Shown in pieces: positions 1 through 64,000 of a stretch of DNA of 64,000 bases (the first letter of the stretch is position 1; every line of letters begins with the position of its first letter). Origin of the DNA: Litoreibacter sp. (GTDB lineage Bacteria; Pseudomonadota; Alphaproteobacteria; Rhodobacterales; Rhodobacteraceae). Where the stretch lies: NCBI GenBank assembly GCA_026710325.1, contig JAPORH010000130.1, positions 177 to 64,176 on the forward strand, given 5' to 3'. A model generated the notes under the pieces. That model did not search any database. It saw nothing but the letters and a program-made list of their open reading frames with translations, and had not been told where the DNA came from. A program made the translations under genes and the position numbers.

Positions 1-225
1 TTGACCGGCATAGGCTAGCTCACGCACGGCCTCATAGCGCTGATCATCGCCGAGCAAGGAGGACGACTTGTCTACGCAGACGGAAGTTTTTTCGTCATAG
101 ACCTGTCCGGCTTTACACTCGGTCGATGTTTTTGTGGTCTTCGGGGGAGTGGGGCTGTCGGACCCGGCTGCAAGGGCAAAAGCAGGGGTCAGGCATGCCA
201 CAAGAGCGAGAGTTGTGAGACGCAT
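1..225 (-). CDS. Secreted tetratricopeptide-repeat-type protein, 5' part (runs off the window edge)
   Basis: Not in ORF track. Manual translation from ATG 225: MRLTTLALVACLTPAFALAAGSDSPTPPKTTKTSTECKAGQVYDEKTSVCVDKSSSLLGDDQRYEAVRELAYAGQ; signal peptide; GAGGAA RBS at 236-231. TPR label is from recall of the Rhodobacteraceae family. Confidence 0.7.
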   Translation of the reverse strand, partial: MRLTTLALVACLTPAFALAAGSDSPTPPKTTKTSTECKAGQVYDEKTSVCVDKSSSLLGDDQRYEAVRELAYAGQ

Positions 226-277
226 TTTCGTTCCTCGATTAGAAATAGCTGCATCAAAACCTAAAGCAAAATAGACA

Positions 278-309
278 ACGGGCCATGCAACTTATTGTGC
301 ACGGCCCGT
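278..309 (-). terminator. Intrinsic terminator after the small secreted protein gene
   Basis: Stem ACGGGCC/GGCCCGT with inner pairing, followed on the minus strand by TGTCTATTTTGCTTT. Confidence 0.6.
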
Positions 310-337
310 CGTGAATAAAACTCTGATCTGAGGTGTT

Positions 338-502
338 TTACCCGGTTGGGTTGGCCACACAGATGCCTTTGTCAGCGTCCCAGCTGCTGCCAGCTTGGCA
401 GGATGCAGCTTGCTGATGCTTCTCGTAGTTGCAGCCCATGGCGAGTGCCACCGAAGGGGCGAGGGTCAGGGCCAGGGTCGCGGCGAGGATCTTGGTCTTC
501 AT
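338..502 (-). CDS. Small secreted Cys-containing protein, 54 aa (CBM14/chitin-binding-like motif)
   Basis: Below ORF-track cutoff. MKTKILAATLALTLAPSVALAMGCNYEKHQQAASCQAGSSWDADKGICVANPTG*; signal peptide; AGGAGA RBS upstream; terminator downstream. Confidence 0.8.
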   Translation of the reverse strand: MKTKILAATLALTLAPSVALAMGCNYEKHQQAASCQAGSSWDADKGICVANPTG

Positions 503-584
503 TCTAACTCTCCTTTTTCAATAGGTGAAAAGCTAGCACGCGATTCCGCATTGGCAAAATCACGAATTGCCGCAGGGCAAAATT

Positions 585-1889
585 CTAGTCACCAAAGACC
601 CGAGCGAAGATCGTATCGACATGTTTGGTGTGGTAGCCCATGTCGAATTTTTCGTTGATCTCTTCGACGCTTAGGGCTTTGCAGACCTCTTCATCGGCCA
701 GAAGCTCTTCGCGGAAATCGGTGCGGTGTTCCCAGACCTTCAGCGCGTTGCGTTGCACCATGGAGTAGGCGTCTTCGCGGCTGACACCGGCTTGGGTAAG
801 GGCAAGGAGCACACGTTGGCTCATCACCAGACCTGGGAATTTGTTCATATTGTCGAGCATGTTGTCGGGGAAGATCAGCATCTTGTCGACGACGGAGGTT
901 AAGCGCGCCAGCGCGAAATCGAGCGTGATCGTAGTGTCGGGCCCGATATTGCGCTCGACCGAGGAGTGGGAGATGTCGCGCTCATGCCAAAGCGCCACGT
1001 TTTCCATGGCGGGGACCACGGCCATGCGTACGAGGCGCGCGAGGCCGGTTAGATTTTCGGTCAATACCGGGTTTTTCTTGTGCGGCATGGCCGACGAGCC
1101 TTTTTGGCCCATAGAGAAGAACTCTGCGCCTTCCAGCACCTCGGTCCGCTGCATGTGGCGGATTTCGGTCGCGATGTTTTCAATGGAAGAGCCGACGACG
1201 CCGAGGGCTGCGAAGAAGGCTGCATGGCGGTCACGGGGGATGACCTGGGTAGAAATCGGCTCCGGCTCAAGGCCCAGCTGCGCGCAGACATGTTCCTCCA
1301 CGCGCGGGTCGATATTAGCGAAGGTGCCGACGGCGCCTGAAATAGCGCCTGTTGCAATCTCAGCCCGGGCAGTGCGCAGGCGCGTCAGGTTGCGGTCCAT
1401 TTCCGCATAGAAGCGTGCGAAGGTCAGGCCCATGGTGGTGGGTTCGGCATGGATGCCGTGGGAACGGCCGACACGCAGCGTGTCTTTATGCTCCAGCGCG
1501 CGTTTTTTCAGGGCTGCGAGTAGGCCTTCGACATCGGCGATCAGGATATCGGCGGCGCGGACCAGCTGGACGTTGAAGCAGGTGTCGAGCACGTCGGACG
1601 ATGTCATACCTTGATGAACAAAACGCGCTTCTTCTGAGCCGACATGCTCGGCCAGGTGCGTCAGGAATGCGATGACGTCATGTTTGGTGACAGCTTCGAT
1701 CTCGTCGATGCGGGCCACGTCGAACTCGACATCCTTGGCTTTCCAGACGGCTTCCGCATTCTCGCGCGGGATCACGCCCAGATCGGCCATGGCGTCGCAG
1801 GCATGCGCTTCGATCTCATACCAGATGCGGAATTTGGTCTCAGGCGACCAGATGGCAACCATGTCGGGGCGGGAATAGCGAGGGATCAT
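585..1889 (-). CDS. purB: Adenylosuccinate lyase
   Basis: Starts MIPRYSRP (ATG 1889); signature GSSAMPHKKNP; TKHDVIAF, HQGMTSSD, GRSHGIHAEP. Confidence 0.97.
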   Translation of the reverse strand: MIPRYSRPDMVAIWSPETKFRIWYEIEAHACDAMADLGVIPRENAEAVWKAKDVEFDVARIDEIEAVTKHDVIAFLTHLAEHVGSEEARFVHQGMTSSDVLDTCFNVQLVRAADILIADVEGLLAALKKRALEHKDTLRVGRSHGIHAEPTTMGLTFARFYAEMDRNLTRLRTARAEIATGAISGAVGTFANIDPRVEEHVCAQLGLEPEPISTQVIPRDRHAAFFAALGVVGSSIENIATEIRHMQRTEVLEGAEFFSMGQKGSSAMPHKKNPVLTENLTGLARLVRMAVVPAMENVALWHERDISHSSVERNIGPDTTITLDFALARLTSVVDKMLIFPDNMLDNMNKFPGLVMSQRVLLALTQAGVSREDAYSMVQRNALKVWEHRTDFREELLADEEVCKALSVEEINEKFDMGYHTKHVDTIFARVFGD

Positions 1890-1971
1890 GTCAGGCAGCG
1901 CTTTCGTGATTTGTGTCGGCGTCGGGTGCGTCTTAAACCTCAAGCACAAGGGTCACAAGGGAGGGCAGGGG

Positions 1972-2307
1972 ATGCTCAGGGCATTGTTGGTTGGACTGGC
2001 TCTGACCGGGCCTGCAGCGGCAGAGGAATGGGTCGCGCTGGATGGCGCGCAACTGGAAGCGGCACTCAATGACACGACGCTTCAATACGAGGGCGCGCGA
2101 CAGGTTTTTTACAAATCAGGCCGGACACTGTATGATGCTGGGCGTCCGTCTTGGGGAAATTGGGCGGCGCGCGGCGACAAATATTGTAGTGAGTGGCCGC
2201 CTGCAGCCGGATGGGACTGTTACCGCGTTGAACGCCATTCCAGTGACACAATGATAAGATTTATCTCTGAGACTGGGCATGTAACGGACGGGAAAATTGT
2301 GGAGTAG
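1972..2307 (+). CDS. Conserved hypothetical secreted protein
   Basis: Signal peptide MLRALLVGLALTGPAAA; GGGAGG upstream of ATG 1972; conserved-looking C-terminal YCSEWPP..WDCY. Confidence 0.7.
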   Translation: MLRALLVGLALTGPAAAEEWVALDGAQLEAALNDTTLQYEGARQVFYKSGRTLYDAGRPSWGNWAARGDKYCSEWPPAAGWDCYRVERHSSDTMIRFISETGHVTDGKIVE

Positions 2308-2313
2308 CTGCCT

Positions 2314-2754
2314 ATGGCGCAGTTTCCCAGACTGGAAGATTTTGTGGGCGCATGGCATCTGTCGCGCGTCATCCAGGACCATTTGACGGATACAAAAGGC
2401 ACGCTGACCGGCGAAGCACGATTTGCCGAAAGGGAACCAGGTGTGCTCGATTATATCGAAAGCAAGTCGCTCAGCCTTGGCGCCCAACCACCGCTTGAGG
2501 CCACGCGACGCTACATTTGGGAGCAAGACGAAGGGCGCATTTTCGTCCGGTTCGAAGATGGCCGCGATTTTCACGAGATCCGCGGTGACCGCCTGCTGCC
2601 CGATGCGGAACATTTTTGTGATCCGGACCTTTACCATGTAAGTTATGATTTCACGCGCTGGTCGGCGAAACGCCCCAAATGGCGCGCAATGTGGCGCGTG
2701 AAAGGCCCGCGCAAGGACTACCGGATGATTTCGGATTACACCCGGTCAGCCTGA
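2314..2754 (+). CDS. DUF6314 family protein
   Basis: GAWHLSRVI, FEDGRDFH, HFCDPDLY, WRVKGPRKDY pattern recalled for this family. Confidence 0.7.
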   Translation: MAQFPRLEDFVGAWHLSRVIQDHLTDTKGTLTGEARFAEREPGVLDYIESKSLSLGAQPPLEATRRYIWEQDEGRIFVRFEDGRDFHEIRGDRLLPDAEHFCDPDLYHVSYDFTRWSAKRPKWRAMWRVKGPRKDYRMISDYTRSA

Positions 2755-3428
2755 TGCTCTTCGCGGGCTTTCAGATCAGCGAGTGACTTGCCTTGTTCTT
2801 CGACGAACAGCTCGGCCAGCACTTTGAGGGAGCGGATGCGGTCGACACGGAACATGCGAAAATCCTGACGCAGCTCGCACCAGCAGGATGCGGTCCAGAC
2901 GCGGCCCCAGTATTCCATCTGCAAAGGCCTTACGACCCGCTCTGATCGAGTGCCAGCGTCATCTGAATAGGTGATCTCCAGCTTTTGGCGTGATCGGATG
3001 GCTTTGCGAATTTGCGGCATGAAGCGAAAACCGGCGGCGGCGTCTTGGAACGGGTAGACGGCGAAGCCCCAGCCGGATGGCGGGGTGGAGCGATCTTCGG
3101 GGAGGACCGCATCGATCTTGGCCGACAGCGTCTTGGCCGCGCTGCGCAGCTCATCATCGGCCGCTTCGCCGACGACGGCCATGCCCAGATGCAAGGCTTC
3201 CAGTTCTGTCAGGGTCAGATTGAGAGGGGGCAGGGTGATCGGGGCGGTCATCATATAGCCCAAGCCCCGCTCCCCCGCGACAGGCACGCCGGACAAGACC
3301 AGCGTGTCCATATCGCGGTAGATGGTGCGCACCGAGACCTCTAACCGTTCCGCAAGATCTTCCGCCCGGTGCAAACGCCCGTCGCGCAGGATCAGGATCA
3401 GATCAAAGAGGCGGTCGGTGCGCCGCAT
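2736..3428 (-). CDS. YafY-family HTH-WYL transcriptional regulator
   Basis: N-terminal HTH MRRTDRLFDL...AERLEVSVRTIYRD; WYL domain RPLQMEYWGRVWTASCWCELRQDFRMFRVDRI. Confidence 0.92.
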   Translation of the reverse strand: MRRTDRLFDLILILRDGRLHRAEDLAERLEVSVRTIYRDMDTLVLSGVPVAGERGLGYMMTAPITLPPLNLTLTELEALHLGMAVVGEAADDELRSAAKTLSAKIDAVLPEDRSTPPSGWGFAVYPFQDAAAGFRFMPQIRKAIRSRQKLEITYSDDAGTRSERVVRPLQMEYWGRVWTASCWCELRQDFRMFRVDRIRSLKVLAELFVEEQGKSLADLKAREEHQADRV

Positions 3429-3429
3429 C

Positions 3430-3747
3430 TCAGGCGGGCTGCCAGAGGATATGTTGATGGGTCATCCGCATTGTCGCCTTGTCGATGGCGTCCACCATGG
3501 CGGGCGCAAAGTCTTGTGCCATAAACCCCTCTGAGGCAGCACGTGCGCTATCCAAATTTTCCCATATGACATAGTCGGTCCATTCTCCGTCATCGCCCTT
3601 CGACAGGTTGCGCGACAGAAAACCCGGCATACCGCCGGCATAGGCGTGGCTTGGTTCAGTGAGTGCGAGGTAATCCGCATCGCTGACGCCGGGCTTTAGT
3701 TTAAAGCGGACGATTTCAGCGATTTTCATGTCGGTGGACGGGCTCAT
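3430..3747 (-). CDS. Antibiotic-biosynthesis-monooxygenase-like dimeric alpha/beta-barrel protein
   Basis: EIVRFKLKPG...MPGFLSRNLS...WTDYVIWE pattern; AAGGA RBS; 1 bp gap to the WYL gene. Confidence 0.7.
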   Translation of the reverse strand: MSPSTDMKIAEIVRFKLKPGVSDADYLALTEPSHAYAGGMPGFLSRNLSKGDDGEWTDYVIWENLDSARAASEGFMAQDFAPAMVDAIDKATMRMTHQHILWQPA

Positions 3748-3797
3748 AGCGAAGTTCCTTTTGATTCTGTTTCGGTATGAGCTTTGTAGCTCCGCAC

Positions 3798-3819
3798 TCC
3801 TGACATAAACCTGTCAGGA
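3798..3819. promoter_or_regulatory. Perfect palindrome, candidate WYL-regulator operator
   Basis: TCCTGACA-TAAACC-TGTCAGGA, about 50 bp upstream of the ABM-WYL operon; half-sites CTGACA at 3845-3850 and TGTCAG at 3930-3935. Confidence 0.6.
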
Positions 3820-3980
3820 AGGTTGCTGCAATCGCGAAATTTCTCTGACAGCTCCAAAAAACCCCGCAGGAGCCCCTGATTTGTCCAAGATTGGCGCTTT
3901 CCGCGCGGGCCCTGAGGCCCTAAATAGAGTGTCAGACAATCAAACGGGCGCGAGGCCGCGCCACGGATGGGAGAAAACAC

Positions 3981-4190
3981 ATGTTCAACAATATCACTCC
4001 AGTCGGTCTGATCCTGATCGCAGTCGTCGTGCTGGTTTTGTTTGGCCGCGGCAAGGTCTCCTCGCTCATGGGCGAAGTGGGCAAGGGCATCACCGCCTTC
4101 AAGAAGGGCGTGGATGACGGCAAGAAAGAGGTCGACAACGCCATGGACGCGAAAGACGTCACGCCCGAGGAAGAAAAAGACAAAGCCTGA
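3981..4190 (+). CDS. tatA: Twin-arginine translocase TatA
   Basis: Single TM then LFGRGKVSSLMGEVGKGITAFKKG. Confidence 0.95.
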   Translation: MFNNITPVGLILIAVVVLVLFGRGKVSSLMGEVGKGITAFKKGVDDGKKEVDNAMDAKDVTPEEEKDKA

Positions 4191-4217
4191 TCTGTCTTTT
4201 GAACCGGGAGCGCTGAT

Positions 4218-4715
4218 ATGGGCGGGATAGGTGGCATGGAGTTGCTGATCATTGGGCTGGTCGCGTTGATCGTGGTCGGGCCCAAGGACCTGCCGGGCAT
4301 GTTCCGCACCATGGGGCAATTCACCGGCAAGGCGCGACGCATGGCGCGGGAGTTTTCCAACGCCATGGAAGCCGCCGCTGATGACGCGGGCGTGTCGGAC
4401 GTGACCAAGACACTGAAAGCTGCGACGAACCCGAAGAAGATGGGATTGGATGCGGTCAAGAAGGCGATCGACCCATCGGATTACCCAGAGGGCTCCGAGA
4501 CCCAGAAGCTCGCACAGGAACGTGCCGACGCTGCCAAGAAAATCCACGAAGCCACGGCGAAGAAAGAAGCGGAGAAACGCGCCGCAGCTGCTGCTGCGGA
4601 GGCGGGCGACGCCGAGCCATCGCCAAAGCCTGCGGCGACGAAAGCTGCTGATGCAACGGCCGCTGAGCCAGAGCTGCCTCCCGAAGACCCATCCCCTAAG
4701 AAAGCCGCGTCATGA
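4218..4715 (+). CDS. tatB: Twin-arginine translocase TatB
   Basis: [19 protein letters not shown] motif; between tatA and tatC. Confidence 0.95.
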
Positions 4716-5617
4716 GCGACAGCAACGCGACCCCGGACGATCTGGAAGACAGCTCCGCCCCGCTGATTGAGCATCTGGCGGAACTGCGCACGCGGCTTAT
4801 CCGTTCCGTGCTGGCTTTCCTGGTGGCTATGTCAGTGTGCTTTGCCTTTGGCGGCATGATCCTCGACTTCCTGTTGACGCCGATTGAGAACACGATGCGC
4901 AACCTCGGGAACCCGAACCCGGTGATGCAATACACGGCGCCGCAGGAATATTTCTTCACCCTGATCCGCATCTCCATGGTGGGGGGGCTGTGCTTGGCTT
5001 TCCCCGTGATCGCGTTCCAGATGTGGCGCTTTGTGGCGCCAGGCCTCTACAAGCAGGAAAAGAGTGCATTTCTGCCCTTCTTGATTGCTTCGCCCGTGAT
5101 GTTTCTATTGGGCGCTTCTTTTGCGCATTACGTGGTTGTCCCGCTGGCGATGCAATTCTTCTTGGGCTTTGCAGACCTGCCATCCTATTTCGCGACGCTG
5201 ATTGCGTCAGAAGAAGTGATCGAAGGCGCGCAGGACACCGGCATCGACATTGTCTTCAACGGCAAGGTCAACGAGAGCCTTGATATTACGTTGAAAATGA
5301 TCGTGGCCTTCGGCCTCTGCTTCCAGCTGCCGGTTTTGTTGACGTTGATGGGCAAAGCGGGGCTTGCCTCCTCTGAGGGGCTCAAGAACGTCCGTAAATA
5401 TGCGATTGTCGGCATCCTGACCGTCGCAGCGCTCGTGACGCCGCCCGATGTGACCACGCAGCTTTTGCTCTTCACCGTGGTCTATGGCCTTTACGAGGTC
5501 TCGATCTTCTTGGTCAAACGCGTGGAAAAGCAGCGCGAAGCGAAGCTTAAGGAAGACGGGCTTTGGGATGAAGAAGAGGATGACGAAGAGCATCACGCCG
5601 AGGATCGCGGTCCTTGA
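4712..5617 (+). CDS. tatC: Twin-arginine translocase TatC
   Basis: [26 protein letters not shown] motifs. Confidence 0.96.
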
Positions 5618-6453
5618 ACGAAGATGCCTTGCAGCGCATTGCCGAGGCGTTGGAGCGCGTCTCCCCGCCGCCTGGCACTAGGCCCGATTTCTCGGAGGCG
5701 TCTGCCTTTTTGTGGCATATCAGCCCCGACCGGTTGCAACCTGTCGCAAACGTCAAACGCGTGGCCTTGGAGCTGCTGATCGGGGTGGACCGCGCGCGCG
5801 ATACCTTACTCGCCAATACCCAACAGTTTGCCAAAGGCTTTGCGGCCAATAATGCGCTTCTCTGGGGGGCGCGGGGAATGGGAAAGTCCTCGCTTGTCAA
5901 AGCCGTACATGGCGCTGTGAGCGCGGAGTACCCGCTGAAGCTTATCGAGCTGCAACGCGAAGATTTGCCCTCCGTCGGGCGGCTTTTGGGGGTCTTGCGG
6001 GACGCACCCGAGGAACGCTTCGTGCTTTTTTGTGACGATCTGAGCTTTAGCCATGATGACGAACACTACAAATCGCTCAAGGCGGTGCTCGATGGCGGGA
6101 TTGAGGGGCGGCCGGAGAATGTGATCCTTTATGCGACCTCCAACCGTCGCCACCTGATGCCGCGTGACATGATCGAAAATGAACGTGGCTCGGCGATTAA
6201 CCCGTCAGAGGCGGTGGAGGAGAAAGTGTCTCTCTCAGACAGGTTCGGCCTGTGGCTAGGCTTCCACCCCTGCGATCAAGACGAATTTCTGCAGATGATC
6301 CAAGGCTATTGTGACGCGCATGGTGTGACAATCGATGCGGAGACCTTACGCGCCGAGGCGGTCGAATGGCAGCAAACCCGCGGATCAAGATCGGGCAGGG
6401 TGGCTTGGCAATACTTCACCGATTTGGCTGGACGGCGCGGCGTGGCTCTTTGA
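5614..6453 (+). CDS. AAA+ ATP-binding protein (DUF815 family)
   Basis: Walker A GARGMGKSS, Walker B LFCDDLSF, YATSNRRHL. Confidence 0.88.
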   Translation: MNEDALQRIAEALERVSPPPGTRPDFSEASAFLWHISPDRLQPVANVKRVALELLIGVDRARDTLLANTQQFAKGFAANNALLWGARGMGKSSLVKAVHGAVSAEYPLKLIELQREDLPSVGRLLGVLRDAPEERFVLFCDDLSFSHDDEHYKSLKAVLDGGIEGRPENVILYATSNRRHLMPRDMIENERGSAINPSEAVEEKVSLSDRFGLWLGFHPCDQDEFLQMIQGYCDAHGVTIDAETLRAEAVEWQQTRGSRSGRVAWQYFTDLAGRRGVAL

Positions 6454-6469
6454 CGCGAATACAGCCTGA

Positions 6470-6520
6470 AAAAATAAGAAAAACCCGTGATGAGGGGTGA
6501 GGGACATCACGGGCTTTCTT
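6470..6520 (-). terminator. Intrinsic terminator hairpin with C-rich loop, U-tail on the minus strand
   Basis: Minus strand GCCCGTGATG-TCCCTCACCCCT-CATCACGGGT-TTTTCTTATTTTTT; core stem 6484-6492/6505-6513. Confidence 0.75.
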
Positions 6521-6640
6521 AAACGATCGCTTGGAAATGACGTTCGAAATACTCACTAACCAATACAGCTATTGATACCTTTTACGCGTCTCAACTGGCC
6601 ATATTCTAAGAGGCGGTTGCGGAAGAAATTGGGAAGTGTT
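6470..6640 (-). ncRNA. Candidate CtrA-controlled small RNA (5' end approximate)
   Basis: Non-coding gap between convergent genes, bounded by tandem CtrA boxes upstream and a terminator with anti-SD-like loop downstream; no credible ORF. Confidence 0.4.
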
Positions 6641-6672
6641 GTGTTAAATTTACACGGAAATTGTCACAGGTA

Positions 6673-6710
6673 TTAACCAAAGGTTAACGCGAAGGTTAAC
6701 CAGTGGTTAA
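6673..6710. promoter_or_regulatory. Two tandem CtrA binding boxes (TTAA-N7-TTAA)
   Basis: TTAA-CCAAAGG-TTAAC at 6673-6688 and TTAA-CCAGTGG-TTAA at 6696-6710 (reads TTAA-CCACTGG-TTAAC on the minus strand). Confidence 0.75.
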
Positions 6711-6728
6711 TGCCTCGATCCAGGCCAA

Positions 6729-7871
6729 TTACTGGAAATATTTCTGCGGATTAACGCTGTCGAACCCTTCGCGAATCTCGAAATGCAAAAAGGCCGGTGA
6801 GCCGCTGCCAACCTGCGCGATTCTTTGACCGCGCCGCACCTTATCGCCCTTCTTGACGGTGATGTTCGAGATGTTGGCGTAGACGGTCAGAACATTGTTG
6901 GGATGCCGCATCACAAGAATGGGCACCTGCTCGGTATCGCGCGTGATGGCTGCAACCGTTCCGTCTGCGGCGGCGGCCACGGGCGTTCCTGCGGCAGCCG
7001 CTATGTCGATCCCCTCATTCTTGCCCTTCTTATAGGGGCGAATGATCTCGCCGGAGACCGGGCGAGCGAATTGGGGTGCTGTCGCAACTTCTGGTTTCTT
7101 CTGCTCAGGCGCTTTGGCCGCAGGTACGGGGGCTGGCAGCGGGGTAGAGGCCGAAGGCGGCGTCGGGGTCGCCGTTCCCTGTCCGGGGGCAGCCGCAGGC
7201 GCTGCGGCCACAGGCGTCACCTGGGCCTCCTCGTCGACCACCGGGATGAGCAGGAATTGATAAACCCGCACTTCAAGATCAGGTCCCAGCCCGTTCCATT
7301 CGGCCAGCGAGCGCACCGAGACCTTGTAAAGCCGCGCAATCGAGAAGGCTGTTTCGCCTCGCGCGACGCGGTGACGAAGTGGCTCTGGCCCGTCTATCCG
7401 TTTGGAAGGTTGAGCTTGGGCGATGCCGCCTTGCGCAGCAGGTGCGCGGTCAATCGCGCTGGTGGCGATATCTGCGATGTTTCCGCTCGATGTCCCTGGC
7501 GCGGCTGGGGCGGGCAGGGAGGCTGGCAGTAGCAGCGTCTCGCCACCGATGAAGCTGTCTGCCGGGTTAAGTCCGTTCAACCCGGCGATTTCTTGTACGT
7601 TGCCACCGACCCGTGCGGCGATGGAGGCAGTCGTGTCGCCACGGCGCGCCACAGCAACCTGATAGTTGGGGTAGGAGATCACCCCACGCGTGTCCGGCGC
7701 GGGCCTTGCCAAAGTGGCTTGCCGCGCCGCATCTGACGTATCGAGCCCGCCTGCGGCGCCGCGCAGATCGAAATCGAGATTTGAGATGGAATTGTTGATC
7801 GTGTCGCAGGCGGTTAGCCCAAACCCAACTGCTATCAGTGGCAAAATCTTGCCAAATCGCGTGTTCCGCAT
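6729..7871 (-). CDS. nlpD: LysM/M23 peptidase-domain lipoprotein (NlpD-like)
   Basis: Lipobox GLTAC; two LysM repeats; C-terminal M23 domain (GIDIA, LHFEIR); follows surE-pcm. Confidence 0.85.
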   Translation of the reverse strand: MRNTRFGKILPLIAVGFGLTACDTINNSISNLDFDLRGAAGGLDTSDAARQATLARPAPDTRGVISYPNYQVAVARRGDTTASIAARVGGNVQEIAGLNGLNPADSFIGGETLLLPASLPAPAAPGTSSGNIADIATSAIDRAPAAQGGIAQAQPSKRIDGPEPLRHRVARGETAFSIARLYKVSVRSLAEWNGLGPDLEVRVYQFLLIPVVDEEAQVTPVAAAPAAAPGQGTATPTPPSASTPLPAPVPAAKAPEQKKPEVATAPQFARPVSGEIIRPYKKGKNEGIDIAAAAGTPVAAAADGTVAAITRDTEQVPILVMRHPNNVLTVYANISNITVKKGDKVRRGQRIAQVGSGSPAFLHFEIREGFDSVNPQKYFQ

Positions 7872-7917
7872 TGCTCTACCCTCTTACCTGACCCGTATCC
7901 TCGGACCTTACGGTGTT

Positions 7918-8571
7918 TTAGTCTTGCCCCAGCCCCTCTAGCAAGGGGACAAATCGTACCGGCATTAGTTCTTCGTAATCAAAGCTTTGCTCCAGCCGCG
8001 TCACCTTTATGAGGTGTTGCACGGTGTCGGATTGGCCAACCGGTACTACCATGATACCGCCCTCGCGCAATTGCGCCAAGAGCGGCCCTGGCGGGTCTTC
8101 GGCGGCGGCCGTCACAATGATGCGGTCAAACGGCGCTTGTTCGGGCAGACCGAAGCTCCCATCAGCGGTCAGCACGGTGACATTGGTGATGTCCATGGCT
8201 TCGAACATCTTTTTGACAGGGCGGGTGAGGGCTGCGTGTCGGTCGACAGTGTAGACGCGGCGGGCCAGATGGCTCAGCACGGCCGCCTGGTAGCCGGAGC
8301 CGGTGCCGACCTCGAGTACCTTGTCGCGTGGCGTGACGTCCAGCGCTTGTGTCATCATGCCAACGACCGAAGGTTGGCTGATCGTCTGCCCGCAAGAGAT
8401 GGGAAGCGGCATATCCTCATAGGCGCGCTCGGAAAAATGGCCTGTCACGAAAGCGCCGCGGTCAACCTTTTCCATCGCCGTCAACACGCGCTTATCCATC
8501 ACGCCTTTTGAGCGCAGCGCGTAGAGGAACTGCATCTTGCGTTCCGCCTCGGATATCGCGTCGTCGGTCAT
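7918..8571 (-). CDS. pcm: Protein-L-isoaspartate O-methyltransferase
   Basis: [31 protein letters not shown]. Confidence 0.96.
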
Positions 8572-9365
8572 CCGAGCTTGGCTTGAAGTGCCGAGAGTTG
8601 GTCATGCGCGGTCAAATCGCAGCGCATCGGCGTGACGGAGATATAGCCATCGAGATTAACGGTCGCATCGGTGTTTTTGCCCGAACCCACATTTTGCGGG
8701 TTCCCTTGTATCCAAAGGTATTTGCGCCCGTTTGGCGGCAGGTGGGATGTCACCCCAAACCCGCCAGATGGCCGCCGCCCTTGCGCGACGACGCGTGTGC
8801 CTTTGACGTCTGACGCGGGGACGGGCGGGAAATTGACATTGAAGAATGTGTTATACCCGTGGGTGTGGCCGCCGCCGCCCCAGGCCCCGTGGGCGAGCAA
8901 ATCTTGCACGAGCTTGGCCCCATGTTCTGCCGCCGCCTCAAACGGGTTTTCGAGCTTTGCATTGGCCGGGCCGAAATATTGCGACATGGCGATGGATTTG
9001 ACGCCTTGCAAGGCGGCCTCCATGCAAGCCCCGATCGTGCCAGAATAGACGGTGTTCTCGGCCGAATTGTTTCCCTTGTTCACCCCTGACAGGATCAGGT
9101 CGGGTGGTGCGTCGGCCATCACATCATGGAGGCCTGCAAGAACGCAATCGGCGGGTGCGCCCTCAGCCGCGAAGCGGCGCTTTCCCATTTGTGCGATCAT
9201 GGTGGGGTGGGCGTAATTGATGCAGTGGGCGACGCCGGATTTCTCGAAGGCAGGGGCCACGGTCCAAACCTCGCCATCTGGGCCGGCGACGGCTTGAGCT
9301 ATCGCACTCAACACTTCTAAGCCCGGCGCATTGATGCCGTCATCATTGGTGATCAATATCCGCAT
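8568..9365 (-). CDS. surE: 5'/3'-nucleotidase SurE
   Basis: [29 protein letters not shown]. Confidence 0.96.
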
Positions 9366-9425
9366 TGCGCCAACCCTTCCAAAGCAGCTGCTTCAGACCT
9401 AGAGCAGGTGCAAGGTGTGGTAAAG

Positions 9426-10130
9426 TCAGCGTCGCAGTGGGAGCACAGCAAATACAAAAATAAGCGTGGCTGCAACACCCGCAAAGGCTGCCAGGAGCGC
9501 GGCGTCGTTCAAATTCGCGACCGCAATTGCGGCGAACCCCCAGGCGGCAGCGAGGCCGTAGGTCCAGATGCCGTATGCGTGCCGCTGTATGAAGAACGCG
9601 AAGGCCAATGCCAGGGACAGCGCGATGACGGCCCAACTCGTTTCCGCAAAGAGCACACCATACCCGGCACCAAGAAGCCCAACAGAAACAAAAGAGGCGG
9701 CACTGAGCCACCCTGCGTAAAGGCCCAATGGAAGCGATAAGGCCCAGGCTGGCCCGGCCGCTTGGGCGCGCAGCATTGCGAGTAACGCGCCTGCCAGCAT
9801 CACCCAAATCATCACCGTCGCCCAAACGGGTGAGATGAGTGCAACTGGCAACCAGAAGCTGCCGACAGCAAGGCTCACAAAAAGTGGCCACCGCGCAGCG
9901 TCCCATGCCGGGTCAGCGCGATGCCGCCAGACCCCGATCACAGCCGACAAGAGCAACCACAGGTAAATGATGCCCCAAATGGCAAAAGCATAGCCTGCCG
10001 GTTGTACCGGTGGGTTGCGCTGCGGGATCGGGTAGCGCTCGGGATCGAACCCACCAAATTCGGGATTGAGAAAGGGCGAGACCGCAAAGGCCACGCTGGC
10101 AAGTAAAATGAGAATTGCGCGTAGGGTCAT
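9426..10130 (-). CDS. TspO/tryptophan-rich-sensory-protein-like membrane protein
   Basis: Multiple TM helices; PPVQPAGYAFAIWGIIY motif. Confidence 0.6.
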   Translation of the reverse strand: MTLRAILILLASVAFAVSPFLNPEFGGFDPERYPIPQRNPPVQPAGYAFAIWGIIYLWLLLSAVIGVWRHRADPAWDAARWPLFVSLAVGSFWLPVALISPVWATVMIWVMLAGALLAMLRAQAAGPAWALSLPLGLYAGWLSAASFVSVGLLGAGYGVLFAETSWAVIALSLALAFAFFIQRHAYGIWTYGLAAAWGFAAIAVANLNDAALLAAFAGVAATLIFVFAVLPLRR

Positions 10131-10160
10131 GCGTTTATTAAGGCGCGAAACGCCAATTGG

Positions 10161-10212
10161 TTTCCATTTGGTCCAAAATACTCTGGGGAGCGCGAGGGGT
10201 AAAACCCCTCGC
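10161..10212. repeat. REP-like intergenic hairpin element
   Basis: Perfect stem GCGAGGGGT-AAA-ACCCCTCGC (10192-10212) preceded by TTTCCATTTGGTCCAAAATACTCTGGGG, resembling short intergenic repeats I recall from Rhodobacteraceae; may also act as the serS terminator. Confidence 0.4.
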
Positions 10213-10247
10213 TTATCACGACGCGGGCGAAGCCGCGGCGCAATCCC

Positions 10248-11540
10248 TCAGACGAGCGTACCGAAAGGCGACAAAACGGATTTGCCACCAAGATAGGGGT
10301 GCAAAGCAGAGGGCAATTCCACCGAGCCGTCTTCTTGTTGCCCGTTTTCCAAGACTGCAATCAAACAGCGCCCCACAGCCAGGCCGGACCCATTCAGCGT
10401 ATGGACAAATTCCGGCTTCCCGCCACCTGCGGGCTTGAAGCGGGCATTCATGCGCCGCGCTTGAAAATCACCGCAGACCGAGCAGGAGCTGATTTCGCGG
10501 TATTTGCCTTGGCCCGGAAGCCAGACCTCGATGTCATGGGTGCGACGCGCGCCGAACCCCATGTCCCCGGTGCAGAGCACAACGGTGCGGTAAGGCAATA
10601 GCAAAGCCTCCAGAATGCCTTGGGCGCATTCCGTCATCCGGTCCAGCTCTGCACGGCTTTCATCGGGATGGGTCACCGAGACCATCTCGACCTTCTCGAA
10701 CTGGTGTTGGCGGAGCATGCCGGCCGTGTCGCGTCCTGCGCTACCTGCCTCTGAGCGGAAGCATTGCGAATGCGCGGTGTAGCGGCGGGGCAGGTAGCTT
10801 TCCTCGATCGTGGCGCCGTTGACGATATTTGTCAGCGTTACCTCAGAGGTGGGGATCAGCCACATCCCCTCGCGGGTCTGATAGCTGTCCTCACCGAACT
10901 TGGGCAACTGACCTGTCCCGTACATCATCGCTTCATTGACCAGCACCGGTGTCCAGGTTTCGGTCAACCCGTTTTGCTCGGTATGGGTGTCGAGCATAAA
11001 TTGGGCGAGGGCGCGGTGAATACGGGCCACGGCACCAGACAGCAGCACGAAACGCGCGCCAGAAAGTTTGGCGGCGGTCTCGAAATCCATGCCGTCTTTG
11101 ACCGAAGGCAGCTCGTAATGCTCCTTGGGTATGAATGGGAAGCTTCGCGGCGTCCCCCAGCGGTGGATTTCGACATTGTCCTCTTCATCCTCGCCTTCGG
11201 GGACATCCTCATAGGGGATGTTGGGCAGGCCCATCAAAAGCTCGGTGAGCTTGTCATCTTCAAGCTTCGCCTCTTCGCCGAGACGCGCAACGGCGGCTTT
11301 TTTCTCGGTCACTAGCGCGCGGAGCCGTTCAAACTCCGCCTCGTCGCCCTTCGCTTTGGCGGCGCCGACTTCTTTGCTGGCGGCGTTTTGGGCAGCGCGC
11401 GCTTCTTCCGCTTCAGCGATCTTTGCGCGGCGCGCGGCATCGATGGCCAACACATCGGCGGAGGAGATGTCGGACTTCCGCAGCTTCATAGCGGCGTCAA
11501 AGACCTCGGGGGTCTCGCGGATCATGCGAATGTCATGCAT
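10248..11540 (-). CDS. serS: Serine--tRNA ligase
   Basis: N-terminal coiled coil; [41 protein letters not shown]. Confidence 0.98.
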
Positions 11541-11629
11541 GGCTCAAGTCCTTTTAGTGTTTTGGTTCGCGGGCCGTTCGTGCCCGTGCCGGGGGGATAA
11601 AAGCCTTTTTTGGTAAATGCCAGTTAAAG

Positions 11630-12364
11630 CTAGCGAAACGTGTCAGGAAAAATCGCAGGCAACCGGTCCTGATCAATGCGCACCGCGACACCTTTGATGT
11701 CATCGCGTTTGGTCCCGGTGCGTGCGACGACGACCCCGGCCACCTGCCATTCACCGTCAATCTGCTTTAGTACCGGCCCGCCGGAGGTGCCGGATTGAAC
11801 GGCGCAACTAAGACCCAGAAAGCGCGGGTCCCGTAAAATTACGGCGCAGCCGACATAGTCAACCAGCACCTCTTTACTGTCTTTCTGGTAGCCAAGTACG
11901 CTGACCGCCCCGCTCATATCTTGCACCATACTGACATGCGCCTGCATGAGCTGCGGCATCGGGTGCTTCAGGCTCACAAGGGCGACGTCATACTCAAAAA
12001 GGTCAAGAGGCAGTGTGGCTTTGTCGTTCAGCGCGTCCAGATAGCGCGGATGCACGTCGATGCGCGCCGCAAAGGAGGAGGCGACCTCCTCCCCATCATG
12101 TAATCCTGCGCGGAACCTGACGCGATGAAATGGTGCAATGCGGCGGCTGTCTGGATTTACCACGCAATGCGCGGCGGTCAGCACTTTGTCTGGTGCGATC
12201 AGCGTGCCGGTGCACAGACCGAGCTTGTCATAGCCATGGCTGACTTGGCCAATAAAAGGCCACTCGCCCCGGGCGTCCTGCGAGATCGAGAGCTGCAACT
12301 GCTCCGCATGCGCAGCGGTGCCGCTTAACAAAGCCAGAAAAACGAACAGAACGTGACGCCGCAT
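11630..12364 (-). CDS. Secreted trypsin-like (V8-type) serine peptidase
   Basis: Signal peptide from MRRHVLF (ATG 12364); catalytic triad motifs VLTAAHC, YDVALV, GTSGGP. Confidence 0.85.
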   Translation of the reverse strand: MRRHVLFVFLALLSGTAAHAEQLQLSISQDARGEWPFIGQVSHGYDKLGLCTGTLIAPDKVLTAAHCVVNPDSRRIAPFHRVRFRAGLHDGEEVASSFAARIDVHPRYLDALNDKATLPLDLFEYDVALVSLKHPMPQLMQAHVSMVQDMSGAVSVLGYQKDSKEVLVDYVGCAVILRDPRFLGLSCAVQSGTSGGPVLKQIDGEWQVAGVVVARTGTKRDDIKGVAVRIDQDRLPAIFPDTFR

Positions 12365-12645
12365 GAAGATCAAAACCTCGATTTGCGCCACACCGTATGC
12401 ATGCGGTCTCAGCACGTAAAGACACGAGTACGATAGCGCACCTGCTGCAATAAAGCGGTGTTTTTCGTGCCAAATCCAAAAACCGCGGCACCTTGCATGG
12501 AAAGCCCAGCAAAGATGCTTATCTGACGATAAGAGGCGCGTGGGAGGGGCCGGTTTCAGATTGCACCTCCCTCCGGTTGGACCTAGGGTGCGCCGCAACG
12601 TCAAACGGGCCTTCCAAGAGCCCTGAAATCAAGAAGGGTTAATAG

Positions 12646-12972
12646 ATGCTCGTCTCTCCAGCTTATGCACAAGCCGCCGGGGGCGCCGGGGCTGGCTTCG
12701 CCCAGTTCGTACCGCTGATCCTGATCTTTGCGATCATGTATTTCTTGCTGATCCGACCCCAGCAAAAGAAGGTCAAAGAGCACGCTGCCATGGTTGAAGC
12801 CGTGCGCCGGGGCGACCAAATCGTCACGCAAGGCGGTATCATCGGCAAAGTGTCCAAAGTGGGGGCCGAGGGCTCCAATGAGGTCGAGGTTGAGATCGCC
12901 AAAGACGTCAAAGTGCGGATCGTAAAGACCACGATTGCACAGGTGATGAACAAGACCGAGCCTGCGAAGTAA
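12646..12972 (+). CDS. yajC: Preprotein translocase YajC
   Basis: YFLLIRPQQKK, RGDQIVTQGGIIG. Confidence 0.96.
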   Translation: MLVSPAYAQAAGGAGAGFAQFVPLILIFAIMYFLLIRPQQKKVKEHAAMVEAVRRGDQIVTQGGIIGKVSKVGAEGSNEVEVEIAKDVKVRIVKTTIAQVMNKTEPAK

Positions 12973-12973
12973 C

Positions 12974-14665
12974 ATGCTCCAGCTCTCGCTCTTCTCTCGG
13001 ATCAGCATTTGGCTGACCGTGGCCGTCGGCATTTTGCTGGCTTCGCCCAATTTTTTTTACACCACGGTGGAGAAGCATAATGACGCGATCGCCTATATCG
13101 AGACGGGCGTCTCGCCCAATGCCGCAACAGCTGAGCTGAGCGCGGAAGAGCTGGAGGCAGACGCGGCCGGTTGGCCTGGTTTCATGCCCTCGTCGCTGGT
13201 GAACCTTGGGCTCGACCTGCGCGGCGGGGCGCATCTTCTGGCTGAGGTGCAAGTCGAAGACGTTTATAGCGACCGTATGGACGGTTATTGGCTGAACGTG
13301 CGCGAGGCGTTGCGTGGCGAGCGAGATACCGTTGGCACGATCAGGCGGTTGCCATCTCCGGATGATGAATTGCGGGTGCGCATCTCCAACCCAGCCGGGA
13401 TGGAGCGCGCGTTGCAGCTTGTGCGTGGGACAGCCACCTCAGTGGTCTCGCTCACAGGGGTCGGATCGACCGATATCATTGCAAGGGCAGAAGGCGATGT
13501 GATCACCATCACGATGTCTGATGCAGAAAAAGACGCCACAAATGATCGCACGATCCAGCAGTCGCTGGAGATTATCCGCCGCCGGGTTGACGAGGTCGGC
13601 ACGCGGGAGCCTACGATCCAGCGGCAGGGCGAGCGCCGTATTCTGATCCAGGTGCCGGGTATTGGTTCTGCACAGCAGCTCAAAGACCTGATCGGCACCA
13701 CGGCCAAGCTGACTTTCCATCCGGTGGTAGGCCCCGCCAGCCCCGGCGATAGCCCCGGGCCGCGCAATGTCATTTACCCTTCGATTGACCCGCAAGATGC
13801 AGGTCAGCTCTATGAGCTTGAGCAATCGCCCGTTGTGACGGGCGAGGAGCTTGCAGACAGCCAGCCAGCTTTCGACCAAAACGGGCTTCCGTCCGTGACA
13901 TTCCGGTTCAATCCGTCGGGCGCGCGCAAGTTTGGTATCTACACGTCAGAAAATGTGGGTTCCCCCTTTGCGATTGTGTTGGATGAGGAAGTGATTTCCG
14001 CCCCCGTGATCCGGGAGGCGATCACCGGCGGTTCTGGCCAAATCTCGGGGAATTTTACGATTGAGGAATCGACAAATCTCGCGGTGCTGCTGCGCGCAGG
14101 CGCGCTACCGGCGGAGATGACCTTTTTGGAAGAGCGCACCATTGGCCCGGAACTGGGTCAGGACAGCATTGAGGCGGGTCAGATTGCCTGTATCGTGGCC
14201 TTCATCATGGTGCTGGTCTTCATGTTCCTCAGCTACGGTACCTTTGGGCTCTTCGCCAATATCGCGCTTATATTGAACGTGGGGATGATCTTCGGGCTGT
14301 TGTCCCTGATCGGGGCCACGCTGACCTTGCCGGGCATCGCCGGTATCGTTCTGACCATCGGTATGGCGGTGGATGCCAACGTGCTTGTGTTCGAGCGCAT
14401 CCGTGAGGAATTGCGTACCGCCAAAGGTCCGGCACGGGCCATTGAGCTGGGCTATGAGAAAGCGCTGTCCGCGATTTTGGACGCCAATATCACGACATTC
14501 ATCACGGCGGTGATCCTCTTTGCCATGGGCTCCGGCCCGGTTCGGGGCTTCGCGATCACACTTGGTTTGGGCATCCTGACCTCGGTCTTCACCGCGATTT
14601 ATGTGACCCGCATCATGGTCATCATGTGGTTCGAGCGCAAACGCCCGAAAACGCTGGAGGTTTAA
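12974..14665 (+). CDS. secD: Protein translocase SecD
   Basis: NLGLDLRGG, RRRVDE.G.REP, GMAVDANVL.FERIREE. Confidence 0.97.
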   Translation: MLQLSLFSRISIWLTVAVGILLASPNFFYTTVEKHNDAIAYIETGVSPNAATAELSAEELEADAAGWPGFMPSSLVNLGLDLRGGAHLLAEVQVEDVYSDRMDGYWLNVREALRGERDTVGTIRRLPSPDDELRVRISNPAGMERALQLVRGTATSVVSLTGVGSTDIIARAEGDVITITMSDAEKDATNDRTIQQSLEIIRRRVDEVGTREPTIQRQGERRILIQVPGIGSAQQLKDLIGTTAKLTFHPVVGPASPGDSPGPRNVIYPSIDPQDAGQLYELEQSPVVTGEELADSQPAFDQNGLPSVTFRFNPSGARKFGIYTSENVGSPFAIVLDEEVISAPVIREAITGGSGQISGNFTIEESTNLAVLLRAGALPAEMTFLEERTIGPELGQDSIEAGQIACIVAFIMVLVFMFLSYGTFGLFANIALILNVGMIFGLLSLIGATLTLPGIAGIVLTIGMAVDANVLVFERIREELRTAKGPARAIELGYEKALSAILDANITTFITAVILFAMGSGPVRGFAITLGLGILTSVFTAIYVTRIMVIMWFERKRPKTLEV

Positions 14666-14668
14666 GCG

Positions 14669-15643
14669 ATGCGGTTGAAACTGGTCCCCGAGCAAACCTC
14701 TTTTGATTTCTTTTCCAAGGCGAAATTCACCCTTGGCCTATCGATCCTGCTGATCCTTGTGGGGTTCGCCTCCTTTATCATTCAGGGGCTTAACTATGGG
14801 ATCGACTTCCGGGGTGGGACGACCATCCGCACGGAATCGACCACGGAAGTTGATGTTGCCGCCTTCCGGGAGGCCTTGGCGCCGCTGGAGCTTGGCGATA
14901 TCTCGATCACCGAGGTGTTTGATCCAACCTTCCCGGAAGACAAAAATGTCGCCATGATCCGGATCGAGGCTCAGGAAGGTGACGAAAGCGTCACGGGCGC
15001 CACGATTGAGCGGGTTGAGGTGGCGTTGCGCGCCTTTGATCCGGGGATGACGTTTCCGTTTCCATCCGTGGAATCGGTGGGGCCGAAAGTCTCGGGTGAG
15101 CTGATCCAGACCGCGGCCATTGCCGTTATTCTCGCGATTGCGGCGGTGCTGTTCTACATCTGGCTGAGGTTCGAATGGCAGTTTGCATTGGGTGCGGTCG
15201 CGGCCCTTGTCCATGACGTGATCCTGACTTTGGGCATATTTTCAGAGCTACAGATCAAGTTTGACCTGGCCATTATCGCAGCGCTTCTGACCATCGTGGG
15301 CTATTCGCTCAATGACACCGTGGTCGTATTCGACCGTGTGCGGGAGAACCTGCGCAAGTATAAGAAGAAAGAGCTGAAAGACGTGCTCAACATCTCGATC
15401 AACGAGACTTTGGCGCGGACCTTCATGACCTCGGTTACCACGCTTTTGGCGCTGATTTCGCTCTATGTATTGGGCGGTGACGTGATCCGTGGCTTTGTCT
15501 TCGCGATGATCTGGGGCGTGATTGTGGGGACCTATTCCTCGATCTTCGTAGCCTCGGCAATCCTGCTCTATCTGGGCGTGAAGCGCGATTGGTCGAAGCC
15601 GGACGCCAATCAGGGCAACCAATTCGCCAATATCGACGCCTGA
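14669..15643 (+). CDS. secF: Protein translocase SecF
   Basis: YGIDFRGG, GYSLNDTVVVFDRVRE, GTYSSIFVA. Confidence 0.97.
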   Translation: MRLKLVPEQTSFDFFSKAKFTLGLSILLILVGFASFIIQGLNYGIDFRGGTTIRTESTTEVDVAAFREALAPLELGDISITEVFDPTFPEDKNVAMIRIEAQEGDESVTGATIERVEVALRAFDPGMTFPFPSVESVGPKVSGELIQTAAIAVILAIAAVLFYIWLRFEWQFALGAVAALVHDVILTLGIFSELQIKFDLAIIAALLTIVGYSLNDTVVVFDRVRENLRKYKKKELKDVLNISINETLARTFMTSVTTLLALISLYVLGGDVIRGFVFAMIWGVIVGTYSSIFVASAILLYLGVKRDWSKPDANQGNQFANIDA

Positions 15644-15659
15644 TCAGGGGAGGCCGCAG

Positions 15660-16013
15660 ATGAAGATGATCGAGATCGACTACGACGCGGCCAAGCCCAT
15701 TGATAGCTATGGCGACGGGTTTTTCCGCGTGGATGGGGAAGTGCATCAGGGCCCCATGCTGATCTTTCCCGACGCAGTGCTGGGGTGGGGCGGGTATGAT
15801 GACACGACCGCACTCCTTGCCAATGCGGGCAAGTTCGATGTGCTATTTGTCGGCACCGGCGCGGATATCGCGCATATTCCGGCAAAACTGCGTCAGGTTC
15901 TGGAAGAGGCCGGTTTGGGCGTCGAGCAAATGTCGACGCCGTCGGCCTGCCGTACCTACAATGTGCTTCTGAGCGAAGGGCGCCGCATTGGAGCGGCGCT
16001 GCTGCCGGTCTAG
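15660..16013 (+). CDS. Mth938-like domain protein
   Basis: IDSYGDG, VLFVGTG, TPSACRTYNVLLSEGR. Confidence 0.9.
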   Translation: MKMIEIDYDAAKPIDSYGDGFFRVDGEVHQGPMLIFPDAVLGWGGYDDTTALLANAGKFDVLFVGTGADIAHIPAKLRQVLEEAGLGVEQMSTPSACRTYNVLLSEGRRIGAALLPV

Positions 16014-16666
16014 ATTAATCCCGACAGCAGCCGTTCGGCTTCAACCTTGGTGGGTGTGAGCTTGTTGCGGTCCTCGCCCGGGTAGAACCGGGCTCGGGTG
16101 GCCGTGGGCATAGGCCTGGGGTCAAGTATATGAACTTCGACCTGCGTGGCTTTCTGCTCATCCTGCCAACTACGCGCGAGCCGCATTTGCGCGGCTTTGG
16201 TGAGCCCGTAGGTGGCGTGATAGCGCTCTGATTTTACACGATCGTTGAAGAACACAGCCTTGCCTTGGGCGGCCTTAAGCAAAGGTTCAGTATTGGCGAT
16301 CAGTTGGGCCGTTGCTGTGACGTTGCCCGTCAGTGATTTCTGCAGATCTTTCGCGTCCATATGCGCCGTGGGGCAAAGCGGGGCCGCGTGGATCGCGGCA
16401 TGCACCATCAGGTCGATTTTGCCCCAACGATCAAAGATCGAGCGGCAAATCTGCTTCATCGCGTCGTCGTTGGTCAGATCAACCGGCACCAGCGTGGCGG
16501 AGCCACCCGCGGCCTGAATGCGGTCATCCAACTCTTCCAGCGCGCCGGTGGTGCGCGCGATTGCGATCACATTATAGCCGTTTTGCGCAAGATATTCGGC
16601 GCATGCTGCACCGAGGCCGCGAGACGCACCGGTGACCAGGGCCAGTTTTTCTGATGTTTTCGTCAT
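16010..16666 (-). CDS. Short-chain dehydrogenase/reductase
   Basis: ALVTGASRGLG; YGLTK (YxxxK); start moved to MTKTSEK (ATG 16666). Confidence 0.9.
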   Translation of the reverse strand: MTKTSEKLALVTGASRGLGAACAEYLAQNGYNVIAIARTTGALEELDDRIQAAGGSATLVPVDLTNDDAMKQICRSIFDRWGKIDLMVHAAIHAAPLCPTAHMDAKDLQKSLTGNVTATAQLIANTEPLLKAAQGKAVFFNDRVKSERYHATYGLTKAAQMRLARSWQDEQKATQVEVHILDPRPMPTATRARFYPGEDRNKLTPTKVEAERLLSGLI

Positions 16667-16817
16667 GGGGCAGGGTGTGTCATCACTCATACCAAGGTTC
16701 AAGGGGCTTCGGGCCCGTCTTTCGCTGCCGTTAGCGCTATTTCCCCGGCCCTTTGCTTGACAAGCCTCGCTGCGCTGCCGAAAAGCAAAGAAAGAAAAAC
16801 ACTGAGGGAAGTTCGAC

Positions 16818-17396
16818 ATGACCTTTATGCAAGCCGCAACCGGCGCTGATACGTTGCTGAAAAAGACGCTGATGGTGATGGGCGGCTCGCTGTTCATTGC
16901 GATCGCGGCGCAATTCTCGGTTCCATTCATCCCGGTACCTTTGACGCTTCAAACCTTGGCCATTCTGATCGTGGGGCTGTCCTTTGGGTCGCGTCTTGGG
17001 GCTCTGACAGTTGTCGCCTACCTTCTTGAGGGTGCCGCAGGTTTGCCCGTCTTTGCCAATGGTGGCAGCGCGCCTGCGTTGGTTGGCCCGACCGCGGGCT
17101 TCCTGATTGGCTTTGTCGCACTGGCTTATATAGCGGGCTGGTTTGCTGAACGGACCCGCAATGTGGTGGCCCTGATCGCGGGCGCTCTGATCGCTTCTGC
17201 CGTGCTCTACATCCCGGGCGTTGCCTGGCCTATGTATCTGGCTGAAATCGCGGGCATCGAGGGCAAATGGGTTGCCTCCTCCGCCTCTTCGATCTGGACC
17301 TACTGGGTGAGCCCATTCCTGATTGGTGACGCGGTCAAAGCGGTTCTGGCCGTATTGGTTGTCACCGGTGCGTTGAAAGCGCTGAAAAAGGCCTAA
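16818..17396 (+). CDS. bioY: Biotin transporter BioY
   Basis: PVPLTLQT, GAAGLPVFA, GPTAGFL.GF, PFLIGD; no bioM/bioN beside it. Confidence 0.93.
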   Translation: MTFMQAATGADTLLKKTLMVMGGSLFIAIAAQFSVPFIPVPLTLQTLAILIVGLSFGSRLGALTVVAYLLEGAAGLPVFANGGSAPALVGPTAGFLIGFVALAYIAGWFAERTRNVVALIAGALIASAVLYIPGVAWPMYLAEIAGIEGKWVASSASSIWTYWVSPFLIGDAVKAVLAVLVVTGALKALKKA

Positions 17397-17417
17397 GGCC
17401 ACATCAATAACGAAATT

Positions 17418-17443
17418 GACGCCGTCCGAAGTCGGGCGGCGTT
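17418..17443. terminator. Likely bidirectional intrinsic terminator
   Basis: GACGCCGTCCG-AAGT-CGGGCGGCGTT with T-rich tails on both strands. Confidence 0.7.
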
Positions 17444-17487
17444 TTGCGTTTTAATCCCACCTTTTGAGTTGAAGTCAGCGCGTCTTG

Positions 17488-17550
17488 CTACTGCATCGTG
17501 CCAAGCACAATGGCACCAAAGAACATCAACTCGATCATGAAAAGCCGCAT
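17488..17550 (-). CDS. Candidate 20-aa hydrophobic micro-protein
   Basis: ATG...TAG giving MRLFMIELMFFGAIVLGTMQ; AGGTGG 10 nt upstream; CtrA box about 54 nt upstream; terminator downstream. Confidence 0.35.
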   Translation of the reverse strand: MRLFMIELMFFGAIVLGTMQ

Positions 17551-17602
17551 ACTGCCCAACCACCTATAGTCACTCACCCCACTGGGACCGTCGGCTATAC
17601 TG

Positions 17603-17618
17603 GTTAATATTGGGTTAA
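17603..17618 (-). promoter_or_regulatory. CtrA binding box
   Basis: Minus strand TTAA-CCCAATA-TTAAC, full consensus. Confidence 0.65.
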
Positions 17619-17653
17619 TGCTCAATGGGAGCTTGAGAAACGCATTGTTTCTT

Positions 17654-19141
17654 CTATTCAGCGGCCTTCAACTCAAACCCTTTGGTGATTTGGTCGGAAG
17701 GGGCTACCGGGTATTCGCCGGAGAAACAAGCATCACAATATTGCGGCGCATCCGGGTCGCGCCCGCGCGCTTCGCCTACAGCACGGTAGAGCACGTCCAG
17801 CGAAATGAACTTCAAGGAGTCGACACCCAAATGGGTGCGCATTTCTTCTTCCGACATGGTTGCAGCGAGCAGCTTTTCCCGCTGCGGCGTGTCGACACCG
17901 TAGAAACAGGGCCATGCGGTCGGGGGGGAGGCGATGCGGAAATGGACCTCCGCCGCGCCCGCATCCAGGATCATCTCTTTGATCTTGCGGCTGGTGGTGC
18001 CGCGCACAACGGAATCGTCGACGAGAATAACGCGCTTGCCCTTGATCAGCGCCCGGTTGACGTTGAGCTTCAGGCGCACACCCATATTGCGGATCTGCTC
18101 TGTCGGCTCGATGAAAGTGCGGCCCATATATTGGTTGCGGATGATCCCCATGGCGTAGGGGATGCCTGAGGCCAGCGAATAGCCGATGGCTGCAGGCGTG
18201 CCGCTGTCAGGGACCGGGCAGACGATGTCGGCCTCTACAGGGCTTTCTAGCGCCAGTTCCCGCCCGATGTTTTCGCGCGTTTCATAGACGGAACGCCCGC
18301 CCAGAATGCTGTCGGGACGGGAGAAATAGACATGCTCGAAGATGCAGAAACGAGACTTCGCCGGACGGAACGGGAAATGGCTTTCGACACCTTGCTCCGT
18401 AATGACGACCATCTCGCCTGGCTCGATCTCCCGCACGAATTCCGCGCCGATAATGTCGAGCGCGCAGGTCTCCGAGCTGAGCGCCCAGCCGTCACCGATC
18501 TTGCCAAGGACCAGCGGGCGCACGCCAAGCGGGTCACGCACCCCGATGATCTTGGTGCGCGTCATCGCAACGACAGAGAACGCGCCCTCGACCTTGCGGA
18601 GCGCCTCTTCCATGCGGTCGGGGATCGTGCGGCCCATGGAGCGCGCCATTAGATGAATGATACATTCACTGTCGGACGAGCTTTGGAAGATTGAGCCGCG
18701 CTCCACCAGCTCGCGGCGCAGCGCATCTGCGTTGGTGATGTTGCCGTTATGTGCAATGGCAGCGCCGCCCATGGCGAACTCACCGAAGAACGGTTGCACG
18801 TCGCGGATCGCGGTTTGCCCTTTTGAGCCTGCCGTCGAGTAGCGCACATGGCCGATGGCAACGGAGCCCGGCAGGTGCTTCATCAAGGTCTCGGAGGTGA
18901 AATTGTCGCGCACATAGCCAAAGCGGCGCGCGGACTGGAACCCAGCCTGCGGGTCATGACTTACAATGCCGCCAGCCTCTTGCCCGCGATGTTGCAGCGC
19001 GTGGAGACCAAGGGCCACGAAATTGGCCGCATCGGCCACGCCGACCACGCCAAATATACCGCATTCTTCCTTGAGTTTGTCGTCGTCAAACGGATGTTCA
19101 AACCAACCGGGTTGGTCCTTCGAGGGGTCCACTTGGCGCAT
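17654..19141 (-). CDS. purF: Amidophosphoribosyltransferase
   Basis: EECGIFG, LQHRGQE, AHNGN, VDDSVVRGTTS, YCDACF; start moved to ATG 19141 (GGAG upstream). Confidence 0.97.
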   Translation of the reverse strand: MRQVDPSKDQPGWFEHPFDDDKLKEECGIFGVVGVADAANFVALGLHALQHRGQEAGGIVSHDPQAGFQSARRFGYVRDNFTSETLMKHLPGSVAIGHVRYSTAGSKGQTAIRDVQPFFGEFAMGGAAIAHNGNITNADALRRELVERGSIFQSSSDSECIIHLMARSMGRTIPDRMEEALRKVEGAFSVVAMTRTKIIGVRDPLGVRPLVLGKIGDGWALSSETCALDIIGAEFVREIEPGEMVVITEQGVESHFPFRPAKSRFCIFEHVYFSRPDSILGGRSVYETRENIGRELALESPVEADIVCPVPDSGTPAAIGYSLASGIPYAMGIIRNQYMGRTFIEPTEQIRNMGVRLKLNVNRALIKGKRVILVDDSVVRGTTSRKIKEMILDAGAAEVHFRIASPPTAWPCFYGVDTPQREKLLAATMSEEEMRTHLGVDSLKFISLDVLYRAVGEARGRDPDAPQYCDACFSGEYPVAPSDQITKGFELKAAE

Positions 19142-19265
19142 GGATGGCAGCTCCGAATCCGCGTGACAGCTTTGTGACAACAGATAGGGCAGGGCTGGCG
19201 AAAAGTCACCATGGGAGTTTCGCAGCCGTTGCCCTTGCACCACAGTATATGGCAAGTCTCGCGCC

Positions 19266-19817
19266 ATGACCCGCGTTATCTTGTTCAACAAGCCATTCAA
19301 TTGCCTGTCACAGTTTACCGATGGCGAAGGTGGAGACAGACAAACGCTGTCAGATTTCATCAATGTGCCTGATGTTTATGCAGCCGGACGGCTGGATCGC
19401 GACAGCGAGGGGCTGTTGGTCCTGACCGACAATGGCAAATTGCAGGCTCGGATTGCGCAGCCAAAGAACAAGATGCCGAAGACCTATCTTGCGCAAGTAG
19501 AAGGCGTGCCGGAGCCCGCCGCTTTGCAGGCGCTCGGACAAGGCGTTCAATTGAAAGATGGTATGACTGTGCCTGCCAAGGTCCGTATGGTGAGTGAGCC
19601 GGTTTGGATTTGGCCACGCACCCCGCCGGTCAGATACCGCAAATCCGTGCCGGATAGCTGGATTGAGCTTACGATCACAGAAGGCAAGAACCGGCAGGTG
19701 CGGCGGATGACGGCTGCTGTGGGGCACCCGACATTGCGACTGATCCGCACTTCAATCGGCAAATGGAGCCTTAGTGATTTGGCGTCCGGCGCTTGGAAAG
19801 ACGCGCCGAAACCTTAG
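19266..19817 (+). CDS. rluE: rRNA pseudouridine synthase (RluE-like)
   Basis: [39 protein letters not shown]. Confidence 0.85.
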
Positions 19818-20407
19818 CCGTCGGTGGTCGGCGTTGTTGGGGTCAGCGTTCCGCCCTCAGCCGCACAATGGGCGGTGAGGTCGTTATATGTGCCCACAAT
19901 CCAGGACGGCGCGTCATTGGGGATCAAACCGTCGATTGGCTCCGACATTTCGCCAACGACCCGTGCTGTCCGGCTGTCATCAACCATGGCGATAGCGGCA
20001 TCTGCTACGACACGGTCATAAATGACGAAGGCGACGATGATCAGCAAAACGCCACGCGCGACGCCGAACAGAAAACCTAACCCTTGATCGAGCCCGCCCA
20101 GCACCGAGCGCTGGACAGCGCCGGAGAAGATCGGTGTAAAGATTGACACGACAACCAAGGCGAGGGCGAACACGATTGCAAAAGCGGCGATCGTAGCTGG
20201 CTCGCAACGTTCAAGAAGCGTGTTGAGATAAGGGATTTCCTTGGCCAATGGGGTCACTTGTGGGGCGAACATGAAAGCCACGATGGCAGCGACCACCCAC
20301 CCTGCGATAGACAGGCACTCGCGCACGAAACCGCGCGAATAGGCCAGAATTGCGGAGATCACGATCACGGCCGCGGCGACGCCATCGACGATTGTGAAAC
20401 CTTCCAT
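19814..20407 (-). CDS. cvpA: CvpA family membrane protein
   Basis: RGFVRE and [14 protein letters not shown] motifs; between radA and purF. Confidence 0.9.
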
Positions 20408-20438
20408 TTGCTGTCTCTCTCTTGCTCTATGGGCGCGC

Positions 20439-21803
20439 TCAGCTGGCCCCGAAAATCTCATTCACGATGGTGACCAGATCATCGGTCGCCTTCACTGTCA
20501 TACCGTCTACCTGCGGCACTTTCTTCTGAACCGGGGTAATCGCGGTGCCAAATCCAAGCTTCGACGCCTCTTTCAACCGGTTTTCCGCCTGCGTGATCGC
20601 TCTTAGCGCACCTGACAGGCTGATTTCACCAAAAACCACCGTATCGGCGGGTAAAGAATGGTCTTCGCGGGCAGACAGTAGCGCGCAGGCCACAGCCAGA
20701 TCGGCGGCAGGTTCGCTCACACGCATGCCGCCTGCCACATTCAGATAGACATCAAGCCCTGCGAATGGAATGCCGCAGCGCGCCTCCAAGACGGCTAATA
20801 TTGTCGCAAGTCGCTGCCCGTCCAATCCCACAACGGTGCGGCGCGCTTGGCTATGGGGGGAGGGGGCAACGAGCGCCTGAATTTCCGTGAGCATGGGCCG
20901 GGTGCCTTCGATGCCTGAAAACACGACCGAGCCAGGCGCCGGATTGCCGCGGTCTGACAGGAACAAGGCAGAGGGGTTTTTGACCTCAGCCAGCCCGCGG
21001 CCCGTCATCTCGAACACGCCGATCTCGTCAGCCGGGCCAAATCGGTTTTTGACCGCGCGCAGGATGCGGAATTGGTGCCCGCGCTCGCCCTCGAAATAAA
21101 GGACTGTATCGACCATATGTTCGACAACGCGCGGGCCTGCGATGGCACCTTCCTTGGTCACATGCCCAACGATCACGACGGAGCAACCACGCTTTTTGGC
21201 GAAGCTTACCAACTCATGACATGCGGCGCGGACCTGGCTGACGGAGCCGGGGGCACTGTCGACCGTATCGGCCCACATGGTTTGGATCGAGTCGATGACG
21301 ACGAGTTCAGGCCGTTCCTTGTCGAGGGTCGTCAGAATATCGCGCAGATTGGTTTCTGCAGCCAGCTTAACAGGTGAGCTTTCTAGTCCAAGTCTTTGAG
21401 CACGCATGCGAATTTGCTGTGCGGCTTCCTCGCCCGAGACATAGACGACATTCATCCCGTTACGTGCAAACCGAGCGGCGGCTTGCAGCAGAAGCGTCGA
21501 TTTGCCAATGCCGGGGTCGCCCCCCAGAAGAATAGCGGAGGCGTCGACCAGCCCGCCGCCCAGGACACGGTCCAGCTCATTCACGCCCGAGACGGTGCGC
21601 TTGGGGGGATCGTCCTTGGTTGACAGGTCTGTCAGCTCCAGCGATTTGCCGCGCGCGCCGCCCAAGGATTTTTTCGACGGGCCGGACGAGAGCGGGGCCT
21701 CCTCCACGATGGAATTCCATGCGCCGCACGCCTCGCACCGGCCGGACCATTTGCTATGGGTCGCGCCGCAAGCGGTACATGTGAATTGGGGAGCTTTTGC
21801 CAT
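20439..21803 (-). CDS. radA: DNA repair protein RadA/Sms
   Basis: C4 zinc finger, GDPGIGKST, KNRFG, Lon-like C-terminus. Confidence 0.97.
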   Translation of the reverse strand: MAKAPQFTCTACGATHSKWSGRCEACGAWNSIVEEAPLSSGPSKKSLGGARGKSLELTDLSTKDDPPKRTVSGVNELDRVLGGGLVDASAILLGGDPGIGKSTLLLQAAARFARNGMNVVYVSGEEAAQQIRMRAQRLGLESSPVKLAAETNLRDILTTLDKERPELVVIDSIQTMWADTVDSAPGSVSQVRAACHELVSFAKKRGCSVVIVGHVTKEGAIAGPRVVEHMVDTVLYFEGERGHQFRILRAVKNRFGPADEIGVFEMTGRGLAEVKNPSALFLSDRGNPAPGSVVFSGIEGTRPMLTEIQALVAPSPHSQARRTVVGLDGQRLATILAVLEARCGIPFAGLDVYLNVAGGMRVSEPAADLAVACALLSAREDHSLPADTVVFGEISLSGALRAITQAENRLKEASKLGFGTAITPVQKKVPQVDGMTVKATDDLVTIVNEIFGAS

Positions 21804-21842
21804 GGAACGCGTCTTGGCTTAGATCGTGCTGCGGAGCAAGGG

Positions 21843-22157
21843 CTAGGCGAACAGAATTGCGTTGGCGAAATAGGCGCTTGCACCGCCTAAAAGCAATTGG
21901 GTCACGGGAAGCAACTTACTCCAGCCAGGGTCCTTTACGATGGCGATGATTGCGGTGCCCATGCATGTGACCCCTGCGCTGACCATGAGGCCTAGGAGAT
22001 CATAGGTAATGCCCGCGGCGATCGTCAGGGTTGAGATCGACAAAAGCGCGTAGTTCAGGCGCAGATTGCCCTTTGTTTGGACCGTGCGGTAAATCGACCA
22101 CAACAAAGCCGCGAAAACGCAGGCTGCGAGTACGATGCCAATCAGTAGTGGAACCAT
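21843..22157 (-). CDS. Hypothetical small membrane protein
   Basis: 104 aa from MVPLLIG, about four hydrophobic segments, co-oriented with neighbours. Confidence 0.6.
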   Translation of the reverse strand: MVPLLIGIVLAACVFAALLWSIYRTVQTKGNLRLNYALLSISTLTIAAGITYDLLGLMVSAGVTCMGTAIIAIVKDPGWSKLLPVTQLLLGGASAYFANAILFA

Positions 22158-22243
22158 TGCCCTTTTCCTCAAACTGCGGGTTTGGACCCGCTTTGTTCCC
22201 GATACCATGCACAACGACGAACTCAAGCCCGTCGCGTGTCGTT

Positions 22244-22684
22244 TTATTTGGAGGAGGATTGCGGCTTTGTTAAGACCGAGCACGCGAGTGAGGCAAGAAT
22301 ACAGGCCGAGAAAAGATATAGCCCCCAACCCGTTTCTAACCGTCCGATGCCCACGCCTTTGGCAATTACGATGTATAGCGCGATCAGGAAGATATCGGCC
22401 ATCGCCAGCTTACCCAGAAGCCCGATTGGGCCTAGCCATTTGTCAGGTGCCGCTTTGAAATGTATCAGCGCGAGGCCGACGGCTTTTAGATAGGGCGCAA
22501 TCAGCGCGAACAGCGTTACGATAAGTGCAAGGAAGATATCCTTCTCCCACAAAGCAATCAGGCCAGAAATGACTGAGATCTCGGACAGGCTGAAAAACGG
22601 CAATAAGCCAGCCTTTAGCAAGGGGGCGAACCAAGAGACCGGAAAAGCAACCAAGAGGGAAAGATTTAGAAGACGTAATAACAT
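22244..22684 (-). CDS. Single-domain paraquat-inducible protein A (PqiA)-like membrane protein
   Basis: ISVISG...LW, LGKLAMADIFLIAL, GWGLYLF motifs. Confidence 0.8.
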   Translation of the reverse strand: MLLRLLNLSLLVAFPVSWFAPLLKAGLLPFFSLSEISVISGLIALWEKDIFLALIVTLFALIAPYLKAVGLALIHFKAAPDKWLGPIGLLGKLAMADIFLIALYIVIAKGVGIGRLETGWGLYLFSACILASLACSVLTKPQSSSK

Positions 22685-22686
22685 AT

Positions 22687-22725
22687 CATAAAAATAAGAA
22701 TGGCTTGCGACAAAGCGCAAGCCAT
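22687..22725 (-). terminator. Terminator-like hairpin immediately upstream of the pqiA-like start
   Basis: Perfect 10-bp stem ATGGCTTGCG/CGCAAGCCAT (22700-22725) followed on the minus strand by TCTTATTTTTAT. Confidence 0.65.
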
Positions 22726-23131
22726 CCCTATACCGTTACCTATAAACCGTCTACCACCACCTATGCCGCTTTGCAGCAACATAATCCCACTGGTTACAAG
22801 GAAGCTCGCAGCTTGCTTTTGGGGTGAGGTGTCGGCGGACTTGCAGCGAAATCGTAAGCTGCCCTCGATATTAAGAAAAGCTGTTGGCTACGTTTAATAA
22901 GATCATGATAGGCGATAAATCGCCGGTTGCGAACCGTAAATTTGGCAAAAATGGGGCGATTTCTTACCTTGATTTTTGCGAAAAGGCGCCAAAATGGCTT
23001 ATTGTTTCCGCAGTGTATACAATAGGAGCGACATTAAGGGTGGCATTGTCGTGCGTACCGAATTTATGCAGAGTGATTCTCTTTTTCTTAACCTTTATCG
23101 CTCTAGGGTGCGACTCAGCGAAATGTTCTGC

Positions 23132-23878
23132 CTATCTGATAGCTTCAATCGGCCCCTCAGCCGAGCCTGAAACAAATTGGGTAAGATAGGGATCATCCGC
23201 GTTTTCCATCTCCGAAACGGGTCCTGACCATTGAATTATGCCGCCATGCAGCATGGCCACTTTGTCCGCGATTGTGCGTACGCTGGACATGTCATGGGTG
23301 ATCGTCATTGTGGTTGCACCCATCTCGACCACGATCTCTCGGATCAAATCATTGATCACGCCCGACATGATCGGGTCGAGCCCGGTGGTTGGCTCATCAA
23401 AGAAAATGATCTCCGGCTCTGCGGCGATGGCACGGGCGAGGCCTACGCGTTTTTGCATACCCCCCGATAGTTCGGCAGGGTAGCGGTCCGCAACATCAGG
23501 TTTTAGGCCGACGCGACGCAGCTTTTCGATGGCGATCTCTCGCGCTTCTTCCTTGGGTCGTTTCAAAGCGCCGCGCATGAGCCGGAACGCAACATTCTGC
23601 CAGACAGGCAGGGAGTCAAAGAGCGCGCCGCCCTGAAACAACATGCCAAAGCGCGCAAGAAACGCGTCTCGGTCGCCCTTGGTGGCGTCCTGGCCATCAA
23701 CGGTGATCAGCCCCGCATCAGGCGTCACGAGGCCCAGAACCGATTTAATCAAGATCGACTTTCCCGTCCCAGAACCACCAATCACCACCATACTTTCGCC
23801 TTTGGGCACATGCAGGTTGATGTCGCGCAACACATGGTTCGATCCGAACGACTTTTTGACATGTTCCAGCGTGATCAT
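23132..23878 (-). CDS. mlaF: ABC transporter ATP-binding protein (MlaF-like)
   Basis: GGSGTGKS, LFQGGALFDSL, LSGGMQKRV, DEPTTGLDP. Confidence 0.88.
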   Translation of the reverse strand: MITLEHVKKSFGSNHVLRDINLHVPKGESMVVIGGSGTGKSILIKSVLGLVTPDAGLITVDGQDATKGDRDAFLARFGMLFQGGALFDSLPVWQNVAFRLMRGALKRPKEEAREIAIEKLRRVGLKPDVADRYPAELSGGMQKRVGLARAIAAEPEIIFFDEPTTGLDPIMSGVINDLIREIVVEMGATTMTITHDMSSVRTIADKVAMLHGGIIQWSGPVSEMENADDPYLTQFVSGSAEGPIEAIR

Positions 23879-24648
23879 GCGGCAAAGAATATCCCGGTGA
23901 AAATGAAATTGGCCGCAAGGATCAAGATAGCCGCGGCTTGAACTGACGCTTTGGTAGCCGCCCCCACGCCTTGCGCGCCGCGCCCCGAATGCATGCCGTA
24001 ATAGCAGCCCATCAGAGCGGCGATGACCCCGAACACCGCGCCTTTGGCGAGGCTTGAGAAAATGTCGGAGCTTTGCAAGAAATCAGCCGTGTTTTGCAGA
24101 TAGGCAGCTTCGTTGAACCCAAGCGTCTTGGTCGCGACCAGAAAGCCGCCCATGATGCCAATGACGTCGCCGACGCCTGTCAGGAAGGGCACAACCAAAA
24201 AGGCTGCGAGGACGCGCGGCACGGTCAGGTATTTCATCGGATGGGTGGATAGCGTGACGAGCGCGTCGATCTGCTCCGTCACTTTCATTGTCGCAATTTC
24301 GGCGGCGATGGAGGAGGTCACCCGCGCGGCGATCATCAGGCCCACTAATACAGGCCCCAGCTCCCGCACCATGCCGATGGCCACGATTTGCGGCACGACG
24401 GCCTCTGCGTTGAATCGCGCGCCGCCCGCGTAGATTTGCAAGGCGAGCGCTCCCCCGGTGAAGATCGTCGTCAGTCCGACCACGGGAAGAGAGAAGTAGC
24501 CGACTTGCAGGACCTGCTGCCCAAACTCTTTGAAATAGAAGGGCGGGCGGAACAGGTGGCTCAGCGTTTCGCCCGCAAAAATGGCGATCCGTCCGATTGA
24601 GGCCAGAAACGCCAGCGTCGCGGCGCCGATAGCGGCAAGCCAGCTCAT
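23875..24648 (-). CDS. mlaE: ABC transporter permease (MlaE family)
   Basis: [30 protein letters not shown]. Confidence 0.9.
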
Positions 24649-25664
24649 AGAACAATCCGGTTATAGCGTTGGCCAAGCGAAGTCAGAATTTCATAGCCAA
24701 TCGTGCCTGCAACATCAGCCAGTTGGTCGACCGATTGATGAGGGCCAAGGAGCCGCAGTGTATCTGGAACGTCGTCCACGTCTGTGACATCGACAGTGAG
24801 CAAATCCATCGAGACCCGGCCGGCAAGCTGGCAGGGTGTGCCGTCAGCGAACAACGTCGCTTTGCCGGACATAGCGCGGATCAGACCGTCAGCGTAACCG
24901 GCGGACACGGTCGCTATCTTGGTTTCGCGCTCGGCCACGAAGGCACAGCCATAACCGGCGCTTTCGCCTTTTTGTAGAACCCGGGTTTGGATGACCGGCA
25001 AATCCAACGTGACGACAGTCTTCGCATTTTCGAAAGGCAGCCCGCCATAGAGGCCGACGCCCGGACGGGTGAGGTCGAAATGGTAGTCTTCGCCCAAGAG
25101 GATGCCACCGGTCGCAGCAAGGGAGCGCGGTACCGTCAGCCCATCTGTCATCTGACGAAAACTGTTGAGCTGCGCCGCGTTGGCGGGGTGATCGGGCTCA
25201 TCAGCGCAGGCCAGATGGGACATGACAAGTGTCGCACCGTTTGCCATTTCAGGCTGCCAGTCATAGGGCTCGATGCCCAAGCGGTTCATGCCAGTATCGA
25301 GTTGCAGCCCAAAGCTATGGCCAGGCAGGCTGTCTTGGTGGCGTGCCACTTGCTCAGGAGAGTTCAGCATCGGGACAAGGTTGGCATCACGCAAATGCGC
25401 AGTATCGCCTTCCATATGTCCGGAGAACACGTTGATTTCCGGACCGGGACCCAGAGCCGCACGCAATGCTACGCCTTCTTTCGCAACCGCCACAAAAAAA
25501 TTTCGCGCTCCGGCCTTGGCAAAGGTATTCGCCGCAAGAGCTACGCCCAACCCATACCCGTCAGCCTTCACCACGGCCGCTGTCTCCGCCGTGCTTTTTG
25601 CATCCAGCGCGCGCCAGTTCGCTGCCAGCGCCGCCGTGTCGATTGTGAGCGTTCCTGTTCCCAT
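24645..25664 (-). CDS. alr: Alanine racemase
   Basis: [49 protein letters not shown]. Confidence 0.96.
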
Positions 25665-25719
25665 GGCGTTTGGGTGAAACATGGGGGCGGGCGCGTCAAG
25701 CGCTTTTGCGCGGGAGGCG

Positions 25720-28700
25720 TTATTCGGCGGCGCGCAGCGGCGGTTGCGTGCCTTTGGGCGTGTTATCCGATGGCTTCAACTTCTCCAGCATTTCGCCCGC
25801 TTTTTCCAACTTGCGCTTTGCCGCCTCGAGCGTGCTGTCTGCTTCCTCCAGCGTGTCTGTGGCCGTCTCCGGTTCATCCTCTGACCAGAGCAAAATCGGA
25901 TCGCGCACCTTGGCGGCCTGACGCCGCAAGAGCAGGTCATGGCGAGAGCGGGAGTTGCGCGACGCGAGCGCAGTCAACCCTTTGACCGATGCATAGGCGC
26001 CAAGCGAAATCCAGACCCGCAACGCAAGCAGTGCAGGCGTGAATACGAGCGTTAACACGGTCGCGATGCCGAGGCCGAAGACGACCGCCGTCGCCAGTTG
26101 CTTCCACCACAAGGCGGTCGGGCTGTCGACGGAATAGCCGCCACCAAAGAAGTCGAGTGAGAGGCCAAACATCAACGGTGCAAGGCCCGCCATCGTGGTG
26201 ATCGTGGTTAGAAGCACGGGCCGGATACGGGCCTCCGCCGTGCGAATGATCGCCTCGATCCGCGGCATGTAACGCGAGTATTCCTGATAGGTGTCGATCA
26301 GGACGATGTTGTTGTTCACCACGATCCCTGCGAGCGCCACGATGCCAGTCCCGGTCATGATGATCGAGAATTTCTGGTCCATCACCAGCATGCCGATCAA
26401 TACGCCTGCGGTGGACAGAACGACTGCCAGCAAGACCAACCCGGAATTATAGAAGCTGTTGAATTGCGCTAGCAGGATCACGAACATCAAACCTAAGGCC
26501 GCAGCGAATGCAGACGACAGGAAAGCCTGGCTTTCAGCCTGTTCCTCTGTGTCGCCCGCCCATTCATAGCTCAGCGATGGCGGCAGCGGGTTCTCGCTCT
26601 CAATCCATTCGGTCAGATGGGCAATGCGTTCATTTGGATCTATGACAGCGATGTTGTAGTCGCCCGCCTCAAACTTCTCTGCGACCTCTGCTTCGCTCAC
26701 GTCGCCAGTAATTTCGAGAATGTCGAAGCGTTCACCCTCTGAATTCTCCAACGCGCCGGAGGGGGTCGCTTTCAATACGGCGACTGACGCTTCGTCCTCA
26801 ACCAGTTTGATAAGCCCCGGCGCAACATCTGCCTTCACATCGAAATAGCGCGACTGGTCGACACGGTCGATCTGGCCCAGCTTCTGCACGGGTGTGCGGG
26901 TGATGAAGTTGGACAGCGGGATCAGCCCGTTATTGGTTCGCACCTTGAGGTTGTCGAGCGTGGAGAGAACGCGCGCTTCCTCAGGCAGGCGGACGCGGAT
27001 TTCGATTTCCTCATCCGAGCTGTCGACGCGCATCGTGTCGAGAAGTAGCCCACGCGTGACCAGTTGCACCATTGCGCCCACGGTGGCGACATTGGCGCCG
27101 TAGCGGCCTGCGGCCTCGACATCGACGTCGATCTGCCAGTCAATGCCGGGCAGGGGCAGTGTGTCTTCGATCTGGATGAGGCCTGGAACGGTTTCGAAAT
27201 GGGCGCGGGCGATGTGTGTGGCCTCCCGCAGGTCATCCCAATTGTCGCTTTTCAAACGAAGATTGACCGGCTTGCCAGAGGACGGCCCGCGGTCTTGGCT
27301 AAGGATCTCGGTCTTGATGCCGGGGATTGCATCGAGTTTGAGTTGCAAATCGTCGAGCACCCGCGTCCCTGTCCATTCCGGCGCGACCACGTCGCGGTAA
27401 ACCGTGAACAGGCCAAAGGGTTCGAACCATGGCTCGCTGACGGTTGGGCGGTCGTCCCAATCTGCAAGTTCGATTTGGACCTGCCCAATCGTGTCGAGTG
27501 GTCCCGACGCGCCACCATTGTTAGTGTTCAGCCCGCCGCCGCCGGCAAAGGCGAAAACGGAAACGATGCCATTGGTTGAAATCGCGGCCTGCTCCACATC
27601 GGCAACCATGGCATCTTTTTCGGCAAGCGACAGGTTGCCCCGCGCCTGGACGTAAATGATGGCTTGCTCGGTCTCGGATTCGACGAAGAACTCGACCCCG
27701 TTATTGTTGGCGCCGAAATAGCTGAAAGTGGTGATCACGAAGAACACGACACCCGCGATGACGGCCAAAGGCATGATTGGGTTGCCTGCGATCAGGGCGG
27801 TGAAGCGACCAAACAGCGACCGTCGGTAGCCAGCATAAATGCGGTCTTGGCTTTTTTTCTTCCAAATTGCGCTTAAAGCGACAGAAACAAACATTGCAGC
27901 TAGTGTGAAGCAAAGCCCCTGTACGAAAGCGCGGGCAATTGTGGCCAGCCTACCGTCGCCCCAGGCGCTCAGCTCGAAAAGATAGTCTGAATTGAGCACC
28001 TGCATCGCCGCAAAGAAAAGAGAGACCAGCGAAAGCAAAGCAATCGGAATTTTGAGGAACCAGCTCCAAGTTCGCAAATTGTTCGACATGCGCTCAAGAA
28101 CACGGCTGATCCGTGCCGACACCCCACCCATGACTGGCAGGTATATCAAAGCCACGATCAGCGAAGCCGAGAGAACAAAAATCAGTGTAACAGGAAGCAT
28201 GCCCATGAATTCGCCGGGTACCCCCGGCCAGAAGAGCATGGGCAAAAACGCGCAGAGCGTAGTCGCCGTCGATGAGATCACCGGCCAGAACATGCGTTTC
28301 GCAGCGTCGGTGTAGGCCTCCATTGGTCCTGCACCTTCGGCCATGCGTTTCTCGGAGTATTCGACGACCACGATGGCGCCATCGACCAACATGCCGACGG
28401 CAAGAATGAGCCCGAACATAACAATGTTGGAAACGGCGATGCCCATAACGCCGAGCAAGATGAAGCAAAGCAAGAAAGAGGTCGGTATCGCGAAGCCAAC
28501 AACGATAGCGGAGCGTATTCCCAGCGAGGCCAGAACGACAATCATCACAAGTAGAATAGCGGTTAGCACCGAGCCCTCTAACTGATCGACCATGTTTTCG
28601 ACCTGTTTGGACTGGTCCAAGGTCACATCAACGCGGATCGCATCTTGCAGCTCATCGGGCCAGCGCGCTTGCTCGGCGGCAACGGTCTCGCGCACGAGAG

Positions 28701-29586
28701 CGGATGTCTCGATGATATTGAAGCCTTTGCGCTTCACGACCTGAAGCGCCACTGTGTCTTCCCCGTTGAAACGGGCGGTGCCTTCGCGGTCCTCAAATGT
28801 TAGGCGGATTTGGGCAAGCTCGCCAAGCGTGACGATCCTATCGCCATTGACCTTTACGGGCAGGTCATAAATGTCGCGTGGCTCGTCAAAGCTGGACGGG
28901 ATCTTGACCGAGAACGCACCTTGTTCGGTGTCCACCTCCCCTGCGGCAATCAGCAGGTTGTTGTTGGAGACAACGTTGATCAGTTCATTGGCGGTGACAT
29001 TGTAGGCTTCCAGTGCGAGCGGGTCGATAATGACCTCCAGCATCTCGTCCCGATTGCCTGCAATGCCTGCTTCCAGAACTGGGGGCAGCCCTTCCAGAAC
29101 GTCCTGCAAGTCCTTGGTCACACGCAACAAAGTGCGCTCAGGCAGGTCACCCGATAGGGAAACGATCAGGATCGGGAATTCGGAGAAATTCACCTCTTCA
29201 ATTGTGTATTGCTCTGCGCCTGCTGGGAACTCGGCCTCCGCCTGGTTCATTCTGTCACGGACATCCGCCAGGATTTGGGTCTTGTCCCAACCAAACTCGA
29301 ACTCCATGACAATATTGGCGTAGTTTTCTGCAGCCGTGCCCAAGATCGACTTCAGCCCATCGAGGTCTTGAAGCTTGGCCTCCATCGGCTTGACGAGCAG
29401 CTTCTCGCTATCCTCGGCAGAGATGCCGGGGAAGGGGAGCGATACGACAAGGATCGGGATTTCGATATCCGGCTCACCTTCTTTGGGCAGGCCCGTGTAA
29501 GCAAATGCGCCAATCACCACCGACATAGTGATGAAGGCGATGATCATCCGGGCGCGGGCGCCCGCCCAATCGACAAGACCTTTCAT
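25720..29586 (-). CDS. RND efflux transporter permease (AcrB/D/F family), 1288 aa
   Basis: [36 protein letters not shown]; two periplasmic loops. Confidence 0.93.
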
Positions 29587-30821
29587 CCTGCGGCCTCCCG
29601 GTAGGTGATATCGATCGCGACACCGTCGATCACGTATTCCTGACCTACGACAATGACATCTGCAGCCGCTGGTAACCCGTCCAACCAGACGCCATCCACC
29701 GTGTCGCGCAAGATGCGCACAGGAGCGAAGGCCGCTTTGTTGTCTCGTGCCAGTCGCACGCCAAGTTCACCTTCATCATTTAGGGTCAGCGCTGAGGCAG
29801 GCAGCAAATGCGCCATAGTCCCCTCAGAGGCGATCAGGATTTCTGCTGTTTGGCCGTCGCGGATGGAAAGGTCTGCGTTTGGCACCGAAAGCTCTACCCG
29901 GAACGTGCGCGTTTCCATGTCGGAGGAGCGGGAGACAAAGGTGACTTCGCCAATCACTTCACGGCCAGAAATCAGCCGCGCACCGGCCTGCGCGCCCACT
30001 TCAATCTTGGAGACATCGTTCTCGGGCACGAAACCCACAAGTTTGATCGGATCGAGCTGAATAATCGTAGCGCAGGAGGAACCGGGCTGAAGCAACGCGC
30101 CCAATTCGGCCGTATCGGTCTCAAGCAGGCCCGAAAACGGAGCGAGCACGTTCAGGCGTTCGATTTCTTTCTTGGCTGACGCGACTGCGGCTTGCGCCGA
30201 TTTCACGCCAGCTTCGGCCGCCTGAACACCAGCTTTTGCGGATTCAACTGCGGCTTCGGCCGCTGTCAATGCCGCACGGGCGCTTGCCACACGTGTCGTC
30301 GACGCAAAGCCATCTTTCGACAGCTGCTCCGCTGCGTTGTCATTGATCCGAGCTTCTTCCAGACGCGATGCAGCTTCGGCCAGACGCCCTTCGGCCTCTG
30401 GGATGCGCGCAGCTGCTTCAGGGACACGCGCTTCGGCCTCTGCCAGTGCGGTTTCCCGCGTGCCTTGGTCGATGGCGCACATCAACTGCCCGGCTTCGAC
30501 ATAGGCACCTTTGCGCAGCGGCTCTGAGATGACGAGGCCGGAGGTTTCTGCTCGTACATCAATTTGTCGTGCGGCCTCTGTGCGCCCTCGCAGCAAAACG
30601 GTGCTGTCAATCTCGCGCGCCTCAGATTTCACGGCGACGACAGAGACGACTCGTTCCTCGGTCTCATTTTCTGGCTCTTCAACAGCAGCGACGGGCGTTT
30701 CTTCCGTCGTCTCGGGGCTTGCGTCGCCAGCTGCGAAATCAAGCAACCTGTCACGCTCGAACACCAATAAATACAGGGCGGTTGCCACGATGGCGGCTAT
30801 GAAAACTGGGACTATTCGCAT
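29583..30821 (-). CDS. RND efflux periplasmic adaptor (membrane fusion protein)
   Basis: N-terminal TM, lipoyl halves around an Ala-rich helical hairpin (VRAETSG...APFSG), TRTFRVE, VIVVGQEYV. Confidence 0.92.
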   Translation of the reverse strand: MRIVPVFIAAIVATALYLLVFERDRLLDFAAGDASPETTEETPVAAVEEPENETEERVVSVVAVKSEAREIDSTVLLRGRTEAARQIDVRAETSGLVISEPLRKGAYVEAGQLMCAIDQGTRETALAEAEARVPEAAARIPEAEGRLAEAASRLEEARINDNAAEQLSKDGFASTTRVASARAALTAAEAAVESAKAGVQAAEAGVKSAQAAVASAKKEIERLNVLAPFSGLLETDTAELGALLQPGSSCATIIQLDPIKLVGFVPENDVSKIEVGAQAGARLISGREVIGEVTFVSRSSDMETRTFRVELSVPNADLSIRDGQTAEILIASEGTMAHLLPASALTLNDEGELGVRLARDNKAAFAPVRILRDTVDGVWLDGLPAAADVIVVGQEYVIDGVAIDITYREAAG

Positions 30822-30909
30822 CTTCGTTTTTCCCTGCGGCTAAGGCTCAAAAATTTGACCACGCCTTGGGGCTCTGCGCCCCTTATTTCACTGTCTAGTT
30901 TGCATTACG

Positions 30910-30927
30910 CTAAACTGACCGGTTTAG
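30910..30927. promoter_or_regulatory. Palindromic operator candidate upstream of the RND operon
   Basis: CTAAAC-TGACCG-GTTTAG in the divergent promoter region. Confidence 0.4.
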
Positions 30928-31074
30928 ATTACTTTTTTCATGCCGCAGGTGCAAGATGCCTTGCTGTCGCGCTCCCTAAATTGGCGCACATCTGCTGTGC
31001 GGCCCCCTTGTTCAGCAGTGGCCCTTCGGGTTAAGAGGCAATCCAATCGAATGCGAGCTTGCCGAGAGGGCGCT

Positions 31075-31731
31075 ATGAGCAATACCGACAGCTTTATTGA
31101 AGAGGTCTCCGAAGAGGTCCGCCGCGACCGTCTATACGCCGCGCTAAAGCGCTGGGGCTGGGTCGGCGTTGTTGTCGTATTGCTCGCTGTTGGCGGGGCG
31201 AGCTTCAACGAATGGCGCAAGGCACAAGCACGCGCCGAGGCGCAGGCATTTGGCGATAGCCTTTTGGCCGCCCTCGACACACAAGACATGGAAGCCGCTG
31301 CAGACGCTGCGCTTGCGATCGAAACGGCCCAGCCCGGGCAGGAAGCAGTTGCAAAACACCTGGCCGCAGCCGCAGCTTTGGCCAGCGAGCAAACGTCAGA
31401 AGCTCTGGACGCTTTGCGTGCCGTCGAAGCCAACCCGCAGGTTTCGCCGATTTATCGCGACCTTGCGGCCTTCAAGGCCGCGCTCGCCGCTCCGCAGGAC
31501 ACACCTGCGGAAGAACGCATCGCCGCCTTTGACGCCATAACCGGGCCGTTTCGTGCGCTGGCGCAGGAGCAAAAAGCGCTTGCTATGATTGGGGCCGGGG
31601 ACTTGGACGGTGCGGTTGAGATTTTGCGCAGCTTGTCGGATTTGGCAGAAGCCACCCCTGGGTTGCGCCGCCGCACCTCTGAATTGATTGTGGCCTTGGG
31701 CGCTGATATCGGCGATAGTGACGCGCAATAA
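31075..31731 (+). CDS. YfgM-like TPR membrane protein
   Basis: MSNTDSFIEEVSEEVRRD, single TM, helical repeats; upstream of bamB-der. Confidence 0.8.
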   Translation: MSNTDSFIEEVSEEVRRDRLYAALKRWGWVGVVVVLLAVGGASFNEWRKAQARAEAQAFGDSLLAALDTQDMEAAADAALAIETAQPGQEAVAKHLAAAAALASEQTSEALDALRAVEANPQVSPIYRDLAAFKAALAAPQDTPAEERIAAFDAITGPFRALAQEQKALAMIGAGDLDGAVEILRSLSDLAEATPGLRRRTSELIVALGADIGDSDAQ

Positions 31732-31807
31732 GGCGCGTCTGGGGCTAGGCTCCACGTATCGCGCGCCAGAGCCGGGTCACCGGCCACGGGAAGAGGGGGC
31801 CGAGAGC

Positions 31808-33115
31808 TTGCATATTCTGGTCAAAACACTTGTCGGCGCGTCGCTTCTTGCGCTTTCAGCTTGTGGTGAACGGGAGCTTGTTCTGGATGGGGAACGGTTC
31901 GATGTTCGCCAAACGGCGCCACCGTCATCTGCGACTGAGCTCGCAACCCGCGCGTTTGTGGCACCTGCGCCGGTGAACTATTCGTCCTGGACGCACCGGG
32001 GCGGGGATGCATCGCGCAACGTGACCCACCCGGCTTTGGCCACCTCGCTCACTCAAGTCTTCTCTGTCGATATCGGGGCAGGCAATGGGCGCAAGCAGCG
32101 GCTCACAGCGGATCCGGTTGTCGGGAACGCGCGCATTTTCACCTTGGATTCCGCCTCACGCGTCGCGGCAACAAGCACCTCTGGTAGCGCGATTTGGTCC
32201 AAGGACCTGATCCCTGCCTCCGATAAAGACCGTGATGCGTCTGGCGGCGGTTTGGCCCTTGGACCAGATGCCGTATATGCCACCACCGGCTTTGGCGAGC
32301 TCTTCTCACTCGATCCCGAAACAGGTGCCACCATGTGGCGACAGAAGTTGGAGGCCCCTGTGACCTCCGCGCCGACCTATTCAGATGGCTTGGTTTACGT
32401 TGTCACCCGCGACAGCCGGGCATGGGCGATAGACGCTGCGAACGGACGCATCCGTTGGCAGCTTACCGGCGCGCCGAGCGAAGCAACGCTGATTGGCGGC
32501 TCCGGGCCGTTGGTCGCAGGGCGCGTGGCGATTGTGCCTTTCGGCTCCGGCGAGTTGGTGGCCGCTTTGAAACGATCGGGTCTGCGAGTCTGGGGCTCTG
32601 CGGTGGCGGGGCAACGCCGCGGACGGGCCTATGCCAATATCTTCGACATCACCGGCGATCCTGTCTTTTATGATGGCACTGTCTATGCTGCCAATGCGGG
32701 CGGCCGAGTGGTCGCGATCTCCCCGGCCTCCGGGCAACGTATCTGGAGCGCCAATGAGGGCGCATATTCCCCGCCTTTGCCGGTTGGCGACAGCCTCTTC
32801 ATGATCTCCGAGCAGGGGCAGCTTCTACGGCTTGATCGCGAAACAGGCGAACGTATCTGGGCGGAACGGCTCCCCTATTTCGAGAACCGCAAAGTGCGGC
32901 GTCGTCAGGCTGTCTATGCGCATTTCGGACCTGTTCTGGCGGGCGGGCGCCTTTTGGTCGCCTCCAATGACGGGCTGATCCGCAGCTATGATCCGGCCGA
33001 TGGGACATTGCTCGGTACGACGCCTTTGCGCGGCGGCGCTGCTTCAAACCCGGTGATCGTGGATGGCACGCTCTATATCGTCACGGAGAATGGGCAACTC
33101 ACCGCTTTCCGTTGA
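31808..33115 (+). CDS. PQQ-type beta-propeller lipoprotein (BamB-like)
   Basis: Lipobox LSAC; repeated W-ending propeller blades; yfgM-bamB-der order; TTG 31808 start chosen. Confidence 0.8.
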   Translation: MHILVKTLVGASLLALSACGERELVLDGERFDVRQTAPPSSATELATRAFVAPAPVNYSSWTHRGGDASRNVTHPALATSLTQVFSVDIGAGNGRKQRLTADPVVGNARIFTLDSASRVAATSTSGSAIWSKDLIPASDKDRDASGGGLALGPDAVYATTGFGELFSLDPETGATMWRQKLEAPVTSAPTYSDGLVYVVTRDSRAWAIDAANGRIRWQLTGAPSEATLIGGSGPLVAGRVAIVPFGSGELVAALKRSGLRVWGSAVAGQRRGRAYANIFDITGDPVFYDGTVYAANAGGRVVAISPASGQRIWSANEGAYSPPLPVGDSLFMISEQGQLLRLDRETGERIWAERLPYFENRKVRRRQAVYAHFGPVLAGGRLLVASNDGLIRSYDPADGTLLGTTPLRGGAASNPVIVDGTLYIVTENGQLTAFR

Positions 33116-33162
33116 GCTGATTTGCCTGTAACAGGCGTGGCTTATTCGATGAAGTGAGTCCT

Positions 33163-34623
33163 ATGTCCTTTACCCTCGCAATTGTTGGGCGGCCCAATGT
33201 TGGCAAATCGACCCTGTTCAACCGGCTGGTTGGCAAGCGGCTTGCGCTGGTTGATGATCAGCCCGGGGTAACCCGTGACCTGCGCGAGGGCGCGGCACGG
33301 CTAGGCGATCTGAAATTCACAGTGATCGACACGGCTGGCCTTGAGATGGCCACGGATGAAAGCTTGCAGGGCCGCATGCGGATGCTCACCGAACGCGCGG
33401 TCGATATGGCCGATGCCTGCTTGTTCCTGGTCGACGCGCGGGACGGGGTACTGCCAGCCGACGAGATCTTTGCCGACATCCTGCGCAAACGGAACGCCAA
33501 TGTAATCCTTGGCGCCAATAAGGCGGAAGGCAAAGCGGGGGAGGCTGGGATGATGGAGGCCTACGCGCTTGGCCTTGGCACGCCTTTGGGCCTGTCCGCC
33601 GAACATGGCGAAGGGATGGCCGATCTGGCACAGGCTTTGCGGCCCTTGGTGGAAGCGGCCGCGGAGGAGGTTTCTCGCACCGAGCCAGAGGTTGAGGTTT
33701 CGGTCGAGGAGGGTAGCGAAGACGAGGATGCTTATGTTGCGCCGAGCACGTCCAAACCGCTGCAAATCGCGGTGGTGGGGCGCCCCAATGCGGGCAAATC
33801 GACACTCATCAACAAGATCATCGGCGAAGACCGCTTGCTGACCGGCCCCGAGGCCGGGATCACCCGCGACGCGATTTCCGTCATGACCGATTGGGGCGGC
33901 GTGCCGACGCGCATCTTTGACACGGCGGGCATGCGCAAAAAGGCCAAGGTGCAGGACAAGATCGAGAGGCTTTCGGTCTCCGACGGGTTGCGTGCGGTGA
34001 AATTTGCCGAAGTCGTGGTGGTGCTTCTCGACGCAGATATTCCGTTCGAGCAGCAGGACCTGCGCATTGCTGATTTGGCGGAGCGGGAGGGTCGCGCGGT
34101 GGTGGTGGCCGTGAACAAATGGGATCTGGAAGAGGCCAAGCAGGAGAAACTGCGCGACCTGAAAGAGCAATTTACCCGTCTGCTGCCGCAGCTCAAAGGC
34201 GCGCCGCTGATCACCGTCTCGGCCTTGACCGGTCGCGGCTTGGAGCGGCTGCGGGAGGCGATTTTGGAGGCGCATGAGGTTTGGAACCGCCGGGTGCCAA
34301 CGTCTCAGCTGAACCGCTGGCTCGTGGGCATGCTGGAACAACACCCGCCGCCCGCGCCCCAAGGCAAACGCATCAAGCTCCGCTACATGACCCAGGCCAA
34401 ATCGCGCCCGCCCGGCTTCGTCGTCATGTGCTCCCACCCCGACCTGCTGCCCGCCAGCTACACCCGCTATCTGGTCAACGGCCTACGCGAAGATTTCGAC
34501 ATGCCCGGCACGCCGATCCGGATGTTCATGCGGTCACAGGCCGAGGCGAACCCGTATAAGGGGCGCAAAAAGGCCGGACCATCGAAGCTGCGCAAGCATT
34601 TGGATGGGAAGAAGGCGGATTGA
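33163..34623 (+). CDS. der: Ribosome biogenesis GTPase Der (EngA)
   Basis: Two G-domains ([13 protein letters not shown]; [17 protein letters not shown]) and a KH-like C-terminus. Confidence 0.98.
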
Positions 34624-34636
34624 GGTTTTGAGTGCC

Positions 34637-34842
34637 GGGCATTGCCAGACCGCGGGATGGCGATAAGAAGGTTTTTCTGGCAGTGCTTTATGTCTGCCAA
34701 ACACATCTTCCATGAGATCGGCTCGCCCAGCCTACCATTTCGCCAGCCCTGTCGGGCGGTGTCGTCCATTGGGCCTCGGACCAATGGCGCCCCAACGAAC
34801 GACCGATGCCCGGGACCTGCTGCGCAGGCCTATTAACCGGGC
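34637..34842 (+). repeat. Left arm of long imperfect inverted repeat
   Basis: GGGCATTGCCAGACCGCGGGATGGCGAT...CATCTTCC...TCGCCAGCCCT...GGGCGGT...CGATGCCCGGG...GGCCTATTAACCGGGC matches the reverse complement of 35425-35584; carries an extra ~40-bp segment with a CCATTGG/CCAATGG hairpin. Confidence 0.85.
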
Positions 34843-34890
34843 TGGCTTGGCGATGAATGAAAGCTTTGGGCCCAAAGTGACCGCCGAGTT

Positions 34891-35379
34891 TTAATCAATG
34901 ACACGTAATTCTACTTGAGCCCCATCGGGCAAGTCTTTGATAGCCAATGCCCAGTCCCCGGAATGCCCGATCAATTCTTCTAGTGGGACGGAACGTATGT
35001 TGGCCTCATCATAGTGACCACCGAAAGTGGCCGGAACGACGAGGTAGAATGTCCAGCCCTTCTTCAGATTACCCAGATGCTTGCGAGCAAGTTGAACCAG
35101 ATTGGTCATATTCCAATCCGTCTGAAATTCTTCACTTTCAACGAGTTGAAGGTAGTCTGACCGGTTCTCAGCCACGATTTCGCAAGTCAATTCTTCAGGG
35201 CAAATTCGCCAGTAGGCCCAATCTTCGCCTAAAACTATTAAGTTGCCAAATTCGTTGCGCTCAACGATTTCTATGCCCTTTAGGCCCGTCCAGCCCCAAT
35301 GCTTGTTAATTTTGCCCAATACGTCCAAATCGACAATCATCTCATCCGTCTTGCTATTAACATCGCGGAGATCGCACAT
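34891..35379 (-). CDS. DUF1851 / T6SS immunity Tdi1-like protein
   Basis: NEFGNLIV, YWRICPEEL, P.TFGGHYD..NI, GDWALAIKDLPDGAQVEL pattern; hand count about 48-49% GC; start could be ATG 35340. Confidence 0.7.
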   Translation of the reverse strand: MCDLRDVNSKTDEMIVDLDVLGKINKHWGWTGLKGIEIVERNEFGNLIVLGEDWAYWRICPEELTCEIVAENRSDYLQLVESEEFQTDWNMTNLVQLARKHLGNLKKGWTFYLVVPATFGGHYDEANIRSVPLEELIGHSGDWALAIKDLPDGAQVELRVID

Positions 35380-35424
35380 GTTCTCAAGATCCGCTTAGTC
35401 CGCAGAGCGGCTTTTTCTTCTTTG

Positions 35425-35584
35425 GCCCGATTAACAGGCCGAAGGCCCCGGGCATCGCCAGACCGCCCCAGAGGGCTGGCGATATGGTGAGGCCGGGCGC
35501 GCCGCAAATTTGGAAGATGTCCTTGCTTCCATAAAAGGCTGTCGAAACACCGCCAGATCGCCATCCCGCGGTCTGGCGGTGCCC
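35425..35584 (-). repeat. Right arm of long imperfect inverted repeat
   Basis: Reverse complement begins GGGCACCGCCAGACCGCGGGATGGCGATCTGGCGGTG (10-bp stem CACCGCCAGA/TCTGGCGGTG) and aligns with the left arm. Confidence 0.85.
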
Positions 35585-35601
35585 TCACAGACAAGAGGTT
35601 A

Positions 35602-37104
35602 CTAAAACCCTTCAGCCGCTCCGCCATCGTCATTCTGCCAGGGCTTCACAAGGTTGCCGAAGCGGGTGAAGCGGCCCTCGAAGCTGAGCTCGACCGTGCC
35701 GATGGGGCCGTGGCGTTGTTTGCCGATGACGACCTCGGCTTTGCCGTGCAGGCGCTCCATTTCTTCTTGCCAGATGGCCATTTTCTCCAGGTCGTGATCG
35801 CCTGGTTTTTCGCGTTCTTTGTAGTATTCCTCGCGGTAGACGAACATCACCACATCGGCGTCTTGCTCGATCGAGCCGGATTCGCGCAGGTCTGAGAGCT
35901 GCGGGCGTTTGTCTTCGCGGTTTTCAACCTGACGCGACAGCTGGGAGAGGGCGATCACGGGAATGTCGAGCTCTTTGGCGATGGCTTTGAGGCCTTGGGT
36001 AATCTCGGAGACCTCGTTGACGCGGCTGTCTTTGGCCGTCGCGGGGCGGACGAGCTGGAGGTAGTCCACGATCAGCACATCGAGCCCATGGGTGCGCTTG
36101 AGCCGCCGCGCGCGGGCGGCAAGTTGGCTGATCGGTAGGGCAGGCGTATCGTCGATATAAAGCGGGCAGGTTTCCAGCGCCTTGGCGGCCTCGACGAAAC
36201 GGCGGAACTCGACCTCGGTCATGTCGCCTTTGCGGATCTGCTCAGACGGGACCTCGGCGGCCTCGGACAGCACACGCGCGGCGAGCTGTTCGGCGCTCAT
36301 CTCCAGCGAGAAGAAACCGACCGCGCCGCCTTCGACTGCGCCTTCCGTGCCTTCTGGCGTCATGCCCTTCTTGTAGGCCTTGGCAATGTTGAAGGCGATG
36401 TTGGTGGCCAGCGAGGTTTTCCCCATGGACGGGCGACCAGCGAGGATCAGAAGATCGGACCGGTGCAGCCCACCGAGCTTTTTGTCCATGTCGATAAGCC
36501 CGGTGGAGATGCCCGCCATCCCGCCATCGCGCATGTAGGCGGCGTTGGCGACCTGGACGGCTTCTGTCACGGCTTTCAGGAAGCTTTGGAACCCGCTTTC
36601 AGATTTGCCTTCTTCGCCGAGCTTATAGAGGCGCTGCTCCGCATCGACGATCTGGCTTTTTGGGTCGCTTTCCGTGTCGACGGTTTGGGCGCGGGCTGCG
36701 ATCTCTTCGCCAAGGCCGATCAGCTCGCGCCGGATCGCGAGGTCATAGACCATCTGCGCATAGTCCCGCGCGGCGAAGGAGGAAATGGACGCGCCCTGCA
36801 GGCGTACGAGATAGGCCGGGCCGCCGAGCTCTTTCAGCCCTTCATCTTCCTCGAAATAAGGTTTGAGCGTGACGGGGGAGACGAGCAGGTTCTTGTGGAT
36901 GCGCGCGGCGGCGGTCTCGAAGATGCGGCGGTGGACGGGATCGAAGAAATGCTCAGGTGAGACGATAGAAGCGACCCGGTCCATGATGTCATTGTTGGTG
37001 AGGATTGCGCCCAAGAGCTGCTGCTCGGCCTCGATATTGTGCGGCAGGGCGGTCATTTCCTCCGCCTTTGCTGCCTCGGCCTGCATATTGCTCATGTCGT
37101 TCAT
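35602..37104 (-). CDS. dnaB: Replicative DNA helicase
   Basis: PHNIEAEQ, AGRPSMGKT, FFSLEMS, VDYLQL, LSQLSR, DLRESGSIEQDAD; no intein. Confidence 0.98.
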   Translation of the reverse strand: MNDMSNMQAEAAKAEEMTALPHNIEAEQQLLGAILTNNDIMDRVASIVSPEHFFDPVHRRIFETAAARIHKNLLVSPVTLKPYFEEDEGLKELGGPAYLVRLQGASISSFAARDYAQMVYDLAIRRELIGLGEEIAARAQTVDTESDPKSQIVDAEQRLYKLGEEGKSESGFQSFLKAVTEAVQVANAAYMRDGGMAGISTGLIDMDKKLGGLHRSDLLILAGRPSMGKTSLATNIAFNIAKAYKKGMTPEGTEGAVEGGAVGFFSLEMSAEQLAARVLSEAAEVPSEQIRKGDMTEVEFRRFVEAAKALETCPLYIDDTPALPISQLAARARRLKRTHGLDVLIVDYLQLVRPATAKDSRVNEVSEITQGLKAIAKELDIPVIALSQLSRQVENREDKRPQLSDLRESGSIEQDADVVMFVYREEYYKEREKPGDHDLEKMAIWQEEMERLHGKAEVVIGKQRHGPIGTVELSFEGRFTRFGNLVKPWQNDDGGAAEGF

Positions 37105-37171
37105 TTGCTGCTCCCCCGTTTGATTTTTATGTCCCCGACACGGGTGTGTCCGATGTCAGCTATCCGATCAA

Positions 37172-37191
37172 TCTGGATAAGCTGTGGACCA
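37172..37191. promoter_or_regulatory. Possible DnaA boxes upstream of dnaB
   Basis: TCTGGATAA (1 mismatch to TGTGGATAA) and TGTGGACCA (2 mismatches), 2 bp apart. Confidence 0.3.
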
Positions 37192-37378
37192 TTTGGGGAC
37201 TTATTTTCGGGCCGTGATTTTCCGCTATCTTGCGCCGAAGAGAGGATAAAGGTCAAGATTTGGTGTCGGGAAGGGCATGGCCGCAATAATATTTATTTTT
37301 TCCCGGAAGGGTTGTTTGAGGTGCCGAATTGAGCACCGTACGACTTTTGGCGAGTCGCCACTCCAGCATTACGAATCG

Positions 37379-38068
37379 TCAGCTGGGGTTGGCGTCCTGC
37401 CACGCTTTTTGCCATGCGCGCGGGGCTTTGAGGAATTTTTCAACCTCGGCCAAGGTTTCAGCATCAAAACTCTGCTGCTCTTTGGCGACGGCCAGCACAT
37501 CCCACCAGGTGCATAGGTGATGGAGGGTGACGCCATGATCGCCGAGTTTTTGGATCGTCTCAGCGAAAATGTCATAATAAAAAATGACAGCGGTATGCGC
37601 GCAGGTGGCACCGGTGTCGCGGATGGCGTCCACGAAAGACAGCTTGGAGCCGCCATCGGTGGTCATGTCCTCGACCAGCAGCGCGTTCTGGCCTTCCGTC
37701 ATCTCGCCTTCGATGCGCGCGTTGCGGCCGTAGCCTTTGGGCTTTTTGCGCACATAGGTCATGGGCAACCCCATACGCTCAGCGACAAGCGCTGCAAATG
37801 GGATACCTGCCGTTTCCCCGCCTGCGATATTGTCGAAGGCCTCGAAGCCCGCATTGCGCATCACAGTGATCGTGAGGAAGTCCATTAGGGTCGAGCGGAT
37901 GCGCGGGTGGGAGATCAGTTTGCGGCAGTCGATATAGCTGGGCGAGGGCAGGCCGGAGGCCAGAATGAAGGGCTCACGCGTATTGAAATTGACCGCCTTG
38001 ATCTCCAGCAGCATGGCCGCGCTCAGCCGGGCGATTTCGTCTTTGCTGGGGTAGCTTGAGGGGATCAT
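37379..38068 (-). CDS. pyrE: Orotate phosphoribosyltransferase
   Basis: [44 protein letters not shown]; next to pyrC. Confidence 0.93.
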
Positions 38069-38131
38069 CTGGTCGTCTTTCTTGCGAGTTACGGGAGCCT
38101 TCGGCGAGGATATTTTTGAAGCAATGAAGCC

Positions 38132-39163
38132 TTATGTGACGCGCCAATGCAGCGGCATTTGCGGATCGAACACGGTGACGGGGCCTGCGCCGGTTTGGAT
38201 TTTGTCAGGGTAGGCTACCGGGTCGCCCTTTGTCAGCGTGATTGTGTCCTCGTTGGCGGGCAGGCCGTAGAATGCGGGGCCATTTAGCGAGGCAAAGCCT
38301 TCGAGCTTATCGAGCGCGCCGTCTTGCTCGAACACCTCCGCCAGGATCGACATCGTATTGGACGCGGTGAAGCAGCCTGCGCAGCCGCAGGCGTTTTCCT
38401 TCAGGTCATCGGTATGCGGCGCACTGTCGGTGCCGAGGAAGAACGTCGGATCGCCAGAGGTGGCCGCTTTGCGCAGGGCGAGGCGGTGTTCCTCCCGTTT
38501 GGCGACGGGCAGGCAGTAGTAATGCGGCTTGATCCCGCCCACGAGCAGGTGGTTGCGGTTGATCACCAGGTGATGTGTTGTGATAGTTGCGCCCGTGTTG
38601 TCATGAGCTGCGGCATAGTCGGCGCCGTCCTTCGTGGTGATATGCTCCATAATCACTTTGAGCTCGGGCAGCCGTTTGCGGATTGGGTTCAACACACGGT
38701 CAATGAACACGGCTTCACGGTCGAAAATGTCGATATCCGCGTCTGTCACTTCTCCATGCACGCAAAGCGGCAGTCCGATTTGAGCCATCGTTTCTAGTTG
38801 GCGCATGACATTGGCGAAATTTTTGACACCAGACGCGGAGTTGGTCGTGGCACCGGCTGGGTAGAGTTTCACGGCTGTCACTAGGCCTATCTCATGTGCC
38901 GCGCGCAGGTCTTTGACCTCCGTTTCCTCGGTCAGGTACAGGGTCATCAGCGGCTTGAAGTCGGAATTGTCAGGCTTAGCTGCCATGATCCGGTCGTGAT
39001 ATTCCGCAGCATCTCGCGCTGTGACCACTGGAGGCACCAGATTTGGCATGATGATCGCGCGGGCGAAGTGGCGCGCGGTTTCGGGCAGAATACCTTTAAG
39101 CATCTCGCCGTCGCGCAAGTGCAGATGCCAGTCATCGGGGCGGCGAATGGTGAGAGTGGTCAT
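38132..39163 (-). CDS. pyrC: Dihydroorotase
   Basis: [36 protein letters not shown]. Confidence 0.97.
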
Positions 39164-39324
39164 TGGCGCGGTCCCCCTACATGCTGCGTTGCGCGAGGCT
39201 TAGCCAAATTCTGGCGCGGGGACCAGAGGCAGGATCGGCGATCACGTGCTGATTTTTGAAAAACGGGTTGGGCTAAGTGGGCACGCGCGCCTAGACTGAC
39301 ACATAAAGAGAGTGGGGTTTGATT

Positions 39325-39621
39325 ATGAGATATCTGTTTTTGCTTGTTCTGCCATGCGGTTTGGGCGCGTGTGCTCAACCCGCAGTCGCTGTGAAAACCG
39401 TCAATGAGTCGAGCATGAGAGCTGTGGCCAGTTGCGAGAAGCTTGGACGGGTCGCAGGCATTCCGGGCGTTTACGGCCCCTTCGCGGCGCTTGGCCTGAA
39501 AGACGCGCGCAATGCCGCGAAGCGTGCAGCGCTGGAGCAGGGCGCGACTGATATCGTGTTCGATCCGGTGGCCCCCGATGAGGAGCAATACCGAGTCACA
39601 GGCACGGCCTATCGCTGTTAA
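39325..39621 (+). CDS. Small lipoprotein (DUF4156-like)
   Basis: Lipobox LGAC; CEKLG...ARNAAKRAALEQGA...GTAYRC. Confidence 0.6.
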   Translation: MRYLFLLVLPCGLGACAQPAVAVKTVNESSMRAVASCEKLGRVAGIPGVYGPFAALGLKDARNAAKRAALEQGATDIVFDPVAPDEEQYRVTGTAYRC

Positions 39622-41477
39622 CCCGTGCTCAGCAGCCTGCGGCGTTTGATAAAAGCCTCGCCGAAGCGTTTGGCTTGAGCGGGCTTTCCTCGCGCGGTCA
39701 GATGACCTTCCATTGTTTGACGGTAGAGATAGACGTCTTTGCGCGCGCGGAGCATTTTGTAGAAGCCAGCAGGCGTAAGCGTGCCCGCGATGCCGTCCTC
39801 CATGACGCCTTTGAGCCGCCCCATCCTGTTGAGGACAAGCGCTGATTTATGGCCAAGCCCGATGCCCTTGAGATGGATGAGGTTGGGGCCGGTGAGTCGG
39901 TCGATATGGGCGCGATCGGCGGCATGGAACGGGTCGTAAATCAGATAAACGCGGGCGGCTGTCGCCACCTCGGCCACGGCGTCTGCATGGGGCAGAGACC
40001 AATCTGCGGCGCGCCCGGCGGCGAAACGCTGCTCCCAAGGCACTTTGCTTACGTCCAGCGTCGTTTGCGGGCTAAAGGCGATGACGGTGCTGCCCGGTGC
40101 GAGGGAGGAGAAAGTTAGTGCCCCGAATGCGCCCATGGACGTGCCGATGAAAGCCACGCTGCGGAAGTCTTTGAAAAACCCGTCTCGTGCTAAATGCTGT
40201 AGCTTCTCGATGAGGCCTGGGTCGCGGAACCAGGTTGGGGCCTGGGCGTAAATGCCCAGATGCGAGAAATTGCGATCTTGGCAGAACTTCTGTGCCCAAG
40301 GCTCACGCGCATAGGCCACATTGCCGGCCTGGCTGAGATTGTCAAAGCTGATGACAAGTTGGTCGCGCTCCCGCTCCACATATGAACAGCTGTAGTCACC
40401 CGATTTATGAAACCACCCGTCTCGCGCGCCTGCCGGGTAGATTTCGGTGTACCAGCTGGGGGGCGCAGTTTCGGCGTCAAGCATCGGTTGCGTCATTGGC
40501 AGGATGTTTTGCGCGGCGTGCCTACGCTGAATGTTGCCAATCGCTTTCATAATTGCTTCAGCCGCCGCGGTGCGATCCTCTAATTGGGCGCTGAGGGGCG
40601 GCTCCGGCTCATCCTCGCAATTTTCAAGGTCAGTGTAGTCAAAGAACGCGGCGTGATCTGGCATATAGCGCTTGATCAGTTTTTGCGTGTCCGGCGCCAT
40701 GCGCTCCATCAACGCTTTGCGTTCCGCTTTGGTAAAGACATCGCGGGAGCGGACGGTTCCGGGGTGGTCGACGGCCATAAGCTCCCGGATAACCTCCCGC
40801 GTGTTGAACTCCGTGTGTTTGGTCATCATCGAGAGCGTCTCAGACATCGCCGCAGAGAAGCTTTTGTTGGCGAAGGCCTTGGTCAGCGACATGCCTTCTA
40901 CGACCTCGAACCCGACCAGCGCGGCAAAATCGAGGATGACGTCCCGGCCTTTCAAATGGTCGGGCGAAAACGGGCGTAAGATGATATTCTCGCGCCCAAA
41001 AGCGCGGCCGTAAGCGTTGATGACATCGAAGTAGCGTAGGAGCCGGGGCGCATCGGCCAGAAAGGCCTGACGGTCCGGAGGGATACGGTTGTTCTTGAGA
41101 TATTGCTTGTAAAGCGCCTCCAGATAGGCGTCGTGGCGGCGGATGTAGCAGATGACCTTGGTGCGCCCGCCTTTCCAACTGTCGGGCACGGCTTGCGTAA
41201 CCTTGTACGCCACATGTGGGTTGAACAGCAGCTCGGAAGAGAGGACATGGTTTTCCTCTGGGCTTTCGTCGGCTTCCGCTGCGATTTGGTCAAAGAGCGA
41301 CAGCTCGCCCATACGGGCGGCGGTGGCGATCTGGTTATGGGCGATATGGCTGCGCCCGGTCTGCATGAAATTTATCCCTGCTTCGTCTCGCAGTTGCTGA
41401 TGGTTTTCGCCCAGAAAGCCCTGCAGCGAGGTGGTGCCCGTTTTGGGCGATCCGATATGCAGCCAAATTTGCCCCAT
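39618..41477 (-). CDS. Fusion: sulfotransferase-like P-loop domain plus alpha/beta-hydrolase-like domain
   Basis: N-terminal WLHIGSPKTGTTSLQ (PAPS-binding-loop-like); C-terminal FIGTSMGAFGAL (GxSxG); start ATG 41477 after GGTAGGA. Confidence 0.7.
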   Translation of the reverse strand: MGQIWLHIGSPKTGTTSLQGFLGENHQQLRDEAGINFMQTGRSHIAHNQIATAARMGELSLFDQIAAEADESPEENHVLSSELLFNPHVAYKVTQAVPDSWKGGRTKVICYIRRHDAYLEALYKQYLKNNRIPPDRQAFLADAPRLLRYFDVINAYGRAFGRENIILRPFSPDHLKGRDVILDFAALVGFEVVEGMSLTKAFANKSFSAAMSETLSMMTKHTEFNTREVIRELMAVDHPGTVRSRDVFTKAERKALMERMAPDTQKLIKRYMPDHAAFFDYTDLENCEDEPEPPLSAQLEDRTAAAEAIMKAIGNIQRRHAAQNILPMTQPMLDAETAPPSWYTEIYPAGARDGWFHKSGDYSCSYVERERDQLVISFDNLSQAGNVAYAREPWAQKFCQDRNFSHLGIYAQAPTWFRDPGLIEKLQHLARDGFFKDFRSVAFIGTSMGAFGALTFSSLAPGSTVIAFSPQTTLDVSKVPWEQRFAAGRAADWSLPHADAVAEVATAARVYLIYDPFHAADRAHIDRLTGPNLIHLKGIGLGHKSALVLNRMGRLKGVMEDGIAGTLTPAGFYKMLRARKDVYLYRQTMEGHLTARGKPAQAKRFGEAFIKRRRLLSTG

Positions 41478-41481
41478 GGTC

Positions 41482-42453
41482 CTACCTTCTTTCCGCTCCG
41501 CCACTGCGTTGGCCGGGCGGTGTTATGCCGCGTTTCAGCAGCCGTTCATTCGCTGCGTTCAGCTTGCGGCGAAACATCGGGCCTGCGCCGCGTGCCAGAA
41601 CATGCTCGGCCAACAGCGCGATCAGCAGCGGGTGTTTGTCTTCGTCAATCCGGGTCAGAAGCTCGCGCAGGTAGCGGCGGAACTCCCGGCGTGCGCGCAG
41701 CATTTTGTAGAAGACGGCGCGGGTCATCGTGCCGTCCACGCAAGCGCTAACCACGGGTTTCAAAAGCCCCATCTGGATCAGGCCGGAGGCAATCCGGTGC
41801 CCTTGAAAACGGCATTTCAGCTTGGTGACATTCTGGCCTTGAAACAGCGCCGCATGCATTGCGTCGAGCGGCTCCAGTGGGTCGTAGAAGATGAAAACAT
41901 CCCGCGCTGTGGCACTTTCTTGTGGGGCGTAGCCGTAGGCGGCGTTGAAATTGCGCAACCATGCCTTTTTGTAACGCGTCTCCCACGAACACAGGTCGCG
42001 GTCCAGCGTGGCTTGCGGGCTGATCGCCACGACAGTGGCGCCAGGGCAGGCGGCTGAAAAGGCGCAGGCCGCATAAGCGCCCATGGAGGCGCCGTAAAAC
42101 ACGACACGCTCGAATTGGTCGAAAAATCCCTCATCGCGCAGCCGATCGAAAAACGCGTATACATTGCCATCGCGATACCACGTCCAGTCATGCGCCATGA
42201 GTCCCAGGATCGACCATCCCTGGCTTTGCACGAAATCAAAGCCCCAGGGGAGCCGCTCCCCATGTTCGAACACATGGTCAAGGTTTTCAAAGGTGACGAT
42301 CAGCGTCGGCCCCGATTTGACGAAAAGCGCCGTGTGATCGTTGCCAAGCTCTTTGTAAAAGCCATGCGCATGCCCGAGCGCGCGCAGCTCTTTGGTCCAT
42401 TCCGACCTGTCCTCCTGCGCAAGCGCTTTTTCGAGGTCGATGCCCATGCTCAC
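41482..42453 (-). CDS. Alpha/beta-hydrolase-like protein, paralogous to the C-terminus of the downstream gene
   Basis: LIVTFENL, WYRD, FYGASMGAYAA, AISPQATLD, YDPL motifs mirrored in 39618-40500. Confidence 0.7.
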   Translation of the reverse strand: MSMGIDLEKALAQEDRSEWTKELRALGHAHGFYKELGNDHTALFVKSGPTLIVTFENLDHVFEHGERLPWGFDFVQSQGWSILGLMAHDWTWYRDGNVYAFFDRLRDEGFFDQFERVVFYGASMGAYAACAFSAACPGATVVAISPQATLDRDLCSWETRYKKAWLRNFNAAYGYAPQESATARDVFIFYDPLEPLDAMHAALFQGQNVTKLKCRFQGHRIASGLIQMGLLKPVVSACVDGTMTRAVFYKMLRARREFRRYLRELLTRIDEDKHPLLIALLAEHVLARGAGPMFRRKLNAANERLLKRGITPPGQRSGGAERR

Positions 42454-44021
42454 CTCTTTTGCACCACAAGAATCTGGTCGCGCCGATCCTTGTGCCAGAG
42501 AGCTTGATGGATGAAGCAGCCCGAGATTTCATGGCGCATGTCGTTGAGCGCCTCAGTGACAGGGGCCTCGGGATGCGCGAAGCTGCCCTCGCGCAGAAAG
42601 GTCTGAAACAGATGCGCTGTTTTCGGGTAGCGGGATGTCTCGCGGGCTTTGGGTTGAAACCGCAAGTCCTCGATCACGTATATGCCGCCCGATTTGAGTT
42701 TGGGGAAGAGCGCCAAAAAGCCATGCTGCTGGTGGTGGGACAGATGGCTTGCATCGTCGAGGATGATATCGGCCGGTTCCAGTTTTTGCGCCAAGTGTTC
42801 TATTACTTCGTGCGTTTCGAAGTCGCAGAGATGCGTTGCGATGCGCGGATCATTCACACTCGCAAAGTTTCGTTCATCGATCGCGGTGATCTGCGCCTTT
42901 GGTAGATAGCGCAGCCACATCGGCAAGGTCGGGCTGATACCTGCTTCCGCATCCTGCTCTTGGCCCAGGCCCAATAGGATCATATGCAGTTTACGCGCTC
43001 GCATTGGCAGGAATAGGAGTTGGTAGAGCTCGGTGAAACGATGCTTCTGACTGCCTTGATCCAGCCCTAACTCATCAGCGATATCGGTCAGGTTTACCAC
43101 CCCGCCGCGTTTTTTGGGCGGGATCGCCGTGCCTGGGGTGAATTTGGTCTCGCTCGGTTTATGCGGGTTGGATGTCGGCATCGGCGCGTCGGACGGAACG
43201 ATCCCGTGCTTGGTCAAAAGCTTGCCGATCAGGCTGTCCTTATGGGGCTCGCCCCCTTCGCGCTCGATGATCCGCATGCGCATCCGACGGCCCCAGAAAT
43301 GGATCGAGAGCGTATTGTCGGTTATGTATTCACCAAGATCCGCATTTGGCTTCAACATCATGCGCCGCTTTTTGAAGCTGATCGGGAACAGTGCCTCAAT
43401 TGGCATTGCGTATTTCTGCTCGCCGGTTTTGTGCAAGAAATGCGTCAGGGCTTGGGGGCCCCAGACGCCCCAGCTCTGCTCGCCGACATGGACAGGATTG
43501 CCCTCCGCCTTCTTGCGCTCCATCTCTGCGCGCAACTCGGGTTTGAACCAATCGGGGATGGCGTATTCATCGGTCGTGAAGTCAACCAGCTGCGCCAGTG
43601 TCTCGCTATCAGAGGGCAGCCCAAGCACCCCGTTGTCAATGTGATGCGCGCTTTCCCAGCCGTGGAAATGCCCGTTGGGCGTGGTGAAAAGTTTGACGCA
43701 GTAGGCGTCCGTATCCGCCCAAATCTGATCATCGGTTTTGGCGAGCATGTTGTAGCGCCATTTGTCGGCCTGAGGAGCAGGGGAGCCGGTGCGTTTGTGG
43801 GCTATTACATCGCCCACGGGCATGATCGCATTGGCGTCGCAAATCTCGATCCCGTCTGGGATATTGGCGACCTCCCCATAAGTATACATCTTCACGTGAT
43901 GCCCGGCATCGCGGAAAGAAACAGCGCAAAGCTGCTCCATATAAGTCAATGCGCCGCCAATCCACAGCTGCGCGATTGCGTATTCCTTTGCCACGATCTG
44001 CCCCGCAGTAAGCGGGTTCAT
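42450..44021 (-). CDS. Fusion: GT32-like DXD glycosyltransferase plus SAM-dependent O-methyltransferase-like domain
   Basis: N-terminal QLWIG...ADKWRY...WADTD; C-terminal DIILDDASH...LFPKLKSGGIYVIED. Confidence 0.7.
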   Translation of the reverse strand: MNPLTAGQIVAKEYAIAQLWIGGALTYMEQLCAVSFRDAGHHVKMYTYGEVANIPDGIEICDANAIMPVGDVIAHKRTGSPAPQADKWRYNMLAKTDDQIWADTDAYCVKLFTTPNGHFHGWESAHHIDNGVLGLPSDSETLAQLVDFTTDEYAIPDWFKPELRAEMERKKAEGNPVHVGEQSWGVWGPQALTHFLHKTGEQKYAMPIEALFPISFKKRRMMLKPNADLGEYITDNTLSIHFWGRRMRMRIIEREGGEPHKDSLIGKLLTKHGIVPSDAPMPTSNPHKPSETKFTPGTAIPPKKRGGVVNLTDIADELGLDQGSQKHRFTELYQLLFLPMRARKLHMILLGLGQEQDAEAGISPTLPMWLRYLPKAQITAIDERNFASVNDPRIATHLCDFETHEVIEHLAQKLEPADIILDDASHLSHHQQHGFLALFPKLKSGGIYVIEDLRFQPKARETSRYPKTAHLFQTFLREGSFAHPEAPVTEALNDMRHEISGCFIHQALWHKDRRDQILVVQKR

Positions 44022-44151
44022 CCCGCCTTTTTGCTTATGATCGTTTCGATTCTCGCAAGGCTGGGGTTAAAACGCAAGGAAAAGCTGATTCTCCGAGTGC
44101 GCTCGGAGCGGCATAAACGCGAGAGGCCGAGGCCCCTGAGATGAGCGGTTC

Positions 44152-45174
44152 ATGAAGATCACCATCGTGACCACGATGCGCAACGAGGGCGCGCATGTGC
44201 TGGAATGGGTGGCACACCACCGCGCAGCCGGTGTGAGCGATTTTCTGGTCTACGTGAATGATTGCGAGGATGGGACGGAAGGATTACTGGCATTGCTACC
44301 GGGGGTCCATGTTGTTCGACAGTCCCGTGGTGATAAGCCGCCGCAATGGAGCGCTCTTCGTTCGGCTTGGGAGCATCCTGTTGTCAAAGCTGCGGATTGG
44401 GTCGCCTGCATTGATAGCGACGAGTTTATCAACTTAGACAATAGCTTGGATGGCATTCCTGACCTACTAGAAAGCGTTGGTGGTGATGCAATTTTGCTGC
44501 CCTGGCGGCTTTTTGGATCAAACGCGCATGTTGGGCTGTCCGACGTTCCGGTGACCGAGCGTTTCACCCGCGCGGCTGAGCCAGAGATGCTGTACCCCGC
44601 TATCGGCAGTTATTTCAAAACTCTGTTTCGCCGCGACGGGCCGTTTCGCCAATTGGGCGTGCACCGACCGAAGCAGAAAAAGACAGAGGTGCCCGTGATC
44701 ATCGATGGGTCTGGCGCGGCTGTTCCCGATCAGCTCGCCCACAACGATGGCCAAATCATGCATTGGGGCGCACCGGTTTCGCGCGATCTCGTCCAACTCA
44801 ACCACTATTCCGTCAAATCCGCCGCCGACTTCATGGTTAAACGCGGGCGGGGGCTTCCGAACCACGTGAACAAGAAAATCGACCTGACCTATTGGGTCGA
44901 GCGCAATTTCAACCATGTCGAGGAGGACAGTATTTTGTCGATGCGTGCCGCGACAGCCGCGCAGGAGGCTGAATTTCTATCCATTCCAGGTGTGCGCGAT
45001 GCACAGGAGGTCGCGCGGCGGTGGTATCGTGAGGCATTTGAACGTGCTGTTTCCACGCCCGAGGGATTGAAGCTTTTCAGTCGATTGCAATTGGCCCAAG
45101 GCAGTGCAGCGTTGCCCCGAAAAGAGGCGCTGGCGCTTATCGATGCATATGGGAGGGTCCATGGCCGACGCTAG
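44152..45174 (+). CDS. Glycosyltransferase, GT-A fold (GT2_4/GT92-like)
   Basis: VTTMRNEG..VLEWVAHH, NDCEDGT, IDSDEF, LNHYSVKS. Confidence 0.85.
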   Translation: MKITIVTTMRNEGAHVLEWVAHHRAAGVSDFLVYVNDCEDGTEGLLALLPGVHVVRQSRGDKPPQWSALRSAWEHPVVKAADWVACIDSDEFINLDNSLDGIPDLLESVGGDAILLPWRLFGSNAHVGLSDVPVTERFTRAAEPEMLYPAIGSYFKTLFRRDGPFRQLGVHRPKQKKTEVPVIIDGSGAAVPDQLAHNDGQIMHWGAPVSRDLVQLNHYSVKSAADFMVKRGRGLPNHVNKKIDLTYWVERNFNHVEEDSILSMRAATAAQEAEFLSIPGVRDAQEVARRWYREAFERAVSTPEGLKLFSRLQLAQGSAALPRKEALALIDAYGRVHGRR

Positions 45175-47434
45175 CATCTTCGAAAGCCGCCAGCTGAATA
45201 CATATTCAGAGCAGGGGCTTAGGGTGCTTTCATGTGTCGGTTGGCCTGACCCTGTTGGCGGCATGGGGCTAAGACTGTTTTGCAAGACTGGTACGCAATT
45301 TGATGCCTTTGAACCGTCGCCGCGGGAAGGGTGCGTAAAGTTCAGCTCTGTGCGGCAGGTAAATGGCGGGTTGTTGCTGTTGGGGAGAAAGGAAGCGTTC
45401 TGCGACACAGTAAATGTTGCGTTGAAACGGGGGCAGGCAACCTTGTCTGTTGCACCGCCTGAAACCGCGCTTTTTGCCGGGATGAACTGCATCATCGCTG
45501 AACGAAATGGTGAAGAGCTGACGCAAATCGAAGACTGGATCACGTATCACGTCACCCGTTTTGGGCTTGAAGGGGTGCTGCTTCTGGATCGTTCAAAGGC
45601 AAATAATAACAATGAAATAGAGCGTGAACTTCAGGCTTTCTCTAAAGTATCCGGTCTCAAACGTCTTGTTTATCTCACCTGTGATTTGCCGCTCGGAGTG
45701 CAAGGTTTGCCTGCGGCATCCCATCCGTTTAATGCACCCGATGCTCCGGGAAAAGACCGGATGCCAGCTTTGGAGCCCGAACCATGGCACGCGCCTTTGG
45801 GGGAGTTGTTGGTCTACGAGATCGCCAAATGGCGTTTTTTGGGTCGGGCGCGGGCCGTGGCCAACCTCGATCTGACTGATCTGCTGAAACGCGGCGATAA
45901 CCCGTTCGAGCGCGTTCATAACAGCAGCGCCGGCGTCATTCAGTTGCAAGGTCAACGCGTGTATCCTTGGCGGCTGCGTAAGGATCATCCCTCGCGTTTT
46001 GGAGATCATATCTGCCACCAATTTGATACGACGCGGGTAAACCGGCGCTGGTGCCTTGCGCCAGCGCGTCTCAAGCCTGAACAAATCTGGCGCTTGGTGC
46101 GCGTCACGGATGCAACCCCACAAGAGGATGAAACCGCCGGGTTCTGGCGGGCCATGTCGATCCGCCATCCGGAAAGTCCTGTCGCGGAGATCGTACCAAA
46201 AACCTCACTTGTCGAGGACCCAGAGCTCGTCAAAATGGCAAAGACGATCTGGCGTCATACACCCGTACGTGCGCCCAAGAGCACGACTAAACCCGCTGCC
46301 GTAACGAACCGCACACTGATTGTGACCTGCATGAAGAACGAAGGGCCATTCATTCTTGAATGGCTGGCTTATCACCGTGCCATTGGGGTGGATGATTTCC
46401 TGATCTATACGAATGACTGTACTGATGGGACGGATGCGTTGCTTGATGCGTTGATGGCACGAGGCATGGTGCAGAGGCGCGACAACAACTTCCATCGCAC
46501 AGGTATCAAACCGCAGCATTGGGCACTTGCTGCTTCGGAGAAGGAGCAGTTGCTTCAAAAGGCAGGCTGGATCATCTCGATGGATGTCGACGAGTTCATC
46601 AACATCCATGTGGGCGAGGGACGTCTGAGTGATCTCTATTCGGCGATTGGCGAGGCGAACATGATCTCGCTGACCTGGCGGCTTTTTGGCAGTGCTGACA
46701 GACATGCGTATGAAGACGCTTTCATAACCGACCAGTTTGACCGCTGCGCGCCTGAACTCACACGCAAGCCGCATCAGGCCTGGGGCTTCAAAACGCTGTT
46801 TCGCAACCTCGGCATCTACAAAAAAATGGGGGTGCATCGGCCGAAGGGACTGAAGCCGGATTTGTGGGATCAGATCAATTGGGTCAACGGTTCGGGCCAG
46901 CCCATGCCTGCCAAACTGATCCGAAATGGTTGGCGCTCAAGCCTGGACAGCTATGGTTATGATCTGGTGACGCTCAACCACTATGCCGTGCGCAGCGCCG
47001 AGAGCTTTCTTGTCAAGCGCGACCGGGGCCGGGTGAACCATGTCGACCGGGATCAAGGGCTCAGTTACTGGTTTCGGATGAATAACAACGCTGAGGTCGA
47101 CCGCTCCATCCAGACCAAGCGCGCTCTGTTGAGGGCCGAATACGACCGGCTGCTTGCTGATCCCGAGCTGCGCGCTTTGCATGAGGCGAGCGTCGCGCAT
47201 CACCGGGCAAAGATTTCCGAGTTGAAGAAACGCCCGGACTACGCTCAGTTTTTCGACAATTTAACCAGCGCGCGCATGGAGCGCCTATCGCGTTTGCATC
47301 GTCATTTCGGGGCGAACGTGTTTATGGAGGGACCCGAGGTGGTTCCCGATGCGGTGGCATTTGCAGAAGATCTGCAAAGCGATTTCTTTTTCACGGTCGA
47401 GCGGGCAGGCAAGCTTCATCCAAAAACGTCGTAA
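45161..47434 (+). CDS. Glycosyltransferase with tandem GT92-like domains (N-terminal one degenerate)
   Basis: C-terminal VTCMKNEG..ILEWLAYH, MDVDEF, LNHYAVRS; N-terminal IIAERNG...DWITYH...NLDLTD. Confidence 0.8.
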   Translation: MADASIFESRQLNTYSEQGLRVLSCVGWPDPVGGMGLRLFCKTGTQFDAFEPSPREGCVKFSSVRQVNGGLLLLGRKEAFCDTVNVALKRGQATLSVAPPETALFAGMNCIIAERNGEELTQIEDWITYHVTRFGLEGVLLLDRSKANNNNEIERELQAFSKVSGLKRLVYLTCDLPLGVQGLPAASHPFNAPDAPGKDRMPALEPEPWHAPLGELLVYEIAKWRFLGRARAVANLDLTDLLKRGDNPFERVHNSSAGVIQLQGQRVYPWRLRKDHPSRFGDHICHQFDTTRVNRRWCLAPARLKPEQIWRLVRVTDATPQEDETAGFWRAMSIRHPESPVAEIVPKTSLVEDPELVKMAKTIWRHTPVRAPKSTTKPAAVTNRTLIVTCMKNEGPFILEWLAYHRAIGVDDFLIYTNDCTDGTDALLDALMARGMVQRRDNNFHRTGIKPQHWALAASEKEQLLQKAGWIISMDVDEFINIHVGEGRLSDLYSAIGEANMISLTWRLFGSADRHAYEDAFITDQFDRCAPELTRKPHQAWGFKTLFRNLGIYKKMGVHRPKGLKPDLWDQINWVNGSGQPMPAKLIRNGWRSSLDSYGYDLVTLNHYAVRSAESFLVKRDRGRVNHVDRDQGLSYWFRMNNNAEVDRSIQTKRALLRAEYDRLLADPELRALHEASVAHHRAKISELKKRPDYAQFFDNLTSARMERLSRLHRHFGANVFMEGPEVVPDAVAFAEDLQSDFFFTVERAGKLHPKTS

Positions 47435-47523
47435 GACTCAGTCGAGTTGCCACAGGCTCATCGGCTGTTAATCAGAGTGTGTTTTAAGAAAGCCGATTTA
47501 CGCATACCGAGTTGGGTTCGCTG

Positions 47524-48261
47524 ATGGAACGTTTTGTCAGGTTGGTCGCACCGACCAACAGGGTGGATTTTTGCACCAAGCTGATTGCTTTGGTTCTGAT
47601 ATGCGGTATTTTCAATCATTTGCGTGACTTGGTGACCGATGGGTTTGACCAGGCCGACCCGTTCATGAACAACCTCTTCGACGCGTCGTTTACGGCCCTG
47701 CCAATGTGCGCTTTCGCGTTGCTTTTGATTTCACACCTCAATGCACTTCAAACCCGCCTCTACAAGCAAGCTATGAGGGACACTCTTACCGGCTTGTTCA
47801 ACCGGCGATGGTTTATGGCAAACACACCCGAGCAAATAAGCGCTGGGCAGGCGCTTATGATTGTTGATATCGACTACTTCAAAAGGATCAATGACACATT
47901 TGGTCATGACAAAGGGGATGAGGCGCTCACTTCAATGGCGAAGCACCTTGACGCCCAGTTGGGAGAATACGCCAGTTGCGCACGCATCGGCGGGGAGGAA
48001 TTCGCGATCTTTTTCGCCCGCTCTGTTCCTGAGGAGTTGACCGCCATCGCGCGTGCCATCAGCTCGGGTTTTCTCTTCGAAGCGGAGCCCGACAAGCCGC
48101 AGAAAGTGACCGCCTCTGTCGGGCTGGTATACGGCAGAGAAGGCCTATCGCGCGTGGAGGCGATCAAACTTGCTGATGAAGCTGTCTATCAAGCCAAAGA
48201 AAACGGCCGCGCGTGTTTCTCTGAGGCGGAAAGCTCGCCTAAACTCCGCGTGCTCCCTTAA
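47524..48261 (+). CDS. Membrane-anchored diguanylate cyclase (GGDEF domain)
   Basis: Two TM helices; DTLTGLFNRR, DIDYFKRINDTFGHDKGD, RIGGEEF; no RxxD I-site. Confidence 0.92.
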   Translation: MERFVRLVAPTNRVDFCTKLIALVLICGIFNHLRDLVTDGFDQADPFMNNLFDASFTALPMCAFALLLISHLNALQTRLYKQAMRDTLTGLFNRRWFMANTPEQISAGQALMIVDIDYFKRINDTFGHDKGDEALTSMAKHLDAQLGEYASCARIGGEEFAIFFARSVPEELTAIARAISSGFLFEAEPDKPQKVTASVGLVYGREGLSRVEAIKLADEAVYQAKENGRACFSEAESSPKLRVLP

Positions 48262-48314
48262 GGTGTCTTTTAGCCACGTCAGACAATTCTGAAAGTTAGT
48301 CGAATGGGACGAGC

Positions 48315-49535
48315 TTAAAAAAATGCCTGCAGCCCCGTGATCGCCCGCCCCAGGATCAAGGCATGCACGTCATGGGTCCCCTCATAGGTGTTCACCGTTT
48401 CCAGGTTCATCATGTGTCGTATCACCTGAAATTCCTCGGAGATGCCATTGCCGCCATGCATGTCGCGGGCGTGGCGTGCGATATCCAGAGCTTTGCCGCA
48501 ATTGTTGCGCTTCATAATGGAGATCATTTCCGGCGCGGCATTGCCGTCATCCATGAGACGACCGACGCGGAGGGAGCCTTGCAGGCCGAGCGTGATCTCG
48601 GTCGCCATATCGGCGAGCTTCTTCTGGAAAAGTTGCGTCTGTGCGATCGGTTTGCCAAACTGCTTGCGGTCTAGCCCGTATTGCCGTGCAGCGTGCCAGC
48701 AGAACTCGGCCGCGCCCATGACGCCCCAGCTGATCCCGTAACGCGCGCGATTAAGGCAGCCGAACGGGCCTTTCAGACCTTCGACACCCGGCAGCAAGGC
48801 ATCTGCACCGACCTCGACATTGTCCATGACGATCTCGCCCGTGGTGGAGGCACGCAGGCTGAGCTTGCCGCCGATCTTTGGCGCGCTAAGGCCTGCCATG
48901 CCTTTTTCGAGCACGAAGCCGCGAATCTTGCCGCCATGTGCTTCTGATTTGGCCCAGACCACGAAGACATCCGCAAAGGGTGAATTGGAGATCCACATCT
49001 TGGAGCCGTTCAGAATGTAGCCGTCACCTTTGGCCTTGGCTGTGGTTTTCATACCCGCCGGGTCGGAACCCGCATCCGGCTCGGTCAGGCCAAAACAGCC
49101 GACCAAGTCGCCGGACGCCAGGCCGGGCAGGTATTTCTGGCGCTGCTCTTCTGTTCCGTAGGCATAGATCGGGTACATTACCAGCGAGCTTTGCACCGAC
49201 ATCATCGAGCGATAGCCGCTGTCGACGCGTTCTATTTCTCGCGCGACAAGGCCGTAGGTCACATAGGATGCGCCGAGCCCGCCATATTCCTCTGGCACGG
49301 TCACGCCCAAAAGCCCGGCCTCGCCCATTTTCTTGAATAGGCCGGGGTCAGATGTTTCTTCCCGATAGGCGTCAACCACGCGCGGGGCCAGTTCGGCTTC
49401 GGCAAAGCCACGGGCGGCGTCGCGCAGCATACGTTCGTCTTCGGAAAGCTGGTCATTGAGTCGGAACGCATCCTCCCAATCGAAGCGGCCCATATCGGGT
49501 GCGTCTTTGGATTTGATCGGGGTTGAGATATTCAT
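48315..49535 (-). CDS. gcdH: Acyl-CoA dehydrogenase (glutaryl-CoA dehydrogenase type)
   Basis: [47 protein letters not shown]. Confidence 0.88.
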
Positions 49536-49674
49536 AGCGGACCTCCCTTGGCTTAAGCGTTGTTTACGCCTGTCTCGCGCATGACGCAAATGGGCAGCCT
49601 GTCGCGCTTCACGCATCTTGCGTCCCTGGGGTGGCCATGACTAGGTAGGTGGTCTGAAAGGCGGAGGGTGAACC

Positions 49675-50655
49675 GTGACAGCAGAATACGACTCGATCCC
49701 TGAAACGGCCTTGGCCTGGCATCGTGCGGGCAAGGGCGCGGCGCTTGCCACTGTCGTGGAGACCTGGGGCTCGGCACCGCGCCGTGTTGGCAGTCAGCTG
49801 GCCATCAGCGGGGAGGGGGAGATCGCCGGCTCTGTCTCAGGTGGTTGTGTTGAAGGGGCGGTGGTCGTCGAGGCGATGGACGCGATCGAAGGCGGCATGC
49901 CGCTGCTGCTTGAATATGGCGTGAGCGATGACGAGGCCTTTGCCGTCGGCTTGGCCTGCGGCGGAACAATTCGCATCCTCTTGGAACCAGTTGGGAAAGC
50001 CTTGCCCGAGGTGATGCTGACTGAATTGGTCGACGCGCGGGCTTCGAAAGAGCCAATTGCTTACACGGTCGACACTGCCTCATGGGACCGAAAGCTTTTG
50101 CGCCCCGAAGACGGTCATGCCGAGCGGTTCGCAGCCGACAAATCCGGGTTTGAGGGTGACAGGTTCATTGCGATCCATAACCCGCCCTTGCGCATGGCGA
50201 TCGTGGGGGCGGTCCATATCGCTCAGCCCTTGAGCCAGATGGCGCGGCTTGCCGGGTTTGAACCGTTTATCATTGATCCGCGCGCGGCCTTTGCAAGCGA
50301 AGCGCGTTTTCCTGGGGAAACGCTTTCACATGACTGGCCGGATGAGGCGTTAGAGGCGTTTCAGCTTGATGCGCGTTCGGCAGTTGTAACGCTCACTCAT
50401 GACCCGAAGATCGACGATCCGGCCATTGAGGCCGCTTTGCGCAGCAACTGTTTCTACCTCGGGTGTTTGGGCTCAACGCGCACGCATGCCAAGCGCGTCG
50501 CTCGTCTGGAACAGGCTGGGTTCACTGCAGACCAAATCGCACGGATCAATGGCCCGGTCGGACTTGATGTCGGGGGGCAGACGCCAGGCGAGATTGCCAG
50601 CGCAATCCTGTCAGAAGTCATCCTGTCATTGCGCGGCCCGAAAGGGCGCGGGTGA
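49675..50655 (+). CDS. XdhC/CoxI-family molybdenum cofactor insertion chaperone
   Basis: WGSAPR, GSVSGGCVEG, VGLACGG, LTHDPKID, YLGCLGS. Confidence 0.9.
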   Translation: MTAEYDSIPETALAWHRAGKGAALATVVETWGSAPRRVGSQLAISGEGEIAGSVSGGCVEGAVVVEAMDAIEGGMPLLLEYGVSDDEAFAVGLACGGTIRILLEPVGKALPEVMLTELVDARASKEPIAYTVDTASWDRKLLRPEDGHAERFAADKSGFEGDRFIAIHNPPLRMAIVGAVHIAQPLSQMARLAGFEPFIIDPRAAFASEARFPGETLSHDWPDEALEAFQLDARSAVVTLTHDPKIDDPAIEAALRSNCFYLGCLGSTRTHAKRVARLEQAGFTADQIARINGPVGLDVGGQTPGEIASAILSEVILSLRGPKGRG

Positions 50656-51665
50656 TGTTTTTCGGCGCGGTGCCACTGGCCGAGGCCGAAGGAGCCGTTT
50701 TGGCGCATTCGGTGGCTTTGCCGGGTCGCCGGTTACGAAAAGGGGCCAGCCTAACCGCCAGAGATATTCAGGAACTTGCAAAGGCCGGCTTGCGCGAGGT
50801 TGTCGTGGCAAAGCTTGGAGCGGGAGATGTCGGAGAGGACATCGCCGCGACCCGACTTGCGCAAGCTATGACCAAAGGCGCGCAGGGCGTCACGGTGACC
50901 AAGGCCTTTACGGGGCGCGTGAATATCGTGGCGGACGCGCCGGGTGTGGCGCTGATTGATGCGAAGGTCGTTACTGCGGTCAATTCCTGCGATCCGATGA
51001 TCACCTGCGCAACGGTGCCGCCACTGGCGCGGTTGGACAAAGGCAGTTTGATCGCCACGATCAAGATCATATCCTATGGCGTTGCGGCGGAAGATCTGGC
51101 GCGCTCGGAAGTCGCTGTGGCTCAGGCAAATCCCGCTGTGGGTCTTCACGCGACAAAGCTTAAATCAGCATGCCTGATCGTGACACTGACCGATGCTGCC
51201 CCGTCCTCAGACAAAGGGGTTGCCGCAATGAAAGGACGATTGGAGGCTTTAGGTATGTCGCTCGGCACCGTAGTAGAGGTGCCTCACAGGTCAGAGGCAA
51301 TCGCCGCCTCGATCAAACACATGCAGGAGGAGCTGTGCCTTGTCCTGACAGCTTCCGCGACATCTGACGCGCAGGACATCGCACCGGAGGGCGTGCGCTT
51401 GGCGGGCGGGCAGGTGACGCGGTTTGGCATGCCTGTCGATCCGGGAAATTTGCTGTTTCTAGGCGATTATGTCGGCAAGCCGGTGATTGGTCTTCCGGGA
51501 TGCGCCCGGTCCCCTGCACTGAATGGCGCGGATTTTGTGCTTGAGCGTGTGGCCTGCGGGCTGGAAGTCACAAGTGCCGATATAGCCCAGATGGGCGTGG
51601 GCGGGTTGCTGAAAGAAATTCCGCAGCGTCCTCAACCGCGTCGTGGCCCCTTTCAATTTGAGTGA
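50652..51665 (+). CDS. Molybdopterin-binding protein (MoeA-like)
   Basis: AEGAVLAHS, GMPVDPGNLL, GLPGCARSP; overlaps the xdhC stop. Confidence 0.8.
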   Translation: MMFFGAVPLAEAEGAVLAHSVALPGRRLRKGASLTARDIQELAKAGLREVVVAKLGAGDVGEDIAATRLAQAMTKGAQGVTVTKAFTGRVNIVADAPGVALIDAKVVTAVNSCDPMITCATVPPLARLDKGSLIATIKIISYGVAAEDLARSEVAVAQANPAVGLHATKLKSACLIVTLTDAAPSSDKGVAAMKGRLEALGMSLGTVVEVPHRSEAIAASIKHMQEELCLVLTASATSDAQDIAPEGVRLAGGQVTRFGMPVDPGNLLFLGDYVGKPVIGLPGCARSPALNGADFVLERVACGLEVTSADIAQMGVGGLLKEIPQRPQPRRGPFQFE

Positions 51666-51704
51666 AAGCAACTGCCCAACAATTCGAGCCCAAAATTTGA
51701 AGGA

Positions 51705-52817
51705 TCAACTGCCATTCAATTTGGCTCTAACGTTTGGGACACGCTCAAGGAACTTTTCTTCATTCGGTTCCAAGCTTGGGTACTTCACACGTGGCAGGAT
51801 GAGCGGCTTTCCGGCTCTTGCGAGATAGGCGTTTTCGAAAGCCGCGGGCAAACCGCCGGCAGCTGAAAAGCTGGCTCCGTCCGCGTACTGAGGATCAAAA
51901 GCATCGGGCGAAGCCACGATAGTTTCGAACAGGTCGCGCCCTCTTAAAACCATCCAGCATCGGAAGTCCTCAAATGAGTCATCGGAGCATCCATCTTGCA
52001 GCACATAGGCGAGCGCCCAGATGTCTTCGCAGTAAGATGCGGTGAGTGAGGATTGAAAAAATTTAGCCGCGTCGCGAATGGCCTTGGGGGTAAAGGCTGT
52101 CAGTCTGTCCTCTATCTTGAGGAGCGTTTCACTTTCGGAAGAACATTGCGCGTCGTGGATGATGCTCCAAAAGAGTTCCTCCGACATGGGCGTTTTTTCC
52201 GCGGCTGGCAGCTTGGATTTTGCTCCATTTTCGAGCTCCTCGCGCCATTTTGCGATTTGGGTGTGATGATCAGCTGTGATCCCATATTTCGACAGCCACT
52301 GCTCGAAAGCATCTAGTGCACTAGATGCGACTTCCTTTTTTTCAGGGAATTGCTTTGCCATTGAGATTTGGAAGCGATTTGGTGCGGTCTTTGAGGCCTT
52401 GCCGTCAGGTTGCGCGTTGTATTTTGAGACAACGTTGTGGGCGCGCAAGAACTCGCGATAGACTTCCATATGGCTTGCGATATCGGCCCGCCAAATCTGT
52501 GCGCCGCGATGTTTGTGTCCAGCCGATGCCAACATGTCGACAATTGTTCCGTAGCTTCCCGACAGACCTGCGCTGCTGACATTTGACATCACATCTTTGG
52601 CGACCAAATGAGCGCTGTTGTTGTCAAAGTGCTTTTGCGTGACCCAGATGAACAAGTCCGGGCTGAGGTTGAAAATCGGCGCTTCTAGAAGCGCTGCGGG
52701 CGTGTCCGGGTCGCCAGAGTCCCTCTTTTCCGCAAGAAGTAGCATGCAGTCGTTTTGATCCTCAAAGAGACCTTTAAATTCGATATCAAGTAGGTCGGTG
52801 ATTTCTCTGGAAAGCAT
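51705..52817 (-). CDS. Hypothetical protein with C-terminal DUF4240 domain
   Basis: C-terminal FWSII...WALAYVLQDGCSDDSFEDFRCWMVLRGR..FE...PD; N-terminal ~200 aa unrecognised; start ATG 52817 (TTG 52835 alternative). Confidence 0.7.
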   Translation of the reverse strand: MLSREITDLLDIEFKGLFEDQNDCMLLLAEKRDSGDPDTPAALLEAPIFNLSPDLFIWVTQKHFDNNSAHLVAKDVMSNVSSAGLSGSYGTIVDMLASAGHKHRGAQIWRADIASHMEVYREFLRAHNVVSKYNAQPDGKASKTAPNRFQISMAKQFPEKKEVASSALDAFEQWLSKYGITADHHTQIAKWREELENGAKSKLPAAEKTPMSEELFWSIIHDAQCSSESETLLKIEDRLTAFTPKAIRDAAKFFQSSLTASYCEDIWALAYVLQDGCSDDSFEDFRCWMVLRGRDLFETIVASPDAFDPQYADGASFSAAGGLPAAFENAYLARAGKPLILPRVKYPSLEPNEEKFLERVPNVRAKLNGS

Positions 52818-52921
52818 CAAAAAACCCTTTTTCAACTCCGCTTTCTATCGCGAATGAACATGTCAATACTTGGGCAAATCGCGCTAGGCGGTTTTGAGTG
52901 CGCCAGAAAGCTTCGAAAACA

Positions 52922-52951
52922 ACAAAAAAAGCCCCGCAGAGTATGCGGGGC
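52922..52951 (-). terminator. infC intrinsic terminator
   Basis: GCCCCGCA/TGCGGGGC stem followed on the minus strand by TTTTTTTGTT. Confidence 0.8.
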
Positions 52952-52975
52952 TCTAAAATTCAAAATGTGGCGCGC

Positions 52976-53521
52976 CTAAGCTTTCACAGGCCCGATCATC
53001 ATGATCATCTGGCGGCCTTCCATCTTGGGCATGTTTTCCACCTTGCCCTTGCCGTCGACGTCTTCGGCGACCCGTTCCAGCAACTCCCGACCGAGGTTCA
53101 AGTGCGCCATTTCGCGGCCACGGAAGCGCAGAGTGACCTTCACCTTGTCACCGTTTTCGAGGAATTTGTACACGTTGCGCATTTTGACCTCATAGTCATG
53201 CGTGTCCGTGTTGGGGCGGAATTTGACCTCTTTGACCTCGATGGTCTTTTGCTTCTTGCGCGCCTCCGCCTCTTTCTTCTGCTGTTCATATTTGAACTTG
53301 CCAAAATCCATGATTTTACACACGGGCGGGGTGGCATTGGGGGAAATTTCTACAAGGTCAAGCCCGGCATCGTCTGCCATCTGCATGGCGCGGGAAGGGC
53401 TGACAACTCCCACATTTTCACCTTCTGCGCCGATCAGGCGAATTTCATCTGCGCGGATGCGATCATTTACGCGGGGTCCGGTGTCGCGCTGTGGGGGCGC
53501 GTTGTGTGGTCTGCGGGCTAT
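52976..53521 (-). CDS. infC: Translation initiation factor IF-3 with non-canonical ATA start
   Basis: Frame extends upstream of the ORF-track start: [33 protein letters not shown]...; AAGGA RBS; [21 protein letters not shown] motifs. Confidence 0.95.
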
Positions 53522-53721
53522 GGTGCCTATTCCTTATGTGGTTTCTGTAATTAGGTCAGGCCTGCAAGGTAAGGGGCGGGAGGCAGCGGTTCAAGCGCCA
53601 TTTGAGCGGAATGACGCGAATCCGCCAGCTTTCCCCCTAAACTGTCATTGTTCATCCCCGATACAGCTCATAGATCGATGGTTAACGGGCCGAAGCGCCC
53701 GAGCACATGAAGGAGTTCACT

Positions 53722-54636
53722 ATGCGCACGCAATTCATTTCGGCCTTTGCCCTTGCGGCTGTTTTAGGCGCGACGAGCGTTGCCCCCGCCAACGCCATGG
53801 GTTGGTTTTTCGGTGATGACGAAGCCGCAGAAGCGGCAAAAGAAGCAGAAGAAGCCGCCGCGAAAGCTGCTGAAGAGGCCAAGATGAAGGCCGAGGAAGA
53901 GGCAAAAGCTGCAGAAGAAGCCGCGGCAGCTGAAGCAGCTGAAGCAGAGGCCGCCGCCAAGGAAGCAGAAGAGGCTGCCGCCAAGGCTCAGGAGGAGGCC
54001 GACGCCGCTGCTGCAGAAGCCGCTGCAAAAGCGGAAGAAGAAGCCAAAGCCCTTGCAGAAGAGGCCGAAGAAAAAGTTGAAGAGGCTGCGGAAGCCGCAA
54101 GCGATGCAGTTGAAGGCGCTGTCGATAGCGCTGCTGAGGCTGTCGAAGGTGCCGTCGACGAGGCCAACGAGGCCGTCGAAGGCGCAGCCGCAGCTTTGAC
54201 TGGTGGAGCCGATGCCGCAACCGAGGAAGCGGAAGCTGTGACCGAAGAAGCAACTGAAGCTGCGACCGAGGCGACTGAAGATGCCGAAGCGGCTGTTGAA
54301 GAGGCAACAGAGGGCGCAGGAGAGGCAGCCGAAGGCGCTGCTGAAGCCACTGAGGAGGCAGCTGAAGCTGTGACCGAAGAAGCTGAAGCCGTCACTGAAG
54401 AGGCCGATGCTGCCACTGAAGAAGCAGAAGCGGCTGCTGACGAAGGAACGACGGGCATCGCTGATGTGTTGAGCCCTGAAGGTTTTGACTATGACAGCGT
54501 GATCAGCCTAATCGACGAAAACGTCAGCAACCCGCTGCTCTCCGGCACTCTCAAGACCGGGATTGAAACGGCGCGCGACAACCCGGACCAGCTGAAAGCA
54601 GCGCTGGATGCAGTAAAGGCCGCGATTGGTCAGTAA
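53722..54636 (+). CDS. Secreted low-complexity Ala/Glu-rich acidic protein
   Basis: GAAGGAG RBS; signal peptide ending APANA; long EEAA-type repeats; short globular C-terminus; terminator downstream. Confidence 0.8.
   Translation: MRTQFISAFALAAVLGATSVAPANAMGWFFGDDEAAEAAKEAEEAAAKAAEEAKMKAEEEAKAAEEAAAAEAAEAEAAAKEAEEAAAKAQEEADAAAAEAAAKAEEEAKALAEEAEEKVEEAAEAASDAVEGAVDSAAEAVEGAVDEANEAVEGAAAALTGGADAATEEAEAVTEEATEAATEATEDAEAAVEEATEGAGEAAEGAAEATEEAAEAVTEEAEAVTEEADAATEEAEAAADEGTTGIADVLSPEGFDYDSVISLIDENVSNPLLSGTLKTGIETARDNPDQLKAALDAVKAAIGQ
54232..54383 (+). repeat. Exact 20-bp direct repeat within the low-complexity gene
   Basis: GAAGCTGTGACCGAAGAAGC at 54232-54251 and 54364-54383. Confidence 0.8.
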
Positions 54637-54653
54637 GTCACCGACTTTGAAAC

Positions 54654-54688
54654 AAAAAACGCCCGTGAAAAGCTCCCGGGCGTTTTTT
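54654..54688. terminator. Bidirectional intrinsic terminator
   Basis: AAAAAACGCCCG...CGGGCGTTTTTTT between convergent genes. Confidence 0.85.
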
Positions 54689-54706
54689 TGTTTCTAGATT
54701 GTCGAA

Positions 54707-55549
54707 TTAGCCAACGAAGGCTTTTTCGACCACATAGTGTTTCGGATCGGAGTTTGCGCCTTCCTCAAGGCCAAACCCTTCCAGAATTTCCTTCAGGTCT
54801 GTGTTCAGCCCGATGGAGCCGCAGACCATGGCTCGGTCCGTCTCAGACGAAATACCGTCGATCCCGAGGTCTTTGAAGACAGTACCGTCCTGTAGAAGAG
54901 TGGTGATACGCCCCATCTTCGGGCTCTCTTCGCGGGTGGTTGTGGGGTAGTAGACGAGCTTTTTGAGGTTTTCTTCACCAAGAAGCTCAACCATCATCTC
55001 GTCGCTGCGCAGGTTCTCGATCAGTTCCTTGCCATAGTTCAACTCCGCCACATCGCGGCAGGTATGGGTCATGATGATCTGGTCGTAATCCTCGAATGTT
55101 TGCGGGTCGCGCAGCAAGGACGCGAAGGGCGCAAAACCGGTGCCGGTGGCGAAGAACCAAAGCCGTTTGCCGGGCAAGAGCGCGTCATGGACCAATGTGC
55201 CAACTGGTTTGGGGCGCAAAATGATCTGATCGCCGGGCTGAATGTGCTGGAGTTTTGACGTCAGCGGGCCGTCCTGCACCTTGATGGAATAAAACTCCAA
55301 CTCCTCATCCCATGAAGGCGAAGCAATCGAGTAGGCGCGCAGCAGCGGCTTTTGCTTTCCCGTTTCGGGATGCGGGTCGCCCATCAGGCCGATCATCACA
55401 AATTCGCCGGAGCGGAAGCGCAGGGAGGCGGGACGTGTCACCCGGAAGGAAAACAGGCGGTCTGTCCAGTGCTTCACCTCGGTGACGGTCTGCGCGTCGG
55501 GCAGCGTTGGAACAGCTTTTGCAGGTGCGTTCATGGTCATGTCATTCAT
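54707..55549 (-). CDS. fpr: Ferredoxin--NADP+ reductase
   Basis: FRSGEFVMIGL, RAYSIAS, GPLTS, TGTGFAPF, MVCGS, VEKAF. Confidence 0.95.
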   Translation of the reverse strand: MNDMTMNAPAKAVPTLPDAQTVTEVKHWTDRLFSFRVTRPASLRFRSGEFVMIGLMGDPHPETGKQKPLLRAYSIASPSWDEELEFYSIKVQDGPLTSKLQHIQPGDQIILRPKPVGTLVHDALLPGKRLWFFATGTGFAPFASLLRDPQTFEDYDQIIMTHTCRDVAELNYGKELIENLRSDEMMVELLGEENLKKLVYYPTTTREESPKMGRITTLLQDGTVFKDLGIDGISSETDRAMVCGSIGLNTDLKEILEGFGLEEGANSDPKHYVVEKAFVG

Positions 55550-55618
55550 AGCGTGTCTAGCGAGGTTGACACCTCGATCTCTTCTTTAACGGGGAAACTT
55601 TGCTTCGGGAAGTGCGGT

Positions 55619-56038
55619 TCAGGCGCGCAGGCGCATCTGGTAGCTATGCGACTTCCAATCGGCACGGGCGAGCCATTGATCCTCCGGCTGGCGCGCGGCC
55701 AGATCGTCTGGGATCTCGACCTCGTCAAAGCCAGACCGGCGCGCCATTGCATATTGGTCGGCCAGGACGTGGCCCGAGGCGCGAAGGCGGCCCTTGTAAC
55801 CCATCAAGCGCAAACGGCGTGCAATGGTGAAGCCGCGACCGTCAGCGGAGGAGGGGAAGTCGACGCGGATCATGGCGATGTTTGAGAGCTTGTTGCTTAG
55901 ACCAGCCGGGTCAGCGTCGGATGCCAAATCAACCGAGTTTCCGGGACCTACATCATTGGCAGGCAGGTCGGCTTGCGGAATGAAACCGTCCGTCCAATCG
56001 TCGCTTACAAAGCCTGTATCTTGCACCAAAACGCTCAT
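55619..56038 (-). CDS. DUF934 family protein
   Basis: VDFPSSADGRGFTIARRLR, LRASGHVLADQY, RSGFD; sits in the cys operon. Confidence 0.88.
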   Translation of the reverse strand: MSVLVQDTGFVSDDWTDGFIPQADLPANDVGPGNSVDLASDADPAGLSNKLSNIAMIRVDFPSSADGRGFTIARRLRLMGYKGRLRASGHVLADQYAMARRSGFDEVEIPDDLAARQPEDQWLARADWKSHSYQMRLRA

Positions 56039-56757
56039 GCTGCGTTCTCCTGTCTTTGCGGTTTTCCATCCACGAAATGGATGCCGCATTCGGTTTTTTC
56101 TTGTCCGCGCCACCGGCCGGCACGCGGGTCTTCTCCCTCGGCCACTTTGGTTGTGCAGGGGGCACAGCCTATGGATGCAAAGCCACGTGCCACAAGAGGG
56201 TGACGGGGCAGGTCATGGGCGTCCATGTAATCGGCGATCATTTTTGGGGTCCAATCCGCCAGCGGATTGATCTTGATGCGCGCGCCTTCGTCTTTCTCAA
56301 AAAGCGCCAGCTTCGCACGCTGCCCGCCTTGTACTCGCTTGCGCCCAGTGATCCAGCCGCCAAAATCTTGCAATGCGCGCTCCAGCGGTTCCGTTTTGCG
56401 CAAGCTACAGCATGCGTCAGTGTCGAATTGGTGCAGGATGCCGTCCACGTCGCGCTCCATTACCGCGCCTCGATCAGGGCGGATGACGCGGATGTTAGTA
56501 AGGCCCAGCTGTTCAGCGGCCTCGCGTTGATAGGTCAGCGTTTCGGGGAAAAGCATCTCGGTATCGAGGAAAATCACAGGCGTCGTAGGGTCAATCTCGG
56601 AAACCATGTGCAACAGCACAACGCTTTCCGCACCAAAGCTTGAGACCAGCGCGACTTGCCCGATTTGCACATCATCAAGTGCGTGCTTCAGAATAGTCTG
56701 CGCGTCGCTTTTGCGGTGGAGCAGATTGCGGCGCTCTGCCAGTTCCTTAAGCGGCAT
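56035..56757 (-). CDS. cysH: Phosphoadenylyl-sulfate (PAPS/APS) reductase
   Basis: SSFGAES, FLDT, CCSLRK, TGRKR, SIGC.PCT, ECGIH. Confidence 0.93.
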   Translation of the reverse strand: MPLKELAERRNLLHRKSDAQTILKHALDDVQIGQVALVSSFGAESVVLLHMVSEIDPTTPVIFLDTEMLFPETLTYQREAAEQLGLTNIRVIRPDRGAVMERDVDGILHQFDTDACCSLRKTEPLERALQDFGGWITGRKRVQGGQRAKLALFEKDEGARIKINPLADWTPKMIADYMDAHDLPRHPLVARGFASIGCAPCTTKVAEGEDPRAGRWRGQEKTECGIHFVDGKPQRQENAA

Positions 56758-58414
56758 TGGCTTTTACCTCCGGATAAAGGGCGGCCTTGAACGGCGCCAT
56801 GCCAAGACGACGGTAGGCGTCGATGAAACGCTCTTCTGGGCTTTCGCGCAGATCGAGATAAGCGGCAACCAGCCGCTCAATGGCAGGAACGATCTCGTCA
56901 TAGGCAAAGCCTGGGCCCGCGCGCTCGCCAACGGCTGCGGTCTCGGTGTGGTCGCCACCGAGCGTGATCTGGTAGTTTTCCACGCCTGCACGGTCGAGGC
57001 CAAGAATACCGATGTGACCGACATGGTGATGCCCGCAAGCGTTGATGCAGCCGGAGATTTTGATCTTCAGGTCGCCGATGTCGTGCTCCAGCTTCAGCTC
57101 GTCAAACCGCGTCGCAATCTGTTGGGCCACCGGGATCGAGCGGGCCGTCGCCAAAGCGCAGTAATCCATGCCGGGGCAGGCGATGATGTCGGAGATCAAC
57201 CCGATATTGGCCGTCGCCAGTCCGGCCTTGCGCAGCCGCGCATGGATCGCGGGCAGGTCGGCCTTGTGGACATGCGGCAGGATGACGTTCTGCTCATGGC
57301 TGATGCGCAGCTCGTCATGGGCGAAATCGCGGGCGATCTGAGCCATGACGCGCATCTGATCAGAGGTCGCGTCGCCGGGTGTCTGGCCTTGCTTTTTGAT
57401 CGAAATGGACACGATTGCGTAGCCATCTGCGCGGTGCTTGGTGACGTTGGTGTCCACCCAAGAACGGAAGACCGGGTCTTCGTGGTATGCCGCGTTAAAC
57501 GGCGCGATCGACGCCATTTTGAATTCCGGAGCAGCGAATTGGGCTTCGATGCCTTCCAACATGTCCTGATCCACACCGCTGAATTCAGGACGTAGCTGAG
57601 CGAAACGCTCCTCGACCAGATCGCGGATCGTGTCGATCCCGTTTTCATGCACGGTAATCTTGATGCGGGCCTTGTATTTGTTGTCGCGGCGGCCGAGCAG
57701 GTTGTAGACGCTGACGATGGCTTCCGCATAGGGTAGCAGGTCTGCTTTGGGCAGGAACTCCCGTAGAACCTTGCCGATCATCGGGGTGCGACCAAGCCCG
57801 CCGCCCACGATCACCTCATAGCCCGGCTCGCCCGCCTCATTGCGCACCATGCGCAACCCGATGTCATGCGCTTTGGTGACAGCGCGGTCGTTGGGGGAGC
57901 CGGTGACAGCGATCTTGAATTTGCGCGGCAGGAACTGGAATTCTGGGTGATCGGTGGACCACTGGCGAAGCAGTTCGGCAGTGGGGCGGGGGTCCTCGAT
58001 CTCGTCGGCCGCCGCACCCGCGAAATGGTCAGCGGTGACGTTTCGGATCGTGTTGCCGGAGGTCTGAATGGCGTGCATGCCAACCTCACCCAATGCGTCG
58101 AGCATATCGGGGACGTCACGCAGCTTGGGCCAGTTATACTGGATGTTCTGGCGCGTGGTGAAATGACCGTAACCTTTGTCCCATTTGTCGGCGATCATCG
58201 CGAGCTGGTCCATCTGCGCGCTGTTGAGCGTGCCATAAGGAATGGCCACGCGCAGCATGTAAGCGTGCAGCTGCAGGTAGAGCCCGTTCATCAGGCGCAG
58301 CGGTTTGAACTCATCCTCGGTCAGCGATCCGTTGATGCGGCGTTCGACCTGGGCGCGGAATTGCGCGTTGCGTTCGGCTAGAAAGTCGTGGTCGAAGTCA
58401 TTGTATTGATACAT
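56747..58414 (-). CDS. cysI: Sulfite reductase hemoprotein (nitrite/sulfite reductase family)
   Basis: TTRQNIQ, ACPGMDYC, ISGCINACG siroheme/4Fe-4S ligands. Confidence 0.9.
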   Translation of the reverse strand: MYQYNDFDHDFLAERNAQFRAQVERRINGSLTEDEFKPLRLMNGLYLQLHAYMLRVAIPYGTLNSAQMDQLAMIADKWDKGYGHFTTRQNIQYNWPKLRDVPDMLDALGEVGMHAIQTSGNTIRNVTADHFAGAAADEIEDPRPTAELLRQWSTDHPEFQFLPRKFKIAVTGSPNDRAVTKAHDIGLRMVRNEAGEPGYEVIVGGGLGRTPMIGKVLREFLPKADLLPYAEAIVSVYNLLGRRDNKYKARIKITVHENGIDTIRDLVEERFAQLRPEFSGVDQDMLEGIEAQFAAPEFKMASIAPFNAAYHEDPVFRSWVDTNVTKHRADGYAIVSISIKKQGQTPGDATSDQMRVMAQIARDFAHDELRISHEQNVILPHVHKADLPAIHARLRKAGLATANIGLISDIIACPGMDYCALATARSIPVAQQIATRFDELKLEHDIGDLKIKISGCINACGHHHVGHIGILGLDRAGVENYQITLGGDHTETAAVGERAGPGFAYDEIVPAIERLVAAYLDLRESPEERFIDAYRRLGMAPFKAALYPEVKANAA

Positions 58415-58731
58415 TAAACTGTCCTCACGCTGGCAGCGTCAGCTTGCTTGCCGTGGTTGTAATTGGAGGGGCCTTTGGTGCGGAAGTCTTCGCGAAAATG
58501 GGTGGGTTCCGGCCCGTCCTCACCGAGTTTTACGTCTGCCAGATAGGCACCCACGATTTGCTCAGGCTGGCTTTGAGCCAAAAGCAAACGGAGGTCGCCA
58601 TGGGCTTCATCCTCGATCACTTCGGCGTCTTTCAGGTTGCGCGACCACTGATCATCTTCGGTCAGATAGATGACGTCGCCCTCAAGAAGCGCATTTGCGG
58701 TAACGACTTTCGGGGTAAAGGGCTTGCTCAT
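58414..58731 (-). CDS. DUF2849 family protein
   Basis: VVTANALLEGDVIYL, HFREDFR.KGPS. Confidence 0.85.
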   Translation of the reverse strand: MSKPFTPKVVTANALLEGDVIYLTEDDQWSRNLKDAEVIEDEAHGDLRLLLAQSQPEQIVGAYLADVKLGEDGPEPTHFREDFRTKGPSNYNHGKQADAASVRTV

Positions 58732-60110
58732 ATTGCAGCCTCCTGTTGGTCAAATTGATCTGCCGCTTCCAGCGCCGCGCGTGGTGCAAGGCCTAGGAAA
58801 ACGAGCGCAGGGCCCGAGAGGTTGGCTTCCGTCAGGCTCGGCTCCAACTCCGACAAGGTGGTTGACAGAATGCGCTGCGTCGGGCGCGACGCGTTCTCGA
58901 TCACTGTGACGGGCGTCGCCGGGTCCGCGCCATGCATCAGCAGCCGGCCTTGAATGAACCGCGCCGATTTCTTGCCCATATAGATGGCGGCGACTTCGCC
59001 TGGTTGCGCCAGCGCGCGCCAATCGTGATCGGCATAGCCCTTGGTGTCATGCCCTGTAATGAGCCGCACGGCGGAATTACGACCGCGCTTGGTCAAGCTT
59101 TGACCCAGGGCCGCGACACCAGCGGAGGCAGATGTGATGCCAGGCACGATGTTCCAAGTGATCCCGCAGGCCTCGCAGGCTTCGATTTCTTCATCGAGCC
59201 GGCCAAATACGGTCGGGTCACCTGATTTCAATCGCACCACATGCGCACCGCCACGGGCATGGCTGACGATCATCTCATTGATGGCGTCTTGGCTGACCGA
59301 AGGACCGAACCCTTCTTTCCCTGCGGAGATCAAGGTCGCTTCGCGGCGCGCGAGTTCCAAGATTTCAGGGGCGACCAGACGGTCGTAGATGATGACATCA
59401 GCCTTATCGAGTGCTGAGCGTGCCTTCAGTGTCAAAAGTTCCGGGTCACCGGGACCGGCTCCAACCAAATCAACCCAGCCTTCGCGCTCGGGCGCGTTCA
59501 GGTGTTGGTCGAGCAGGGTTTCCAGCCGCTCTTGTGCTGCGTTCTCGGCCTTGACGTCAGCTTTGTAGTAGTCCGACCAGAAGGCGCGGCGCTTTGCACC
59601 AAAGGGTAGGGCTTCGACCTTCGCACGGAATGCTTTGCCCACACGGGCCATGAGGCCCAGATTGGGCGAAAGCTGTTCTTCCAAAGACTTCTTGATGGAG
59701 CGCGCCAATACCGGGGCGGCACCTTCGGTGCCGATGGCTACGGTGACAGGGTCACGATCGACGATAGCGGGCGTGATGAACTGGCTGTCGGCTAGGTTGT
59801 CGACAATGCTGACCAATGCGCCGTCGCGATGCGCGAGCGCGGCCACACGCGCGTCTTCAGCGTCGTCTTCGTTTGCTGCATAGAACAGCGAAGCGCAGAG
59901 CGCGTCGCCAGGTTCCATCGCACGCGCGATGAGGTGAAGCTTGCCGTCTGCCGCCCAAGCTTGGATTTCAGGCGCCGCGTCAGAAGCGACAACGGTGAGC
60001 TTGGCTTCGCTCTTCAGCAGCAGGCGAAGCTTGGCCAAAGCGGCTTCGCCGCCGCCTGACAGGACGACGCGTCGCCCTTCAAGGGCCATGAAAATCGGAA
60101 AATGCTTCAT
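58728..60110 (-). CDS. cysG: Siroheme synthase
   Basis: HFPIF..L.GR, AIVDR, LVGAGPGDPELLTLKA, RLKSGDP, VPGITSA. Confidence 0.95.
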   Translation of the reverse strand: MKHFPIFMALEGRRVVLSGGGEAALAKLRLLLKSEAKLTVVASDAAPEIQAWAADGKLHLIARAMEPGDALCASLFYAANEDDAEDARVAALAHRDGALVSIVDNLADSQFITPAIVDRDPVTVAIGTEGAAPVLARSIKKSLEEQLSPNLGLMARVGKAFRAKVEALPFGAKRRAFWSDYYKADVKAENAAQERLETLLDQHLNAPEREGWVDLVGAGPGDPELLTLKARSALDKADVIIYDRLVAPEILELARREATLISAGKEGFGPSVSQDAINEMIVSHARGGAHVVRLKSGDPTVFGRLDEEIEACEACGITWNIVPGITSASAGVAALGQSLTKRGRNSAVRLITGHDTKGYADHDWRALAQPGEVAAIYMGKKSARFIQGRLLMHGADPATPVTVIENASRPTQRILSTTLSELEPSLTEANLSGPALVFLGLAPRAALEAADQFDQQEAAI

Positions 60111-60143
60111 TGTGAGCGCTCCGTGTTGCGTTGCCTCTAAAAA

Positions 60144-60158
60144 TAGAAAAAAGTTCTT
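60144..60158. promoter_or_regulatory. Possible Lrp-family operator between cysG and the divergent regulator
   Basis: TAGAAAAAAGTTCTT matches 11 of 15 positions of the E. coli Lrp consensus YAGHAWATTWTDCTR. Confidence 0.3.
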
Positions 60159-60248
60159 ATATCGACTACCCATTGGAGAAAATAAGGAATAATGTACTAT
60201 CTGATGCGGGATTGAGTACGTGCGTTCACAAATTGAGGGAAAACAGGA

Positions 60249-60710
60249 ATGGCAGACCAATTGGACGCAATGGACCGGAATATCCTTGCGGAGTTGCAAC
60301 GCGACGCCTCACAATCTCTTGATGAAATTGCCCGCAAAACAGGGTCTTCCAAGACGCCTGTGTGGAACCGCATCAAGAAGATGCGGGCGCGCGGAGTGAT
60401 CAAGCAGGACACGGTTGTACTCGACCCAGAAGCCCTTGGGCTAGAGGCGTGTTTCTTTGTTTTGGTGCGAACCTCAGAGCATGAAGCCGATTGGCAAGCA
60501 CGGTTTCTGGCGACACTGCAAGCACGTCCCGAAGTGATGGAGGCACATAGGCTCGCAGGTGATATCGATTACATCCTCAAAGTGCGGGTCGCCAACGCGC
60601 GCGCATATGACGAATTCTACCAGGCGCTGATTTCCGAAGTGCGGATTTTCAATGTCACAGCACTTTTGTCGATGGAAGAGATCAAGTCGACGACGGCTCT
60701 TCCGCTTTAA
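60249..60710 (+). CDS. Lrp/AsnC-family regulator (DecR-like)
   Basis: LDAMDRNILAELQRDAS...PVWNRIKKM; EAHRLAGDIDYILKV; divergent from cysG. Confidence 0.9.
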   Translation: MADQLDAMDRNILAELQRDASQSLDEIARKTGSSKTPVWNRIKKMRARGVIKQDTVVLDPEALGLEACFFVLVRTSEHEADWQARFLATLQARPEVMEAHRLAGDIDYILKVRVANARAYDEFYQALISEVRIFNVTALLSMEEIKSTTALPL

Positions 60711-61462
60711 GCACAGGTATCAGGCGCGCGGCGTGCGAGTTCGAGCGATGCCAAACGGTCCAACAGCTCAGGTTTAATCCGGCCATAGACCGCGGTGCGC
60801 CCAATTAACAGGAAAGGTGTGCCGATGACGGCAAAACGCTCCGCTGCGGCCTGAGACGTTGCCAAGCTCCTTGTGACGCTTGGGCCTTCCATATCTGCGC
60901 GCAGCTTTCCCAGATCGAGGCCGATTTCCTGCCCGATTTTTTCAACGTATGCCTGATTGATGCGCACCACACCGGTATTCAAAAGGCGGTGCATCTGGTC
61001 ATATTGGCCCTGCTTGCGCGCGGCGAGCGCGGCTTTCGCGCCTATGACAGAACCAGGCCCAAGAAGCGGCAACTCGTGATAGCGAAGTACCATCTCCTGA
61101 CTGCGTTGCGTTGCAAGGGTTTTCAAGTCGCGCCCAAGCACCCGGCAATACGGGCAATTGTAGTCCGTAAAGTAGGAGAGTGTGAGGCGGCCGTCGCTTC
61201 CCGCAAACAAGGCCTGACAAAGCGCTGCATCGTCGAGTGGCTGGGGTTTCGAGGGAGTTTCACCCAATCCAATCAACGGGTTGGCGAAGCCGCCGCTCAG
61301 CTGTGCCTCGCTCTCGAGCTTTTGGAACCCGTCCGGCATACCGGCGCTCGTGACGTCGGGTAGGGGACCATAGCGCGCCCAGGCCGAGGGGACGACGCTG
61401 CGCGCGCCCCAGTAGGCCAAGCCGAGACCGGCAAGAGCCAGAAACGCGCGCCGTCCCGACAT
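60707..61462 (-). CDS. DsbA-family thioredoxin-fold protein with twin-arginine-like signal
   Basis: MSGRRAFL; FTDYNCPYC; GTPF. Confidence 0.85.
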   Translation of the reverse strand: MSGRRAFLALAGLGLAYWGARSVVPSAWARYGPLPDVTSAGMPDGFQKLESEAQLSGGFANPLIGLGETPSKPQPLDDAALCQALFAGSDGRLTLSYFTDYNCPYCRVLGRDLKTLATQRSQEMVLRYHELPLLGPGSVIGAKAALAARKQGQYDQMHRLLNTGVVRINQAYVEKIGQEIGLDLGKLRADMEGPSVTRSLATSQAAAERFAVIGTPFLLIGRTAVYGRIKPELLDRLASLELARRAPDTCA

Positions 61463-62836
61463 TTACTTTGCAAGCGCGTCGAGCACGCGGACCCAAGAGC
61501 GGATGCCTTTGTGGAAGCTCGACAGGTCGTATTTTTCATTGGGTGAATGGATTTGGTCGTCGTCTTTCCCGAACCCAATCAACAATGCGTCCATGTCTAG
61601 GATGTCTTTGAAATAGCCCGCGATTGGAATCGACCCGCCACAACCGACGAACGCAGCCTCATTCGGCCATTCGTCTGACAATGCCTGGCGTGCCTTCTCA
61701 AATGCCGGGTGATCGGTGGCCATCTCCGATGCGGCGGATGCCCCATGCGGGGCGAATTCGACCGTGCAATCCTCAGGCAATTGAGCCTGGACAAAGGCAC
61801 GGAAGTTTTCGCGCAGGCGCAACGGGTCCTGCCCGGGAACAAGCCGGAAACTGATCTTGGCGGAGGCCTGCGACGGCAAAACCGTTTTGAAACCGTCGCC
61901 TTGATAGCCGCCTGATATGCCGTTGACCTCGCAGGTCGGACGAGACCAGATCATCTCAAGCCCCGTACGGCCGTCTTCGCCTGCGGGCAGGCCAAGGCCG
62001 ACTTCGCCCAGGAATTCTGCGTTTTCAAAACCCAGATCATTCCATTGCTGCGCTATATCGGCGGGCAGGTCGGCGACGCCATCATAAAAACCCGGCACCA
62101 TGATGCGCCCCGTGTGGTCATGAAGCGAGGCTATGATCTTAGCCAGCACCCGGATTGGGTTGCGCGCGATGCCGCCATACATACCAGAATGCAGGTCCTT
62201 GTTGGGGCCGGTGATGGTAATCTCTTCGCCCAGCAGCCCGCGTAGGCGGGTTACGATAGCTGGCGTGCTGTCGCCAAAGAGCCCGGTGTCGCAGATTAGG
62301 GCAACATCGGCTGTCAGCTCGTCACGATTTTCCTTCATGAATGGGATGAGGGATGGGGAGCCGCTTTCTTCCTCGCCCTCAAAGAAGATCGAGACGCGAT
62401 CGGGGAGGGTGCCGTAAACCGCCTTCCATGCGCGGCAGGCCTCGACAAATGTCATCAACTGCCCCTTGTCGTCGGAGGCGCCACGGCCCCGGATAACCTT
62501 GCCTTTGGCCGTTTTTTCAACGGCGGGCTCAAATGGTGGCTTGGCCCAGAGCTCAATCGGATCAACGGGTTGCACGTCATAGTGGCCGTAGAACATCGCA
62601 TGTGTCCCAGAGCCACGACCATGGGCCACGACCATCGGATGCCCCGGTGTTTCGCGCTTTGAGGCCTCAAAACCGATGCTTTTCAGGTCGGCCACGAGCC
62701 AATCCGCAGCCGCGTCGCAGTCTTTTGCATAGGCAGGATCGGTTGAGATGGATTGAATGCGCAAGAGCTCCAACAAACGGTTGGTTGCTTCCTCAAGGTC
62801 AGAATCGACCTGTGTTAGTACCCGCTCTAATGACAT
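61463..62836 (-). CDS. M20/M25/M40 family dipeptidase
   Basis: GHYDVQP, GRGASDDKGQ, EGEEESGS, DLHSG, HSPNE. Confidence 0.92.
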   Translation of the reverse strand: MSLERVLTQVDSDLEEATNRLLELLRIQSISTDPAYAKDCDAAADWLVADLKSIGFEASKRETPGHPMVVAHGRGSGTHAMFYGHYDVQPVDPIELWAKPPFEPAVEKTAKGKVIRGRGASDDKGQLMTFVEACRAWKAVYGTLPDRVSIFFEGEEESGSPSLIPFMKENRDELTADVALICDTGLFGDSTPAIVTRLRGLLGEEITITGPNKDLHSGMYGGIARNPIRVLAKIIASLHDHTGRIMVPGFYDGVADLPADIAQQWNDLGFENAEFLGEVGLGLPAGEDGRTGLEMIWSRPTCEVNGISGGYQGDGFKTVLPSQASAKISFRLVPGQDPLRLRENFRAFVQAQLPEDCTVEFAPHGASAASEMATDHPAFEKARQALSDEWPNEAAFVGCGGSIPIAGYFKDILDMDALLIGFGKDDDQIHSPNEKYDLSSFHKGIRSWVRVLDALAK

Positions 62837-63161
62837 TTTTTGGCCCCATTTTTGACATATTTCATCTGGGTCTATCAGCCGTTGCCAAACTGTAAAGTAA
62901 AACCCGACATAGGGCGAAACAATGTCTCGTGAGAAGGGTGAACTCTTGGCTTGTTTGGCGACAATCGCCTGAAAACACGCGAGTTTTCGCCCATCTGCTG
63001 GATACCGCTAAGCGTTCAGTAACCAATTTTGTGCAAAGTCGTTGATTGTGGTAATGTTATGGAATTGATCTGATCACTTCCACGTAGGGGCGGCAAATTG
63101 TAGCTGTGCCTCTGCCTCATTCTTGATTTATACGTTTGAAAATTTTTTCGGGATTGCCCAG

Positions 63162-64000
63162 ATGAGCTATACCTCCGCACTCGATGCTGCTTTGAACCGA
63201 CTTCATGACGAAGGACGGTACCGAACGTTTATCGACGTGGAGCGCTCCCGCGGGAATTTCCCGGATGCGATTTGGACCAAGCCCGATGGCTCGCAGCAAA
63301 ATGTAACTATCTGGTGCGGCAATGATTATCTGGGGATGGGGCAACACCCCGTCGTCTTGGAAGCTATGCATGAAGCGCTTGACGCGACCGGTGCTGGGTC
63401 GGGCGGTACGCGCAATATTTCTGGTACGACGGTATATCATAAACAGCTCGAAGCGGAGATCGCGGATTTGCACCAAAAGGAAGCAGCGCTTCTTTTTACC
63501 TCCGCCTATATCGCCAACGACGCCACGCTTTCGACGCTGCCAAAACTATTCCCAGGTTTGGTGATCCTGTCGGATGAACTGAACCACGCCTCGATGATTG
63601 AAGGAATTCGTCGCAATGGCGGGGCCAAAATGGTGTTCAAGCACAATGATATGGAGGATTTGCGGGCGAAACTGGCCTTGCTTCCGGCCAACGCTCCCAA
63701 ACTGATCGCTTTTGAAAGCGTCTATTCCATGGATGATGATTTCGGGCCGATTGAAGCAATTTGCGACCTCGCCAATGAGTTCGGCGCACTGACCTATATG
63801 GACGAGGTGCATGCGGTTGGCATGTATGGACCGCGCGGCGCAGGCATTGCAGAGCGCGACGGCTTGATGGACCGCGTCGACATCATCAATGGCACACTTG
63901 CCAAAGCTTATGGCGTCATGGGGGGCTACATCGCGGCCTCGGCCAAAATGTGTGATGCGGTGCGCTCTTACGCGCCGGGCTTTATTTTCACGACATCCTT
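63162..64000 (+). CDS. hemA: 5-aminolevulinate synthase, 5' part (runs off the window edge)
   Basis: Not in ORF track. MSYTSALD...EGRYRTF...[10 protein letters not shown]...[13 protein letters not shown]...DEVHAVG...GTLAKAYG (PLP lysine). Confidence 0.95.

Follow-up and report, generated by a model that had tools for sequence, protein, structure and literature searches.

Setting of the gap

What is encoded in the 275 bp between two converging genes, where two CtrA-type boxes and a terminator hairpin are found beyond the stop codons of both neighbours? The window, that is, the whole stretch of 64,000 nucleotides that was analysed, belongs to a Litoreibacter genome of 4.19 Mb with 57.8% G+C (G000). 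As the earlier note had described, the gap (6454–6728) follows two stop codons, at 6451–6453 on the plus strand and 6729–6731 on the minus strand, which end a DUF815 gene and an nlpD-like gene, respectively. From its sequence and from comparison with relatives we propose that it most likely holds an unannotated gene for a CtrA-activated, minus-strand small non-coding RNA, a proposal that we hold with about even confidence. The surrounding genes are as follows.

4712–5617, plus strand: tatC, gene context
5614–6453, plus strand: DUF815 AAA-type ATPase gene, the converging neighbour, 3' of tatC (Pfam DUF815, E 6e-102)
6729–7871, minus strand: nlpD/DipM-like LysM and peptidase M23 gene, upstream of the predicted RNA and on the same strand (Pfam LysM, Peptidase_M23)
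7918–8571, minus strand: pcm, converging on tatC/DUF815
8568–9365, minus strand: surE, converging on tatC/DUF815

The nlpD-like protein was also compared with the NCBIfam models for ActS, DipM and NlpD, and all matches fell under the cut-off. The gap has a G+C content of 39–45%, against 58% for the genome, and the fold of its minus strand is better than that of 200 out of 200 shuffled sequences (z = -4.9). A replication origin was considered for this site and dropped, since there is no GC-skew switch across the window and DnaA boxes are absent. The whole genome was searched for a module of (T)GTGTAC repeats, phased at 11 bp and adjoining TTAAC sites, and has no array of three or more phased GTGTAC; the gap contains a single GTGTA.

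CtrA-type boxes

Two perfect TTAA-N7-TTAA boxes within 38 bp had been claimed for the gap, and both are present.

6673–6687, palindromic: CtrA-type box 1, TTAACCAAAGGTTAA, exact match, promoter-proximal
6696–6710, palindromic: CtrA-type box 2, TTAACCAGTGGTTAA, exact match, upstream site

Both boxes form the longer palindrome TTAACC-N3-GGTTAA. They can thus be read both ways, as had been pointed out, and therefore give no direction to transcription. Box 2 is located 18 nt from the nlpD stop codon.

The motif TTAA-N7-TTAA occurs three times in the 64-kb window compared with an expectation of 0.17, and none of 100 shuffles reached three. In the 4.19-Mb genome there are 39 copies, 37 of which lie outside ORFs (by a crude ORF call), and the pair in the gap is the sole one within 23 bp. 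Copies are found 25–56 nt 5' of dprA (45 nt from the start), radC (25 nt), two Hint_2 genes, a PAS_7 gene and a GT2-MshEN gene; a PAS_5 gene is likewise shortly preceded by one. Three Hint_2 genes of this genome have perfect CtrA boxes 40–110 nt upstream. The regulator itself is encoded on contig C86 (133–852), with a match to NF045991 of 425.5 bits, the cut-off being 350. Because the copies are mostly intergenic and stand before dprA-, radC- and Hint-type genes in a genome that encodes CtrA, their distribution supports the view that TTAA-N7-TTAA acts like a real marker of the CtrA regulon here. In Dinoroseobacter and Rhodobacter, DNA-uptake and signalling genes of this kind are part of the network of CtrA and quorum sensing (PMC6473078).

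Promoter-like elements and terminator

The elements assigned to the minus strand of the gap are listed below in the order of predicted transcription.

6652–6647, minus strand: -10-like hexamer TAAATT, 20 nt after box 1, read from the sequence
6640–6648, minus strand: predicted transcription start zone, from the -10-like hexamer and the positions of Caulobacter motifs (PMC4287350)
6470–6642, minus strand: predicted non-coding RNA, about 170 nt, with no Rfam match and no ORF in common with the sister species
6524–6559, minus strand: conserved block, GAGUAUUUCGAACGUCAUUUCCAAGCGAUCG, immediately before the terminator; a small hairpin is predicted in it
6484–6513, minus strand: terminator hairpin with a G+C-rich stem of 9 bp (6484–6492 / 6505–6513), extendable to about 13 bp
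6504–6493, minus strand: hairpin loop, 12 nt, C-rich, UCCCUCACCCCU
6483–6469, minus strand: U-tract, UUUUUCUUAUUUUUU, the minus strand reading TTTTTCTTATTTTTT after the hairpin

In Caulobacter, full CtrA motifs are situated near -35 of activated promoters (PMC4287350), and additional upstream CtrA sites, for example at pilA, tune timing (PMC11264516). The two-site layout of the gap is compatible with such promoters: the downstream half-site of box 1 falls at the -35 position for the predicted minus-strand transcription, and box 2 would occupy about -70 to -56, given a start near 6641. The TAAATT reported earlier near 6652–6647 of the minus strand was recovered, and the sister species (G019; metagenome-assembled genome JBCCDV01) has TATTTT at the same distance from box 1. 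The dprA promoter of G000 is arranged in nearly the same way. There, TAGTTT lies 17 nt after the box (18 nt to the A of GTAGTT), and TTAA is followed by TACCTCTG...TAGTTT (TTAA followed by TACCTSTG), the corresponding layout in the gap being TTAA followed by TACCTGTG...TAAATT. A scan for consensus sigma-70 promoters called none in the gap, TAAATT included. The spacing from box 1 to the predicted start is 6–8 nt longer than in the Caulobacter example at -39 (PMC4287350); with the Caulobacter spacing, in which the 5' end of the motif is near -39, the start would land inside TAAATT.

Read on the minus strand, the hairpin has the structure ...GCCCGUGAUG-UCCCUCACCCCU-CAUCACGGGUUUUUCUUAUUUUUU and runs into the U-tract, whereas the plus strand offers just CTTTCTTAAA after the hairpin. 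In the terminator scan the hairpin with its U-tract was called on the minus strand alone, 172–207 nt past box 1. A hairpin with a minus-strand U-tail, as proposed in the earlier note, is therefore present, although the hairpin proper ends at 6513 and not at 6516. On the plus side of the boxes no TAnnnT was found at promoter distance. The conserved -10-like hexamer and the genuine U-tail thus support the minus orientation as the better one. In addition, the conserved block of 35 nt lies within the minus-strand transcript and outside any plus-strand one; in a plus-strand reading it would be 3' of a weak terminator.

From these elements the following course of events may be envisaged. Phosphorylated CtrA would bind both TTAACC-N3-GGTTAA sites, with box 1 (6673–6687) standing in for the -35 element and TAAATT (6652–6647) serving as the -10 element. 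Transcription would then proceed from near 6641 to the intrinsic terminator (6513–6484 and the U-tract), yielding an RNA of about 170 nt. The same RNA is probably also carried as the 3' UTR of nlpD, the terminator being common to both transcripts. The 12-nt C-rich loop, together with about 35 nt before the hairpin, could pair with target mRNAs or bind a chaperone.

Conservation in the sister species and in other relatives

By BLAST, the gap matches G019 alone, with 76% identity over 236 bp; nothing beyond this was found in 60 relatives, 400 Rhodobacteraceae genomes, plasmids and phages. Among 185,579 species genomes the exact tandem-box pattern also returned G019 alone. Metagenome contigs gave 19 matches to the pattern, all of which were unrelated repeats or another repeated element. 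A profile built from the G000 and G019 RNAs, when run with nhmmer against all fetched loci and the whole genome, revealed no paralogue and no distant homologue, and the predicted RNA sequence is single copy in G000.

One such repeated element in the metagenomes has the form TTAACCTAAGGTTAA-N8-TTAACCTTAGGTTAA, with flanks GGTTGCACC... and further TTAAC repeats; it is unrelated to the gap. It recurs across many contigs in a small number of metagenomes (Ga0056114, Ga0056129 and Ga0056130; loci L038, L040–L043, L046–L050, L052–L054 and L056), and may represent either the terminus of a mobile element or a docking region with multiple sites.

In comparison with G019, conservation is concentrated in blocks. 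The 38-bp block with the boxes is identical at 37 of 38 positions, each box being kept in full. The loop and inner stem of the hairpin form a run of 24 identical nucleotides, the longest in the gap. This run at the hairpin (24 nt) and those at the two boxes (22 and 17 nt) are among the longest non-coding stretches of full identity within 30 kb. A single compensatory change is seen in the stem, from C-G in G000 to U-A in G019; the covariation is confined to this single base pair because there is just one true homologue. Between 6480 and 6559, 70 of 80 positions match, and the first 80 nt or so of the predicted RNA are poorly kept. The block at 6524–6559 is a candidate for the functional or seed region. 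For reference, the four-fold degenerate sites of the flanking genes are 44% identical between the two genomes (197/448), and neighbouring intergenic regions are 63–85% identical, so that the overall 72% of the gap is ordinary. In view of this intergenic baseline, exceptional conservation was no longer claimed for the entire gap; the block pattern alone is informative. No ORF is common to the two genomes compared.

The nlpD gene converges with DUF815 in about half of 80 Rhodobacteraceae loci, and the gap in these is usually 0–130 bp. An enlarged slot is a feature of a clade of six Litoreibacter species in the tree. Two boxes are found in the slot of G000 and G019. G030 and G023 each have one perfect box, TTAAC-N5-GTTAA, 8–17 nt from the nlpD stop codon, with poor -10-like hexamers and a minus-strand terminator adjoining the DUF815 stop codon. 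G020 has a gap of 262 bp without a box, and the slot of G008 (locus L006) is occupied by a Hint-domain gene of about 350 aa. In other Litoreibacter (L009, L017 and L030) the slot is filled by a Hint gene of about 350 aa that has the orientation of nlpD, or by the gene for a protein of about 240 aa. Because its content differs from species to species, the slot after nlpD is variable and the predicted element young and lineage-specific. As side observations, the protein of about 240 aa ends ...ALIGVAVSADSDDTD..., and an 18-codon ORF is present in the slots of G030 (L011; MTRLKPYSRRKLTLASTL) and G023 (L014; MTLLVSYYRPKLTLTSFV), in each case followed by the minus-strand terminator.

A search for known RNA families (cmscan of 5800–7400, E ≤ 10) gave just a chance match to snoR97 (E 3.3; 20.8 bits compared with a gathering score of 40), and Rfam returned nothing at E ≤ 1 for the loci of G019, G030 and G023. 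With no Rfam family matched even at E ≤ 10, the kinship with the suhB/MmgR or CcsR families that had been put forward is not supported. Nor is conservation across Roseobacters: the boxes are kept in G019 and a single box in G030 and G023, which confines the element to one small Litoreibacter subclade. The earlier proposal of a CtrA-controlled small RNA thus finds partial support, in the motifs, the conserved blocks, the minus orientation and the absence of a common ORF.

Alternative explanations

No terminator was detected from the nlpD stop codon to 6513, and therefore the sequence of the predicted RNA is probably nlpD 3' UTR too. It is conceivable, if rather unlikely, that the gap is a long nlpD 3' UTR and nothing more, running to the common terminator, and that the boxes act otherwise than by starting a small RNA. 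In variants of this idea, with the same low likelihood, CtrA bound 18 nt after the stop codon would act as a roadblock that modulates read-through, or would drive plus-strand transcription antisense to the 3' end of nlpD. Besides the lack of an earlier terminator, the idea draws on the position of the boxes, which lie 8–18 nt from the nlpD stop codon in all four box-bearing genomes, on their palindromic nature, which allows either direction, and on the 17-bp hairpin that the two boxes would form in RNA. The central N3 of the boxes, however, are not mutually paired, and the single box of G030 and G023 points to a protein site rather than to an RNA hairpin. The nearest hexamer on the plus side is AAATAT, 25 nt from the box, which is coding and common to boxless genomes, whereas on the minus side a -10-like hexamer is conserved, with the spacing of the dprA promoter. 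Alternatively, the gap might be what is left of a decaying gene cassette, in a slot that has more than once taken up additional minus-strand genes; a CtrA-regulated gene would have been lost, and its promoter and terminator would persist with no present function. We regard this as improbable. Such an origin would agree with the Hint gene of about 350 aa or the gene for the protein of about 240 aa in the same slot of other Litoreibacter, with the CtrA boxes of Hint_2 genes elsewhere in G000, with the gap of 0–130 bp in most Rhodobacteraceae and with a G+C content of 39–45% in a 58% genome. Yet the gap shows no residual similarity to the Hint gene or the other genes of the slot, four species retain perfect boxes, and G000 and G019 have kept the loop and the 35-nt block in common while their four-fold sites are just 44% identical; a dead remnant should have decayed.

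The remaining two explanations concern the identity of the regulator and of the product. Another palindrome-binding regulator, and not CtrA, might recognize TTAACC-N3-GGTTAA at two operators 23 bp apart; both sites are indeed longer perfect palindromes than the CtrA core requires, and the identical tandem patterns in metagenomes represent an unrelated repeated element. The extra CC/GG is not common to the genome-wide TTAA-N7-TTAA set, though, and is missing from the TTAAC-N5-GTTAA boxes of G030 and G023, while the same core precedes dprA, radC and Hint genes in a genome that has ctrA. We thus consider a different regulator highly improbable. We give hardly any credence to a transcript that encodes a very small protein. 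The 18-codon ORF of G030 and G023 begins exactly 35 nt after the box and has the same end in both, and elsewhere in the window the box at 17604 precedes a 20-codon ORF with a Shine-Dalgarno sequence. Against this, the candidates in G000 and G019 are ORFs of three codons, none of them common to both, and the frame starting with GTG/TTG is broken by a 1-nt indel and runs through the terminator. The 18-codon ORF itself is probably not coding, because third codon positions account for only 3 of the 15 differences between G030 and G023, unlike in coding sequence.

Comparison with known small RNAs

A CtrA-activated small RNA in the gap would have its nearest counterpart in kind in CcnA (CCNA_R0094) of Caulobacter crescentus, the CCCC loop of which pairs with GGGG near ribosome-binding sites, its partners including the ctrA/gcrA 5' UTR (PMC8959179). 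CcnA and the predicted RNA are alike in size (about 170–180 nt), in having a CtrA box in the promoter and in a C-rich loop with CCCC (PMC8959179). They differ in location, CcnA being inside the replication origin and the predicted RNA between nlpD and DUF815 with no GC-skew switch, and they have no sequence similarity. The ctrA leader (C86:1–132; L150–L153) is conserved across five Litoreibacter genomes and, some 20 nt ahead of the AUG, contains GAGGGG(N)C(Y)TATCGGAG, with ATTAACC and GTTAAT-like half-sites upstream; the GAGGGG recalls the GGGG element in the ctrA leaders of Caulobacter and Sinorhizobium (PMC8959179). Pairing of the loop with the ctrA start region was calculated at -14.4 kcal/mol, which ranks 895 out of 3576. 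A CcnA-like action on ctrA is not supported by this unremarkable rank.

Small RNAs altered in a ctrA mutant have been described in Rhodobacter capsulatus (PMC5546546), and six non-coding RNAs with CtrA motifs appear in the transcription start site map of Caulobacter (PMC4287350). These are of the same kind as the predicted RNA and come from the same order or class; they were obtained by RNA-seq or 5' RACE, whereas the Litoreibacter RNA is predicted from sequence alone. We see an evenly balanced prospect that it would join this known kind of CtrA-dependent non-coding RNA, as a member found in two species.

The position of the predicted RNA also invites comparison with small RNAs that are embedded in 3' UTRs. 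MicL (cutC) and DapZ (after dapB) of E. coli and Salmonella are of this type, with their own promoter and the terminator of the mRNA. Like these, the predicted RNA follows a coding gene on the same strand, would share its terminator and has a conserved putative seed close to that terminator. Unlike these, its promoter would lie after the stop codon and not within the CDS, and its regulator would be CtrA. With CcsR/cuckoo, alpha-r14, MmgR/suhB and BjrC1505 it has in common a loop rich in C and U that could base-pair with ribosome-binding sites of purine-rich sequence; it differs from them in giving no covariance-model match. Its C-rich motif is in the terminator loop and not in the repeated CCUCCUCCC hairpins of these alphaproteobacterial anti-Shine-Dalgarno small RNAs.

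Target search

The loop was scanned against 3576 predicted start regions of G000. With a 20-nt probe, rank 1 of the 3576 was the ribosome-binding site of a low-molecular-weight protein tyrosine phosphatase gene (C217:11805). This site is a 13-nt perfect complement, GAUGAGGGGUGAG, which ends one base before the AUG, and four of its bases have their partners in the stem. When the probe is reduced to the 12-nt loop, the site ranks at about 25 of 3576, and its rank in G019 is equivalent; at the corresponding position the G019 orthologue reads GGUGAGGGG. Six relatives without the predicted RNA lack the G-rich site. Since this amounts to one lineage event chosen after the fact, the phosphatase is a lead only. 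The loop scan, the search for loop-complement motifs, which yielded nothing decisive, and the antisense search gave no convincing target; long antisense targets were discarded, as just 13–14-mers at chance level were seen.

Perhaps the slot after nlpD serves as a cradle for young CtrA-controlled genes, in which case the loop UCCCUCACCCCU of the small RNA might mask the ribosome-binding site of the phosphatase while CtrA drives both genes, in an incoherent feed-forward loop. We put this forward as an improbable scheme. The phosphatase gene carries TTAAC half-sites upstream.

As a separate observation, an 18-bp perfect palindrome, GGTAAGGAATTCCTTACC, is found 10–25 nt upstream of the phosphatase start (C217:11700–11805; loci L156–L162). 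It is intact in five of eight Litoreibacter genomes and altered at one or two positions in the other three, and is probably an operator or an RNA hairpin.

Other CtrA boxes without a downstream gene

At least three other places in G000 have such boxes without a downstream gene. The third perfect box of the window, TTAACCCAATATTAA (17618–17604, minus strand), is situated in the gap 17444–17653, where no downstream gene is annotated. It is followed by AGGTGG, a hydrophobic 20-codon ORF (MRLFMIELMFFGAIVLGTMQ) and a hairpin, and 17444–17653 (minus strand) is probably a CtrA-driven micro-protein gene. At C17:3878–4080 and C13:6689–6915, both on the plus strand (L154 and L155), a perfect TTAA-N7-TTAA is followed by about 150–200 nt without an ORF and by an intrinsic terminator. 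Neither locus gave an Rfam match, and both are candidates for further CtrA-linked small RNAs.

Significance

Motility, gene-transfer agents, DNA uptake and cell division are all under CtrA control in the Roseobacter group, which is abundant in the sea. To our knowledge, almost nothing has been reported on the small RNAs of its regulon there. The reach of the present case is limited, since it is lineage-specific and one of its two hosts is a metagenome-assembled genome. If confirmed, the gap would provide a clean example of a small RNA promoter dependent on CtrA, in which both sites are perfect and the terminator is defined. It would also represent a very young small RNA gene, held by two species and arisen in a gap that usually measures less than 130 bp. 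Finally, it would suggest that perfect CtrA boxes in gaps without a downstream gene mark unannotated small genes.
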